A stretch of DNA of 64,000 nucleotides from Blepharisma stoltei ATCC 30299 (Eukaryota > Protista > Ciliophora), in NCBI GenBank assembly GCA_965603825.1, contig CBFDEM010000030.1, positions 248,001 to 312,000 of the forward strand. The letters run 5' to 3'. Positions 1 to 64,000 of the stretch are shown piece by piece (the stretch's first letter is position 1; the number at the start of each line of letters is the position of its first letter). A program made the position numbers and the translations under genes. The notes under the pieces are model-generated. The model was not told the DNA's origin, did no database searches, and saw only the letters and a program-made list of their open reading frames with translations.

Positions 1-276
1 TTAGCTGTCTTGCACATGCTGAAAATTTCCATTTTCATTATATTAGTGAAGCTTCTATTACTTCCAGATAATTTTTCATAAATTGATTTTTTGAAAAGTT
101 GATTTTCTCCTAGTCGCAAGTGTGACTTCTTAAGTAGCTTATGTTTTTGCTCATAAATGCTTTTAATAAAGCCATTGCATAATAAGCATTATTAAGCACA
201 AATTTTATGATATAAGATAAATACGAAGGGGACAGTTGCAGTTAGACCTATTTACAAATTAATTTTTGTTTAATTA

Positions 277-691
277 TTATTTAAGGCTTTCCTTCGAATA
301 ATTTCTGTAAAATTCTCTGAATTTAATCAATCCTTGATACTGTTTATAGTTTTGCTTCATTGTCAAATATTCAGCATTTTTTCGTTTGCTTAGGCGATTC
401 GCAGCTTGAATTATTCCAAAACATAGCAATACTGACAGAAAAGTCAAAACTCCTACTATCGCTAATTTATTTCTATAGAATAAATTATCATTCTCTACTT
501 CAGAAGTCCTACTGCTTAATTGAATAAAATCTAATATAAAATATACTTGGCTGGTCCTTTACAAATGAGGCTTCATTATTTGTGGAATGAAAAGATGGAC
601 TTATATTGCTTTCTATTGTGCGCTGAGAAGCTGCTTTTATAGCTGAACTGATAATTAAAAAACTCAAGATTAAGAGTGCGTGAGTTTTCAT
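277..691 (-). CDS. Small single-pass membrane protein (signal peptide + TM, ~132 aa)
   Basis: Hydrophobic N-terminus MKTHALLILSFLIISSAIKA. Removing a 16-nt GT-AG intron (531-546) opens a frame with TM LAIVGVLTFLSVLLCFGIIQAA, a basic tail and TAA at 277-279. Confidence 0.7.
531..546 (-). other. 16-nt spliceosomal intron GTATATTTTATATTAG
   Basis: GT-AG ends; removal restores a long reading frame. Confidence 0.7.
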
Positions 692-955
692 ATTTATAAA
701 AACGGATATTTACAGTTAGGAGGATAAACAATTAATTTTTAGGATAAACTTAAAGAACTCTTGTTAAAGATGTAGCTTTATAATTGGCTTAAATTATTTA
801 TTTCTGATTTAAATGAAAAAGGGCTTAGCCTTTAAAAATAAAGAAATAGTTTTCATATCTATCAATTGAACTACTATTTTAAAGAGTTATTTTCAATTTT
901 TCAGTTCTTGGATTTGATAAGGCTCTAATTCAAATATATAACTCAAATTATAAAT

Positions 956-2794
956 ATGGGGAAAAAAGAAGTCCGTGAAATCCCATGGAACCAAGTTAAA
1001 ATTGTTATTTTGATACTTTTTTCGACAAGTATAAATGCGGCAGTAATGACTAATTAGTTTACAATTCCGATTTCTGGATTTTTTATTCTTGAAACAAAAA
1101 CATCAGACGATTTAGAAGAAATTGGTTACTATTCTGGATTGCTAACTTTTGCATTTTGTTTCGGAAAACTTGTGGCGTGAAGATTTACTAACTGGGCAGC
1201 ACCTCAGTATGGCACCCACTGTATTGCTTCTTTTCTACTATTTTTTTCAGCTGTATTAACAATTTTATTTGGATTCTGCACCTCCCTTTTCATTGGGCTG
1301 ACAGTTCGATTTTTTGCAGGAATTTGCTCTACAACTCAGCTTCTCAGCAAAATTCTTTTAAGGCAGCTCTCTCAGTCCTGCATGGAAAAGTTTTATCAAG
1401 TTACTTATGTTTCCATTATAGTACAAACAATAGGAATCGGGATTGGAATTATAATCGGAGGGACAACTTCTTATATCACAATAGAAAATGATGCGAGAAT
1501 AAGTGAGTATATTAATCATCATCCTTTTCTTATCCCTAGTATTGTAACTGGGTTTATTGAATTTATTGTTTTTATTTTGGCTTCAACTCAGTTCGCGGAT
1601 AATCCTTTACCAGCTCAAAATCAGCAAAAGCCAAACCCTGTCACACAGCCTAAAAAAGAACAAAAGAATACAGGAAAATATGTAGAGCTTGAAGAAACAA
1701 AAAAGAATGAAGAAGCGAAAGATGAGGGTCCTATTACTGAAAGAAAAGAAAATCCTAATGAAGAGGAGGAAGAAGAAGAAGAGGAAGACCTGCCAAGCTA
1801 TTTGCAAGTTTCAGGAATCGACTTAATGCTTGCAAACTCAGAAGAGCCAAAATCCTCAAGTCGTCATGGTATTCATTATTTTTCTCCGAGAAACCCTGTA
1901 AAAAACACTGAGAATGGTAAATGGCCTATGAGTGCTCGAGGAGGAGAAGTTGGAAAAGTTTTCCATATTGATAATGAAGGTGGAGAATCAGCTAGAGAAA
2001 GAGAAGAGCCAGAAAATAGTGAACCAGAGCGAGCTGGGCCGGTCCAAAATGTTAAACATACCCATATTTCTTTTGTTGAAGAGGATTTCGAAGGGCAAAC
2101 TGAAGAGGATACTCATCCTCAGCAGCCTGTACAAAATATTTCTCTAGAAGATCGGTTTAAAAGAGATTTTGACTATCTATGGAACAGCAAAGCACCTAAG
2201 TATGCATTGACACATCTAGCGATTTTTTCTATATGCTTTTCTGCAGTGGAAGAATTTTTCACTGTGTGGTTTATGATAAAATTCGGAATGAAAAATATTG
2301 AAATTGGGGTAATTTTAGGGACGTCTTATATAATAGGGTACACTCTACATATCTATGCAATGCCTAAATTACTTGAGTCAGTGCCTCTATGAAAAACTAT
2401 TAGAGGAATATCATATATTATGATTGGATTATTAATGGGTTTTGTCCCTATAAACTATGCGATTATGCCTTTGGGAATTTTTGTGGCACTTATAATAGTT
2501 ATATCGATTTTCAAGTTTTTCTCATCAATTTTACTTACCTCTTCTTGACTATTTGTAAGTGACTCTGTAAATATACATAATAGAGAAGCTCTAGAAATTT
2601 ATGCAGATGAAATTGCCTTGTTTTGTAAGATTTTAGGGAGCATAATTGGCCCACTGATGCTTTCAGCGTTTATTGATGCAGCAGTCCCTATTCCTCTGAT
2701 AATGTGCGTAGCTTTTATTTGTGTTTCATGGCTATTATCGATTTTAAGCTTCAGTCATTTTCCAAGATTCAATGTTTACCCGTATAGAGTGTAA
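956..2794 (+). CDS. MFS transporter (ZIFL-like) with long acidic central loop
   Basis: ATG 956, 15-nt intron, TGA=Trp. Multiple TM helices in two halves, IGYYSGLLTFAFCFG motif, TAA 2792-2794. Confidence 0.75.
1043..1057 (+). other. 15-nt intron GTAATGACTAATTAG
   Basis: GT-AG, with an in-frame TAG inside an otherwise open frame. Confidence 0.85.
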
Positions 2795-2959
2795 ATTAAA
2801 GTAGTTCTAAATATATGAAAATAACAATAATAAATCCTCAATTTTTTAACTATATTTTAAAAATCATTAATGAATATTATTATTTAGCAAGTATGCTTAG
2901 GTTTTCATATGCTTTTAAAGAGTTTCTATTAAATATGATTATAAATATAACGACTCCTA

Positions 2960-4510
2960 ATGCGTATTCGTGAGCAATATACCAAATGACCAGTTTCCAC
3001 ACAGCTTGTCAGTACTTTTATTACATCTTCTCTGATTCTTGTAGGGATTCTTATCATTATAACTATATTTCAGCTAGACTGACTAAGAAATACCACGATT
3101 TCCAGCACAAGAACTGTAATACATCATAATACAAGAAAGCACCTCTCAAATCTTGGCTGGGACGAAGCTAATTTTACTTCTTTGTCCTTTAATTCATTCA
3201 TCAACTATATAAACTATCAAAAAAATCTTGACGAATTGATGCTTGGTTTTGGCTCAAGCTCTCCACCTATCAAAAGTGATGATCCTATATGGGATGACGC
3301 TATTCCTGATACCATCACAGAAACCATAAATGGGACAGCTTATACTTATGAATCTGGAGTTTTCTTTTCCAAATATAAAGACTCTTTAAGCTCAGCTGGC
3401 GAAACTCTTGTAAATTTAGAAGCAGCAATGGACAAGTTCTACCCTTTAATATTTCGAGAATATTTTACCCTCATTTATTCAGGCTTTGAGACAGATGAAA
3501 TTCTTCATTATTATCCAGGGTATAAATCAACTGATAGAACTTATTCTCCCCTCGTAAATGAATGATATTATAAAGCAAAAGATCACCCTGATAGTGTAAT
3601 TATAACAGAGCCATATCAAGGAACCACTGAAGGGACTTGAATGATTACTATATCCCAAGCAATTCTAGACAGTTCTGATAACTTTTATGGAGTAACAGCT
3701 GTTGATATAACATTGAATAATATAATGTCAAGGCTAAATAGCGTTGTGATTTTAGATAGCGGATTTATATTGCTAATCACAGCAGGAGAAGGGTTTGTGC
3801 TTAGCCGCCCGAAGAGCTGGATGATATTAGGGGAAGAATTGAAAATTTATGATAAAGACAAGACAGGGATTTCACAAAAAAAGTGATGGAAATTAACAAA
3901 CGAAACATATGGAGATCTATTGGAATTCACAGGCCCAAATTCAACTGATTATTATGCCACTCTTCACCCAGTAAGGCCATATAATGATATACAAAATATC
4001 ACTCATTGAATAATGGTTTGTGCAATAAAATCCGAAGTAGATAAGCCTGTTGATGACATGCGCGATGATTTTAGCGATACCTATGTAGAAATTTTTTGGA
4101 TTGTAATCAGTATTGCAATTGCTACTTTTATCTTAATTTCGATACTTTTATTGTTTGCTGCTGAAAAAGTAGCAACCCCGCTCCAACTACTAAATAGCAT
4201 TATTTTAAAAATATCTTCAAGATCTTTATACCCTAAAATTCTCAAAGGAACAAGTCTTGCAGGGCTAAATAAATACACGGAGTATATGGAAGGACTGATT
4301 AATGCATTTATTAAAAAAATTAAAAGGATTGATGAAAAAGAAAAAAAATTCGACAAGTTTGTGTGGGGCACAACCAGGCCGAATGACCATTTTTTGTTTA
4401 ACGAGTGGAAAGATAAGCTTTATCCTTTTAATATATACAAGGATAAGGAAATGTCGTGGAGATCAACAATTCCTAGCCTTGTAAAAGTTTCTATTATGAG
4501 CAAGACTTAG
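2960..4510 (+). CDS. TM-dCache-TM(-HAMP-like) sensor protein
   Basis: One frame with TGA=Trp. YSPLVNE(W)YYKA...ITEPYQG...ITISQAI...GVTAVDI is the Cache-domain pattern; flanked by two TM helices. Confidence 0.8.
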
Positions 4511-4552
4511 GATAAATCTATTATTTATATTTTCTAGTTATAAATTTGTGTA

Positions 4553-7500
4553 TTATTCTTTTTTTGATAGTTCTTCCAAATTTTTTTCATAATTTTTGAT
4601 ATTTTCATTTACATTTTCTATGCAAAAATTGATTTCAGGGCTGAGTCAAAGCCCTACACAATCCCATAGTGGCTTGGCAACGACTTTGAGGAAACCAATT
4701 TCATTTTTATAATAAATTAAAGGCTGGTTAATATCTTTCATATGCTCCGTCAATGGCAGACAATTTGCCACTTCCTCTCTATACTGCTTATAAAATTCCT
4801 CACATACAAGTTTTGACCACATTGTATAAGTTTGATTATTTTTAGCACTATGAGCTAAATCTGCCACATGAATTATAAATGCGGCAGTTTTTTCGCAGTC
4901 ATCGTCAATAGATCCTAAAGGCCTCTCATTCAGATCTTTAAACCTATTACTCATATTAGAAATCATATTAAAATGTATGGCCATATCAGTATCCAATATA
5001 CATCTTATCATTAATTTTCTGACCCCTTTTAGCATATTTGTCGGGACCCCTTCAAGGATATTACAAGAGTCATTTTGTAATATATGAAAAGTTAAGGCAG
5101 AGTGATGGTTTTCTAAGACTGACTTATCATTATAGGTAATCGCATATTGACTCGCCCTATTTATTTCGAAATTGTTGGTATGGCCTGTATGACCAATATC
5201 GTGGCATAGAGCAGCTATTAGCTGTGCGTAAATTTCTTGAGTTTTGAAGACCAAACCTGCTGCAGTGGCTGACAATAAGTAATAGCTTGAATGCATGACT
5301 GTAAAGCCATGGTAAAAGTTGTGGTAAGGATTGGTATAAGTCTGATAATTCTCTTCTACTTTTGATACAAAGTTTGCCAGCCTAGCATGTTTTATATCAA
5401 AGATATTGATTAAATCAAAGTTTTGTAGCATAGCTTTGATATAAATTAGATGGCAGCTTATATCAAAAGCATTGAGGTTCCAGTTTCTAAGTTCTTCTAG
5501 TTCTGATGCCAGCTCTCCATCTTTATCTCCACTATACTTTCTTTCTCTAATAACAGGACTTCTTAGCCCTCCTTGCTCACTAGTATCAGTGTATTCATTA
5601 ATAATGCTTATAAGCTCATTTCCTTTTGAATGCATATCGATAGGTATCTTTATTTCAGTGCGATTGAGGTTTCCTTGCTTTAATGTGTTTATTACATCAA
5701 TTACTTGTAAATAAGTATCTGAGTTGTGGTCGAAATCTTGGGATATTATTGAAAGCTTTTGGATGCATTTTTGTAGCGATGTTTCAGCTTGAACTGAGCT
5801 TGTAAGGACGTCTAATTGGTTTTGCATGGCTGCGAGCTTAGAGTTTAGCTCTTCAATCGCTGTGGCATCTTCTAGAATTATAACAACACCTGAAGTTTCT
5901 AAAGTAATAAAATCTTGTAAAGGAACTAGTGTATAATTAAAAGGCAAGGAGTCTTCTCCTGCAATTATAAGCTCTTCTCCGCTTCCTACATGATATTTAT
6001 GTGGATTTTTTATCAGTCTCTGTGATTTTTTGTATATTTTTTTCTTGGGATTTTGAAATATTGCATTGATGTCGAGAACTAGCTGTCTATTATGCTTTAG
6101 CCATGAAATATAGCTTGAATTCTTCGCAGTTGCTTCAGTGATTCCTAAAATCTCTTCAAATGATCTGTTATTATAATAAAGTTTTCCACTACCATCTACA
6201 ACTAATATATAATTCCCAAGGCTATTTAATATATTTATAAGCCTTGTCCTTTCTTCGATATTTTTATCAAATAATTTTCAGCCTTGCAAAACAACGCCTA
6301 CAAGCTCGGCAAAAATTTCCAAAATGTCTTCATCATTTTGGTCAAAAATCCCTTCATTTTTGTTTAACATCTGGAGGACTGCGATTGTCTCACCATTGCA
6401 GTCTAATACAGGCATACATAGAATATCGTGAGTACGATAGCCAGTGAGATCGTCAATTTCATGATTAAAACGGAAATCTTGATAAGCGTCACATATAATT
6501 TCTGTTAGGCCGGTTTGGGCGACATAGCCTGCTATTCCTTTGCCTAGAGGGACTTCGAAGTTTGTAGGGATTTCTTGTTCTGAGCCTTGGACTTTGACGA
6601 CTAAAGAATTCCCTTCACGAATATAAACAGTAGCTCGGTCACAGTCAAGTAGCTTTTGAGAAGCGTCACGAATTGTGCTGATAATTGAATAAGTGTTGAT
6701 ACTTGTAGCATGATGCCGAATTAAATGCCGGAGTTTGGTGACATCGTGGCTTTTTTCGTTTTTATCACTTTTCAAAGCTTTAAAAACTACCCTAGCAACT
6801 TCTCCTATAATATTCTTGTCTTCCTTAGTAAAGTTGCTGAAAAATGTCCAAGTTTCATCTTTTTTATTTCATACTTCAATTACAAATGCATTTTCATTTG
6901 AAACATAAGGAACCATCATCATATTTTCTCTTCCATACTCCTTAACAAACATCAATGCTTTACCTGTTTTAATCGAATTTTCATACAAGGCTTGCATCTC
7001 TGCTGACAAAGAGCAGCTAGTTTTTCCTTGTGCTATTGAATACTCATAAATTACTCCATCATTTTTGTAATAACCATTCACCCCTTCACAATAAATTAAA
7101 GCTTTGATTATTTCTAATGACGAAATAACCAAAATATCAACGCCATTCTCAGTAGCTAGCCTTTGGAGTATATTTTTAGCTAAAAGGTGATTGCTCTGCG
7201 CAAAGTTGGAAACTGCAAAAACCTGCTTGCATCATTGTTGCAAGAGTTTATTTTTTTCTCCTTCTTTTACAATAGTTTTCCAGTCAGATTGCGGAGGGTC
7301 ACTAATTTTTATATTAAAATTATCATGCTCGATTGTTATAGGGTTGGGCCTTCTATGTCTATGTGACTTTGACAATTGGTCTTTTTCATTATTTGAAATT
7401 ATTAGTTCATCTGAGACTTGATTTTCTTTTTTCCTAGAATTTACTAGTTCAAAGACCATCATACCAACTGATTGGACTATAAGCGCATCATTCGACGTAA

Positions 7501-8032
7501 AATTAGTTATCAGGCCCAAAGGATCAATTTTGTTGCATAACACTACCACTCCATATACTTCAGTTTTATCAGCATTGGAAATAGGAACTGCACAGATGCT
7601 TTGTAAGTTTTCATCAGAGTTTATTCAGTCTCTCCCTGGCAATCAATTTTCAGTAAAGCTTGCATAAAAACTTGATTTCTGAGGGTCGTTTATAATTTGA
7701 TATAGGTTGGTGTCTGCCACAAAGCCAGGGAGATTTTTTGAATTGATTTCCAGGAATTCAAAATTTTCTTTATTTCCTGAAAATTTCAGCCTGCTTTTCT
7801 CTTTTATAAAGACTTCGACTCTTGAGGAAGAAGTTAAGGCTTTGCATGTTGATTTTATTGAGGGTTCAAGGTCAATTGGGGAGATGGCATCTAGTTGAAA
7901 AATTTTGGAAATTTGTTTAGCACAGTGGTATAAAAGGTCACCTACTCCAGCAGGAACAAGAATTAAGGCTTTTTCTTCGAGCTCTGCTTCATTAAAGTCA
8001 GATAGGTTTCTTTTAGGGTTTTGAGGGTTCAT
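4553..8032 (-). CDS. GAF/PAS-containing class I 3',5'-cyclic nucleotide phosphodiesterase
   Basis: Five ORF fragments in one frame joined by TGA. GAF (GKGIAGYVA, FNHEID), PAS-like segment, PDE motifs YHNFYH, HDIGHTG, LENHH, TDM, ADL. Confidence 0.92.
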
Positions 8033-8206
8033 TTAATTTAAGGAATATATATTTATATAAAAGTAAAAGTGATCAGTTTTATTATCAAAATTAAAAAAAT
8101 CCATTTATAAATTTAATAGCTAGAAGCCTGCTTTAATAGGAATTCTTAAAGAGTATTAATATAAGAAGTTGAAAGATATAATTTTTATAAATCAAATCAA
8201 ACAAAA

Positions 8207-9172
8207 ATGATTTATCACTATTTTTTATTGTTGATTCTTTCAAGTTTAATTGCAAATGCGCAGAAGGCAATAGATCTCTCAGCAGCTAACTTTGATGAAT
8301 TTGTAATAAACTCTCAAGAAGTATGGATGATTTTGTTTTATAGCTCAGAAGATAATCGAAGTAAAAATTATCCTCCTGTATTCAAAAAGTCTGCCGTGAA
8401 ACTTGAAGGACTAGCACAATATGGAATGGTTAATATAGCCCAAGAGGTATCTCTTAGTGAGAGGTTTGGTATTTCTAAACTGCCTGCTATTAAAATGTTT
8501 GGAGCTGAAAAATCAAATCCTATAGATTTTAATCAGTCGCCGAATTTTCAGTCTATAACAGATTTTGCGAATTCTCGCGCACCAATGGAAAAAGAAAAAA
8601 TTGCTAATTGAAGAAGCTGTACTTCTCAAAGCGGCCAAGAATCCAAATCATGTGAATATAAAACTTTAAATCCTCCTCCTCCTCCACCTCCACAAACAAC
8701 TAGCAAATCATCTTCTAAACCTTCTGAAGTAGTTCATTATACTCAAGAATGATCGCAGCCACAGCAAGCACAGATTTTGCAATTAACTTCTCAAAGAATT
8801 TTAGATTCAAGCTGCAGAGAATGAATTTGCATTATTTTATTTGTGCCAAAGCTCAATAGCAGCTTAAAAGAAATTGAAAAATATTTAGGGATTTTAAACG
8901 ATTTAAAAGATATCCCTAAAGACAAAAATGTTAATTTTTTATGGGCACAAGGAGGAGATTTTTCCGAGTTTGAAAATGTATTCGGGACAAGTGAAATTTA
9001 CCCTTCAATTGTTGGCATGAGAATGAAAAAGCAGAAGTTTACGTTGTTTAATGGCAGGTTTGAAAGGAATCGTGTTTCGAGATTTTATGGGAAACTAATT
9101 CGAGGTGGCATAGAAATCAAAGATTATAGCAGTCTTCCAGTCTTAAATGAAGTTAAAAAATGGACACAATAG
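8207..9172 (+). CDS. PDIA6-like thioredoxin-fold secretory protein lacking CxxC
   Basis: Signal peptide, thioredoxin a-type domain (NFDEFV..WMILFY), Pro-rich linker, b-type domain (NFLWAQGG). TGA=Trp joins the fragments. Confidence 0.75.
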
Positions 9173-9486
9173 ATACTATTAATATTCAATGACATAATTT
9201 TATGACTAACAATATAGTTATTTAGCTTTAATAGATAAAATGCTCATATAAAGAGTAAGACAAAAAAATCATGGTACTTATCTAAAGTAATACATAAATA
9301 GAATTGATTAAAATAAATGTTTTATTAATTCAAATAGCATTTGATAATCAAAGTATATAAAGAAAACCAAAAATAATGGTCTAAACTCACAACGGTATAC
9401 TGAATTCACTTGAGAAATATTTTTTAGTTAACCCTGCACTCTAGCCTTTTAAATTATTGAAACTGATAAAATATTAAAAATCTTAC

Positions 9487-11145
9487 ATGGGAGATAATCG
9501 TTTAACAACTCCAAATTGCCATCGAACTAACCGTGTAGACAAGAAAAATATCGTAAGAGATTATTTGGACTTTTTAAAGAAACCTAAATACAGATCACGA
9601 ATGGTCAGTCCTTCTGGTAATTCTAAGAGAAGTCCTATATCAAGTCGCTCACCTAAAATCAGATGCTCTGTAGAGCCGAACATTTTTCGAGATCCCAACC
9701 ACGAATACGCCAATAAATTCACAAAATTCATAAAAAACGCTTTAAACAATATTTCCTCTCGCAGAGAATCTCCTATTGAAGAAAAGTTAAAATCAAAAAC
9801 TCCAGTGGAAATCAAAATAACTACAAAACCAGGACACAGAAGAAATAAATCAGAAGTACCAAGTTCAGACCAAAATAATTTCATAAATCCTTATTCAATT
9901 AAAGGAAAACAAAACGATAAAATTTCCCCCAAAAATACATCCCAGGACTGTGTTAGTGATAAATTTTTCAATGATTCTCAAGAAAAAACTTTGAAAAATG
10001 GGTTTATAAGAAATGACTTACCCAATTCAAACGCAAGCTTAGGATCAAGCTTTGAAAGAGTTGAAATCTCGAAGCTAGAGGCTGAAGAAAAAGAAAGAGA
10101 AAATTTAATTCAAACGATTTTTACAAATTTCAGAAGAAAAGGCTTACCGCCAGCTACTTCTGTAGACTTTTATCAGCTTGGTATCCAAATAGGTAAAGGT
10201 GCTTTTGGCAAAGTTTATTCAGGAATCCATAAATTAACTGGACTTAAAGTAGCAATCAAAATTTTCGATAAATCCCATATAAAAGATGAAAGAATTCGGC
10301 GGAAAGTTTTCCAAGAAGTTTTCGTAATGAAAAGAGTTAAGCATAGAAATGTTATTCGATTATTAGAAGTTTTCGAATCAAAAAGGCATTTAATGATTGT
10401 GATGGAATACTCTGGAGGTGGAGATTTATTACAATTTGTTAAATCCAAAGGCAGACTGACTGAAACAGAGGCCAAAAAAATTTTTAGCCAAGTTATAGAT
10501 GCGGTTAAGGCTTGTCATCAAAAAAATGTGATTCATAGAGATGTAAAATTAGACAATATTTTGCTGTCAGCTGATTTAACATTAGCAAAGTTATGTGATT
10601 TTGGGGTCAGCCGAATTGTAAAACCTAGTGAAAAAATAAATGAGCAGTGCGGAACACCTGCATATTTACCTCCAGAAATTATTGCTGACCATGAGTATGA
10701 GCCTTTTTATGTTGATCTCTGAAGCATGGGAGTTTTATTATATGCCATGCTCTGTGGTACAGTCCCTTTTAAAGCAAAAACAATGCAAGACCTACACAAA
10801 TTAATTTTGCGCTGTAAATATACCATGCCTGCACATGTATCTTTGGAAGCCCAAGATTTAATAGCAAAAATGTTAAACCCCATCCCACATTTACGAATTT
10901 CTTTAGAAGAAATGAAAAATCATCAATGGTTTGCTATCCAAGAGTCAGATGACTGGTATGAAAATCATTCATTGCCAAGGTTCTCAGGTACCTCTGCACA
11001 TCCACATAAGGTTGATGAAAACAAAATATATAAAAAACTGCTAGATTTTGGCTTTCCACAAGAATACGTAATTCAAAGCATGAAATTTAATGACATAAAC
11101 CATGCTACTGCTACATATCAACTTTTAGAACTTAATCAGATGTAA
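9487..11145 (+). CDS. CAMK/AMPK-MARK-like Ser/Thr kinase with C-terminal UBA-like segment
   Basis: GKGAFG, VAIK, HRDVKLDN, DFG, GTPAY. The invariant DxWSxG is encoded DL-TGA-SMG (10720-10722). Confidence 0.95.
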
Positions 11146-11158
11146 TATAAACAATTTT

Positions 11159-13021
11159 TTAATTAACTCTCTGGCGAGTTGGTGACGTTCTTGATCTGCT
11201 TTTCACGTTTATTCTTCCTCCGAAAAATCTTGCACTATTGTGGATTGCTAGCTCTATTTCTGTTGATAGTGCTGGAGGCAAAATCACTGCTTGTCTATAC
11301 TTAATAAGTACGTCCAGTAAGCCCCTCATTTCATTTTTCATCTCAAGTTGGATTTCTGCACTTTTTTCTTCAGCCATCACCCACTTAAGTTTGGCTTCTT
11401 TAAGCCCTAGTAATAGTTTTTCATTTTCAATCAGCGCAGCTGCTTTTTGATTTTTTATTTTTCCTAGACTTATTTTTAAATGGCTGATTTGTTTTTCAAG
11501 CTCTTCAATTTTATCAAGCTGGGTATCATTATTTATTTGGCTAGTATCTGAGGATGAGTCTATTTCAAGTTTGCAGTTTAAAATATGGTCGTGAAATGAT
11601 CCTGTGGGCAGAATTTTCCTACAAAATTCGCATTCCATTGATTTTGAGCAGTTGATCATCCTTTGCAACTTTCCATAATTTTGAAAATCTTCTGACATAG
11701 CATTGTTGTTGATCTTATTATCAGATAATTCTTCTTTGCAAGGAATAAGCACTGACTCAGTCAAATCTTCTTTAGGGGTTGTTGTATTTGAACGAAAATG
11801 TTTGCTTCTTGGGGAATAAACTGGCGGTTTTGTTGTAGAAGAGCTCATTTCACATCTTAAGTCGCCAATTTGTTTTTTAATCTTGTAGAGCTCAGTTTCT
11901 TTTATTATCAACTGCTCTGTAAGTTCATCCCGCTGCTTGATTAAGTATTGATAATCAGTAGTTTTTTCATCTTTGGCTTTGAATCGGATTATTCTTTTGA
12001 GTTTATCGATTTCGTCGTCGCGTTCTCTTACTTGTTGTCGAAGCTTGTCCTCATTGTATTCTAGCGTTTTTATAACTTTTTGGAAACAGATTAGCTGTGA
12101 GCGGAGTTTTTTGATTTCTTCTCGAGTGCATTCTGCAAATTTTAAGAGGTCTTGGCTTTCGTCAACAGATTTTATAGGAGAACAATCTGGAGATTTATTT
12201 AATTGCTCTCTGACATGCTGTACTAAATTGGTTAGCTCACCTTTCCATTTACCCACAATTTCTCCTGCTTCTTCTCTCGCTCTTCTCAACTCTTCCATCT
12301 GGTAAGTGCTTTCATCAATGACTTCTTCAAGCCTTTGCCCTAATGTCTGATTGTTTTTTGCTTGAATTTCTGCTTCGATTTTTTCCCTTTGTAAGCTCAA
12401 TTCTTGGCTAAGTTTTTGGCATTGTTTTTCTAAATTTATCTTTTCTTGGTCATAAATTTCTTTTAATTCTTGTATATGTTTTTGGGCCTGTTCTCGAGAT
12501 TTTTTTATATCTTCTTCGGATTCTTCTTTTACCCTATCAATTTCTTTTCTCAGGTTTTCATTTTCCTTAATAAGCCTATCGTTTACTCTATTATCTGGCT
12601 TTACGCATATTTCTTTCAATTTTCCTTCAATTTCTCTTTTTTGGAAGGCTAAACTGCAATTTTCTTGTTTTAACTGCAAAATTACTTCATCATATTCGCT
12701 TTTCTGGTCTTTAAACGCCTTTTCTAATTCGTAATTTTTTTCTTTGTAATCTTTTAGCTTTTCTTCTAAAGCATTGATTTTTTGTTTATGTTTGGCTTTC
12801 ATAGCTTGAATTTGGGTTTGGTACTGAGATTCAACTTTTTGCAGTTCTTCTGAAGCTTTATTCTAAATAGAAATTACAGATAAAATTTGGTCTGTGTCTG
12901 ATGTCAAACTTTTGATCATTGACTCATACATGCTTTTTTGCTGTTGTTCTTTGGCTTTTAAATCGTCAAGTTCCATCTGTAGAAATTCGAGTTTTTGTTT
13001 AAGTAATAGAGGGTCTTCCAT
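11159..13021 (-). CDS. Long coiled-coil protein with C2HC zinc finger
   Basis: ATG 13021, 15-nt intron 12863-12877, heptad-rich sequence, CEFC...HILNC. Confidence 0.75.
12863..12877 (-). other. 15-nt intron GTAATTTCTATTTAG
   Basis: GT-AG with in-frame TAG. Confidence 0.85.
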
Positions 13022-13508
13022 AGGCTGTTAATTATTAGTGATTATTTAGATTATAAACATAAAAATTCATTAAGTGATAATTTCCGTTAAGTGAATTTTG
13101 TATCATATTAAAATGCTGGGGAAAACTGATTAGCGAGCACTTATGTACCCAAAATTCATTTATAACATGAAGATTTGCTATAGCATTCAACAAAATTTAT
13201 ATTTAAAATTATAATTCTAAAGATTCACGCATTACAAATGATGATTTAATAAAAAGGAAGCTATGCATATCTTGATTTATATTTATTTTATTTACAGCAA
13301 AATTTAAATATTTTTATAAATAATAGTTGAATTTTAAAATTGCGCATAGTTTTCGATATGATTAATGCATAAGTATTATTTCAGTTTAATAATTCATGGC
13401 CCTATCTTAATTATCAATATAATTGAAATAATAATTATATTTTAATTAAATTTCCTTCAATCCTTTTCTGCATTATGATAAATTCCAAAATTTTAAAATA
13501 AAATATTA

Positions 13509-14114
13509 ATGGGAGCTTGTTGTAGCTCAAACCCCTTAGGTATCGCTACTATACCAAAAGAGCTTCTATCGAATCTCATAAACAAAACAAAACTCACTAT
13601 AATGCATGGAGATATTACATTAGAAGTAGTTGATGTTATAGTAAACTCCACAAATGTTAATTTAATTCACAAAGGTGGTGTGGCTGAAGCTATATCTACG
13701 CATGGAGGAGCTACTATACAAGAAGAAAGCAATAAATATATTAAAAATAACGGACCACTAACAGTATCAAGTGTAATCGTAGCTCCCCCTGGAAAATTAC
13801 AATGTAAGCGTTTATTTCATGCAGTCGGCCCAATTTATATAGATGGCAACAAGCATGAGGCTGATCTTCTATCAAAAACTATAGAAAACGCATTAGAAGA
13901 AGCCCAGAAACTGTCTATGAAATCGATTTCATTCCCAGCCATCTCTAGTGGGATTTTTTCATTTCCTAAAGTCGAATGTGCAGGAATTTTCTTTTCCACT
14001 ATCCATTCCTTTCTAGAGAAAAATCCGAATACTTGTATAGAAGAAATCAGACTGATAAATAATGATTTTCCGACAGCAAAAGTGTTTGAACAAGAGTATA
14101 AGAAGAGAAAATAA
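13509..14114 (+). CDS. Macro-domain (ADP-ribose binding/hydrolase) protein with N-terminal acylation motif
   Basis: GDIT, VIVNSTN, GGVAEAI, HAVGP, AISSGIFSFP; starts MGACCS. Confidence 0.9.
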   Translation: MGACCSSNPLGIATIPKELLSNLINKTKLTIMHGDITLEVVDVIVNSTNVNLIHKGGVAEAISTHGGATIQEESNKYIKNNGPLTVSSVIVAPPGKLQCKRLFHAVGPIYIDGNKHEADLLSKTIENALEEAQKLSMKSISFPAISSGIFSFPKVECAGIFFSTIHSFLEKNPNTCIEEIRLINNDFPTAKVFEQEYKKRK

Positions 14115-14184
14115 AATAATTAATTTAGGCTGAATTTATATTAAGAAAGACCCTTTAGGTAATGATATACGAGTAATACTTAAA

Positions 14185-15177
14185 ATGGCGGGAACTGCTA
14201 TGCAACTAGACGAAGAAAGTGATCTTCCATGGGTCGAAAAATACCGCCCTAACAGTTTATCGGACCTTGTAGCTCACGAAGCAATCATTTCTACAATCAC
14301 TCGTTTTGTTGAAGAGAAGAAGCTTCCTCATTTACTCTTTTATGGTCCTCCAGGCACAGGAAAAACATCCACAATCTTGGCTGTTGCCAAACAAATGTAT
14401 GGGAAATATTTTTCATCTATGGCACTAGAACTCAATGCTTCTGATGACAGAGGAATCAATGTAGTCCGAGATCAAATTAAAGCATTTGCAAGCACACAAC
14501 AAATTATTAGTAAAGGTGTAAAGCTCGTGATTCTAGATGAAGCTGACTCTATGACAAATGCAGCACAATTCGCTTTGAGAAGAATCATAGAAAAATATAC
14601 GAAAACTACAAGATTTTGTTTAATAGGGAACTATGTATCGAAAATTATCCCAGCATTGCAATCAAGATGCACAAGGTTTCGATTTATGCCGCTACCTTAT
14701 GATGTGGCTGCGACTAGAATTAGAGAAATTTCTGTTTGTGAAGGGCTGAATTTGACTGATGATGGGTTAAATGCGCTTTTGGATTTAGGGCAAGGGGATA
14801 TGAGGAAGAATTTAAATATTTTGCAAAGCACTTCTATGGCTTTTAAGGTCATTGACTCAGACGCCGTATATTCATGCACTGGGAACCCTAATCCTAGACT
14901 AATAGATAGGCTATGCGAAATCCTGCTATCTATGAATTTCACTGAAATATATGCAGAGTTTAATGAAGACCGAATTACCTTAGGCTTTGCATTGAGCGAT
15001 ATAATCAGAGAAATTCATAAAAATATGATCAAAATTGATTTTCCTGAAAAAATGAAAATTTTTTTGATCAAAAGAATGTCAGAGATTGAGATGAGACTAA
15101 GTAGTGGGGCTAGCGAAAAGGTGCAGCTAGGATCACTTATTGGTGCATTTGTAGAGGCAAGGGCACTTCAATTTTAA
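14185..15177 (+). CDS. RFC5: Replication factor C small subunit (RFC5 / yeast Rfc3)
   Basis: PWVEKYRP, GPPGTGKT, ELNASD, DEAD, SRC; LPHLLFYG is typical of RFC5. Confidence 0.93.
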   Translation: MAGTAMQLDEESDLPWVEKYRPNSLSDLVAHEAIISTITRFVEEKKLPHLLFYGPPGTGKTSTILAVAKQMYGKYFSSMALELNASDDRGINVVRDQIKAFASTQQIISKGVKLVILDEADSMTNAAQFALRRIIEKYTKTTRFCLIGNYVSKIIPALQSRCTRFRFMPLPYDVAATRIREISVCEGLNLTDDGLNALLDLGQGDMRKNLNILQSTSMAFKVIDSDAVYSCTGNPNPRLIDRLCEILLSMNFTEIYAEFNEDRITLGFALSDIIREIHKNMIKIDFPEKMKIFLIKRMSEIEMRLSSGASEKVQLGSLIGAFVEARALQF

Positions 15178-15189
15178 TTAAAATTAATT

Positions 15190-15771
15190 TTAGCTTTTTG
15201 ATGATAGCATCATGCTTTTACAAGCAGTAACTATATCCCAACTATCAGCAAGCCCACCCATTCCAGTTTCTCCTGAGCCATAAATTCCTGTTGTGGTATC
15301 TACAAAATAAGAATTTGTATAAACTGTTTTGATTTTATTGATATGCTCTGCAGTAAATGGGTTTGAAAACATCATAGGATTCATAGCTGGAGCTAATATC
15401 AACGGTTTTCCATTAATAAATTGCTGCACAACTTTCGTCTATTTATAAATCACCAATAAGTTATCATGCATCCCAATCGCAATTTTTGCTAATGTATTAG
15501 CACCAATAGGAGCAATTATAAGTGCATCTGCTCATTCATATAATTTTTCAGGACCGTATTCAGTGTCCTCTCCAAAATTCTCTGATCCATCATCTCTTAT
15601 GACTTCACATCCATTTCAATCTTTAAAGAAAAATCGTTCAGCATTCTTTGTTAGCAATATTTTGACTACACAATTTTCTTCTGTCATAAGCTCGCACGCA
15701 ACTGGGATCGAATTAGCAGCTGCACATGATCCAGACGCTGAAACTAATATATTTTTCCCTGAAATATCCAT
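15190..15771 (-). CDS. HFCD flavoprotein (PPC decarboxylase/Hal3-like), divergent active site
   Basis: NILVSASGS, (W)ADALIIAP, ANTLAKIA, DNLL, PAMN; 15-nt intron 15439-15453. Confidence 0.85.
15439..15453 (-). other. 15-nt intron GTGATTTATAAATAG
   Basis: GT-AG with in-frame TAG inside the conserved DNLL-T motif. Confidence 0.88.
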
Positions 15772-15797
15772 TTTAAAAAGATTTAATTAAATTTGTG

Positions 15798-16172
15798 TTA
15801 TAATAATACGCAACCATGGCAGGTTGAATAGCCTTGTATTCTGCTGATTTTCTTTTGATTTTCTTCTGATTTCCTTGAATTAAAAGAATTTGTTAAACTT
15901 TGAGATCTGTCCTTTACCGCTAGAATTTTTTCTAAATAGAGATAGGATTCGGGTTTATTTTCTGACAATGCAAAGCTTCCAATAAGAGATTTTACATCTT
16001 TTTCGAATATTTCTCGAAATTTTGGTGAATTCTGATGTGGTTCTTTTTTTGCTTTTTGTCATGGAGAATTTGAATAGCTCGTTACCGCGCTACTTGGTGA
16101 TTTTTCAAGCTGCTCTTTAGCTTTTTCAGCTAATGGCATGCTGATTTCCTTTACTTCTATATCAACTTGCAT
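15798..16172 (-). CDS. Small 124-aa protein ending in a CaaX prenylation motif
   Basis: Open ATG-TAA frame with one TGA; C-terminus TCHGCVLL. Absent from the ORF track. Confidence 0.65.
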
Positions 16173-17173
16173 ACTATCTGATTATTTTTAATACCTCAAA
16201 TTACATTAATTTACCTTAAATTAAAGCCATTTATTTTGTATTGGAAAATGAAATCTAACAGAATTATAATTCAAAATATTATAATAAATTCATGATAAAT
16301 TATTTCGTGCTTTTATCTAGCTTAAGTTTAACTTTAGCATAGCTATATTCGTAGTTTTATAATTATTTAAAACCCTTCAATAAATTAGTTTCTACCTTTG
16401 CTCTTTTCTGCTGACAAAATTATTAAGATCGGAGCAAAGAAAGAATCTATTTTGCAAGTGGACAGCTAAAGAAGCCACACAGTTATCTGATATGAACTAC
16501 TAGTACAGACATGAACTACTAAGTTTAATTCATATTTCTCTTTAACTATGAAGGATATTTAAGATATTTAACTAACATCATTCGCCTTCTTAATAAATAA
16601 ATACACTCAGGATTCGTATATCTCCTCTTCATTCATTTCTTTTTATTGGGATATTTACTCGAGAGTTTCTTAAAATATTACTATTATTTAATTTAATAAA
16701 AAATTTAAGCTCGTATTGTTGAATGATCCAAAATAATAAAGTTAATTTACTAAAAAAACTTGAAATCTTGATACTGAAATGAATAAATCATAATTTAATA
16801 ATAATTTCCAAAACTGTTTTTCATCTCAAACTTATAGAATGCGGTCTTATCTTCCTATTTCTAATATTTATTTATTTTAATGCTCTTTTAATTATTGAAA
16901 GTTTTTAAGTTTTTCTTTATGATGATATAAATAGTAATTTTTAGAGTGCATTAATCTTAGTATTGCTTACAAATAAAGTTTGTAAATGCCTAGAGTCAAA
17001 GTTTCATCTCAAGTATTTTCATTCGCTAGAATTCATGCATATCCTGAATTAAAAATTATCTAAACTGCACAAAATTCACAAAATTTTCACATTGAGCTTG
17101 TCAGTCCCTCATACTTTGATTTTCACATCTTGAATTTTACTTTGCGTCGATCCCTATTCATTTTACCATAAAA

Positions 17174-17593
17174 ATGAGTAAAAGAGGTGCAGGTAATTCT
17201 GGTAACAAGCTGCGTGTTACTCTTGCCCTTCCTGTAGGTGCATTAATCAACTGTGCTGACAACACTGGAGCAAAGACTCTTTACATAATGGCCGTCCACA
17301 GAATTGGTGCTAGACTCAATCGTTTGCCAGCTGCATCTGTTGGCGATATGGTTTTAGTCACTGTAAAGAAAGGAAAGCCAGAATTGAGGAAAAAAGTTAT
17401 GCCAGCCGTTATTGTTAGGCAAAGAAAACCATGGAGAAGATCAGACGGAATCTTCATTTGCTGTGAAGATAATGCTGGTGTCATTGTAAACCCTAAGGGA
17501 GAAATGAAAGGTTCTGGTGTTTCTGGACCAGTCACAAAAGAATGTGCAGATCTATGGCCTAGAGTTTCATCAAATGCTGGAGCTATCGTTTAA
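17174..17593 (+). CDS. RPL23: 60S ribosomal protein L23 (uL14)
   Basis: [30 protein letters not shown]. Confidence 0.98.
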
Positions 17594-18343
17594 ATAACAC
17601 ATTTCTTAATAAATACCTAGTTATCTAGTTATCATGATAAAGATAAGAAACAGTGTAAAACTGAGTGATCTTGTAAATGATACTTCTTTAATGTGTTCAA
17701 GACAAATTCAAAATATTTAACTCTCTATTATGATGTGAAAGTCAAAGAATTCAAATAAAAGGGTAAAAAAAATTGAGTTTTTACATGCATGTAATAATTA
17801 TAATGCAATACTTAAGTAACTTCAATTTTATTTAATAATAAGCCAAAAATCGATATTGAAAATGAGAATAAGGGTGAAAGAAAAGAGAGCTATAATGAAT
17901 GAACCTTGATTGATTTAAAGTACCAAAAAATATTTATCTTGATAATATTTATTTACCAAAGAATAATTAAATTCAGGAGATGTCTAATTCAGAAGAAAAA
18001 TTCAATAATGAAAATAAAATGCTAATTTGACATTTATACATATCTGTCCAAGATTATCATTTTTTGTTTTAAATCTAAGTTGTCAATAACAGTCAAAGGT
18101 GATACTTAAAGAGATATCCTAACTCTCTGTGATTTCCTTTAAAAATAATCAATTTTCTGGCTTGAACTTCTTTTGGCAATTTTTGCTGATTAAATCTTGA
18201 ATTTTTCCCTTCAAGTTAACGTTTATATATTCATTTAATCAATTTATAATTCTTGTCTTTTAATTTAGCTATATTATTTTATTTTCCAAGTGAAATTTTT
18301 TTTTAATTTTGTTGTAAGGAAACTCTTCATAAAAGTAATATAA

Positions 18344-19615
18344 ATGGGACTGATCCAATTCATTATTCTTCCAGGCATCTTAGTGCTAGCCTCCTTTTTT
18401 GATAACACACAAGTCCTGGTACTTGACAAAGATCTATTTGAAGAAAAGGTCTTAAAATCTACTGATATATGGTTCATCAACTTTATATCCTCAAACGATC
18501 TCAGATGTGAAAGATTGCTGCCCAAATGAAATAAAGCTGTCGAGGAATATAAAGGAAAGGTAAAATTTGGAGTCTATGATATGACGAAGGATGAAAGTAT
18601 CGGCTCTCGCTATGAGATAACTTTCTATCCCACAATTAAGTTTTTTGGCGCTGACAAATCTCAACTACCTCAAAAATTTATACCCGGAAAAAGCTTTGAT
18701 GACAATTTAAAAGAGGCTTATAATTACTTTACAATAAGCCAAACTTCTGGGAATGAAAAGAAAGATGAAAATGCTCGACAAATAGAATCTAAATCTTCCT
18801 ATAATCGGCCTAGGCAAGGAAATTACCCAAATCTTGAAAATGGTGTTTGGGCTTATGATGACTGGCAATTTGAGGAGAAATTATTAAAAGATGATAAGAT
18901 ATGGCTTGTTTGCTTTTACAAATCTAATGGAGAAATTTCGCTAAAATTAGTTCAAAACTTGCCAAAAATCGCGCTGTATTTTACAGGTCAAATTAACGTG
19001 GCGACAATTGATGTGCTGGCAAACCCAAAATCAGCAGAAAAATATGGTATTAATAAATTTCCCTCTTTAGAATTACTACCAAAAGAGGAAAAATCGGCCA
19101 GTTATCATGTGGAGTCATTAATTTCGTGAGAGATCATTTCAATTGTTGAAAAGACATATGAAGAATGACAAATTCAGCCAAAAATTCCTCAGTTAACTAG
19201 CAATTTTCAATTACAAGATTTATGTGGGAAATCTCTTTGTATGATTTCATTTGTTCCTACGCTATCCAATAGCAATAAAGAAAACCGTATTGCCTTGCTA
19301 GACTTTCTTCATGAATTATCTATACCACCAAAGCCAAAAGATGTGAAATTCTTATGGACAGAAGAAGGTACATATAAAGAGCTAGAAAATTTATTTGGAA
19401 TACAATCATATCCTTCATTAGTTTGCATCAGCCCAAAAAAATCATTATTTGCAAAAATGAAATCTTCATTTAGCGAATCCAAAACTAGGGAGTTTTACAG
19501 CAGCGTCTTAAGAGGAGGAGTCCCTGTTATTTCATACAGCTCTTTGCCTGAAATACCTACAACAAATCAATGGCATAATGAGTTTTCAGTAAGATGGGAA
19601 GGAAAATGTGATTAA
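18344..19615 (+). CDS. PDIA6-like protein (a-a-b thioredoxin domains) lacking CGHC
   Basis: Three in-frame fragments joined by TGA; signal peptide; paralog of 8207-9172. Confidence 0.75.
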
Positions 19616-19640
19616 GTTAGTTAAAAGAAAGTTTATTTAA

Positions 19641-20888
19641 TTAGCTATTACGAGCTGAGAGCTGCTGGTATAATTGTTCAAGTTTTGATCTCTTTTCTGC
19701 ATGCTTTCTTCTTTTTGTTTTCGTTTCTGGCTTTTTCATTGTCACTTTTTTCTCTTCTTCAATTTCTTTGCTATCTTCATGGATTTTGGGAGATCTAGGG
19801 TAGGTTTTATTTTTTGGGGACTTTGGGGGCGTTTTTGGCTTTCCTTGTAGACTTCGTGGAGGGCTTATGGAAGATTTGTGAGAATTTTTAGGCGATTTTA
19901 AAGGAGATGTTGGATTTTTTGCACCTTTTGGAGTAGGAGGACGTCTTGAATCTGATGATGATCTTGATGGAGAAACTGATTTTGATTTTTTAACTGAAAG
20001 CTTTGGGACTTTTTTTTCATAGCTTACAGTTCTTTCCAGCTCATCAAGACTTTTATTCAAAATTTGTTTTGGTTTTTCTTTGACTTCATCAACAATTCCT
20101 TTGATTTTTTCATTCAATTTTTTTATTTTTGTTTCAAATTCATCTTGAGTTTTCCCATAAGTTTTAATAATTGCTACAATTTTATCAACAGCTGCAGAAA
20201 CTTTTTCCTCAATTAAATTTTCTATTTCTATCCTGCTCATTTTTGCTATGTGCTCGATATTTCCTGAATCTTTGATCATTTTTAATTCATTTACTTTGTT
20301 TTCACAAGCTGCCATTCTTTCTAGCATATCTTCAGATAGCTTATTGCAAGTCTGCTGGGCATTCCAAGCTGATTCTACTGCATCTTTATTCCTTTTTTCA
20401 ATTTCTATCATTTTATCGACTAAACTTCCAAATCCCTCACTAAGTCGTCCAAAACTCATTTCTTTATCGTAATTTTCTGTGTCTGTGCCTTGCTTTAAGC
20501 GCATTTGTTTTTCTTCTATATCTTGGCTGGCTTTTTCAAACAGCTTCCTAACTTTTTCTTCAAGTATATCGAGGCGTTGGCTTATTTTTGTGTCAATTTT
20601 GATTATGTCACTGCCCGCGGTTTTAGTTTTCTCTTGTTCTTCGTTATAGCTTTGCTGGAGCTTTACAAGCCTTGTAAGGTTTATAATTCTGTCTTCTGAG
20701 GTGTTTATTTGGGCTTGTAGTTGTTCAACTCTTTCAACGAATCCTTGATTTATAAGGAGAGCCTGAGTAACTTTTTCTAGCTGAGCTTCTAAAGACGCGA
20801 TATAAGCTTGTTTATCTGTCATTAAGTTTGCCTTCATTTGAGCTTGCTTTTGTTGGTATTTTTCCCAATACTTCGATGCTTGAGACAT
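19641..20888 (-). CDS. Coiled-coil protein with basic SP/TP-rich tail
   Basis: 415-aa ORF, heptads, many (S/T)PxK sites. Confidence 0.7.
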   Translation of the reverse strand: MSQASKYWEKYQQKQAQMKANLMTDKQAYIASLEAQLEKVTQALLINQGFVERVEQLQAQINTSEDRIINLTRLVKLQQSYNEEQEKTKTAGSDIIKIDTKISQRLDILEEKVRKLFEKASQDIEEKQMRLKQGTDTENYDKEMSFGRLSEGFGSLVDKMIEIEKRNKDAVESAWNAQQTCNKLSEDMLERMAACENKVNELKMIKDSGNIEHIAKMSRIEIENLIEEKVSAAVDKIVAIIKTYGKTQDEFETKIKKLNEKIKGIVDEVKEKPKQILNKSLDELERTVSYEKKVPKLSVKKSKSVSPSRSSSDSRRPPTPKGAKNPTSPLKSPKNSHKSSISPPRSLQGKPKTPPKSPKNKTYPRSPKIHEDSKEIEEEKKVTMKKPETKTKRRKHAEKRSKLEQLYQQLSARNS

Positions 20889-21110
20889 AATTTTTAAATT
20901 ACTATTTCTTATTTAAATTCTTCGTGAGGTTTAATTATAATCATTTTAAGGCTCAAATCAGCATAGATCAGAAGGAAAATGATTTTAATTTATATATATT
21001 AACTTTTAGTAAAAATAATATAAATTAATCAATGCTAAATGGAGCATTGGAGTCTTTTCGCACCAGATTAATACATTTTTTTCTGAATTATTTATATTTT
21101 TAATAAAAAT

Positions 21111-21965
21111 ATGATAAAGTTAATCAGACGATTTACAGGAAATCTGACTAAAGGCGAAATAGAATTTTATGCAGCAAATGGATATTTGGTATTTCCAAAT
21201 TTCATTCCAAAATCTGATGTAGACGGTTTAAAAGAAAGAGCTTTCCAACTTATTGATAATTGGCAGCCTAGCTCGAATCATCCAATTTTTACTACTCATG
21301 ACCAGAAAAGGGTCGCAGATAATTATTTTATGGACTCTGCCTATGGGATCGGGTTTTTCCTCGAAGAAAACGCAAAAGACCCAGCGAACAATAAAAGAAA
21401 CTCGATTAATAAGCTAGGTCACGCAATGCATGACTTAGATCCAGTTTTTCAACGATTTAGCTATAACGTCAGATTTAGAAGAATTTTAAACGGGTTAGGA
21501 TATAATGCACCAGTTATAGCCCAAAGCATGTATATCATGAAACCGCCTGGAATTGGCGCAGAAGTAAAAATACACCAAGATAATTCCTATCTGATTACAA
21601 GCCCACTGTCATGTGTTGGACTCTGAGTCGCTATAGAAGATGCCAAAAAATCAAATGCTTGCTTATATGCAGTTCCTGGCAGTCATAAATACGGTTGCAA
21701 AACATATTGGGAAAGAAAAGATGGCAAAATGCTATATACAAATGATTACGAGTACTCAAAAGAAGGAGGAGTTTGTTTAGAAGTAGAAGCAGGCACCGTT
21801 GTTGTTTTGCATGGCAGCTTAGTTCATTGGAGTGATGATAATTTATCAAATGTTTCCAGACATGCATATACCCTCCATTGTGTTGAAACTGTCAACACAA
21901 CTTGGAGCCCTAAAAACTGGATCCAAAGACCTAAAGAATTCCCATTTAACTCATGGACTTTATAA
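21111..21965 (+). CDS. PHYHD1: Phytanoyl-CoA dioxygenase domain protein (PHYHD1-like)
   Basis: INKLGHAMH, QSMYIMKPP, HQD, GL(W)VAIEDA, LVH..SRHAY. Confidence 0.9.
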
Positions 21966-21970
21966 GCTGG

Positions 21971-22837
21971 TTAATTACGAAATAATTGCCCAACCTTAAA
22001 AACTTGTGTGTTTTTCTTTTTTTTCTCGTTTTGCATTGTATTCATACACCCAAAACATTGACAACTCGGCCCACATAAAATGCCACTTTGATAGCATTCA
22101 CAATATTTCTTTAAGCATGCAGATTTGCTGCAATGGCAGCCTGAATTGTGCATTTCTTTGGTTTCCCCTTTAATTGAGACTGTTTTAATCTTTGGCTTAA
22201 AAGCTGTCGGATTTTTTTCTAAAATCTGGTTAATGACGCTGAGCCTAATATTTTCGTGCTGCTGAATATTATAGCAATCTACACAGCTGCACCCATCACA
22301 ATAGGTTCCTGCTTTAAAGCAGTCACAATATAGTTTCAGGCATCTTGACTTTGAACAATTACAGCAGATTTTCTTATCAGTCTTGCTCAAGTGTCGAGGT
22401 CGCTTTTTTGGTTTGAAATTTGATAGAGAAGTCAATAGACTTCCGTCATCAATAATGTCATCGTGGACTTTTACTTCAACTTCTAGAGAATTTGCTTTGA
22501 ATCGTGCTGATCCTTCAAGAACCTTAGAAAAATCTAATTTTTGAATAAATCGAGTTGTGGTTGCTAAAAGGTCTGGACGAGATGTTTCTTGGCAGATTGG
22601 GGATAAGTTTCCTAGGGTAGCCCAAAGTGTTTTAGGAGTAAATGAACTATTTGGAATTTACATTTGATTGTAGTTGGATTCAGGAGATGCGAATGTTCGA
22701 ATTGGGGATAATTTAAGAATTGATTGAGTGAAAGGAGATGTTAGTGGCGTCATGGCTCTTTGTGGAATCGGTGTTAAAATATGCAATTCTTCATCTGAAT
22801 TATTCAGAAGCTGAGCCTTGATTGGAGTGGAATTCAT
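21971..22837 (-). CDS. Tesmin/TSO1/LIN54-like tandem CXC domain protein
   Basis: CNCSKSRCLKLYCDCF and GCHCSKSACLKKYCECY linked by NPTAFKPK; ATG 22837; intron 22647-22661. Confidence 0.9.
22647..22661 (-). other. 15-nt intron GTAAATTCCAAATAG
   Basis: GT-AG; removes an in-frame TAA. Confidence 0.8.
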
Positions 22838-23622
22838 TCAATTTGTAAATGGCGGAAAAGATGAGCGATATCTTATGAAAACTACAAAATTTGGAGGATA
22901 TTTAATTTAGTTAAAAACTCATAAAGCTAAACAAAAATATTTCAAAAGGAAGAGTTCATGAAATTGAAAAAATGAAGCTTTGAAATTTTTAAATTTGTTA
23001 GAAAAAGAAAAATGTCAAAAATGAGAATTCTGATACTGAAATATGAATAAAAATATTTAACTAAATAAGCCCCCTCAAGCTCAAGATAAGATTGTTTTTA
23101 AGGGCTTAATTCTCGACTTATTGCTAAAATTGAGGTTTACTAGCTCATTGCCTTCTGGCTCTATTAAAATTCAAGCTGAATTTAATTATTTTTATGCCAG
23201 TTGTGGTAGGAATGAATGCTATTTCAAACGAATGCATTTTTATAAAGCTTAAGATTTGAGAATTTTAACTGGCAGAGTGAAATAAGTTATAGCTGTACTT
23301 ATATTCTATCAATTAATGTTATGATAAAGAAAAATGGCTTTTCTTTATATATTTTAATGTAGATAGCCAACCTAAGGAGAAGATCCGACAATGCAATCAG
23401 TTAATTTTACACTTAAAATCTGATCTAGATATAATCTATCAAATATAATAAACCTTTCACAAGTTAATACTGAAAAATATAAATAAAGCATTCTCCAAAA
23501 AATTTACTATAAGGCAATAGAAAATGTAAGGTTCTAAGCATGCATTCTAAATCTCAAAATTCTTGTTTTATATATTATATTTTTTAATCCTAAAAGAAAA
23601 CCTTTACTGTAATTTTATAATA

Positions 23623-25590
23623 ATGGTAAAGTCTGCACTTATCAGTCGTCACATAGTAAGCTACAAATCAAGACACCCTCTCTACGGTATAATTCTTATA
23701 GAAAACGAAGAAATTAGTGATGTTATTATCGTGGATGACAATATTCCAGCCTCTGCTTTATTTTCAAAATTTCGAGAATGAAACCCAATCAATTACGAAA
23801 ATTATTATATCTCCCCTGGGATTATTGAAATTGGTGTGAGACCTGAGTGAGAAACCTACGTGAACATCACTAAAATGGCTGCATCAGGTGGAGTCACTTT
23901 ACTATTAGAAGAAAAATCCATACACACAGAAATCACAAATCCAATTGACGAATTATATTGCGATATCGGCTTAATCAAAAGAATTGACTCTAACAATTTA
24001 GAGGACATAAAAAAGCTTAAAAAATCTAGCGCTTTTGCTTTTAAAGGATATTTATACCCACCTAGTAACAAAGTTGCTTCATTGCCGAATGACTTGCCAT
24101 GACTTTTATCTAAGGTTAGAGATACAGGGAAGCCTTTGATTATTGATCCATCAATACCTCAAGGGAGAATGCTGCATATGGCATCACCATGCCGACATAT
24201 GAATTTAGAAGAAAGAATTGCAGCTGATATTACAAAGGATATGGAATTTTCAGCAGCCGCTTTTCCTGAATCAATCTATCCAGACGAAGAAGGCTCTCCT
24301 AACGAAGAGCCTGTTAGATGGAACTTAAACAGAACCAGATCAGGAATTCCCACCTTTTCTTCATCTAGAAATTCCTCAAAAATTGCAGAGCCACTTCGAA
24401 TTAGCAATAAATTCGACTTAAATAATCATATGCCTGACATCGAAGAAGAAGACACAATGAGAAGTCGAGGAAGAACCATTATGAGAGACATCAAAAAACG
24501 TCGACAAAGCAGTTATCATGACATTTATGAAGATCTAGACTATAGAATCAAGGTCATTGAATCTGATATACAAGCCATCAGCAAAGCAGAAATAACTACA
24601 TATCAGACTGCAGGCTCCACTGTGTATTCAAAGCAATTACCTAGAAGAAGAAGTTCGTCGTTTTCGGACTTTTCATTTAGAGAGTTTTTGCAAGCTGTTC
24701 CACAAGAAGAAGCGGCTCAGCCAGCTCCTCCTATGAGTTCTATACAAAAGAGGCTAAAAGGGAAAAGACCAATGCCATTAAACACACACATGGAAGTCAC
24801 TATCCAAAAAGATCGAATTTATCTAAACCATGTAGCAAATATTCCTGACAAATGGGAGCTAAAAGGTGTTAAAAAGATCCTTGAAGTTTTACAAGCAGAA
24901 AGCTGCAAAGTCCATATTTGCAATTTATCGTCAGCTGCTGCAGTTAATAAAATTCGTCAAAATAAGTCTACAAACGAATCAACTGTGACTTGTGACACTT
25001 GTCCTCACTATATGTCCTTTAGTGATAAAGATATACAAGACGGGGATACTAGGTTTAAAGACTACCCTCCTATCAGAAATCAGGCTAACTGCAATTTACT
25101 ATGGGAGCTGCTGAAGCTCAAGGGCATTGATATCATATCATCACATCATGCTTCTATACCCAGCGAATACAAAAATCTGGACAATGGAAGCTTCAGAAAA
25201 GCTTTAAGTGGTATAAATGGCTTAGGTTTTTCAATGCAAATTGTATGAACAGCTTTGAGCTCAGTCAATGCAAATGATTCATTAAAAGAACATTACATAG
25301 TAAGGCTCGCTAAATGATTTTCAATGCACCCAGCCAAATTATTAGGAATCGAAAGCAAGCGAGGTAGCATAGAAAGAGGCAAATATGCTGATTTAATAAT
25401 ATGAAACCCTTATCAATCGATTTCCTGCCATACTTATTCTGCTATGAAAGAAAGCTGCATTTATGAAGGGCGAGAATTGATGGGACAAGTTATTAAGGTG
25501 CTAGTCAGAGGAATGGAGGTATTTGATAACGGAAATTTCCAAGCTTATGGGGAATATTTAAAACAAAATACAATAATTAAAGATTTTTAA
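23623..25590 (+). CDS. Allantoinase/dihydroorotase-like amidohydrolase with degenerate metal site and large insert
   Basis: AASGGVT, VHICNLS, TCPHY, FKDYPPIR, HPAKLLG, GSIERGKYADLII(W); single frame with TGA=Trp. Confidence 0.85.
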
Positions 25591-27694
25591 GTTTTTCTTC
25601 AAAAGCTTGCATACGCGTTTCTATTAAATTTTTGTTGGAATGAATGGATTTTAGCTTGGATTTTATGTCTTCTAAGCTGTTTTTAACATTTGAGTTAGAT
25701 TTTGAGTGAGGAGAAGATTGGTAGAATGTAGGAGGAGTAGTTGAAATCATGTTTCTAGGAGATCCTGGGGTACTCATAGAGTTACGAAGCGACCTTGGAG
25801 ATGCTGTAGATTGAGTTAGAGAATATTTATTGGCAAGATGACGATTTTCTTTTATAAATGCATTTAATTCGTCATTTTCTTGCTGAAGTGTAGAGAGTTT
25901 GTATTGGTAGCTTGTTATTGATGGAATTAAATCATCAAGTTTTCTTGTTGCTTCCCTCAGCTGTTTTTGCAAATTTTGATTGGAGTCTCTATAGCTTGCA
26001 ATTTCTTGTAAAAATTTGGTTTTTTCTCTTTCAAGACTCTCAACATCACTCATCATTTTTTCTTCTCTTTCCTGCATTTCTCCAATCTGCGCTACATAAT
26101 TTTCTTCAGTTTTCTTATTTTTTATTCATTCACCTTTAATTTGATCATAATCTTCAGCCATTTCTTGGATTTTTCTTTCCAAAATCCTTACTTGGTCTCT
26201 TAATTCTTCTTCAGATTTAATTTTCTCTTTGATTTCATTTTCAAAATAAAATCTCTTACCTCTTTCGTTTTCTGATGTGTATTCTGCGCTTTTAACAATT
26301 TTATTTCTTTGCTCCAGTTCTTTTAAAAGTTCTGTGTTTTTGATTTCAATGTCTCTTAATCTTTCAACTTCTCTTTCAGCATTTTTTCTCATTTCTTGTT
26401 CTATAAGAAAATCTTGTTTGAGCAATTCGTATCTTTTTTGGAAATTATCAAATTCATTAGGAGTGTTTCTATAATCATTTGATAAATTATTTCTCGAAGA
26501 TTTTAAAGGCAATGAAAAGCAGCGGTCTGAGTCTAATGGAGTTGCTGACTGTGATCGATATACAATAGGTGTAATTGATCTATTATCAAAGCTTACATCA
26601 ATAGACTCAAAATTGCTTCTATCATTTCCAATTGCAATTACAAAAGACCCTCCACATTTTATATGCTTAATTTTCCTTCCTTGAATGCCTCGTACTTGAG
26701 TCAAGCTCGATCTACTTCTATAATCCCCTACCCCCAATTCTCCATGATTATTATCACCCCAACTTCACATCGTATTCCTATTATCCCTACACACCCCGTA
26801 GCATCCAGAAATATCAAAATCCACAATTTCACTATAAAAATCGATTTTTTCCGGTACCAAAAATTCCCCAAAAACCCCACTTCCTCATATATACAACTCA
26901 TTTCTTTCTGACAATCCTGCGGAAAATCTTCCACATGAAAGCTTTATTATACCTTCAAAATTCTCTATTTTTATTGGCTGAAGACTATTCTTTTTATTTC
27001 CTATTCCCAGCTGCCCAAAACAATTGCTGCCCATCATATAAACACTTCCATTTTGTGTTAAAATTCCTGTATGCGAATATCCAGCTGAAGCATTTTTAAT
27101 ATCCTCATAAAATGATATAGGAACAGGAAATAATTCATTATGTGTACTTCCAGTTCCTAGCTGCCCAGATTCATTAGCTCCACACATAAAAAGTCGTTTA
27201 CATTTAGAATCCTCTTCAAATACAATTATTGCAGTATGCTGATACCCACAGCTTATATATATTGCAGCACCAGTTAAGCGCACTTGATTAGGGAAGTATC
27301 GATTTTGTTTGTCACCAAGACCTAATTGCCCAAATTTTCCAAAACCCCATGTATACAGTTCACCATCGTCAGTTAGAGCAGCAGAAAGTTTTCCTCCAAA
27401 AGAAATTTTTATTGTCTTTTTATTTGATAAGGACTCTACTAAACAAGGTGACTGGAAAAAATGCTTAGCTTTTGTTCCGATGCCAAGTTGACCTCATGAG
27501 TTATTTCCCATTGTATAGATTAAGCCATTATTAGCAATAAATCCAGCATGCTCATCACCACATGCAAGCTCTTTTACTATAACTCCAAAGCTACAATTTA
27601 TAGGAGAAACATGCTTGTTTTCTTGAGAATCTGGGCCGAGGCCAAGCTGCCCGTAATGGTTTGACCCCCAAACGTAAATTTCTGAGAATTCCAT
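25577..27694 (-). CDS. RCC1-repeat + coiled-coil protein
   Basis: Repeated WGxNxxGQLG and CGxxH units; fragments all in one frame. Confidence 0.9.
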
Positions 27695-27808
27695 TTAAAT
27701 AATTTTCTGGTTAAATAAAAAATAAAATTTCATATATAGCTAAAATAAACATTGAAGTTTATTTGTTTAATAATTTTATAATTGTGAGTCTATTATCCGT
27801 TAAATTAA

Positions 27809-29044
27809 TTAAGGCGAAGTCAATCTTGGAGCTCCTAATCCAACTCCTAACAAATTGCCTCCTACAACAGCGCCACTCTTTGGGCCTACAGTTTGTCTTG
27901 CACCAATCATTCTGGCAGCCTTTGGGTTTTCTGCTGTATAAATTGTCCCATTTTCGTCTTTTTGCTCTTCTAAATTGCTCAGAATATTTTCTGTTTTTTC
28001 AAGCTTACTATAATTATCAGTGACCTTAATATGAGCGTCAGCTAAATTTGTGCTCCAGTTGCTTTTAGATTCGTGTTCTCTAACCCAATCTTCATCATGG
28101 ATTTCCTCACCTTGAAATTTTCGTGCTTCTTTTCTTGCCCAATCTACAAGTCTTGGGATTGGCTGAGTTCCAGTTGCTGCAAATTTTGCGTTCATTGTGA
28201 TGGTGTCATGCCAATCAATAGTTATTGATGAAGTTAAATTTTGACCTCCATCTACTTTCAAAATCTGTCCTGTGATATTAGCTGCTCTTTTTGAGCATAA
28301 AAAGATAATGGCTTTAACTATATCATCTGGATTCGCAACTTTTTTCATTGGGTTTGTTTTCATCATCCTGCTTTTTAAGACACTAACTTCATGAGGTGTA
28401 AGTCCTGCGTATTTAAATAAATTCGTACAAGTGAATCCAGGAGCCACCGCATTTACTCTAACAGGAGCAAGTTCTAAAGCTAAGCATTTAGTTAGCATTT
28501 CAAGGCCTGATTTTGACATGCAGTTAGAAATCATACCTTGCTGGGGTCTATTTCCCCATTCACATGATAAATTTACAATGCAACCCCTGCTTTTTTCTAA
28601 AAAGCTTTGACACATATGGATAATGTGGTAGACAGCTCGCAAATTGATATCAATAATATAATCATGATCTTGAGGATATGTAGACTCTAAATCATTTTCA
28701 AAAATTATTCCAGCTGCGTTAATAAGAATATCAAGGCCACCAAATGTTTCAACTGCACTTAAAACCATATCATATTGCTGACGATCTATAGCAAGATCAC
28801 ATTGAATTGCTACAGCTTGATTTGGAAATTGATGGCCTATTTTTTCTAATTCTTCTAGATCACGGCCTATTAATGCGACTCTAGCACCTTGATTTAAAAG
28901 TCATATTGCACAAGCTTTGCCTATTCCTGATGAAGCACCTGTAATCAAGACTCTTTTGAGTGCAAAATAACGTTTCTGGATAGCATTTTGAGCTACTTGT
29001 ATGCCCAAAGCTTGAAATCCGGTCCATAGTTGTGGGCTGCTCAT
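27809..29044 (-). CDS. Short-chain dehydrogenase/reductase with C-terminal extension
   Basis: TGASSGIG, LDILINAAG, RVNAVAPG, ITGQILKVDGG; the YxxxK motif reads NCMSK. Confidence 0.88.
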
Positions 29045-29554
29045 CTTATTTAATTGTTTATATTTAAAACGGATTAGATGGTAGACAAAAAGTCTGAATA
29101 AAAATCTCTTTTCAATGTATGAAAAATAAAAATTATTATTTTACTATCAGAAATAAATTCAAAATTTATTCAATCAATTTACTTGATTTTATAAAGAGTC
29201 CAATAATTCAGATATTTAGAATTTTTTAGTGTGGAAGAATCCCAAACAATAATTTTTCAATCTTATTCTACTATTTAAATCAGATTCCATTAAATATTAT
29301 GTATAGCTTTCTAATAAACCAAAATCATCTTCAAATTTCAATTTAATTTTTCTTGATATCTAAAATCAATATCTAATAATAAAATCTTCTTTAATCTCCA
29401 GTATATTTCCCCAACTTTTTTATTTTCCTTTCTTTAACACTTTCTAACCTTCTCTATTCTATTTCCTTTCTCTAATTTTTTTATTTTTCGGGTTTTCCTT
29501 CAAATTTCATCTGCTGTCCTCTTATTGCAAGAAATAGAGTGGCTAAGAATAAAT

Positions 29555-29986
29555 ATGGGTTCAGGAGAGCCAAAGGGTATTCTAGCAGGCCGTAAGCTCA
29601 AAGTCCGCCGTATCAAGCAAAGATGGGCAGATAAATCTTACAAAAAATCCCACTTTAACTCAAAATACAAGAAACCATTCGCTGGCACTTCTCATGCTAA
29701 AGGAATTGTGGTTGAGAAACTTGGTATTGAATCCAAGCAGCCAAACTCTGCAGTCAGAAAGTGTGTGAGAGTTCTACTTAAGAAGAACGGCAAAAAAATC
29801 GCTGCTTTCGTGCCGAATGATGGCTGTCTTAACTTTATTGATGAAAATGACGAAGTACTTGTGGCAGGATTCGGAAGAAGTGGACATGCAGTCGGAGATA
29901 TCCCTGGTGTTAGGTTCAAGGTTGTTAAAGTCAAAGGTGTGTCTTTATTAGCCTTGTACTTACACAAGAAAGAAAAGCCTCGGTAA
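29555..29986 (+). CDS. RPS23: 40S ribosomal protein S23 (uS12)
   Basis: [26 protein letters not shown]; the likely start is ATG 29555. Confidence 0.98.
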
Positions 29987-30254
29987 TCTAAGGAGATATT
30001 TAGAAAATAATTAGTTGTCTTTAACGATATGGGATAGGATTTGAGTTGAAGATTGTGGTGTATTAGGCTGTTATGCTAGAATTTGAGTTATAATTAAATG
30101 ATTTTCACTATTTTCACTTCAAACAATGATATTTTTGAGCATGTTTTACCTTTTTATATCTATAATTAAAATACTTTTAATTCTTTAAATCGGAATGATG
30201 TAACTATAAATAAAATATTAATTTAGTCAAAATAATTAAAGCAGTCATTATTTT

Positions 30255-30995
30255 TTACAAACGATTTTTTGTCGAAATTCCTAACAGTTCTTCATCAGTC
30301 ACCTTTCCTCTTTTCTTAAAAATAAGTTTCTCTCATTCACGGCAGCTCGGTAATTGATGTTCTTCTCCCTTTGGGAAAAGTTTTAACGATCTTGCATAAC
30401 AAAAAATATCTCTTAAAAACAGCATAAAATTTTTTCCATGATCCATATGTCTTAAATGGGCTAATTCATGGAAAATTACTGCCAAAAGTGTCGATTTATT
30501 ATAAAATCTTGATGAATCATTTGGTGAATTTGGACTTCTGACGCGCAATTGAATATGATGAGCATATGATTTTGGTCCATAAAATCTCAATGGGATTCTT
30601 GTCGTAACAGCTGCTTTTCCTCTAATTGGGTGATTTTCGCTTAAAGCAGCATAAAAGATTCCAAACTTTTTTAAAATTGGCTGGATATCTTGGTCAATTT
30701 CTTTGAGAATCCCTGCAACAGCATCCCTATGCAAGAGAGGAATTTTTTGCTTCTCTCTATTTTTGTATGAGGCAAAAGTATCAAATGGTTGAGGATATTT
30801 TTCAGGTAGTTTATAGTATTTTAAACCGATTTTATTAGATTCTTCGTACGATAATTGCTTTTGAGCGGATAAAGATTTAGGCTTCGGAGTTCTTGACGTT
30901 AAATGGGCTTTTTTAGCAATAAGCGGAAGTCATGTGCTGGTTTTTATTGTGCTTTGTTGCAATGAAAGAGAAGATTTAGATGGGCTTGCTTCCAT
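30255..30995 (-). CDS. WLM/Wss1-like zinc metalloprotease domain protein
   Basis: IQLRVR...HELAHLRHMDHGKNF (HExxH..H); extended through TGA codons. Confidence 0.75.
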
Positions 30996-31549
30996 ATAAA
31001 TATTTTCTTAATATACGATGTTTATTTTGTAATGGATAATTTAACTGTAACTCCTTTTAATTTTTGCAATATTAATATGAGATATAATAAAAATAAATCC
31101 AATAATTCCATTAAAATCAGATAGCCTATATATTAATTAGCTTAGTAAAGTAAAACGATTTATTGATAACATCGTAAATTTAGACATAAAAATTTTATTT
31201 ATTAGTTGATTTATTCCTTAAAGAAGTTCTGTGTATTTATTCGACAATCATTTGCAGCTTTAAACAAAAAAACATTGAAAGCAGCGCTTGCAATGTTGGT
31301 ACCTTAGCTTGTCAGCTTTTATAAAATCTGTTTGCTTTACGATTTAAGGCAACTATAATAATGTTTGCCAGCAAGGAAATAAAAATTTTAGAATCGGCAG
31401 GATTCCTTACTGAGCATTGTTTCGTATAATTATAGATCACAAAAAACTATAAATTTAATATGATAAACTTCTTTCATATCTTAATAGCATTTATAGCAAC
31501 CAGTGATAATAATGACACATCGTTAGAGCAAAATTATTAAAATTTCAGG

Positions 31550-32710
31550 ATGGAACAATTGATAAGCCTAAAAGCCCCAGAAAATCCTCTTCAACAAGTT
31601 TCTAAAATATTTACCTGCTCAAGTACTGATTATTCATCATCTGCATCCCCTAGTTTGCCTTTATCGCCGATACCAATGAACTTTCCAACTATAATGATTA
31701 AAGAGCCAGAATATAGTTTTTCTTATCTAAGTATTGATGATACACAATTTGAAGCTTTAGATTCCTTAGAACAAAAACTAAATTCTCTGTTTGATATAGT
31801 ACGCAAAAAAGAAGAGAAAATCTATATAAGGAGAAATGAATTAATTAAAAGAAAAAATAAAATTGATAAAATTAGAGAGCAATTAAATTCAAGGATGATG
31901 AAACCTAAGCGTGATTTTACTGAAGAATGAAACAATGTAAAAACACTAGAAAATGAAATAAAATCTATTGAACTAAGGATTAAAAATTCATTAGAAAAAA
32001 GAGAGATTGATGCAGGAAATTCTATGTATAAAGATGCAGAAATAAAAGAAGGACTAAATGAACAAATTTCTTTCTTAGAAAGAAAATTGAAAGAAAAGTT
32101 TTGCGAATTAGAAAACTTAAAAAAATTAAAAAAACAGAAATTAGTTAAAAAAAATGAATTTTTGCAAAAGATTGAATTAATAAGGCTTGAAAGGCAAGAT
32201 ATAAAAAGAAGATTAGGAGGAATATCATGATCTGAGACTGCGGAAGATAAAAATATAGAATTATTTATGAGAATAAAGAAAGCTGAGAAAAATTATAGAG
32301 ATGAAGAAATGAAAAAAATCGAACTTGAAAATGAGCTTAGCACTATATTAGAAAAATGGAGTCTTAAGTTTAAAGAAATTTCAAACCGAAAAGCAAAGCT
32401 CAGGACCTATCAAAATGATATAGAAGCTAAATTATCTATAATAAACTATGGAAATCAACAGCTTAAAGAACAACAAAAAAGTAATTTAGAAAGAAAAGCT
32501 TCAATTAGTGATTTAAAAGAGCTTATAGAAATAAAAATTGAAGCAATCAATCAAGAAGAGCAAAATTCACAAAGAAATCAAAGCGAAATACAAGAAAAGA
32601 TAGAAATATTAATTCAGAGTTGTGATAATAGAAAAGAGCCTAGATCTATAAGTAAAAAATCAAAGACAATTGCACCATCAGCAAGATCTAAGATAAAGAT
32701 GAAAAAATAA
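31550..32710 (+). CDS. Coiled-coil protein
   Basis: Three in-frame fragments joined by TGA; K/E-rich heptads. Confidence 0.7.
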
Positions 32711-32794
32711 CAGTTATAATCTGTAAAATTTATTTTAAAAATAAAATATTTGTTAATTAAACTCTGAATAAGTTTTGGAAAAATTAAGTATAAA

Positions 32795-33843
32795 TTAATT
32801 ATATTTTTGTCTTTTTCTTGTTTGAGATTCATTTCTATCATGACTAATATCTGAATATTTATGCTTATCTCTGCTAGCATTACTCTTTTTCTCTTTATGA
32901 TCGTTTCATTTACTAGTTTTTCTAGCTGATCCTTCTATAATCCTATTAGCTGCCATTTCCAATGTTAAATTTTCTTCTCGTTTTACTTTCGCTTCTACCT
33001 CTTCCAGTTTTTTAATATAATATCGTATCTCTTTATTTTTTCCCTCGAGTTTTGCTTCTAGTATTTTTATCTTTTCCTCTTTTTCTGTTAAATAAATTTT
33101 ATTTGCATCAGGTAACAATTTTTCATATTCGATTTTCATTTTCAAGAACTCTTCTTGATGCTTTTTTTCATTCACTTCAGATGAATCTCTTTTCTAATTA
33201 AATCAATTTCATGCTCTTTTATTTGAGAATCTCATTTTGCAACCATCTGCTTATAAGCTTCAACATCCATCGAATCGATTAAATTTTTAGCTCTAAGTCG
33301 GTTTAACTCTTCCTTTGTCTTTTTTAATTCTTCCTTTATTCCTATGAAATTTCTCCTTTTATTAAATAATAGAATGGCATCTTCTAAAGCATTATAAGAA
33401 AAATAATGATGCTCAATCAAATAATTTTCAATAGAGGAACACTCATCTAAAGTTAAAAAATAAATTGCTTCTTCATAAGATAAATATTCAAGAGGGCAAT
33501 TCTTTAAATTCTGTAGATGTCTATAATTTTTAGAAAGAGTTTCTTCACTTAATTTGAGTATTGATGCTCTAGAATCGTTAATTTGTTCAATTAAAGTTTC
33601 GACATTTGCATTGAAATGGTTTATGGCTGCAAGTATAGCTTCATAGCTCTTTTCATAGTAAAGTTCAAGTTGCTTTACTATAACAGGTTTGAGTGTTTTT
33701 TCTATAGGGTTGAGAGCATGACTTATAAAGAAGTTGCTCGAAATATGATCTTTTCAATGAACATTGCAAATTAATGTGCATGCTTCAGTGCATCCGCATT
33801 TTAATATAGCTTGTTTGTCGCATAGATAGCAAATTTGACTCAT
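32795..33843 (-). pseudogene. B-box-like ZnF + coiled-coil protein (no Kelch), frameshifted near 33180-33210
   Basis: CYLC..CGC..C..H..H..H N-terminus; paralog of 34034-35155, but the homologous C-terminal half is in a different frame. Confidence 0.6.
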
Positions 33844-34033
33844 TTATTAAATGTCATCATAATTAAAAATTAAAAGTTAATCCTTCATTTTTAGGAAAAA
33901 GAAGTATTTTATTAGCATATTTTATTATAATTGATAGAATTATAAATTTTATTTATAGATATTATAGACATCATATACATTTTATTATTATATTATTTAA
34001 TTTTACTTAAATGCATTTTTCCAATGAATATAT

Positions 34034-35155
34034 CTAGTTATTATATTTTGCTTTTTTATGAGGCTCAGGCTCATATCCACTTTCTCCATGCGTCTTGATT
34101 TTCTTTTCTCTCACAAACTTATCATTTCCATATACTTTCTTGCTTACTTCTCCACTCTTTTGAAATACTTTATTAATTAAATCTTTTGCCTTATTATCGC
34201 CTCTAATTTCTTCTTCTGTTTTTATCTGCATTGAAGATCTTCGGATCTTCCTGTTTAATTCTTCTATTGTTTTTTCTTTCTCCTTGATTACTTCTTCAAG
34301 CTCTTTTATCTTGCTTTCCTTTTCTATAATGATATGTATATTTGCATTTGGTATCAAGATTTCATAATCGTTTTTCAAATTTTTATATTCGACCATAAAG
34401 TTTTCTTCTTTTTCTTTAATCAATTTATTTCATGATTCTTCTTTTTCTTTAATAAGCTCCTCATAATATTGATCTTTAAATTTCAATTGATTTTCATGGT
34501 CTTTTATTTGCAAATCTCATTTATTAATAATATCTTTATAAGCTTTATTATCCTCGTAAATATCATTGAATTTTTTTTCTTTTGCTTCAAAGGTGATTCT
34601 TAGATTTTTTAATTCATTTTTGCAAGAAATTAATTCAGCATTTATTTGCTTTAGCTTTTTACTTTCTCCAAATTTATAAGCTTCTTCGAATTTATTAACG
34701 GCATTTTCTAATTTTTCATAGTCAAAAAAGTTGATTTCTACCAATCAATCTTGAACATTATCATTATTTATTTTCTGAATAACTTCATAGTCCCAGAAAT
34801 GTAGTGGAGATGTTTTCAATTTATCTAGAATTTGAGACTTTTCATTTATTATATCCTCAGCTATGTACATGACTTCTTCTCGTTTTTCATTTATCTTTCT
34901 TAAAATTTTATCGATTTTTTCGTCAAAATATTTTGCCTTTAAAGTTATTTCTTCAATATTTATTTGGTGAAGATTTTTAATTTTTTCAATAATAACTGGC
35001 TCTAGAGTATTTGGAATGATAATGATTTCATGGTTAGTGCAATTACTTTTTAAGTGATCTTCAATATGATCCCAGCAGCCAAAAGTGCAAGGATTCAAGC
35101 AATTGCATTTCCAGGAGGGCAAAGATTTGCAAATAAAGCAATTAAAGGAATTCAT
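34034..35155 (-). CDS. B-box-like ZnF + coiled-coil protein (no Kelch)
   Basis: CFIC..CNC..C..H..H..H; single frame; ends PHKKAKYNN. Confidence 0.75.
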
Positions 35156-35186
35156 GTATTTTATTATTTTATAATTTATATATCAA

Positions 35187-35197
35187 CCATGCTTACT
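35187..35197 (+). repeat. Left target-site duplication CCATGCTTACT
   Basis: Identical to 40099-40109. Confidence 0.85.
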
Positions 35198-35209
35198 AAC
35201 TTTTTAAAA

Positions 35210-38200
35210 ATGGAAGAATATGCAAGTACAAACTCACCCTCTTCTCTGTCTAATGGACAAGAAAAACTTGTCATTGGTCTTGGAGAAGACAAAGTTATCT
35301 ACAGCTTCTCTTCCTCAACTCATTTCCTACCAGAGCTTGAAGAAAACAAATTTTTAGAATTGTCAGTGAAATTTTATTTGTCTAAATTTCTCAAAGACTG
35401 CAACCAAAACAAGAAAAAAGAGCTCTTTTCAGCATTCTGCATCTCAGTTAACCAAAAATTTCCCCCAGAATCAATCCTAAGATGTCATAGATTACCTTCA
35501 GGAGATGCTATCCTGATTCCTAAAGAAAAATCAATACAACAAGATTTACTGAATCAAATCACATATGAATTAAAATACAAAGGAAGAGACATCATGATAC
35601 CAATCGGAATCTTATGACTAGGTGGTGAAATCAACTACAATAGGTATCGGATTAATTTTACATTACCTCCTGGAATATCGATTGAGGAAACAATTAAATC
35701 ATTAAAGCAAATCTGCGATATAAAAGAAATAATTATGAATAACACAATACAAAATGAAGGCAAGTTTCACAGTCTTAATTTTATACCAGAAGCAAAATAC
35801 ACAATATATGCTGAATTTAATTCACTAGAGCAAGCATTAGATCTCACAGATATATTGAAAATAGGAAATAACTCAGTATGATTAAATCACGCAGGAACAA
35901 TGCAATGCAACACTTGTAACGAAATCGGACACCTTGAATCAAACCACGATAAAATTATTGAAATCAGAGAAAAAAGAAAAAGAATTAAGCAATCTAAGAA
36001 AGTCAAGAAAGGTTCAAGAAATTTAAATTTAATCGATCAAAAATACTTAGTCTCTGATAATAAATATGAAAACAACTTAAAAACACGCAAGATCTCAACA
36101 ATTAAGCCACCCAAAAAAAACATTCATCCTCCTGTTAAAACTCAGAATAATGAACCAGTTAATGCCTACAACTATGATATCAAGACATATATTCCTCTAA
36201 AGAAGAGCATCATAAAGCCGATAGAAATCATAGGAAGAACTATTCTAAAAGAAAATCACAAAAATACAATCAAAAAAATTTTTATAATTAAAAAGACTCC
36301 AGCAATAAGGAAAAATGAACCAGAAAGAGAAGATGTAAATTGAAAGCTTATTAAGGAATCCTCGCAATCCTATAATGAAACTGCTTCCAAATCTCCAAAA
36401 CTTTCTCCATCATCAGAAATAAATTCATCCACTTTGATGACAGATTTTCCTGAAATAAACGTTTCTAAAATCGAAAACCCATTCTTACATAAAAAAGAAA
36501 AGAAAGAAAAACTGATAGTTGAACCCTTGATTTCAATTTATAACACCCAAAATAAGAAAAAGTTTGAAAATCCTTTCATCAATAAAGATGAAAAAGAAAT
36601 TTACAAAAATAAAAAGATACAAATACTAGAGAGCAGAATGTTCCAAGATATGATTAGACCTCTATGCACAATTCTCTTTATTGAAGCATCTGATAATCTC
36701 ACAGATCCAAAAAAATGATTGAAAATAACCCATTCTCCCTTAAGAAAAAATAATGTCCTACCCGTTCAAGTTGAAGAGGAAATTATAATTCCAAATCCAA
36801 GAAGATTGTGCGAAAAAATAATAAGAAAAAATTTTGGATTCATCAACATTTCAGGAATTGGAAAAGACGATCTATCACGAAGACAATTAAGAAATGTTAT
36901 GATCGAAAACGATATTACTATCTTAGGAATAGCTGAAACTTGATTAAAAGATAAAGTTTATATTGATGGTTTTGTGTGAATAGGTAATAATGGACCTATA
37001 GTAGGCTACAGAGGATCAGGTGGAACTGGCTTATTAATTCATAATTCACTGGCAAATGAAATAACTTGAATTGAAACTAATAACCATAGAATAACTGCAG
37101 CAAAGATAGAAGATTTTTTGATAATATGCATATATGCACCAGTACTTGCAAACCACGAAAATGAAAAATCAATTAACGAATATAAATGAAACTTCTATAT
37201 CAACTTTCAGAGGAAATAATAGACACACTATTATCGATTATATTATTTCAGAAACCCTATCAAAGATTAAATACATAGAAGTTCCACAATTAAACACCAA
37301 TCACGTATTATTACTATCTCATATAAAAAGTGTCCAGATAATACCAAAGCAAATATCCGTGATTCCATGATATAAATTAGAAGGCAAGGAATTAGAAGCG
37401 TTCCAACACAGAATCTGAATCAATTTCCAGAATAAAGGAATCTACAAAACTCTTGATCCTTTAGCAATATTTAATAACATCAAATCAACAATTGATGAAG
37501 AATCAAAATACCTACTAAAACATTTAAAACCAGACCATTTTAGAACCCCAGAAATGAAAATCTTATTAAATAGAATAAATGACTCGAGGAAATGAATAAA
37601 ATTTTGCTGAACGCAAAATAATAGAGAACTTGCTAACAAACTACAAAAGGTAAAAAAGGCATGAATAAATAAACTAAAAAGACTATCTAACTATGAAAAA
37701 ATCAGTGAAAGCAGATTGAAAGAATGTATGCAAGATCCATATGGAGCCTGAAACAAAATAAAACGTCAGATGAATAAAAATAGAATCGCATTATCATTAA
37801 ACAAAGAAGAGATTAAAGCTTGAGCAACAGAATTTGAAAATCAATTTAAAAGTAAAATAGAATTCATACCACAAAAGGGATGCTCAAAAGAAGAACTATG
37901 AGATTTCCAAGATATCCAGAAAATCATTAAAAAATTACCAAACAAAAAAGCTCCTGGACCAGACAATATAAGAAATGAAATAATAAAGAAAGGTGGAGAT
38001 ATAATGGCAGAAGCAATTACACATTTCCTTAATAGTTGCAAATTAAATGGAATCCCAGACAAAGCCAATGAAGCAAAAACAATCCTTATATACAAAGGAA
38101 AAGGTAATCCGAAGGAACTTAATAGCTATAGACCCATAACCTTAATGAATAATTTTATGAAGATTCTTGACAAAGCAGAACTAAAAAGAATTGAAAATAC

Positions 38201-40059
38201 GGTTAATATCTCAGAAAGACAACATGGATTCACAAAAGGAAAGTCATGCATGACTCAGATTTTTCTCTTAAAATCTACACTGGAATATCGTAAGTATTAC
38301 AGGATTGGAAAAGGTAGAGACTCATATATATTATTTGTTGATTTCTCAAAAGCTTATGACTCAGTTAATAGAATTAGACTATTAGAGAAAATTAAAGCAA
38401 AAAATATAAAAAATGATAGCTGAAAAATAATCTCACAAATGCTAAAAGGTGAACAAACTACACTTGTCATAAATGGGATTGAAACAGAAAAAATAAACAT
38501 AACAAGAGGTGTGAGACAAGGAAGTGCAATATCACCATTGTTATTTAATATATATATAGATGATATAGAAAAGGAAAATAATGACATCAATATAGAACTC
38601 CTCCCCAATCACCAATTAAAATCAAAAATCAATTTTCAATATGCGGATGATACAGCTTTTGTAATAGAAGATTGAAAAGACATTGAAAACATTTTAAATA
38701 AACTTGATAAATGATCAAAAGATAATGATATGAACTTGAATATAGGACCGGAAAAAACAGCAATAATGCCAATCATAACAAAAAATAGGAAAAATATTAT
38801 AAGTAAACTACCTAAAATATCATACCAAAATCATGAAATACCAGTTGTTGAAAAATATAAATATTTAGGCAAAATAATGAATGGAAATATAAGAGGTACA
38901 GGATTCGACCAAGCGCATTATAAAGACCTCAAAGATAAAGCAAAAATATCTACTTGCTCTCTAATCCCTATGATTAGAAGAATGCTTAACATCCCAAGTA
39001 AAACTCTTATAAACTGCTTCAAAGCAATATTCTTACCAAGATGCACATATGGTCTTGGAAATATGCTCAAGAATTAAATGCAAAACTGCAATTAAACAAA
39101 TTCAAAGATCATTCAATAAGATTATAAGAGAATGTTGCCATGTTTATGACAAAACACCTATTGAGCCCATATTACTTGATTTAAATATTCCAACAATACA
39201 ACAATATATTGACCAAAAATCATTGATATTTTTACAAAAAATTTTTGAATTAACACATATATCTGAGATTGCAACCCATTTCCTAAGAAATTTCGATAAT
39301 GCAATTATACCGACAATGAAAATCTACCAAGAGTTGCTTCAAAAATATAATTTTACAAAACCATTCGATTTTAATAACAACATGATTAGCTGAAATGACA
39401 AAAATTGAAAAGGAAATGTCAAAGATAAACTCAAAATCTATTGAAGAAACGAAAACATGAGCATAATAAATAAAAAAGTAACATTAAAGATGTTTAAAGA
39501 ATTAAGGAATCAAACTTTTACCACGAATAAACTCCCAAAATTCTGAATACTGAATAAAAACCTAATTACTGAAACAAGAATAAAGGCTGCTTGAAGATAT
39601 GGTGCTGGTCCATCTAAAGTATTAGTTCTATTGAGAAACAGAAATAATCAAGATAACACTTCGAATTTATGTGAATTATGTAAAGTCAAGGAAACAGATA
39701 AACATATTCTTAACGAATGCATAAAATATAAAAACGAAAGAATCAAATTTATACAAAGATTATAAGATATGATAGGCAGATATATTAACAATACAAGCAT
39801 ATACAATTGACTTATTTCAGATGTTACAGAATTAAAATTTTTAGAAGAATTAGGTGAAGAAAAATGAGAAAAGATTGACTTTTTAACAAAGATCACACTA
39901 AGAAGTATTGATGATAAATTGCGAACTAGCAGAGAAAACAGCAAACACAAGCATTTCTTTGAAATCCAAAATATTGAAGATGACCTCAAAAAAGAAAACA
40001 TATCTATTCATGATTTAAATTTTTGAAGACTCGTTAAAAGTGTAAGGCGTTTGAAATAG
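35210..40059 (+). pseudogene. Retrotransposon polyprotein (ORF1-like + APE + RT + ZnF) with 2 frameshifts and 1 premature TAA
   Basis: Frameshift plus deletion near 37165, +1 frameshift near 39057, TAA 39763-39765, terminal TAG 40057-40059. Confidence 0.85.
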
Positions 40060-40076
40060 TACGCCAATAATTAATT

Positions 40077-40109
40077 TAATCCTAATCCTAATCCAAATCC
40101 ATGCTTACT
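40077..40109 (+). repeat. (TAATCC)3-AAATCC 3' tail overlapping the right TSD
   Basis: Hexamer repeats start 18 nt after the element stop codon and are followed by the TSD. Confidence 0.85.
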
Positions 40110-40492
40110 TACTTAATTACTTATAGAAAAACTCCCTGAAGCTCCAAAGGTTTATTTTCATCCATATCACTTCACCGCTTTCCTTGCCAGTAGGGAAATA
40201 CCCTTTTGCACATTACTCCTTATTGATATAGGCTTGAAATTGATGTCTGAGAGTTTGAGACGCTTGACACCATCTGTGCGCTAACAGGGCTAGCTTCCTG
40301 AAATCAGATATAGCTTGGGTTGGTCAACCCGATGTTGCTGCGCCACCGTATTGGCAAGAGTCTGCCAATGAACAATCCTAGGGTAAATTAAATTTAATTT
40401 GTACTTGGCTATTATTCATTTTGATTGCGTTCTATTTATAAAGATATAATAAGTTTGCTTCAATTCGCTTCGGGGAAAAATAATAAATATAT

Positions 40493-43366
40493 ATGGCAGA
40501 AGTATCATGCACTTTTCTGAACTGCTCAAACCCTGGAGAGTATGAATGCAGTTGCGTAACACCAAAAGCAATTATGTGCAGTAATCACCTAACCCCTCAT
40601 TGTCTGAGTAGCTATGGGCACAATCTAATTGTTATTAAAAATCCTGAGCCTCCAAAGCTTGACGAAAGTTCAAAAAGAATTATAGTAAACCACTTGGCGA
40701 GTATTAATACTGAAATATCAGCAAAAATAGGAGTATTGATTGCTAAGACAACAAAACACATAAATGAAATGAAAACTAACATGGGATTGCTAATTGAAGA
40801 AAATAGAATATCTACAGAAAAATATAGAGAAATCGTAAATTTTATTTGTAGATCTTCAGTTTTCCCTGAGCATTATCAGCAATTAAATATAGATCTACTT
40901 TCTAATCAAAGTGACTGCAGGGATTTAATGCAAAATACAAACTTTCCATTTTATGACTCTGTTTATCAAGAAATAAAGAAATTCGAAAATTTTATTGGAA
41001 ATACTGAACAAAGAGAACCTTCTTATATAGAAAAGATTCCACAATTAACAAATAAAAACAGACTAGAAAATAATTTAATTGAAAAATCACCTGATGATTC
41101 AATACACACTCCAGATTCAATGAAAACAGAATTGGGAAGCGAGCAATTAAAACAAGAAAATAAAAAACTGTTAGAAAAAATTAGACAATTGGAAGAAAGA
41201 ATTAATAGAAAAAGTTCAGATATTAACGAACTGCACAGGGATCTTGCTGTTGCTCAGAAGGAAATAGACCAGAAAACTCATGAAAAGAATTATATATTGG
41301 ATCAATTTGAAAGCTTCAAGATGAAATTCAGAGATTTTGGGATTCATAAAGAAAAAGAAGACAAAAGGCTGAATGAGGAAATAGAAAAATTACAAAAAGA
41401 AGTTTACTTAAAGGACAAGGATAATCAATCACTAAAGGAGAAATTGGGTAAAATTGAGGAAGAATTGAAACTAAGAAATAGCGATAAAGACATATTTAAG
41501 AAAAATGCTGAAGAAAAGCCAAAAGATGAGTCTGCACAAGAAAATAGAGAAAAACATATTGATAAATACAAAAAATCAGTAGATACTAAAAGCTGAGATA
41601 AAGAAGTAGTAGAACCTCCAAGAAAATCCAATAAAGCAAATACAACTGATAGCTGGGATGAAAGCAATGAAAAGATTAAAAAGCTTACAATACCACAGCT
41701 AGCTGGAGATGCATGAAAAGAGATAAAAACTCCTCAAAAGCACTCAAATCAGACATTTAACGAAAAATCTCAAACAACTGAGTCCTGGGATGGAAAGGAT
41801 GAAAATTCAAAACAGCCAAAAGATCTAAAAAAAGCTGAAGATCCATGAAGTGAAGCAGATGATTCTAAAAGGCACTCGCATTCACGATCAAAAGAAAAAT
41901 CACATGTTACTGAAATTAGGGATAGAAAAAATGAAAGTTCAAAAAAGCCTATAGATCCAAAAGTAGCTGAAGATGCATGGAATGAAGCAGAAGCTTCTAG
42001 ACACTCGCATTCACGATCAAAAGAAAAATCACATACAACTCTCAGTTGGGATAGGAAGTACGAAAGTCCCAAAAAGCCTATAGACCCAAAAGCAGCTGAA
42101 GATGCATGGAATGAAGCAGAAGCTTCTCAAAAGCACTCGCACTCACATTCAAAAGAAAAATCACATACAACTAGCAGTTGGGATAGAAAATATGAAACTC
42201 CCAAAAAGCCTATGGACCCAAAAGCAGCTGAAGATGCATGGAATGAAGCAGAAGCTTCTCAAAAGCACTCTAGCTCTCGCGAAAATAAAAAATCACATAC
42301 TACAGAGAGTTGAGATAGTTGAGCTGAAAATGCACCAAATGAATTGAAAGATTCTAAAAGGGACTCTCATTCACGATCAAGAGAAAAATCACACACAACT
42401 GACAGTTGGGGCAGTAAGAATGAAGAAGCAAAAAAGCCTACAAATTCTCGATGAACAAGAGACACCGACGTAGAAATTCCGAAAAAGCATTCTGATTCAA
42501 AGTCGAGTAATAAATATGATCATTATGACAGCCCGAGAAAAATTCCAAAACTAAATAGCAATAATGAATGAAAATGCAAAAGTATTTTCCCAGGTACAAA
42601 AACAGCTTATTTTAGAGAAAAATCCAAAATCTTAAGAACAAAAAATCTCAACGAGTTAAAAGAAACAGAAATCGTCACAACATATGAAGATCATGAGCTC
42701 TCAGGTTTACCAGAGCTCATAAGCACTTATATTGCTATGTGCCAAACATCTAGCGAGGTCATTTTTTGCTATGGGAATCTTTATAATGGACATGCAACTG
42801 GGATTACTTTTATAATAGAAAAAGATTTTTCTTTAATAATGAGAGATTATGGAAGACCCTGCTTTCATACAAGTGTCTGCTATTATAAAGGCTCAGTCTA
42901 TGCTTTTGGAGGATCTAATGATGATGGAAAAACTAAAGAAGCCTCAAGATTTTCATTTAATAGTAACACTTGAAAGCCTATAGCTGATTTGCCAGAGGTT
43001 TCTAATTTTTGCACAACACTAGCTTATGAAGATAAAATCTATATAGCTGGGCCATCTCTTTCTAAAATTTATATTTATGATCCACATCATGACACATACG
43101 ATATCGTGAAAGAGTTTCTTGAAAGAGAAAAACCAAAATTATTATTGTCTCTTTATAATAAGATTTATTTATTGCAAAGCGAAGGTGATTTATTAGTGTA
43201 TGATGGAAAATGGAATAGAGCTAGAAATACAACTGAGCTATTCTCAAAAAATCCTTCTTCATTTAGAACTATTTATAGAACGAATATTTATTTCACTTGT
43301 GGAGATGCAAGATATTACAAATTTAACTCGAATGGCGAACTTGGGCATGCTTTTGATTGGATTTAA
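40493..43366 (+). CDS. B-box-like ZnF-coiled coil-Trp repeat-Kelch propeller protein
   Basis: Single frame with TGA=Trp; C..C..CSC..C..H..H..H; Kelch (FCYGN, VYAFGG, W..). Confidence 0.85.
41594..42420 (+). repeat. Intragenic tandem repeat, ~132 bp / 44 aa, 5 full units plus degenerate flanks
   Basis: Unit anchors GCTGAAGAT/GCTGGAGAT at 41702, 41834, 41966, 42095 and 42227; truncated unit at 42323. Confidence 0.9.
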
Positions 43367-43443
43367 TAGTTTATTAATAAAATAAATATTGAATGTAAAG
43401 ATTATTTTAAAATTCATGTGTGCTATATTAATAAAATGCTAAG

Positions 43444-43635
43444 CTATTTTGTCTCCTTTATCTTTTCACTTGCTTCGTTTTCAGCTATTTTGATCAAAAT
43501 TTGAGAGCTTAGCTCAGTGTTTTGAGCTCAGGCATGCTTTATTTCTTCTTCATCATATTTAGCTGCGAATTCTTGGTAAGTTGCTCTCCACTCATCTTCT
43601 GGAATCCGCTTAAAAAAACCTTTTATCTCATTCAT
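43444..43635 (-). CDS. Hypothetical 63-aa protein
   Basis: MNEIKGFFKRIPEDEWRATYQEFAAKYDEEEIKHA(W)AQ...; protein-like composition, no recognisable domain. Confidence 0.35.
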
Positions 43636-44038
43636 TTTATTACATTCAATTTTTATATATTTTCTTTTAAATACATGAATTCCTTTGTTTTGATAGTCGA
43701 AGCTATTAGAAAATTATTGACTATAAAAATTATTATGATAAATTGGAATTTAAGATATTTTAATTTTAGACTTATGAAAGACTCCAAGATATTGATTATA
43801 ATAAATTAAGGCTGTCGTTTTACTTGTGGAGCAGAAGACATATGCTATATCATATTCATTACAAAATTGTAAAATGTAATTGAGATATCCTTTGTGTTGC
43901 AACCACCTCATAAGTCGGATGCAATGACAACCTCTCATAATATGAATATACCAAATATATAATTTATATACCTATAGATTAGCATGTGAAAGCCAGGTTC
44001 AAAAATCCCAACAACTATATACTTATTAAAATAATAAA

Positions 44039-45750
44039 ATGTCTTTTAGTTGCTTAAAATGCTTTATCGATGGCTGTGTGAATTGCCCCATATTACTCTG
44101 CAGATGCAAAGACCCCGCAGCATTTTTTTGTGAAGAGCATTTTACACCTCACATCTTAGATGAACTACGCCTAGAGCATCATTCAGAAAGAATTTCAATA
44201 GAAATGAAATCTGTAGAACTAAGGAAAATTTTAACCGCGAAAATCAATAAAATCAGAAATAGAAAGAGCGAATTTATATCAAATTTGCATAGTTTTAAGC
44301 TTTATTTATTTGTATTATAGACAAATATTTTAATAAAATAAAATAAATAAGTAGATTTAAAAAAAAATATAAATTATGGCGACATTTTTTATTGAAAATT
44401 TGTATATAAAAGTATATGAAGCTGATAAATAAGAAGTTTGATGAGATTTTAAACAAATTTGAGTATATTGAAAGAAATTACAGCAATTTATATAACAATG
44501 CCATTCAGAGTGATGAGATATCTGTTTCTGAAGTCATTAATGAAATTGAAAATAATATAGAAAACCAATCGAATGATTTAGAAGATATCATAACTAATTT
44601 TGCTTCAAAATTAAATCTTGAAGATAAAAACATTGAAAAGCAGCTAGAAAATCAGCAACAAGAATTCCAATGCTTCATTAATAAACTCATAAGAAAATGT
44701 AACGGTATCTTTCAAGGTTTTTTAATTAAGGACAATATTAATTATGCAGATAATGACCAATGCTTCATCATTGAACAGAATATAGACCAGCTTTATACTC
44801 AGTTAAGAAATCTCCAAAATTATTCTGAAAATTTAAAACAAGAAAATAAGCATCTTAAAGAAGAAAATGAATCATTAAAGCTCAAAATAGAAGATTCCGA
44901 AAATAATTATAACTGTAATACAGCTGATACTTGCAGAAAAAGAGTAAAAACTTCAGATAGATGAACTCCAAATAGCAGTGTTTTTGATTCTGATTCAATA
45001 TATCATTTTACAAATAATTCGAAGTTTTTGAATAAGCTAAATATTAATTTAGGTGAGACCAATATCATAGAATTAAATGTACCCGAAAAATTGTCATACT
45101 CTACAGCATATTGTCTACTTCCTGATGATAAAATATTTTGCTATGGAAATTATAGAGAAGATGGCAGATATTCTGGAATTGCTTTTATTATAAACAAAGA
45201 CTATAGCGTAGACATACTTGAAGCTTTTGCTCCTTGTGCACATTCAGGTTGTGCATATTTTAATGGTTATGTATTTGTTTTTGGAGGGAAAAATAGTCAT
45301 GGCGATTTAAATATTGCAGCAAAATATTCCCTAAAAGATAGGATTTGGGAAAGATTGCGAAACCTTCCAGTTCCTTCTCATGGATGCTCAGTTGCTCACT
45401 TTAATAAAGATTTTTATATATCAGGAATTAATCATACAACCATATATGCATATAATTTAGAAAATAATGCTTATGCTGAAAGAGATATAAAGTTCCAAGT
45501 TGGAGTACCAAGGATCATATGCTGTTTTACATTTGTAATTACAATTTGTGACTCTAATAATAATCGCTATATATCAAGAGATGGGAGAAATTGAAAAGAT
45601 AAAAAAGTATCAGGATTTCCAAATATAATTCCTTCATCATATAAAATCCGATATAAAGAGCTGTTGTATTTTTGCTGTGAAAATTCTTATTACAAATACA
45701 ATCCAAAAGCAAAGGATAAAATCAAGCAAATAGCAAAATTAATTTATTAA
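44039..45750 (+). CDS. B-box-like ZnF-coiled coil-Kelch protein, interrupted by an IES-like insert
   Basis: Collinear close paralog of 45804-47393, apart from an AT-rich insert at 44296-44416. Confidence 0.8.
44296..44416. other. Putative retained TA-bounded internal eliminated sequence (119 bp)
   Basis: TA at both ends, very AT-rich; excision leaving one TA restores the frame and a gap-free alignment to the paralog. Confidence 0.65.
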
Positions 45751-45803
45751 AGAACGTTAAATTTATTATTTTTATTTCAAAATTTCTACATATTATATTA
45801 ATT

Positions 45804-47393
45804 ATGTCAAGCAGTTGTTTAAAATGCTTCGCTGAGAATTGCCCAAATTTTCCTGAATTTCTCTGCAAATGTGAAGGCCAAACTACACTTATATGTGACG
45901 ATCATGTTAGAAATCACTGCCTAACTGATTCATCTCACCAACTGTCAGCAATTCCTACAAAAATGAAATCTGAAGAATTAAGAAAATCATTGAGTGATAA
46001 AATCAATGAAACCAAAACAAGGAAGCACGAACTGACAGAAATTGTTTTTTCTTATATTAGGCAGTTAATTGAAAAAGCCAATGAAATTACAGAAAAGTGC
46101 AATAATCTTGAAGCAAACTACAATAATTTATATAATAGAGAAATTCAAAGTGAAGAAATTGCTGTTTCACCTATTTCAATTATTAATCAAATTGAAATAG
46201 ATATGAAAGAGCAATCAAATGACTTAGAAAATACTATTTCTAATTTTACCTCAAATTTAAAGTTTGAAGCTAAAAATGACATTAAAGCTAGACTAGAAAA
46301 CCAGGAAAAAGAATTTCAAAATGGCTTAAATAAACTGTATTCAGCATGTAATGAAACCTTGCAGAGGCTTTTTATTGAGGATAACACAGTAATTGCGGAC
46401 CAAAATCCTTTTTCTGTAATTGAGAGTAAAATAAACCTACTCTATAATAGGTTTGTAATTATCCAAAATTTCAATGAAGAATTAAAAATAAAAAACTCAG
46501 AACTTGATCGAGAAAATGTCTCATTAAAAGTCAAAATAGAAAGCTCAGAGAATAATTCTGAATGCAAAACTGCTGAAAGTCCTAAAAAAAGACAAAAATC
46601 TTCTGAAACTAGAGTTCCAAATAGCAGCATAGCAGAATCTGATACCATAATTTCTTTTACAGAAAATTCAAAAATTTTAAATAAGTTTAATATTCAGACA
46701 AAAGCTAAAGAACAAGTTGTTTTAGATATCCCAGAAAACATGACAAAATATACAGCATGCTGTCAACTGCCTGATGGTAAAATATTTTGCTATGGGAATT
46801 ACCTAGAAGATAGAAGCTATTCTGGAATAGCTTTTATTGTAGATAAAAATCATCAGATAGAATTGCTTCCAGAATTTATGCAATGTGCTTATTCGAGCTG
46901 TGCTTATTTTGAAGGAAGGGTATTTATTTTTGGAGGGAAAAATTGAGAGGGAGATTTAGCAATTGCTGCAAAATATTCGATTGCAGAAAAAACATGATTC
47001 GGATTGATGAATCTTCCAGTAGCTTCTCATGGATGCTCAGTTGTGTATTATAATAAGGATTTTTATATTTCTGGGATTAATCATGATACACTATATGCTT
47101 ATAATATAGAAGGTAACAATTATACTCGAAGAGATATAAGATTCAAAGTTGGAGTCCCTCGAATAATAATGTGCTTAAAATATATAATTTTTATTTGTGA
47201 CTCTGAAGAAAATTATTTCCAGTCTAATGTGGGAAAAGATTGGATGCAAGGGAAAGTGGCAGGATTTCCAAATATAATTCCATCATCATATAAAACTAGA
47301 AACGAAGCTACAATGCTGTTTTGCTGTGAGAACCGCTATTATATTTTTAACTCCAAAGCAAAGGAAAAAATCAAGTGTATAGCGTCACAATAA
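45804..47393 (+). CDS. B-box-like ZnF-coiled coil-Kelch protein
   Basis: CLKC..C..CKC..C..H..H..H, coiled coil, SPKKRQK, Kelch (IFCYGN, VFIFGG). Confidence 0.85.
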
Positions 47394-47843
47394 TATTAAT
47401 TGCATTTTAATATAAATCTAGTTTTCTTTTTGAAATAAGTTAATTTTTAGATCATAATGCTTATTAAAAAAAACTGAATTCATCTTTATTATTTATAGTC
47501 AAGATTCAACAGGATTTCACTATAGAAAAGTAAATTTAATACAAAGAATTGAATCAACTTTATTTCCTATAATCATGTTGGGCCGAATGGCCATTAAATA
47601 TAAAAAACTTTTCGTGAAACTATAAGATTTTCTCTAACTGAATATGATTATTTCATAAAAAATTATATTTTCAATTACGCATAATTTGAAGATTCAATCA
47701 ATGAGTTTTAATATTTCAAATATTTTAGCATGCTTTCCTGAAATTTCTTTATTTTTCCTCTTATTTCTATCGATATTTTTAAGATTTCTATTGTTTTAGC
47801 AAATATCTATAAAATTTTTATAGCTTTTATAATTTAGAAAAAG

Positions 47844-49376
47844 ATGAAAAATAGCCATATAAAGGTTGAGCCTTCTCCAGATATAAACCAGTTCGAAATA
47901 TCTTCATACATCAACGGAAAAAGAGCAGAAATTTCAGACATTACATCAAAAGTAATTACCAAAACATTGGAGAAAATTGAGAAGCTTAAACACAGCCTAA
48001 ATTTCATAAAAACAACATCAAAGAACATTGATAAAATATATAAGAATATAGATGATGGTATAACTGATGATTCAATAATGATCGGAGAAAGGTGAATTTT
48101 ATATAATATTGAATGCGAAAGTGTTGAAAATCTATACGAAATCATTAATGAAGAAGTGGAAAGTAAAATGCTAAAATTGAATAAGTCTATTAATAATTTA
48201 TATAAATGAATTGAAGAGCCCTCTGATAGGCAAGCAAACCCTGCACAAATTCCAATTAAAAGAATGAAAGAAGAGATAAGTGATGGAAATTTGTCTAAAA
48301 TTGAGAATCCTAGGAAAAAAATCAAAATTGAAGAAAAAGGAACGAAGAATCCTGAAAAAAAAATCAAAATTGAAGAAAAAATTACTAAGAATTCACAACT
48401 AAATCCTACAAGTAGTGGCATTACAGGGAAAAATAATACACTTTCAGTGAAATCTGAAATAAAAAAGGAGGAAAATGGATTCGAAGAAGAAACCAAGCAT
48501 GAATTACCAAAAGAAATAAATTTTGGATTAAAAAGAAACGAAAATAATCAGTTTTCCACTCAAGATGTATCTCAAAAGTCCCAGAAAGCAAGCTTTTTTG
48601 AATCAGATAAATTATTATTTTTCAATAATAAAAACCTCGGGATCTATTATTTATCAGATAACGAAATAAAAGTTTCAAAAATAGATTTGGGAGAAAATAT
48701 TAATAAATTTACATCAATGTGTGCAATTCCAGATGAAAAGGTCTTTTGCTATGGAAATTGTTTTAATGGCATTTTTTCAGGAATAGCTTTTGAAATTTCA
48801 TTCAATTACGGAGCAATTGATAAAATAAGAAACCTAAAATCAGGTTATCCATGCTTAGGGGCAGGAATAGCTTATAATAATAATTATATATATGCATTTG
48901 GTGGTTCAGATTCAGATGGAGAAATAGCTTATGCTCGAAAATACTCGCTTAATGACAATTGCTGAACCGATATTGCTATGCTACCACAAACTTCTTATCG
49001 TTATTCTTGCTTTGGGTATGGCAATAGAATATTTTTATCAGGAAAAAATTATAAAAATCTATATTGCTATTTTATTTCTAAAAATATCTATACTGTAGTG
49101 CTTAGCCAGCTTGATGAAGAAAGGACTAAAATTGTTTTTGCTCATCAATCAAGAATATTTATTATTCAATGGGGAGGGAAAATATATTCTTCGAAAAGTG
49201 GAAATGTATGGGAGAGTTTTGGTAAATGTACCTACGGCGGCAATGAGAATTTACTTTCTTATCAAATAATATCGAAAAAGTCTGTCTTTTTTTCCTGTGG
49301 TACCAAAATTTATAAATTCTGCTTAGGTTCTCGAAGTATTAAAGAGCAAATTGAAGTTTCAGCTTATTTAATCTAA
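47844..49376 (+). CDS. Kelch protein of the same family, lacking the N-terminal ZnF
   Basis: One frame with TGA=Trp; VFCYGN, IYAFGG; duplicated NP(R/E)KKIKIEEK. Confidence 0.75.
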
Positions 49377-49442
49377 AAATTTACTTTTAAAAATTTGCAT
49401 ATAATTAATTCATAATCCCCCTATAAAAATATCAAGCAAATA

Positions 49443-51068
49443 ATGGCTAATTTAAACCCAATCTTTATTTCTAAATGCAGCATTCCTAGCTGTGATAATG
49501 AGCCAGTTATGTCTTGCGACTGTACAATTCCTAAATCCTTTATCTGCGAAGCTCACTTATATAATCACATTAGGAACGGCATAATGCATGAAAATTTTAC
49601 ACCAGTTTTGCCTAGAGAAAAGATCTCAATTTGCCTCAGCTTTCTAAGAGACCAGAAAAATATTCTTCAAGAAAGCATAAAAACAGTCATTGACGATTAT
49701 ACAAAAGCCATGATAAAAATTAAAAATGAGCTAGATCAAGAAATTCAAAATTTAACTGAGTCTCAAGATAAAGTAAACAAGATAATTGCAAATATTCACA
49801 GGAATTATTTAATTCCGAATAGAAATATTAACCAAGAGATATTAAAGCTTGAAGTAGACAAATGCTTGGATTTTCTTAGAAGCTCTGATTTAGTGAATCG
49901 TGAAATGAAGCAGCAAGACGAAAGAAGTATGGAAAATTCTGGAAGCTTAACTGAAGAATATCAAAGCAATAGAGATATTAAGGAAGAAGGAAAAGAGGAA
50001 GAGAAAGCAGAAATCCATCAGATTGAGATAGGGATGCAGGAGGATGCAAACTTTACTACTAATAGGCAAATTGTGCCTGATACTCAGAATAATTATCAAA
50101 AATTAAAAAGAGAAAATTTTTGTTTGACCACAAAAAATCAAAAGATGCTAAAAGAATTTATTTTACTTTATAAGGATTATCTCTATTATAAGAAAAAATC
50201 AAATAATATACACGAAGGAAGCGAGGATGAGCCATCTCCAAGAAAAATTCAAAAAGTCAAAATGAACCTTTGCCATAGCATTTTTCATTGAAACACTTTA
50301 TTATTTTTTGAGGATAATACAAAAACTCTCCTTATCAAACATTTTGACATCTTTTTAGGTGGAAGCGAAAGAAAAGTACTGGAGAAAAAAGAATTGGTCT
50401 TGCAAGAGCCAATTGGCCAGCACATATCCATGTGCCAGCTTCCAGATGAAGAAGTTTTTTGTTTTGGTAATTGCTATGACAACAATTATACAGGCCTTAC
50501 TTTTACAGTGCATAGCAAGAATTTTACAGTCCATACACTTCCAAAAGGAACTCCTATTTATAAAACTTCAACATGCTATTATGATGGGTGTGTTTATGCT
50601 TTTGGAGGAGAAAGGCATGGCAGCAAGTATATTAATTTTGCTGAAAAATATAATATTTCTGAGGTAAAATGGCACAGAATAAAAGATCTTCCAGTTCCCT
50701 GCTCAAAATGTACTGTTACAGCTTTTAATGGAAATATTTATATAACCGGATGAAATTATGACAAGGTTTATTTATATAATCCTGCTGCAAATGATTATTC
50801 ACCGAAGCTTGAGTTAACTGCAGGCTTAACTAAAATACTTTTCTGTAAAAATACACAGATTTATGTTTTGCAAGAAAAAGAAGTATTTATTTGAAATAAA
50901 GACACTGATGCAACTACAGTGATAAAAATTGACCAAGACTGGACTACTGAAATTTCATACAAAACTCTATATGGGAAAAATCTTTACTTTGCGTGTGAAA
51001 ATGGACATTGCTTTAAATACAACCAAAAATGTTTGCTAACCCCTGCATTTACAATTTTTGATAATTAA
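49443..51068 (+). CDS. B-box-like ZnF-coiled coil-Kelch protein
   Basis: C..C..CDC..C..H..H..H, SPRKIQK, VFCFGN, VYAFGG; TAA 51066-51068. Confidence 0.85.
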
Positions 51069-51304
51069 ATAAACTATATTAAATGCAAAAGGAATTTTTG
51101 CAATAATACTTAATTTTCTGGATATTATAGTAATATAAAAGATATATATATTAATCTTATATAGTTTATGCTATGGTGCCTAATTTAATTAAGTATTTAA
51201 AGTCCACAAATTGCTTGATTAACATATTTGACAAATTTGGCATGTAAAGCATAAATTGCAGCTAAAACAATTCTGGAGTTAATATCTGAAAAGTTATGCA
51301 AAAG

Positions 51305-51364
51305 CCCAAAAACCCAAAAACCCAAAAACGCAAAAACCCAAAAACCCAAAAAGCCCAAAACCCC
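51305..51364 (+). repeat. (CCCAAAAA)n octamer repeat, ~7 units
   Basis: Seen directly in the sequence. Confidence 0.9.
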
Positions 51365-51870
51365 GCAATTAATTTTTGTGATGTGGTGTGTTAGGGATGT
51401 GCTATAATTAAGCCGGATATATACCCTTAGTCCATTTTTTCGCGATATTTCCTTAACTTTTATAATATACTTTAATATGGCATGGAGCCAACCTATCATC
51501 TTAATATCTGTAGCCGGAAGGTTTATTGAGAACCTCGCCATCTTTAAATCAAACGATTCCATTAATGGAGTTCTCATAAAATAGAAAAATCTCATTATTT
51601 GATCAAACCTATTTCAATTATAAAAAATAATTGGCCCTTTTAAGGTGACTGAAAAGCTTGCTCACTCTTAAATTTAGGTTAGTTTTTTAATTAATTTAGG
51701 CTAAGTTGGAGTAAATTAACTTCTAGGGTTGGAATTAAATAATTTGAATACAGAAGAACATAAAAAGGTATTAATATAAAAGAAGCTAATAGTTATTATT
51801 ATGAATAAAATAATGATATATAAATCAACTTATATTATCTTATGAGATTAATTTATTTTGTATATGCATT

Positions 51871-54018
51871 TTAATATGGATTTTTCCTTCTACTAGATGA
51901 TCCAGCTCTCAATGGAATGCTTGGCTGAGTATTTCTTTGTGGCTTCACCAATATTGGCTGCCCAGATGCACTTCGAGTTTTTAAATGAGAAATTTGAGTT
52001 TTTGCTTTTTCGTTTCTTTTCTGTCTAAGCGCTTCTCTAGCTTTTGACGCGAATTCTACGACCATTCTCCTCTTATTATCTTCTATTTCTTTTGAATCTA
52101 ATTTCGCTTGCTCTTCTTCAAACTTGCATCTTTGCTGAAAGTCTCTTTGTTCTTCGTCACTATATATTTTTTTATTGTATTCGTCACTTTTCATTATTTC
52201 TTTAGAATTAATAGCAGTATTTCTTACATTGGCTGAAGAATCTTCTATAAGAAATTCTGTTAAATTTTCAACCTGATATATTTGACGATCAGGAATTACT
52301 TCACGAATAATAGGCAAAATCATTGCGATTTTCAATCGAACCGAATCTATTAGATCATGGGAAATATTAAGAATTTCATCAAAGAAATTTTTGGAAAAAT
52401 ACTCTTTTGATTGATAAGACATTGAAAACTCTATGAAATCTATAAATAAAATCCTATCATAACAGCTTGAAGACCGAGCAAATTTATCTTTTATGCTGTT
52501 AATGATTTCAAGCTTACGGGAAGTATAATGTGTGTGGTATAAAATTCTGGACAGCACTCTAGCTGACAGCAGTTTTAATGAAAAATTATCATTCTGCATT
52601 TTTTGAAGTAAAATTGGTACAATATTTTCTAATAAATCGTTTATGTGAAAATTCACAATATTTTCGTTTAGTATTTCTAAAAATTTGATCTGTTCTCTTC
52701 AATTTCCAGTCTGTATAGAATTTGTTATTTTTCCAAGGATCGAAATACTCGATATCCTACTTGCTCACCATTGTGCATTTTTTATAATAAAAAATTGACT
52801 CTCTTGGTCTTCCAGCAATTGTGTCGCTAAAAATGCAATTGTTTTACAAGAAATATCAAGTTTACTGATTTCGTGAAGTCCTTTCGCTATAGCAATTTTT
52901 ATTTCAGATTCAGCATCATTTACAAACCTTGTTAAAATGTCTTTCATGATTTGACAAGTACCTAATATTGAGAAAATAGCTGGAAAATTATAAGCTATGT
53001 TTTTCCTAACAATAAAGTCAGAATCCTTTAAAAATAATAAAGACTTTAAAAAGGATTCTCTTATATCAGGAGAAATTAAAGGTTTGATGGATATCAATAA
53101 TTCTCCTATCAGCTCAGAAAATATATGCTGGATCTCAATATGCGTTTCCACAAGCAATTCTTTCTTTATGACAGGAATGGCATGGCGAGATATAAAATCT
53201 TTTGATAGAAACGGAATAACTTTTATTAAACAAACGACAGCTTCAACTTTGACCGAGATTACTTCATCGTCTACAAGTTTAAGAATTTCATAAAAAATTT
53301 TTTCTTGAATTTCATTTTGCGATTTATAATTGCAGATTTCTATTCAAGTAATGCACATTTCTTGCCTTACTTCTGAATCAGTATCTTGAGACAAAGCTTT
53401 GGCTCTTTGAAATAATTGGCCTTTAAATCCAAATTTTATTTTCTGAGCAATGATTTTTAATAGCTTGCAAGAAACATGCCGAAATACAGGTTTTTGGTTA
53501 AAATCAGATAAGTCAATAGTGAAACTTATTGCTTTTTCTATTTGAGTATTAGAAATTCCACTAGAAATGACACAGGCAAATACCTGGATTCATGTTTCAT
53601 GAAGGCTTGTGGCTAAAGATCTTAAAATAGAAATGCAGACTTCAAGAATTTCTTCGCATAGTCCTTGGGGAAAAATTTCTTGTTTTACTGCATTGATAAC
53701 TCCTTGGCCAAATGCTATTTTTAGTTCTAAATCTCAATCTTCTGCATTAAATCTATTCTTCACAAAATTAAACATTCCTTCAAAGTTTTCCCTGAAGATT
53801 TTGTCAAGATTTTGCAGAGCCCACAATTTTTGCTGGGGAAATCCAGACTGCAAAAAAATCATTCCCTTTTCAAATTCAGAAATCCCTTCGGTTGTAGATC
53901 ATAACTGGATTTCTGCCTCTGTCTAATTGTGAAATACCTTTTTCGTCCCTGAAATTCCTTCAATCTCGAACTGAGTTTCATTAAAATAGCTCTTTCCGTT
54001 TTGCAAGGCAGAGACCAT
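51871..54018 (-). CDS. HEAT-repeat phosphatase regulatory subunit (PPP4R4-like)
   Basis: HEAT repeats (D..VR), N-terminal KTEAEI..FLQSG..Q..ALQNL pattern; intron 53923-53937. Confidence 0.75.
53923..53937 (-). other. 15-nt intron GTATTTCACAATTAG
   Basis: GT-AG with in-frame TAG. Confidence 0.85.
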
Positions 54019-54076
54019 AATTATAAATTAAATATTCCTGATATTTTTAATAAATCAAATCGATATTAAATAATGT

Positions 54077-55339
54077 TTATCTAGTAAAAGCTTTAAGCAC
54101 GATAGAGCTAAACGCAGACCCATCGTAATTCACTGCATTAGCGACGACTGCTCTCAGTTTCTGTTCCCTTACATTTGTTACAAAATTAGGGGTAACTCCG
54201 TCAACACTTAGTGGATTTTCGAGGTTTGTAATGGGTGGAATGAGTCCTTGCTGAACTGAAATTGCAGCCGCTCCGACGTTGGTTGAGCTAGAAGCACCCT
54301 GCATATGTCCAAGTCCTCCTTTAATTGAAGTAACTGCTGGGGTTTTTCTTCCGAAAAGTCTTAAAATAGCTGAAGCTTCACCATAATCCCAATCAAAATT
54401 GCCTGAAGCATCTCCAAATACAGCATCAATATCGTTTGGAGTTAGACCTGCCTGTCTTATGGCGTCTCTCATAGATCTATAGACTCCGTTTCCATCTCTC
54501 TTTGTATGGTCTCCAGCTTCTGAAACCATTGAGAATCCAGCAAGCTCTGCATAGATCTTGGCACCTCTATTTAATGCATGTTCTAATTCTTCAAGAATTA
54601 TAATGCTACCTCCTTCACTTAAAATCCATCCTTTTCTATTTGCATCAAATGGTTTGACTGATCCTTCAGGGTTCTTTTCAGCTTCCAAATTATAGCCATA
54701 ATTTCCTTTTTCCAAACTCTGAAGCCAAATTGCATCTAATTCTGGCTCAATAGACCCAGCAAGCATAACAGTGGCTTCTTCTAATTGAATTGCACGATAT
54801 GAAGTCCCAATCGCATTGTTGCCTGAACAGTGTCCTGAGCACACAGTATCAGCAAAACCTCCTAATTTGTGATATATAGAAACTGTACCTACAATTTTGC
54901 TTGGGATGCCATAAAGCGCGAATAATTTATCAGTAGCGTCATATCCAGACTCAGTAATTTCTTTTTGCATAGGACTCAAAGTTGCTGTATCGGTTCTTGG
55001 GCATCCTAATAGAAGACCTGTCTTGAACTTTTCTTCATCATTAGTAGTTTTCCAATTGCTGTCAGTTAAAACTTCTTCGCTGCAATTTAATGCTAGCGCA
55101 TGATAATGGTTTCTCAATAAATTTGACTTTTCTAAATAAGGCTCTTGGTCCCAGTTCCATAAGCGTCCAGCCACTTTTACTTTAAGTTGATCAGCAAATG
55201 TAAAATCTGAAGCACTAAGCTTTTTTAAGCCTGATTGTTTTGATAATAGGCCTGAAAATGTAGCTTGAGCATTCAAACCAAGAGGAGTAATCATACTTAG
55301 TCCAGTGACTACGACTCGTTTTAGATAAGGGGCTGCCAT
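54077..55339 (-). CDS. Ketosynthase-fold protein lacking the catalytic triad (chain-length-factor-like)
   Basis: RVVVTG, PFD..R.G..LSEGG..LEE. The Cys motif reads SGHCSG and the first His motif reads DAVFGDASG. Confidence 0.85.
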   Translation of the reverse strand: MAAPYLKRVVVTGLSMITPLGLNAQATFSGLLSKQSGLKKLSASDFTFADQLKVKVAGRLWNWDQEPYLEKSNLLRNHYHALALNCSEEVLTDSNWKTTNDEEKFKTGLLLGCPRTDTATLSPMQKEITESGYDATDKLFALYGIPSKIVGTVSIYHKLGGFADTVCSGHCSGNNAIGTSYRAIQLEEATVMLAGSIEPELDAIWLQSLEKGNYGYNLEAEKNPEGSVKPFDANRKGWILSEGGSIIILEELEHALNRGAKIYAELAGFSMVSEAGDHTKRDGNGVYRSMRDAIRQAGLTPNDIDAVFGDASGNFDWDYGEASAILRLFGRKTPAVTSIKGGLGHMQGASSSTNVGAAAISVQQGLIPPITNLENPLSVDGVTPNFVTNVREQKLRAVVANAVNYDGSAFSSIVLKAFTR

Positions 55340-55554
55340 TTTGTTTATAATTAGGGTGAGATCCGTTTTAAGATTTCACACAAAATAAGACTTGATTAGG
55401 AAAAGAAAAAAATCTATAAGAAAAATTTAAGCATCGAGTTTAAAAATAATAGTAAAATATCAATAAAAATTATAAAATATTCTTTGACTTAAGTTTTTTA
55501 TATGAAAATATATAATCTTAATAAGACATGTGTGATATCCGTTTATAGTTAAAA
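55340..55554. promoter_or_regulatory. Putative bidirectional promoter with two ATCCGTTT motifs
   Basis: 215-bp spacer between divergent KS-fold genes; motif at 55361 and 55537. Confidence 0.55.
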
Positions 55555-56835
55555 ATGGCTTGGAACCAACTTAGAAATGCAACTGGTAGAAGAGTAGTTG
55601 TCACTGGAATGGGACTGACTACACCTATTGGAAATACATTACCACAAGCTTTAGATGCCCTTATAGGTAGAAAATCAGGTGTAAAGCCCCTTAATCATCA
55701 ATTAATGCCTGATCTTGACCAAATCCCAGTAAAAATCGGAGGTTATTTAGATGTTGATTACGAGTACTGGAAAAACATGATGCCGTGCAACAAAACAAAA
55801 ACAAATGTCCATGGATTTTCTGCAGTCTACAAAGCAATGCAAGATAGTGGTTTCAGACCATCTTCTGAAGAAGAAAGAGAAAGATTTGGCTGCATCATGG
55901 GCGCAGGAGTCAGCTCTGTCTTTGAATTTATGGGAGGTCTTCATGACGTTTACGCAAATGGATCGAATATTGATATAATCCCAGCAGACTATGCTGAGAA
56001 AATTGATATTAATGGCCTTAACAATATAATCAGTCGCTATTTTGGAGCAAAAGGACATACAGAGGCTGTGAGCCCAGCTTGCGCTACAGGCCATGCTGTA
56101 GTCCAAGAAGCTTTTAGGAGCATCATGCTAGGAGAGTCTGATGTCTGCATTGCAGGAGCTGCTGAGACCATTGTCCATCCAGTAATCTTAAAAGGATTTG
56201 CTTTACTGGGCTGCATTAATACCAAGAGCAACGAAAATCCAGCAGAATCTTCAAGGCCATTAGACGAAAATAGAGAAGGTCTTGCAGGTGCTGACGGAGG
56301 AAATGCTGTAATTCTTGAAGAACTTCAGCATGCTCTGGCTCGAGGAGCTAAAATATATGGAGAAGTTAAAGGATACAACATGAATTGTGATGGATTTCAT
56401 CTAACCAAGCCAACACCTAGAGGTGAAGGGATTTACCGAACAATGCTAGGTGTACTAGGCATGACTGGGATGAGGCCAGAAGATATTGATTTAGTGCTTG
56501 CCCATGCAACTGCTACAAAGGCTGGGGATTTCGCTGAGGTGAATGCTATTGACTCAGTGTTTGGAAACTTGAGACCTCATATTACCGCTGTGAAAGGGCA
56601 TACTGGGCATATGATGTGCGCTGTTGGGACTTTCCACGTCATTTCAGCATTACTTATGATTTCTAATGGAGTAGTTGCACCAATTATGAACTTGAAAAAC
56701 CCATTGAAAATCAATGGTAAAGAACTCAATTTTGCCAAGGAGCCGGTTTATACACAATTGAACAATGTTTTAATAAATGCAGTTGGGTTTTCGGGGATGA
56801 ATAATTCTTTAATATTATCAAGATACGCACCTTAA
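55555..56835 (+). CDS. Beta-ketoacyl synthase (FabF/KS-alpha type) with intact Cys-His-His triad
   Basis: RRVVVTG, SPACATG, AHATAT, KGHTGH, GFSGMN. Confidence 0.92.
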   Translation: MAWNQLRNATGRRVVVTGMGLTTPIGNTLPQALDALIGRKSGVKPLNHQLMPDLDQIPVKIGGYLDVDYEYWKNMMPCNKTKTNVHGFSAVYKAMQDSGFRPSSEEERERFGCIMGAGVSSVFEFMGGLHDVYANGSNIDIIPADYAEKIDINGLNNIISRYFGAKGHTEAVSPACATGHAVVQEAFRSIMLGESDVCIAGAAETIVHPVILKGFALLGCINTKSNENPAESSRPLDENREGLAGADGGNAVILEELQHALARGAKIYGEVKGYNMNCDGFHLTKPTPRGEGIYRTMLGVLGMTGMRPEDIDLVLAHATATKAGDFAEVNAIDSVFGNLRPHITAVKGHTGHMMCAVGTFHVISALLMISNGVVAPIMNLKNPLKINGKELNFAKEPVYTQLNNVLINAVGFSGMNNSLILSRYAP

Positions 56836-57057
56836 GTAACTATTTATTAATATTTAAGACTGGTAGATTTATATTAACCAAATGGCTGAAAAGATGATAC
56901 CATTAACCGTTTTCACGTTAAAAACGATATTGCGAATAATTATAAATGTAATTTTTTAGATTGCCTTGGCTTGGGTTAAATAAACCTAAGGTGATAATAT
57001 CAGGAATCCAATAAATACCTTAAGATTATTTAGGTTTTATACTTAATTATTTGATTT

Positions 57058-59112
57058 TTAAGCCCTTCTATTTTCCTGGACAATATTTATCCATTTCGGT
57101 TTTTCATAGCACTCAGGAGCATCTTCTACCACTTTTGTATATCTTTCATAGATTTGTCCATCGCTATGGCCTAGAGGTGACGCTATAACATGGTCTGGGA
57201 ACGCAAGAGCGTCAATAATGTTAACAGAGTTTTCACCAACTTCATTGCAATATTCAACTACGATTTCATTAATCCACTTGACTTCGTCTTCGGTAAATTG
57301 AGTTTTAAGAGCTCCTGAATCTGTTTCTAAGATATGATTCGCATAAAGAACCAATATACTTAATATAATATCGCCTGTATTTGCACAGGTTTGGGCTAAC
57401 TCCTGTTTAAAGTTAATAAGTTCTTTTAATAGAACTAGTTCTCCACAAATCTGAGGGAGTACGAATAGCTGCCTTACTTGAGTATTGTCCCAAGCAATTG
57501 CCATGCTTGGGTAATTCCCCATGTTTTCTTGGAATTTGTTTAGTGCTATAGACAAGTAATAATTGCACCTGTACTCAAATAAAGATACCAAAAACTCAGG
57601 ATTTTTTAATTGGTCTTTATTTTCGAATTTCGGCTTTGTAGGTTGAAGATTGATAAACTGCAAATATTTTGATTTAACAGTTTTTCCGCCCATAGCTGCT
57701 TGTGCAGCTTGCAGGATGTATCTCTCTGCTGACTGTATCAAAATATTGCTGTCTCCATCAGTCGTTATGATTGCGTCGCAATCTTGCTTGAGCTTAATAA
57801 ACCCAGCATAAGTTGAATACCCATGGCCTCCACAAGCCTCTCTACATTCTTGAATTGTTTTAAGGTTATTCCACACGTTGACTGCTTTGAATATAGTTAC
57901 AAGCCAACTAAAATCGCTAATTTCATTAGACTCAGGATTGGAGCGTATAATAAGCATGCTTTCATTATATGCTTTTGCTATCAGCTTTGTAGCCATATTT
58001 GATGCGAATAAGGTAGCTAAATGCGGCATTAGTCTATATCTGTGCAGCTGATAGTCAAGAATAGATTTTTCAGTGTCTCCACCAAACTGTTTTCTGATAG
58101 CTGCATATCTAATCGCAATTGTAAGAGCATTTCTAGCATAGTTTTCAGTGCCAGCGAAGCAAACTATTCTTCCACAAATCAAAGGCGAAACAGTTATTCC
58201 GAACCTTCTAGCGTGGCTTTTAATTGAGCTTTTAAAGTCCCCTTCTGGCGTGATTTGTGCAAATCTGTCGAGTAAACAATCATATGGAGCTTTATAATTT
58301 TTGAAAATCAAAAACCCTGTGTCGTTTCCATTTAGCCCAGCCATTGGACCACAGTTTCCAACGGTGATTCCGTTTAGTGTCTCGTGAGTTTGGTTATCTC
58401 TAACCTGGACAACAAATGCGTGGACTCCATAGTTCGTATCTTTAATAATAAGTTGGGCAAAAATAATCGCCATATTTGCGATTTTACCGGCGTTGCCAAT
58501 CCACCATTTAGCTGCAGTTGGTGTTGGGGAAGTTATTGTAAATTCTTTTCTCTCTATATCATATTTTGCAGTTGTTTCAACTTTTGCGAGATTGGACCCA
58601 TGGCCAATTTCAGTCATTCCTAAGCATCCAAAGTCTTTTAATTCGTAAGCGCGCTTTATCAAGTTCGCATGCTTTTCTGTTGATAAATAAGTAAGCATTT
58701 CTGCGTATAAAAGGAGCTGCATGTGCCCTCTTGAAGTCAAATTTATATCATTTGTGCAGAATGAGACTACAATTGATAACTTTTTCAGAGGATTCTTTAA
58801 ATCTTCTTCGAGCGTCAGTCCACATTTTGGGAACAAGTACATAAACTGACGAATGCTTCGCTCTTCTAAGGCATCTTTTGATAAGCCGGTAGCTAAACAA
58901 TGGTTAAATAAGTCTTCTCTTTCTTTGATAAGGCTCCATTGGAGTTTATACATTTCACCAAAAGGTTCCAACATTTTGTCGTGGAGAAGGGTTTTATTGA
59001 ATTTTTTCCCACGAGCTCTGTATTCATCTAAGGAAAGATCTTTGGACTCAAACTGGAAAGAGCCAAGAAGGTGAGAGTTAATGAGATTGAGACGCACTCT
59101 TGTTGCTTCCAT
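57058..59112 (-). CDS. Peroxisomal acyl-CoA oxidase-like protein
   Basis: MTEIGHGSN, KWWIG, AIRYAAIRKQF, CREACGGHGY; PTS2 RLNLINSHL. Confidence 0.92.
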   Translation of the reverse strand: MEATRVRLNLINSHLLGSFQFESKDLSLDEYRARGKKFNKTLLHDKMLEPFGEMYKLQWSLIKEREDLFNHCLATGLSKDALEERSIRQFMYLFPKCGLTLEEDLKNPLKKLSIVVSFCTNDINLTSRGHMQLLLYAEMLTYLSTEKHANLIKRAYELKDFGCLGMTEIGHGSNLAKVETTAKYDIERKEFTITSPTPTAAKWWIGNAGKIANMAIIFAQLIIKDTNYGVHAFVVQVRDNQTHETLNGITVGNCGPMAGLNGNDTGFLIFKNYKAPYDCLLDRFAQITPEGDFKSSIKSHARRFGITVSPLICGRIVCFAGTENYARNALTIAIRYAAIRKQFGGDTEKSILDYQLHRYRLMPHLATLFASNMATKLIAKAYNESMLIIRSNPESNEISDFSWLVTIFKAVNVWNNLKTIQECREACGGHGYSTYAGFIKLKQDCDAIITTDGDSNILIQSAERYILQAAQAAMGGKTVKSKYLQFINLQPTKPKFENKDQLKNPEFLVSLFEYRCNYYLSIALNKFQENMGNYPSMAIAWDNTQVRQLFVLPQICGELVLLKELINFKQELAQTCANTGDIILSILVLYANHILETDSGALKTQFTEDEVKWINEIVVEYCNEVGENSVNIIDALAFPDHVIASPLGHSDGQIYERYTKVVEDAPECYEKPKWINIVQENRRA

Positions 59113-59582
59113 TGTTTATTTTATTAAGTAAATATATTCGTTTTCATACAAAATTAAATGGAAAACGGATTTTTTTAAGACTAAAAATTACTAATAGTTT
59201 CTATATGATTTATGTAATAAATTAATCCAAACTAAACATAAAAATACAATTCGCAGGGTGAAGAAAAATAAATTAAGAAAATCAACAATTTACTAGGCTG
59301 AGGAAAGCTCTAAATTTTAGCAGTAATTAGCTAATAAATACAAGGCCTATATTGTGGCAGCTTCCAGAACTGGAAGACTTTTGCTTTACAAAGTCCTGCC
59401 TTAAAAAGAAAGTATGCTCTATATGCTAATATAACAATTTAACAAAAATCACTTATTCGAGATTAAATAATTTTAAAGCATTTTTAAAATTTTTATATTA
59501 CATTAAATTGATTTTGAAAAGAAACTAAGTAAAAAATTTAAAATTATTTTTGTCTAATTAAAGTTGTTTACTATAAATTATA

Positions 59583-62500
59583 ATGAATAACCTAAACAAT
59601 TATAAGAGTTTTGAAGCAGAATCAGACTCTGGAGATTGCCTACGTCTTCTATTCATCAAGCGTAACAAAGCCAAAGAAGCTCTAATGTACACATGGTTTA
59701 TCCTTTCATTTGGCCTCTTTTATATTCTGCACATCTGAATTGTGAAATTTCAGCTTCTGAGTTTTGACATCTGCGCACCTTATGAAGCAACCCATGTAGT
59801 GGTCACAGCCAAAGACCGCTCAAGAGCGATTCGGGACATAACCCCGCTTGAAGTCCCTTTATCAGCTTTAGACCCGAACCAAGCAGACCATACAATTTTA
59901 CTTCAAGTAATTATCATATAGACATTTACGTTTAGATTTATCCGGTATTACTTTTCAATGCAGTCTCATACATTTTCAGCGCTAAAATATAGCTGTGCAT
60001 TGCCTTGTAAGGATGTCCATGAAAAATTAGGGGAAGGTATCACATCTGATGCCCAATATCAAGGAAAGTTAAGAATTTTTGGGGCTTGCCTTATAGATGT
60101 CCCTATGCCCACAATATGAGAATTATTATATAGGGAAATTTTGCATCCTTTTTTTATATTTCAAGTTTTCAGTATTGTTCTGTGGTGCGTGGAAAAATAT
60201 TTTCTATATTCTTTGACGATTTTGATTTTATCAGTTGTCTCAGTGCTTTCTAATTTATTTGAGACAAAAAGAAACATTAAAGCTGTTCGAGAAATGGCTC
60301 TGTATGAGTGTATGATAAATGTGAAAAGAGAAAATAAATGGATTGTTGCGAATAGCACCCAGCTGGTACCTGGAGATTTGATAGAAATCCCAGAAAATAT
60401 TTATTTGCCGTGTGACGTTGTGCTATTAAGTGGAATTGTTTTAGTGGATGAATCAATGCTAACTGGGGAATCCCAGCCTGTTCTTAAAGACCCGCTACCT
60501 AAAGGTTCCCCGCAAATTTATAGAGGAGACAAGCGACATACTTTAAGCTCTGGCACCAAGCCCCTAAACTGCCGTGGAAACTCTTATGGGATTGTAATTG
60601 CTACTGGCTTTTCAACAGCTAAAGGCGAGCTTGTCAGATCAATTCTTTTCCCAAAACCAAACAGATTTAAGTTTATCTCAGAAACCTTCAAATATATCGG
60701 AATGATGGGAATTTTGGCTATTTTGGGATTTTTTTATTGCCTGGGTACTTTTATGGAAGAAAATATCCCTGTTGTTAATATAATTTTGCTATCCCTTGAT
60801 TTAATAACTATTGCAGTTCCCCCTGCTCTGCCTTTAGCAATGACTATAGGTACTACTTTTGCAATTAATAGGCTGAAGAAAAAGAATGTAAACTGCATAT
60901 CCCCTCACGCTGTAAATCCAGCTGGCCGAGTCTCTATCATATGTTTTGATAAGACAGGAACTTTAACAGAGGACCACATGACTTTAAAAGGCGTTTATGA
61001 TGCCTCAACCAACAAAATAGAAAGCAATTTAGATAACTGTGTGTCGATTTTGCAAGAAAGTATGGCGACTTGCCATTCTTTGACCACAATTAATGGAGAA
61101 ATGTATGGAGACCCTCAAGAAATAGCGATTTTTAGAAGCATTGGTTGGGAGTCTAAAGAAAGAGATGGGATTAGAAGTGTAATTAGAAATGATGGTGATG
61201 AAATAAAGATTAAGCATTTATTTCACTTTTCTCAAATTACCAAACGGATGGGTGTTATTATAGAAGCTGAAAATCAGCTGAAACTGCATTTAAAAGGCGC
61301 CCCTGAAGAAATTTGTAAACTTTGTGCAAGTTTACCTGAAAATATTTCGCACACCATTTTGCATTTTTCTAGACAAGGGTATAGACTATTAGCCTGCGCC
61401 TATAAAAATATAGAGAGCTATAGTAGCGATCAACAGCTTGGTGAAATTGAAAATGACTTAATATTTCTTGGTCTTATTTTATTACAAAATGAATTAAAGC
61501 CTGACTCAACTGATGTGATAGGAACCCTTCAAAGTGCAAGGGTCCGATGTGTAATGTCTACAGGAGATGCTATTCTTACTGGTTCTGCAGTTGGAAAATT
61601 ATGTGGGATCATCCCTGGAGACTCACCAGTATTTTTAGGTGATATTAACGGAGAGCACATAGTATGAGAAGATGAAGAAGGCGACCCTAAAGATTGAACT
61701 GACATAACCGGAATTTGTTGCTTATCAATCACAGGGAATTTATTAGAATTTTTAATTTATTCTTCGCATCCTTCTTTACCTTATGTTTTATCAAAAGGAG
61801 CTGTATTTGGAAGAATGTCTCCCCAGCAAAAAATCATGCTGGTTGAGCAAATGCAAAAAGACGACACCCTTGTAGCTATGGTAGGCGATGGCGCCAATGA
61901 CTGTGGAGCCTTAAAAGGAGCTGATGTAGGGCTGAGTCTCAGTGAAGCTGAAGCATCAATTGCTGCACCGTTTAGCTCAAAAGACCTAAGAGGGATTATA
62001 GAAATTTTAAAAGAAGGCAGAGCTTCTCTGGTAACGTGCTTCCAAAGCTTTAAGTTCATTACGATGTATAGTATGATTCAATTTTTGTGCGTAATGATTC
62101 TCTATACTCTTCATAATAGCTTGCAAGATGCTCAATTTCTTTATCAAGATTTATTTATGATACTGCCTCTTGCTATTTTTATGGCTTATACTGCAGCTTA
62201 TAATTATTTATCGCCAGTAATGCCGCCTGGAGCTTTGATTTCGGTACCTGTAGTCTCATCAATTTTAGGACAAATTTTGATATCTTTAACCATGCTGATT
62301 ACAGGATACTTGACAGTTCATCATCAAGACTGGTTTGTCCCCACTGAAAGTACAGTAGAGCACCCAAAGCAAGGTCCAGAAAATACTGTTTTGTTCATTT
62401 TGGCTTCAACACAAATTCTGATTGTATGCATGAGCTTCAGCATAGGGCCGCCTTACAGACAGCCAGCATATGCAAACTACTGGTTCAGTAGCTGTGTAGT

Positions 62501-62711
62501 TATTGTTTGGGTAATAAGCGTGTATTTTACTCTTACACCTGACACATTTACAAGGAAATTATTAGCGATTTATGATATGCCTATGGACTTCAAAGAGAAA
62601 CTCTTGGGGATTATGTTTGCGAATTTAGTTATAGCATGGGCTTATGAGAAACTTGGTGTGAGAGTAATAATGTATTGCTTTAAGAAAATAAAGGAAAGGG
62701 GAACTGATTAA
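59583..62711 (+). CDS. P5B-type ATPase (ATP13A2-5-like)
   Basis: HPFFIFQ, TGES, PPALP, DKTGT, KGAPE, TGD, GDGANDC; intron 59907-59921. Confidence 0.93.
59907..59921 (+). other. 15-nt intron GTAATTATCATATAG
   Basis: GT-AG with in-frame TAG. Confidence 0.85.
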
Positions 62712-63114
62712 TATGAATATTAATTTATTAGTATTAGCTATTAATTTCCTTTCGTCCGATATTTTAAGCTTTCTATAATTGCTAAAACTTCTTAAACATA
62801 GTAAACTCCTTCATTATTCCAAAAACCTCGCCATTTCTTTTGCAGTCTATCTTATTCCATTAGTTCTATTTTTGCTTCTAAATATGAAACTTATAAAACA
62901 AGACCAAAAATTCGTTTTGTGTGAAACGGATATTTCAGATTCTCATAAAAAATATGGACTATTATAATTAGGCTTTAGAAAGCCTTTTTGATATGATAAC
63001 ATTCCATCTTATGGCTAGTAATAATTCTTGATCAGTCTCAAAATTTATATCAAGCAGAAATTTTATTTAAATTTAATTTTATCTATCTTTAATTGCTTCT
63101 GTAATATTTAATAA

Positions 63115-64000
63115 ATGTCCATTAATGCCAACTTCTCTCAAGCACTAGTAGTTTTAGAAAGCCATAACAACGTATTCATAAAATTCAAAAGACCAGCAAG
63201 GCTAAATTCTTGGAACTCAGAAATGACACATGTAGTTAGTTATATTATTAATAGAGCTGCCAAAGAAAAGCAAAATATAATATTTTATGGAGAAGGCAGA
63301 GCGTTTTCGGCTGGTTGCGATATTCTTGGAATTGCGAAAGGAAATATTGTGCCAAGTGAAATTTTTAGATACGAAGTAGAAACTCTATTACAGTTGACGA
63401 GGTTAGAAACTCATACAGTCGCTTTGATGAACGGGATTACTATGGGAGCAGGAGCAGGACTTGCATGGGGCTGCTCTATAAGGGTATCCACACCTAACAC
63501 TGTGTGGGCAATGCCTGAGACCTCAATAGGATTTTGCCCTGATGTAGGTGCTTCGTATTTTTTAAATAAAGTGAACCCGCCTGAGCTGGGTCTTTATTTG
63601 CAGTTGACTGGAGAAAAATTGAATGGAGTTGATTGCTATTTGTTTGGGTTTTCACATTACCACATTGAAGAAAAACTTGAAAAAGTTAGAAAAGAAATCT
63701 TTTTAGGGGAAGATATCGTAAAAGTATTTGAAAAATATCACATAGAGCCTGATACCGAAAAGTCTACAATTATGCCTGTGTTAAAAGATCTGAGAGAGTG
63801 CTTTAACATTTATCACAGCCTTGAGTTTATTATTTATAAACTTAAAGAAAAAAATACACCTTGGAGCTTAAGGATTTATTCTAAGCTTCAAAAATTATGC
63901 CCGCTGTCTTTGAGAGTAGCTTATGAGTCTTTTAGAAGAGGAAGAAACCTTAGTTATATGGACTGCCTAAAAATGGAATATAACTTAGGAGTACAGATGA
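63115..64000 (+). CDS. HIBCH: 3-hydroxyisobutyryl-CoA hydrolase-like crotonase (runs off the window)
   Basis: RAFSAGCD, MNGITMGAGAGL, AMPETSIGFCPDVG; not in the ORF track because it has no stop inside the window. Confidence 0.88.
   Translation, partial: MSINANFSQALVVLESHNNVFIKFKRPARLNSWNSEMTHVVSYIINRAAKEKQNIIFYGEGRAFSAGCDILGIAKGNIVPSEIFRYEVETLLQLTRLETHTVALMNGITMGAGAGLAWGCSIRVSTPNTVWAMPETSIGFCPDVGASYFLNKVNPPELGLYLQLTGEKLNGVDCYLFGFSHYHIEEKLEKVRKEIFLGEDIVKVFEKYHIEPDTEKSTIMPVLKDLRECFNIYHSLEFIIYKLKEKNTPWSLRIYSKLQKLCPLSLRVAYESFRRGRNLSYMDCLKMEYNLGVQM

What the first reader, a model, noticed from the sequence alone, without database searches (positions are those of the whole stretch)
54077..56835. 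Head-to-head KS / chain-length-factor-like pair: candidate eukaryotic type II polyketide synthase (blepharismin pigment?)
Seen: two stand-alone ketosynthase-fold genes transcribed divergently from a 215-bp spacer. One has the full triad (ACATG, AHATAT, KGHTGH). The other has His at the catalytic Cys position (SGHCSG) and Asp at the first His, in IDAVFGDASG...DYGEASAILRLFG. Known: bacterial type II aromatic PKSs use an active KS plus an inactive CLF as a heterodimer, and actinobacterial CLFs show a similar D-V-V-F-A-D-(A/G)-A-G...E-A-x-A-I-xx-V-F-G stretch (recalled, not aligned). Eukaryotic mitochondrial KAS is a homodimer. Blepharisma makes hypericin-like polycyclic aromatic pigments (blepharismins), and I know of no identified synthase. 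Inference: this is a minimal KS-CLF system in a eukaryote. The inactive gene is full length with six TGG and no TGA Trp codons, so it does not look like a decaying pseudogene. No ACP or cyclase was recognised in the window.
Basis: partly seen in the sequence, partly recalled or inferred. Interest (0 to 1): 0.93.

Follow-up and report, generated by a model that had tools for sequence, protein, structure and literature searches.

The report
Ciliate ketosynthase with dead partner
In the pigmented ciliate Blepharisma stoltei, an active chain-building enzyme (a ketosynthase) sits head-to-head with a catalytically dead copy of itself; both descend from the mitochondrial fatty-acid enzyme, resemble the bacterial ketosynthase/chain-length-factor pair by convergence, and are a testable but unproven candidate for pigment synthesis.

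Summary
Window 55555-56835(+) encodes an active stand-alone ketosynthase, alpha1 (Cys176/His317/Lys347/His352, GF(S)G loop). Window 54077-55339(-) encodes an inactive paralog, beta1 (His170 for Cys, Asp310 for the first His, no GFGG loop). A 215-bp spacer separates them.

Both genes are transcribed as separate RNAs. The genome matches Blepharisma stoltei. It holds eight stand-alone KS genes: three alpha, three beta and two further dead copies. It also holds about 10 ACP genes with mitochondrial-type N-termini, two MCAT genes and one PPTase. I found no type I or type III PKS, FabH, LipA or LipB.

In trees, all ciliate copies form one clade (100/100) inside eukaryotic mitochondrial KS (OXSM/CEM1), next to alphaproteobacterial FabF. 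They are not inside bacterial KS-alpha/CLF. The alpha and beta clades are old, and their topologies match. beta1 keeps 43 of 44 clade-invariant residues.

One beta1 segment matches the actinorhodin CLF best in the PDB, and both carry Asp at the first catalytic His. Given the tree, I read this as convergence.

Best reading: an OXSM-derived alpha/beta heterodimer that works like KS-CLF, product unknown. The blepharismin link is attractive because no other PKS was found, but it is untested.

The parts
54077..55339 (-). beta1: a 420-aa stand-alone KS-fold protein that is catalytically dead (His170 at the Cys position, Asp310 at the first His, Lys340/His345 kept, GFGG gating loop replaced by NYDGSAF). 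It belongs to the beta-I subclade.
   Evidence: ORF; Pfam; motifs; clade placement; keeps 43 of 44 positions invariant in the other ten beta sequences; RNA-like contigs cover 54071-55337; the segment around Asp310 hits actinorhodin CLF best in the PDB.
55340..55554 (.). A 215-bp AT-rich divergent intergenic spacer, presumably holding the promoters of both genes.
   Evidence: Sequence. No contig of four RNA-like runs covers 55410-55543, while both flanking genes are covered, so the two genes give separate divergent transcripts. That the promoters are shared or bidirectional is inferred, not shown.
55555..56835 (+). alpha1: a 426-aa stand-alone active ketosynthase (Cys176, His317, Lys347, His352, GFSGMN loop). 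It is the fast-evolving sister of the alpha2 group, which includes Stentor SteCoe_13749.
   Evidence: ORF; Pfam and NCBIfam, best FabF but below its cut-off; motifs; tree; RNA-like contigs cover 55559-56828; 16 variant sites in those contigs are all synonymous; an 83%-identical transcript exists in MMETSP1395 (P0122).

Best explanation
The two genes encode the subunits of a heterodimeric condensing enzyme that arose inside ciliates from the mitochondrial beta-ketoacyl-ACP synthase (OXSM/CEM1). alpha1 performs the decarboxylative Claisen condensation on an acyl carrier protein. beta1 has lost the nucleophile, one catalytic His and the oxyanion/gating loop. It serves as the obligatory structural half of the dimer and shapes the acyl pocket at the interface, which is the job of a chain-length factor in bacterial type II PKS. 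The pair is one of three alpha/beta pairs in the genome and the only one that is physically linked. These pairs belong to an expanded mitochondrial-type type II toolkit of 8 KS, about 10 ACP, 2 MCAT and 1 PPTase genes. Shown here: the sequences, the loss of catalytic residues, descent from OXSM, the age and conservation of both clades, transcription, and the gene inventory. Inferred: heterodimer formation, the chain-length role, the compartment (probably mitochondrial) and the product (an acyl or polyketide chain of unknown length and reduction state).
For: Catalytic residues: alpha has the full catalytic set; beta lacks Cys, the first His and the GFGG loop but keeps the fold and Lys/His2.

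Age and conservation: the beta clade is old and conserved, with 15 sequences from several organisms at support 99/94. beta1 keeps 43 of 44 clade-invariant residues.

Parity and co-divergence: there are three alpha and three beta paralogs. alpha1-alpha2 are 54.3% identical and beta1-beta2 53.8%; alpha1-alpha3 are 41% and beta1-beta3 36%. The tree topologies match: alpha1 is sister to the alpha2 group (100/100) and beta1 is sister to the beta2 group (99/97). Both window copies sit on longer branches than their paralogs (0.55 and 0.70 against 0.08 and 0.19).

Linkage and transcription: the genes are divergent neighbours 215 bp apart, and separate transcripts of both appear in all four RNA-like runs. 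Contig depths are of the same order for the two genes and far above the upstream gene, but contig depth is a poor measure.

Interface: both clades have remodelled the SPFF(V/I)P interface loop that lines the acyl pocket in FabF/OXSM.

Convergence with CLF: Asp stands at the first His, and the best PDB hit of that segment is 1tqy_B. The language-model nearest clusters are named CLF at 0.97, which is a lead only.

Complex model: score 0.95, best of 3 controls 0.15. That mark was reached by 51 of 78 solved complexes and 2 of 108 mismatched pairs. The runs agree in at least 95% of contacts and the partner pLDDT is at least 92.

Toolkit.
Against: KS-fold proteins all dimerise through this interface, so the complex model may be recall of known dimers. 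It cannot tell an alpha/beta heterodimer from alpha2 or beta2 homodimers.

In every other locus examined, the alpha and beta genes are not neighbours: Stentor L011, the saltern-type contigs L034-L037 and L041, and L038-L040 and L141-L148.

No beta ortholog was found among the annotated proteins of Stentor coeruleus. The search is not exhaustive.

The residue at the Cys column of beta is not conserved (H, N, D, I, F, L) and is never the Gln of aromatic CLFs.

Two further dead KS paralogs (gamma, delta) have no obvious active partner.
Confidence: 0.6

Rival explanations
1. One reading: the alpha/beta pair, or its paralogs alpha2/beta2, is the minimal type II polyketide synthase that builds the aromatic backbone of the hypericin-like pigment blepharismin (stentorin in Stentor).
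For: The genome matches B. stoltei, whose published assembly has under 2% missing BUSCOs (PMC9942806). It shows no type I KS, no type III PKS and no FabH, so these KS genes are the only PKS-capable condensing enzymes found. LipA and LipB were not found, so the classical lipoate role of mitochondrial FAS does not explain their retention and expansion. Named relatives come only from heterotrichs that make polyketide-type cortical compounds: Blepharisma, Stentor and Climacostomum. An earlier survey found no PKS in their transcriptomes (PMC5029157). My searches of the held library found no paper that names a synthase for blepharismin or stentorin. beta1 shows CLF-like convergence.
Against: Nothing ties the genes to pigment directly. 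All ACPs have mitochondrial-type presequences. No aromatase or cyclase family was found apart from one COQ10-like hit. An HTD2-like dehydratase is present, so a reducing cycle is possible. The family is OXSM-derived, not KS-alpha/CLF. alpha1/beta1 orthologs were seen only in Blepharisma, while the pigment class is shared with Stentor. Whether colourless ciliates lack the family could not be tested.
Confidence: 0.18
2. alpha acts as an ordinary homodimeric OXSM-like KS of a mitochondrial (or sole cellular) type II fatty-acid synthase. beta and the other dead copies are independent pseudoenzymes, for example acyl-ACP-binding or structural proteins of mitochondrial complexes, and do not partner alpha.
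For: Descent from OXSM/CEM1. Mitochondrial-type ACPs. A beta-II gene lies directly beside a Complex1_LYR gene on a compact eukaryotic contig. The gamma KS lies 7 kb from a canonical mitochondrial-type ACP copy. Five dead copies stand against three active ones, so not all dead copies can have a dedicated partner. alpha and beta are unlinked outside this window.
Against: The 3:3 parity, equal divergence, matching topology and parallel rate acceleration of alpha and beta. The divergent 215-bp linkage and joint transcription here. The remodelled interface loops in both clades. beta keeps the dimer-interface fold with a confident heterodimer model, which is weak evidence.
Confidence: 0.2
3. beta1 is a decaying duplicate (a young pseudogene) of a KS gene and has no function.
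For: It has lost catalytic residues. It sits on a longer branch than beta2 (0.70 against 0.19). Two of about five variant codons seen in RNA contigs change the protein (Q364I, T371K).
Against: It has a full 420-codon open frame in 37% GC DNA. It belongs to a clade of at least 15 sequences that share the same losses. It keeps 43 of 44 clade-invariant residues. It is transcribed in four runs.
Confidence: 0.02

Closest known systems
Bacterial type II PKS minimal ketosynthase heterodimer KS-alpha/KS-beta (chain-length factor), e.g. actinorhodin KS/CLF (PDB 1TQY)
   Same: An active Cys-His-His KS is paired with a full-length KS-fold partner that lacks the nucleophile. The genes are adjacent. The partner has Asp at the first catalytic His within a similar F-[AG]-D-[AG]-[SA]-G...EA.AI..(V/L)FG stretch. 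The partner is 'CLF-like' to a protein language model.
   Different: The lineage differs. Whole-protein similarity is to FabF/OXSM (150-176 bits) against 109 bits for act KS-alpha, and no CLF chain is in the top 60. The tree places both genes inside eukaryotic mitochondrial KS. There is no Gln at the Cys position. beta keeps Lys and the second His, which act CLF lacks in the aligned stretch (TTTGRL). The genes are divergent rather than co-directional and translationally coupled. No ACP, cyclase or ketoreductase lies beside them.
Mitochondrial beta-ketoacyl-ACP synthase (human OXSM, PDB 2IWY/2C9H; Arabidopsis mtKAS 1W0I; fungal CEM1)
   Same: This is the closest lineage. It is stand-alone, about 420 aa and self-priming, with no FabH in the genome. 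It works with mitochondrial ACP, MCAT and an HTD2-type dehydratase, all of which are present. The lack of a long N-terminal presequence is shared with a fungal protein that its source names mitochondrial and that starts MAGRRVVVTG (P0266).
   Different: The known enzymes are single-copy homodimers with two active sites. Here there are three active and five dead paralogs, remodelled pocket and interface loops, and a long stem branch (0.48). The lipoate pathway this enzyme usually feeds (LipA/LipB) was not found.
KS/CLF-type heterodimers of highly reducing or non-aromatic type II systems (ishigamide Iga11/Iga12, PDB 6KXD; Photorhabdus anthraquinone AntD/AntE, 6SMO; cispentacin AmcF/AmcG; aryl-polyene KS pairs)
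   Same: These are FabF-like stand-alone KS enzymes with an inactive partner that does not need the CLF glutamine, and their products need not be aromatic decaketides. I compare them from general knowledge. Only weak sequence matches were seen here: 6kxd_A 103 bits and 6smo_B 105 bits, and NF058662 AmcF 103-144 bits, far below its cut-off.
   Different: They are bacterial, operon-encoded and of separate origin. No specific relationship was detected.

Membership tests
Bacterial type II PKS KS-alpha/CLF heterodimer | The active subunit has the Cys-His-His triad | tested here: met
   alpha1 has Cys176, His317 and His352 plus Lys347 and a GF(S)G loop.
Bacterial type II PKS KS-alpha/CLF heterodimer | The partner subunit lacks the catalytic Cys, which is typically replaced by Gln | tested here: inconclusive
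   The Cys is absent (His170 in beta1). Across the beta clade the position reads H, N, D, I, F or L and never Gln.
Bacterial type II PKS KS-alpha/CLF heterodimer | Sequence or phylogenetic membership in the KS-alpha and CLF clades | tested here: not met
   The best PDB and NCBIfam matches are FabF/OXSM; act KS-alpha scores 109 bits and no CLF chain is in the top 60. The careful tree nests both genes in eukaryotic mitochondrial KS (100/99) and in a ciliate clade (100/100). No bacterial KS-alpha or CLF sequence could be put in the tree, because none was available by reference. Only the segment 288-352 is CLF-like, and the N-terminal half is not.
Bacterial type II PKS KS-alpha/CLF heterodimer | A physical alpha/beta heterodimer | tested here: inconclusive
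   The complex model scores 0.95 against a best control of 0.15. That mark was reached by 51 of 78 solved complexes and 2 of 108 mismatched pairs. The family's dimer is well known, so the pass may be from memory and does not exclude homodimers.
Bacterial type II PKS KS-alpha/CLF heterodimer | A dedicated ACP and tailoring enzymes (KR, aromatase/cyclase) encoded with the pair | tested here: not met
   No ACP hit lies on this contig. The single PF03364 hit in the genome is a COQ10-like gene on another contig. The neighbours of the pair are an acyl-CoA oxidase, a P-type ATPase and a HEAT-repeat protein.
Mitochondrial beta-ketoacyl-ACP synthase (OXSM/CEM1/mtKAS) | Phylogenetic placement with eukaryotic mitochondrial KS, sister to alphaproteobacterial FabF | tested here: met
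   The neighbouring rows were named (Pichia, Hartaetosiga, Vaucheria) and (Neoconidiobolus, Coemansia).
Mitochondrial beta-ketoacyl-ACP synthase (OXSM/CEM1/mtKAS) | A catalytically competent homodimer with Cys-His-His in every subunit | tested here: not met
   beta1 lacks Cys, the first His and the GFGG loop. alpha1 is competent by sequence. The oligomeric state is not testable here.
Mitochondrial beta-ketoacyl-ACP synthase (OXSM/CEM1/mtKAS) | Mitochondrial location | not testable with these tools
   The KS core starts at residue 7 (beta1) or 12 (alpha1), and the RNA contigs show no upstream exon. A fungal KS that its source names mitochondrial also starts at the core (P0266). All ACPs carry Arg-rich N-terminal extensions.
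Mitochondrial beta-ketoacyl-ACP synthase (OXSM/CEM1/mtKAS) | Supplies octanoyl-ACP to the LipB/LipA lipoate pathway | tested here: not met
   TIGR00510 (lipA) and TIGR00214 (lipB) give no candidate in the genome. Absence from a six-frame first-look search is not proof.

The most novel reading that the evidence does not exclude
Heterotrich ciliates (Blepharisma, Stentor and relatives) build their hypericin-like photopigments with a type II polyketide synthase that evolved independently of the bacterial ones. In this reading the mitochondrial OXSM duplicated into an active alpha and a dead beta subunit that converged on the KS-CLF design, including Asp at the first catalytic His. It would be the first type II PKS native to a eukaryote.
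Probability: 0.17. Interest if true: 0.92.

Novelty: new variant of a known kind. Interest (0 to 1): 0.68.

Why it matters
Pairing an active ketosynthase with a dead KS-fold partner is, as far as I know, described only in bacteria and in fused PUFA/PKS domains. Here the same design appears to have arisen a second time, in a eukaryote, from the mitochondrial fatty-acid enzyme, down to the same His-to-Asp change. That gives a natural experiment on which features a chain-length-factor-type partner really needs.

It also bears on an old question. My searches of the held library found no paper that names an enzyme for blepharismin or stentorin. This genome shows no type I or type III PKS, so the three alpha/beta pairs are a short list of candidates. 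RNAi by feeding is already used in Stentor (PMC13291615) and gives a direct test.

Even if the product turns out to be a fatty acid, the case stays unusual. A mitochondrial-type FAS expanded to 8 KS and about 10 ACP genes, in an organism where no lipoate-synthesis genes were found, would be a new variant of mitochondrial lipid metabolism.

Tried and rejected
1. Bacterial contamination or recent transfer is rejected. The genes lie on a contig of the 64-contig assembly that the paper describes as telomere-to-telomere. Paralogs carry TGA-Trp codons and 15-nt introns. The tree places them among eukaryotes.

2. A one-residue shift that would make Cys171 of beta1 the nucleophile is rejected, because that Cys is not conserved in the clade.

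It said nothing about synteny. Three of its loci (L110, L124, L125) come from human-gut metagenome assemblies and were not used further.

4. No beta ortholog from Stentor coeruleus appeared in two word-indexed searches. The 50%-clustered library hides close relatives behind representatives. The Stentor genome itself cannot be searched with these tools, so presence or absence there stays open.

5. The enoyl reductase (MECR-type) could not be singled out among 35 MDR-family genes. The three best I read are a class III ADH-like and two quinone-oxidoreductase-like proteins, by my own reading of the translations.

6. dN/dS for beta1 could not be computed, because no close ortholog was found. Only a handful of variants in RNA contigs were available.

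7. A peroxisomal location was considered because of the neighbours. Neither alpha1 nor beta1 ends in a PTS1 or carries an RLx5HL motif (read from the sequences).

8. The complex prediction cannot separate hetero- from homodimers. Only one job was allowed, so homodimer controls were not run.

9. Nine searches of the held library named no synthase for blepharismin or stentorin and no ciliate chain-length factor.
Full report
**1. The observation**

The window carries two intact ORFs at the stated coordinates: 54077-55339(-) of 420 aa and 55555-56835(+) of 426 aa. A 215-bp AT-rich spacer lies between them. Both have the two ketoacyl-synthase Pfam domains over their whole length. They are 30% identical to each other.

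I call the plus-strand protein alpha1. It has Cys176 (ACATG), His317 (AHATAT) and Lys347/His352 (KGHTGH). I call the minus-strand protein beta1. It has His170 at the Cys column (SGHCSG), Asp310 at the first His (FGDASG), and keeps Lys340/His345 (KGGLGH).

An alignment with relatives adds two points. Cys171, next to His170, is not conserved in the beta clade, so it is not a shifted nucleophile. The beta clade has also lost the GFGG gating/oxyanion loop (NYDGSAF, one residue longer), while alpha1 keeps it as GFSGMN.

**2. The organism and the gene family**

The assembly has 41.46 Mb in 64 contigs. Paralogs of both genes are named Blepharisma stoltei in public records. This matches the published somatic genome: 41 Mbp, 64 telomere-to-telomere contigs, UGA read as Trp, introns of 15-16 bp, and under 2% missing BUSCOs (PMC9942806).

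A six-frame search with PF00109 finds only eight stand-alone KS genes plus two weak thiolase-like hits. By similarity and motifs they sort as follows:
- three active alpha genes: the window, C52 and C2;
- three dead beta genes: the window, C46 and C64;
- two more divergent dead copies: gamma on C53 and delta on C41.

The identities are alpha1-alpha2 54.3% and beta1-beta2 53.8%; alpha1-alpha3 41% and beta1-beta3 36%. Only the window pair is physically linked.

All eight proteins start within 1-12 residues of the RRVVVTG core. alpha3 and delta share a 15-nt intron position.

**3. The rest of the toolkit**

Present in the genome:
- about 10 small ACP genes, every one with an Arg-rich, presequence-like N-terminus;
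- two MCAT genes and one ACPS-type PPTase;
- a 152-aa HTD2-like hotdog dehydratase;
- many single-domain SDRs and 35 MDR genes, from which I could not single out an MECR-type reductase.

Not found:
- a multi-domain (type I) KS;
- a type III PKS;
- FabH or FabA/FabZ;
- LipA or LipB;
- an aromatase or cyclase, beyond one COQ10-like hit.

This is the parts list of a mitochondrial-type type II FAS with its KS and ACP steps expanded. It lacks the lipoate pathway that such a system normally feeds.

**4. Origin**

As a whole protein, beta1 is most like FabF and mitochondrial KS structures: Brucella FabF at 176 bits, Arabidopsis mtKAS at 168 and human OXSM at 149. Actinorhodin KS-alpha reaches 109 bits, and no CLF chain is among the 60 best. 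For both proteins the best NCBIfam model is FabF, but below its cut-off.

I built a careful IQ-TREE tree of 52 sequences (LG+C20+F+G4). It holds the eight Blepharisma proteins, relatives from three protein searches, named eukaryotic mitochondrial KS and bacterial FabF (names). The supports are (the quick tree agrees):
- alphaproteobacterial FabF: 100/100;
- eukaryotes plus ciliates against the bacteria: 100/99;
- all ciliate-type sequences: 100/100 on a stem of 0.48;
- alpha clade: 100/99;
- beta clade: 99/94, with subclades beta-I at 100/100 and beta-II at 100/99.

The family therefore arose from OXSM/CEM1 by duplication inside ciliates. It is not a member of the bacterial KS-alpha/CLF lineages. 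No bacterial KS-alpha or CLF sequence was available by reference, so none could be put in the tree.

**5. Evidence that alpha and beta belong together**

- There is numerical parity and near-equal divergence of the three pairs.
- The topologies match. alpha1 is sister (100/100) to an alpha2 group that holds Blepharisma alpha2, Stentor SteCoe_13749 and a sequence from compact eukaryotic contigs of a saltern-type metagenome. beta1 is sister (99/97) to a beta2 group that holds Blepharisma beta2 and a beta sequence from contigs of the same kind.
- Both window copies have long terminal branches: 0.55 and 0.70, against 0.08 and 0.19 for alpha2 and beta2.
- Both clades have rewritten the SPFF(V/I)P loop, which in FabF/OXSM lies at the dimer interface and lines the acyl pocket (the structural role is from general knowledge of FabF).
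- The genes are divergent neighbours.
- A complex model places beta1 on the canonical KS dimer interface. The score is 0.95 and the best of three controls is 0.15. That mark was reached by 51 of 78 solved complexes and 2 of 108 mismatched pairs. The runs agree in at least 95% of contacts and the partner pLDDT is at least 92. KS dimers are well represented among solved structures, so this shows likeness and not that this pair prefers each other over homodimers.

**6. beta1 is not decaying**

beta1 keeps 43 of the 44 positions that are invariant in the ten other beta sequences of the alignment. It is also transcribed.

Four public runs of one study hold the locus. Their kind is only guessed, but they behave as RNA: a 15-nt intron at about 53923 is spliced out, and the intergenic stretches are empty. 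Separate contigs cover 54071-55337 and 55559-56828, and none covers 55410-55543.

Contig depths for the two genes are of the same order in each run (193/217, 160/137-148, 262/287, 74/64), against about 5 for the upstream gene. Contig depth is a poor measure of expression and I use it only as a hint.

Minor contigs differ at 16 sites in alpha1, all synonymous. They differ at 6 sites in beta1, giving two amino-acid changes, Q364I and T371K. They may come from the second mating-type strain used in the published time course, which is my inference. alpha1 also has an 83%-identical transcript in MMETSP1395 (P0122).

**7. The CLF resemblance**

Residues 288-352 of beta1 find the actinorhodin CLF chain 1tqy_B as the best match in the whole PDB (E 4.5e-8), ahead of every active KS. 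FGDASG aligns to FADGAG and EASAILRLFGR to EARAIGRVFGR, so both proteins have Asp at the first catalytic His.

The N-terminal half (residues 100-215) finds only FabF and OXSM. A language-model search puts beta1 nearest to clusters named 'minimal PKS chain-length factor', while alpha1 falls among FabF-type clusters. That is a lead only.

Given the tree, I read the resemblance as convergence. The same substitutions recur when a KS subunit becomes a non-catalytic partner. This supports 'works like a CLF' and does not support 'is a CLF'.

**8. Distribution and synteny**

Named relatives of alpha and beta come only from heterotrichs: Blepharisma stoltei, an MMETSP1395 transcript, Stentor coeruleus (alpha2 only) and Climacostomum virens (a divergent dead copy).

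Unnamed relatives lie on eukaryotic contigs from metagenomes and sequencing runs. Some samples hold both beta-I and beta-II. In none of these loci, nor at Stentor alpha2, is another KS next door. One beta-II gene sits directly beside a Complex1_LYR gene.

I suspect the very compact contigs come from a halophilic heterotrich such as Fabrea. This is untested.

**9. What it most likely does**

I commit to the following mechanism, at about 0.6. alpha1 and beta1 form a heterodimer. alpha1 condenses malonyl-ACP with a growing acyl-ACP. beta1 supplies the second half of the dimer and closes or shapes the pocket.

The compartment is probably mitochondrial, for three reasons: the descent from OXSM, the ACP N-termini, and the fact that fungal CEM1-type proteins also lack a long presequence (P0266). 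No tool here can show the compartment.

The product is open. A fatty acyl chain is possible, because a dehydratase exists and no other FAS was found. A polyketide is possible, because no other PKS was found and the lipoate route seems absent.

The pigment reading (about 0.17-0.18) gains from elimination, from the heterotrich-restricted distribution, and from the published failure to find any PKS in these ciliates (PMC5029157). It loses from the mitochondrial-type ACPs, the lack of cyclases, and the absence of any direct link.

The remaining rival (about 0.2) is that the dead copies are independent pseudoenzymes and alpha is a plain homodimer.

**10. Novelty**

My searches of the held library found no paper on a ciliate KS/CLF-like pair or on the synthase of blepharismin or stentorin. 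The principle, a KS plus a dead KS partner, is known. Its independent origin from the mitochondrial enzyme of a eukaryote, and the scale of the expansion, are not. I rate it a new variant of a known kind.

An earlier first-stage note of this scan (s1-629636) flagged another KS of this genome with a 'Cys-Asp-His' site. I saw only its title. It fits the beta signature found here, although the Cys beside the catalytic column is not conserved.

Noticed in passing
window 57058-59112 (-): An acyl-CoA oxidase lies tail-to-tail with alpha1 (ACOX domains). It starts MEATRVRLNLINSHL, which fits the minimal PTS2 pattern RLx5HL, so it is probably peroxisomal. RNA-like contigs cover it.
   Followed up: partly
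window about 53923: Fifteen bases are missing from the contigs of three of the four RNA-like runs. This is a spliced 15-nt intron in the weakly covered gene upstream of beta1, and it is what marks these runs as RNA.
   Followed up: partly
G000:C53:857478-858185 (L004) and G000:C53:865289-865483 (L015): The divergent dead KS 'gamma' lies about 7 kb from one of the two canonical mitochondrial-type ACP copies. With 8 KS and 10 ACP genes in 41 Mb, I estimate the chance of any such pair within 8 kb at about 0.03.
   Followed up: no
G000, whole genome: There are no candidates for lipoyl synthase (TIGR00510) or octanoyltransferase (TIGR00214), although KS, ACP, MCAT, PPTase and an HTD2-like dehydratase (L128) are present. 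This suggests lipoate is salvaged and the type II system serves another purpose.
   Followed up: partly
G000:C15:583-600 kb and G000:C32:587-591 kb: There are tandem arrays of medium-chain dehydrogenase/reductase genes, among 35 PF00107 hits in the genome. Their function was not examined.
   Followed up: no
L036/L037, 6001-7188 and 7178-7528: On a very compact eukaryotic contig from a metagenome, a beta-II-type dead KS is followed within a few bases by a gene with a (weak) Complex1_LYR Pfam hit, a family whose members bind acylated mitochondrial ACP.
   Followed up: no
L001 (G000:C2) and L008 (G000:C41): alpha3 and delta each carry a 15-nt in-frame insert that ends in TAG at the same alignment position (VRLI* and VIFI*). 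I read these as a shared tiny intron that predates their divergence.
   Followed up: partly
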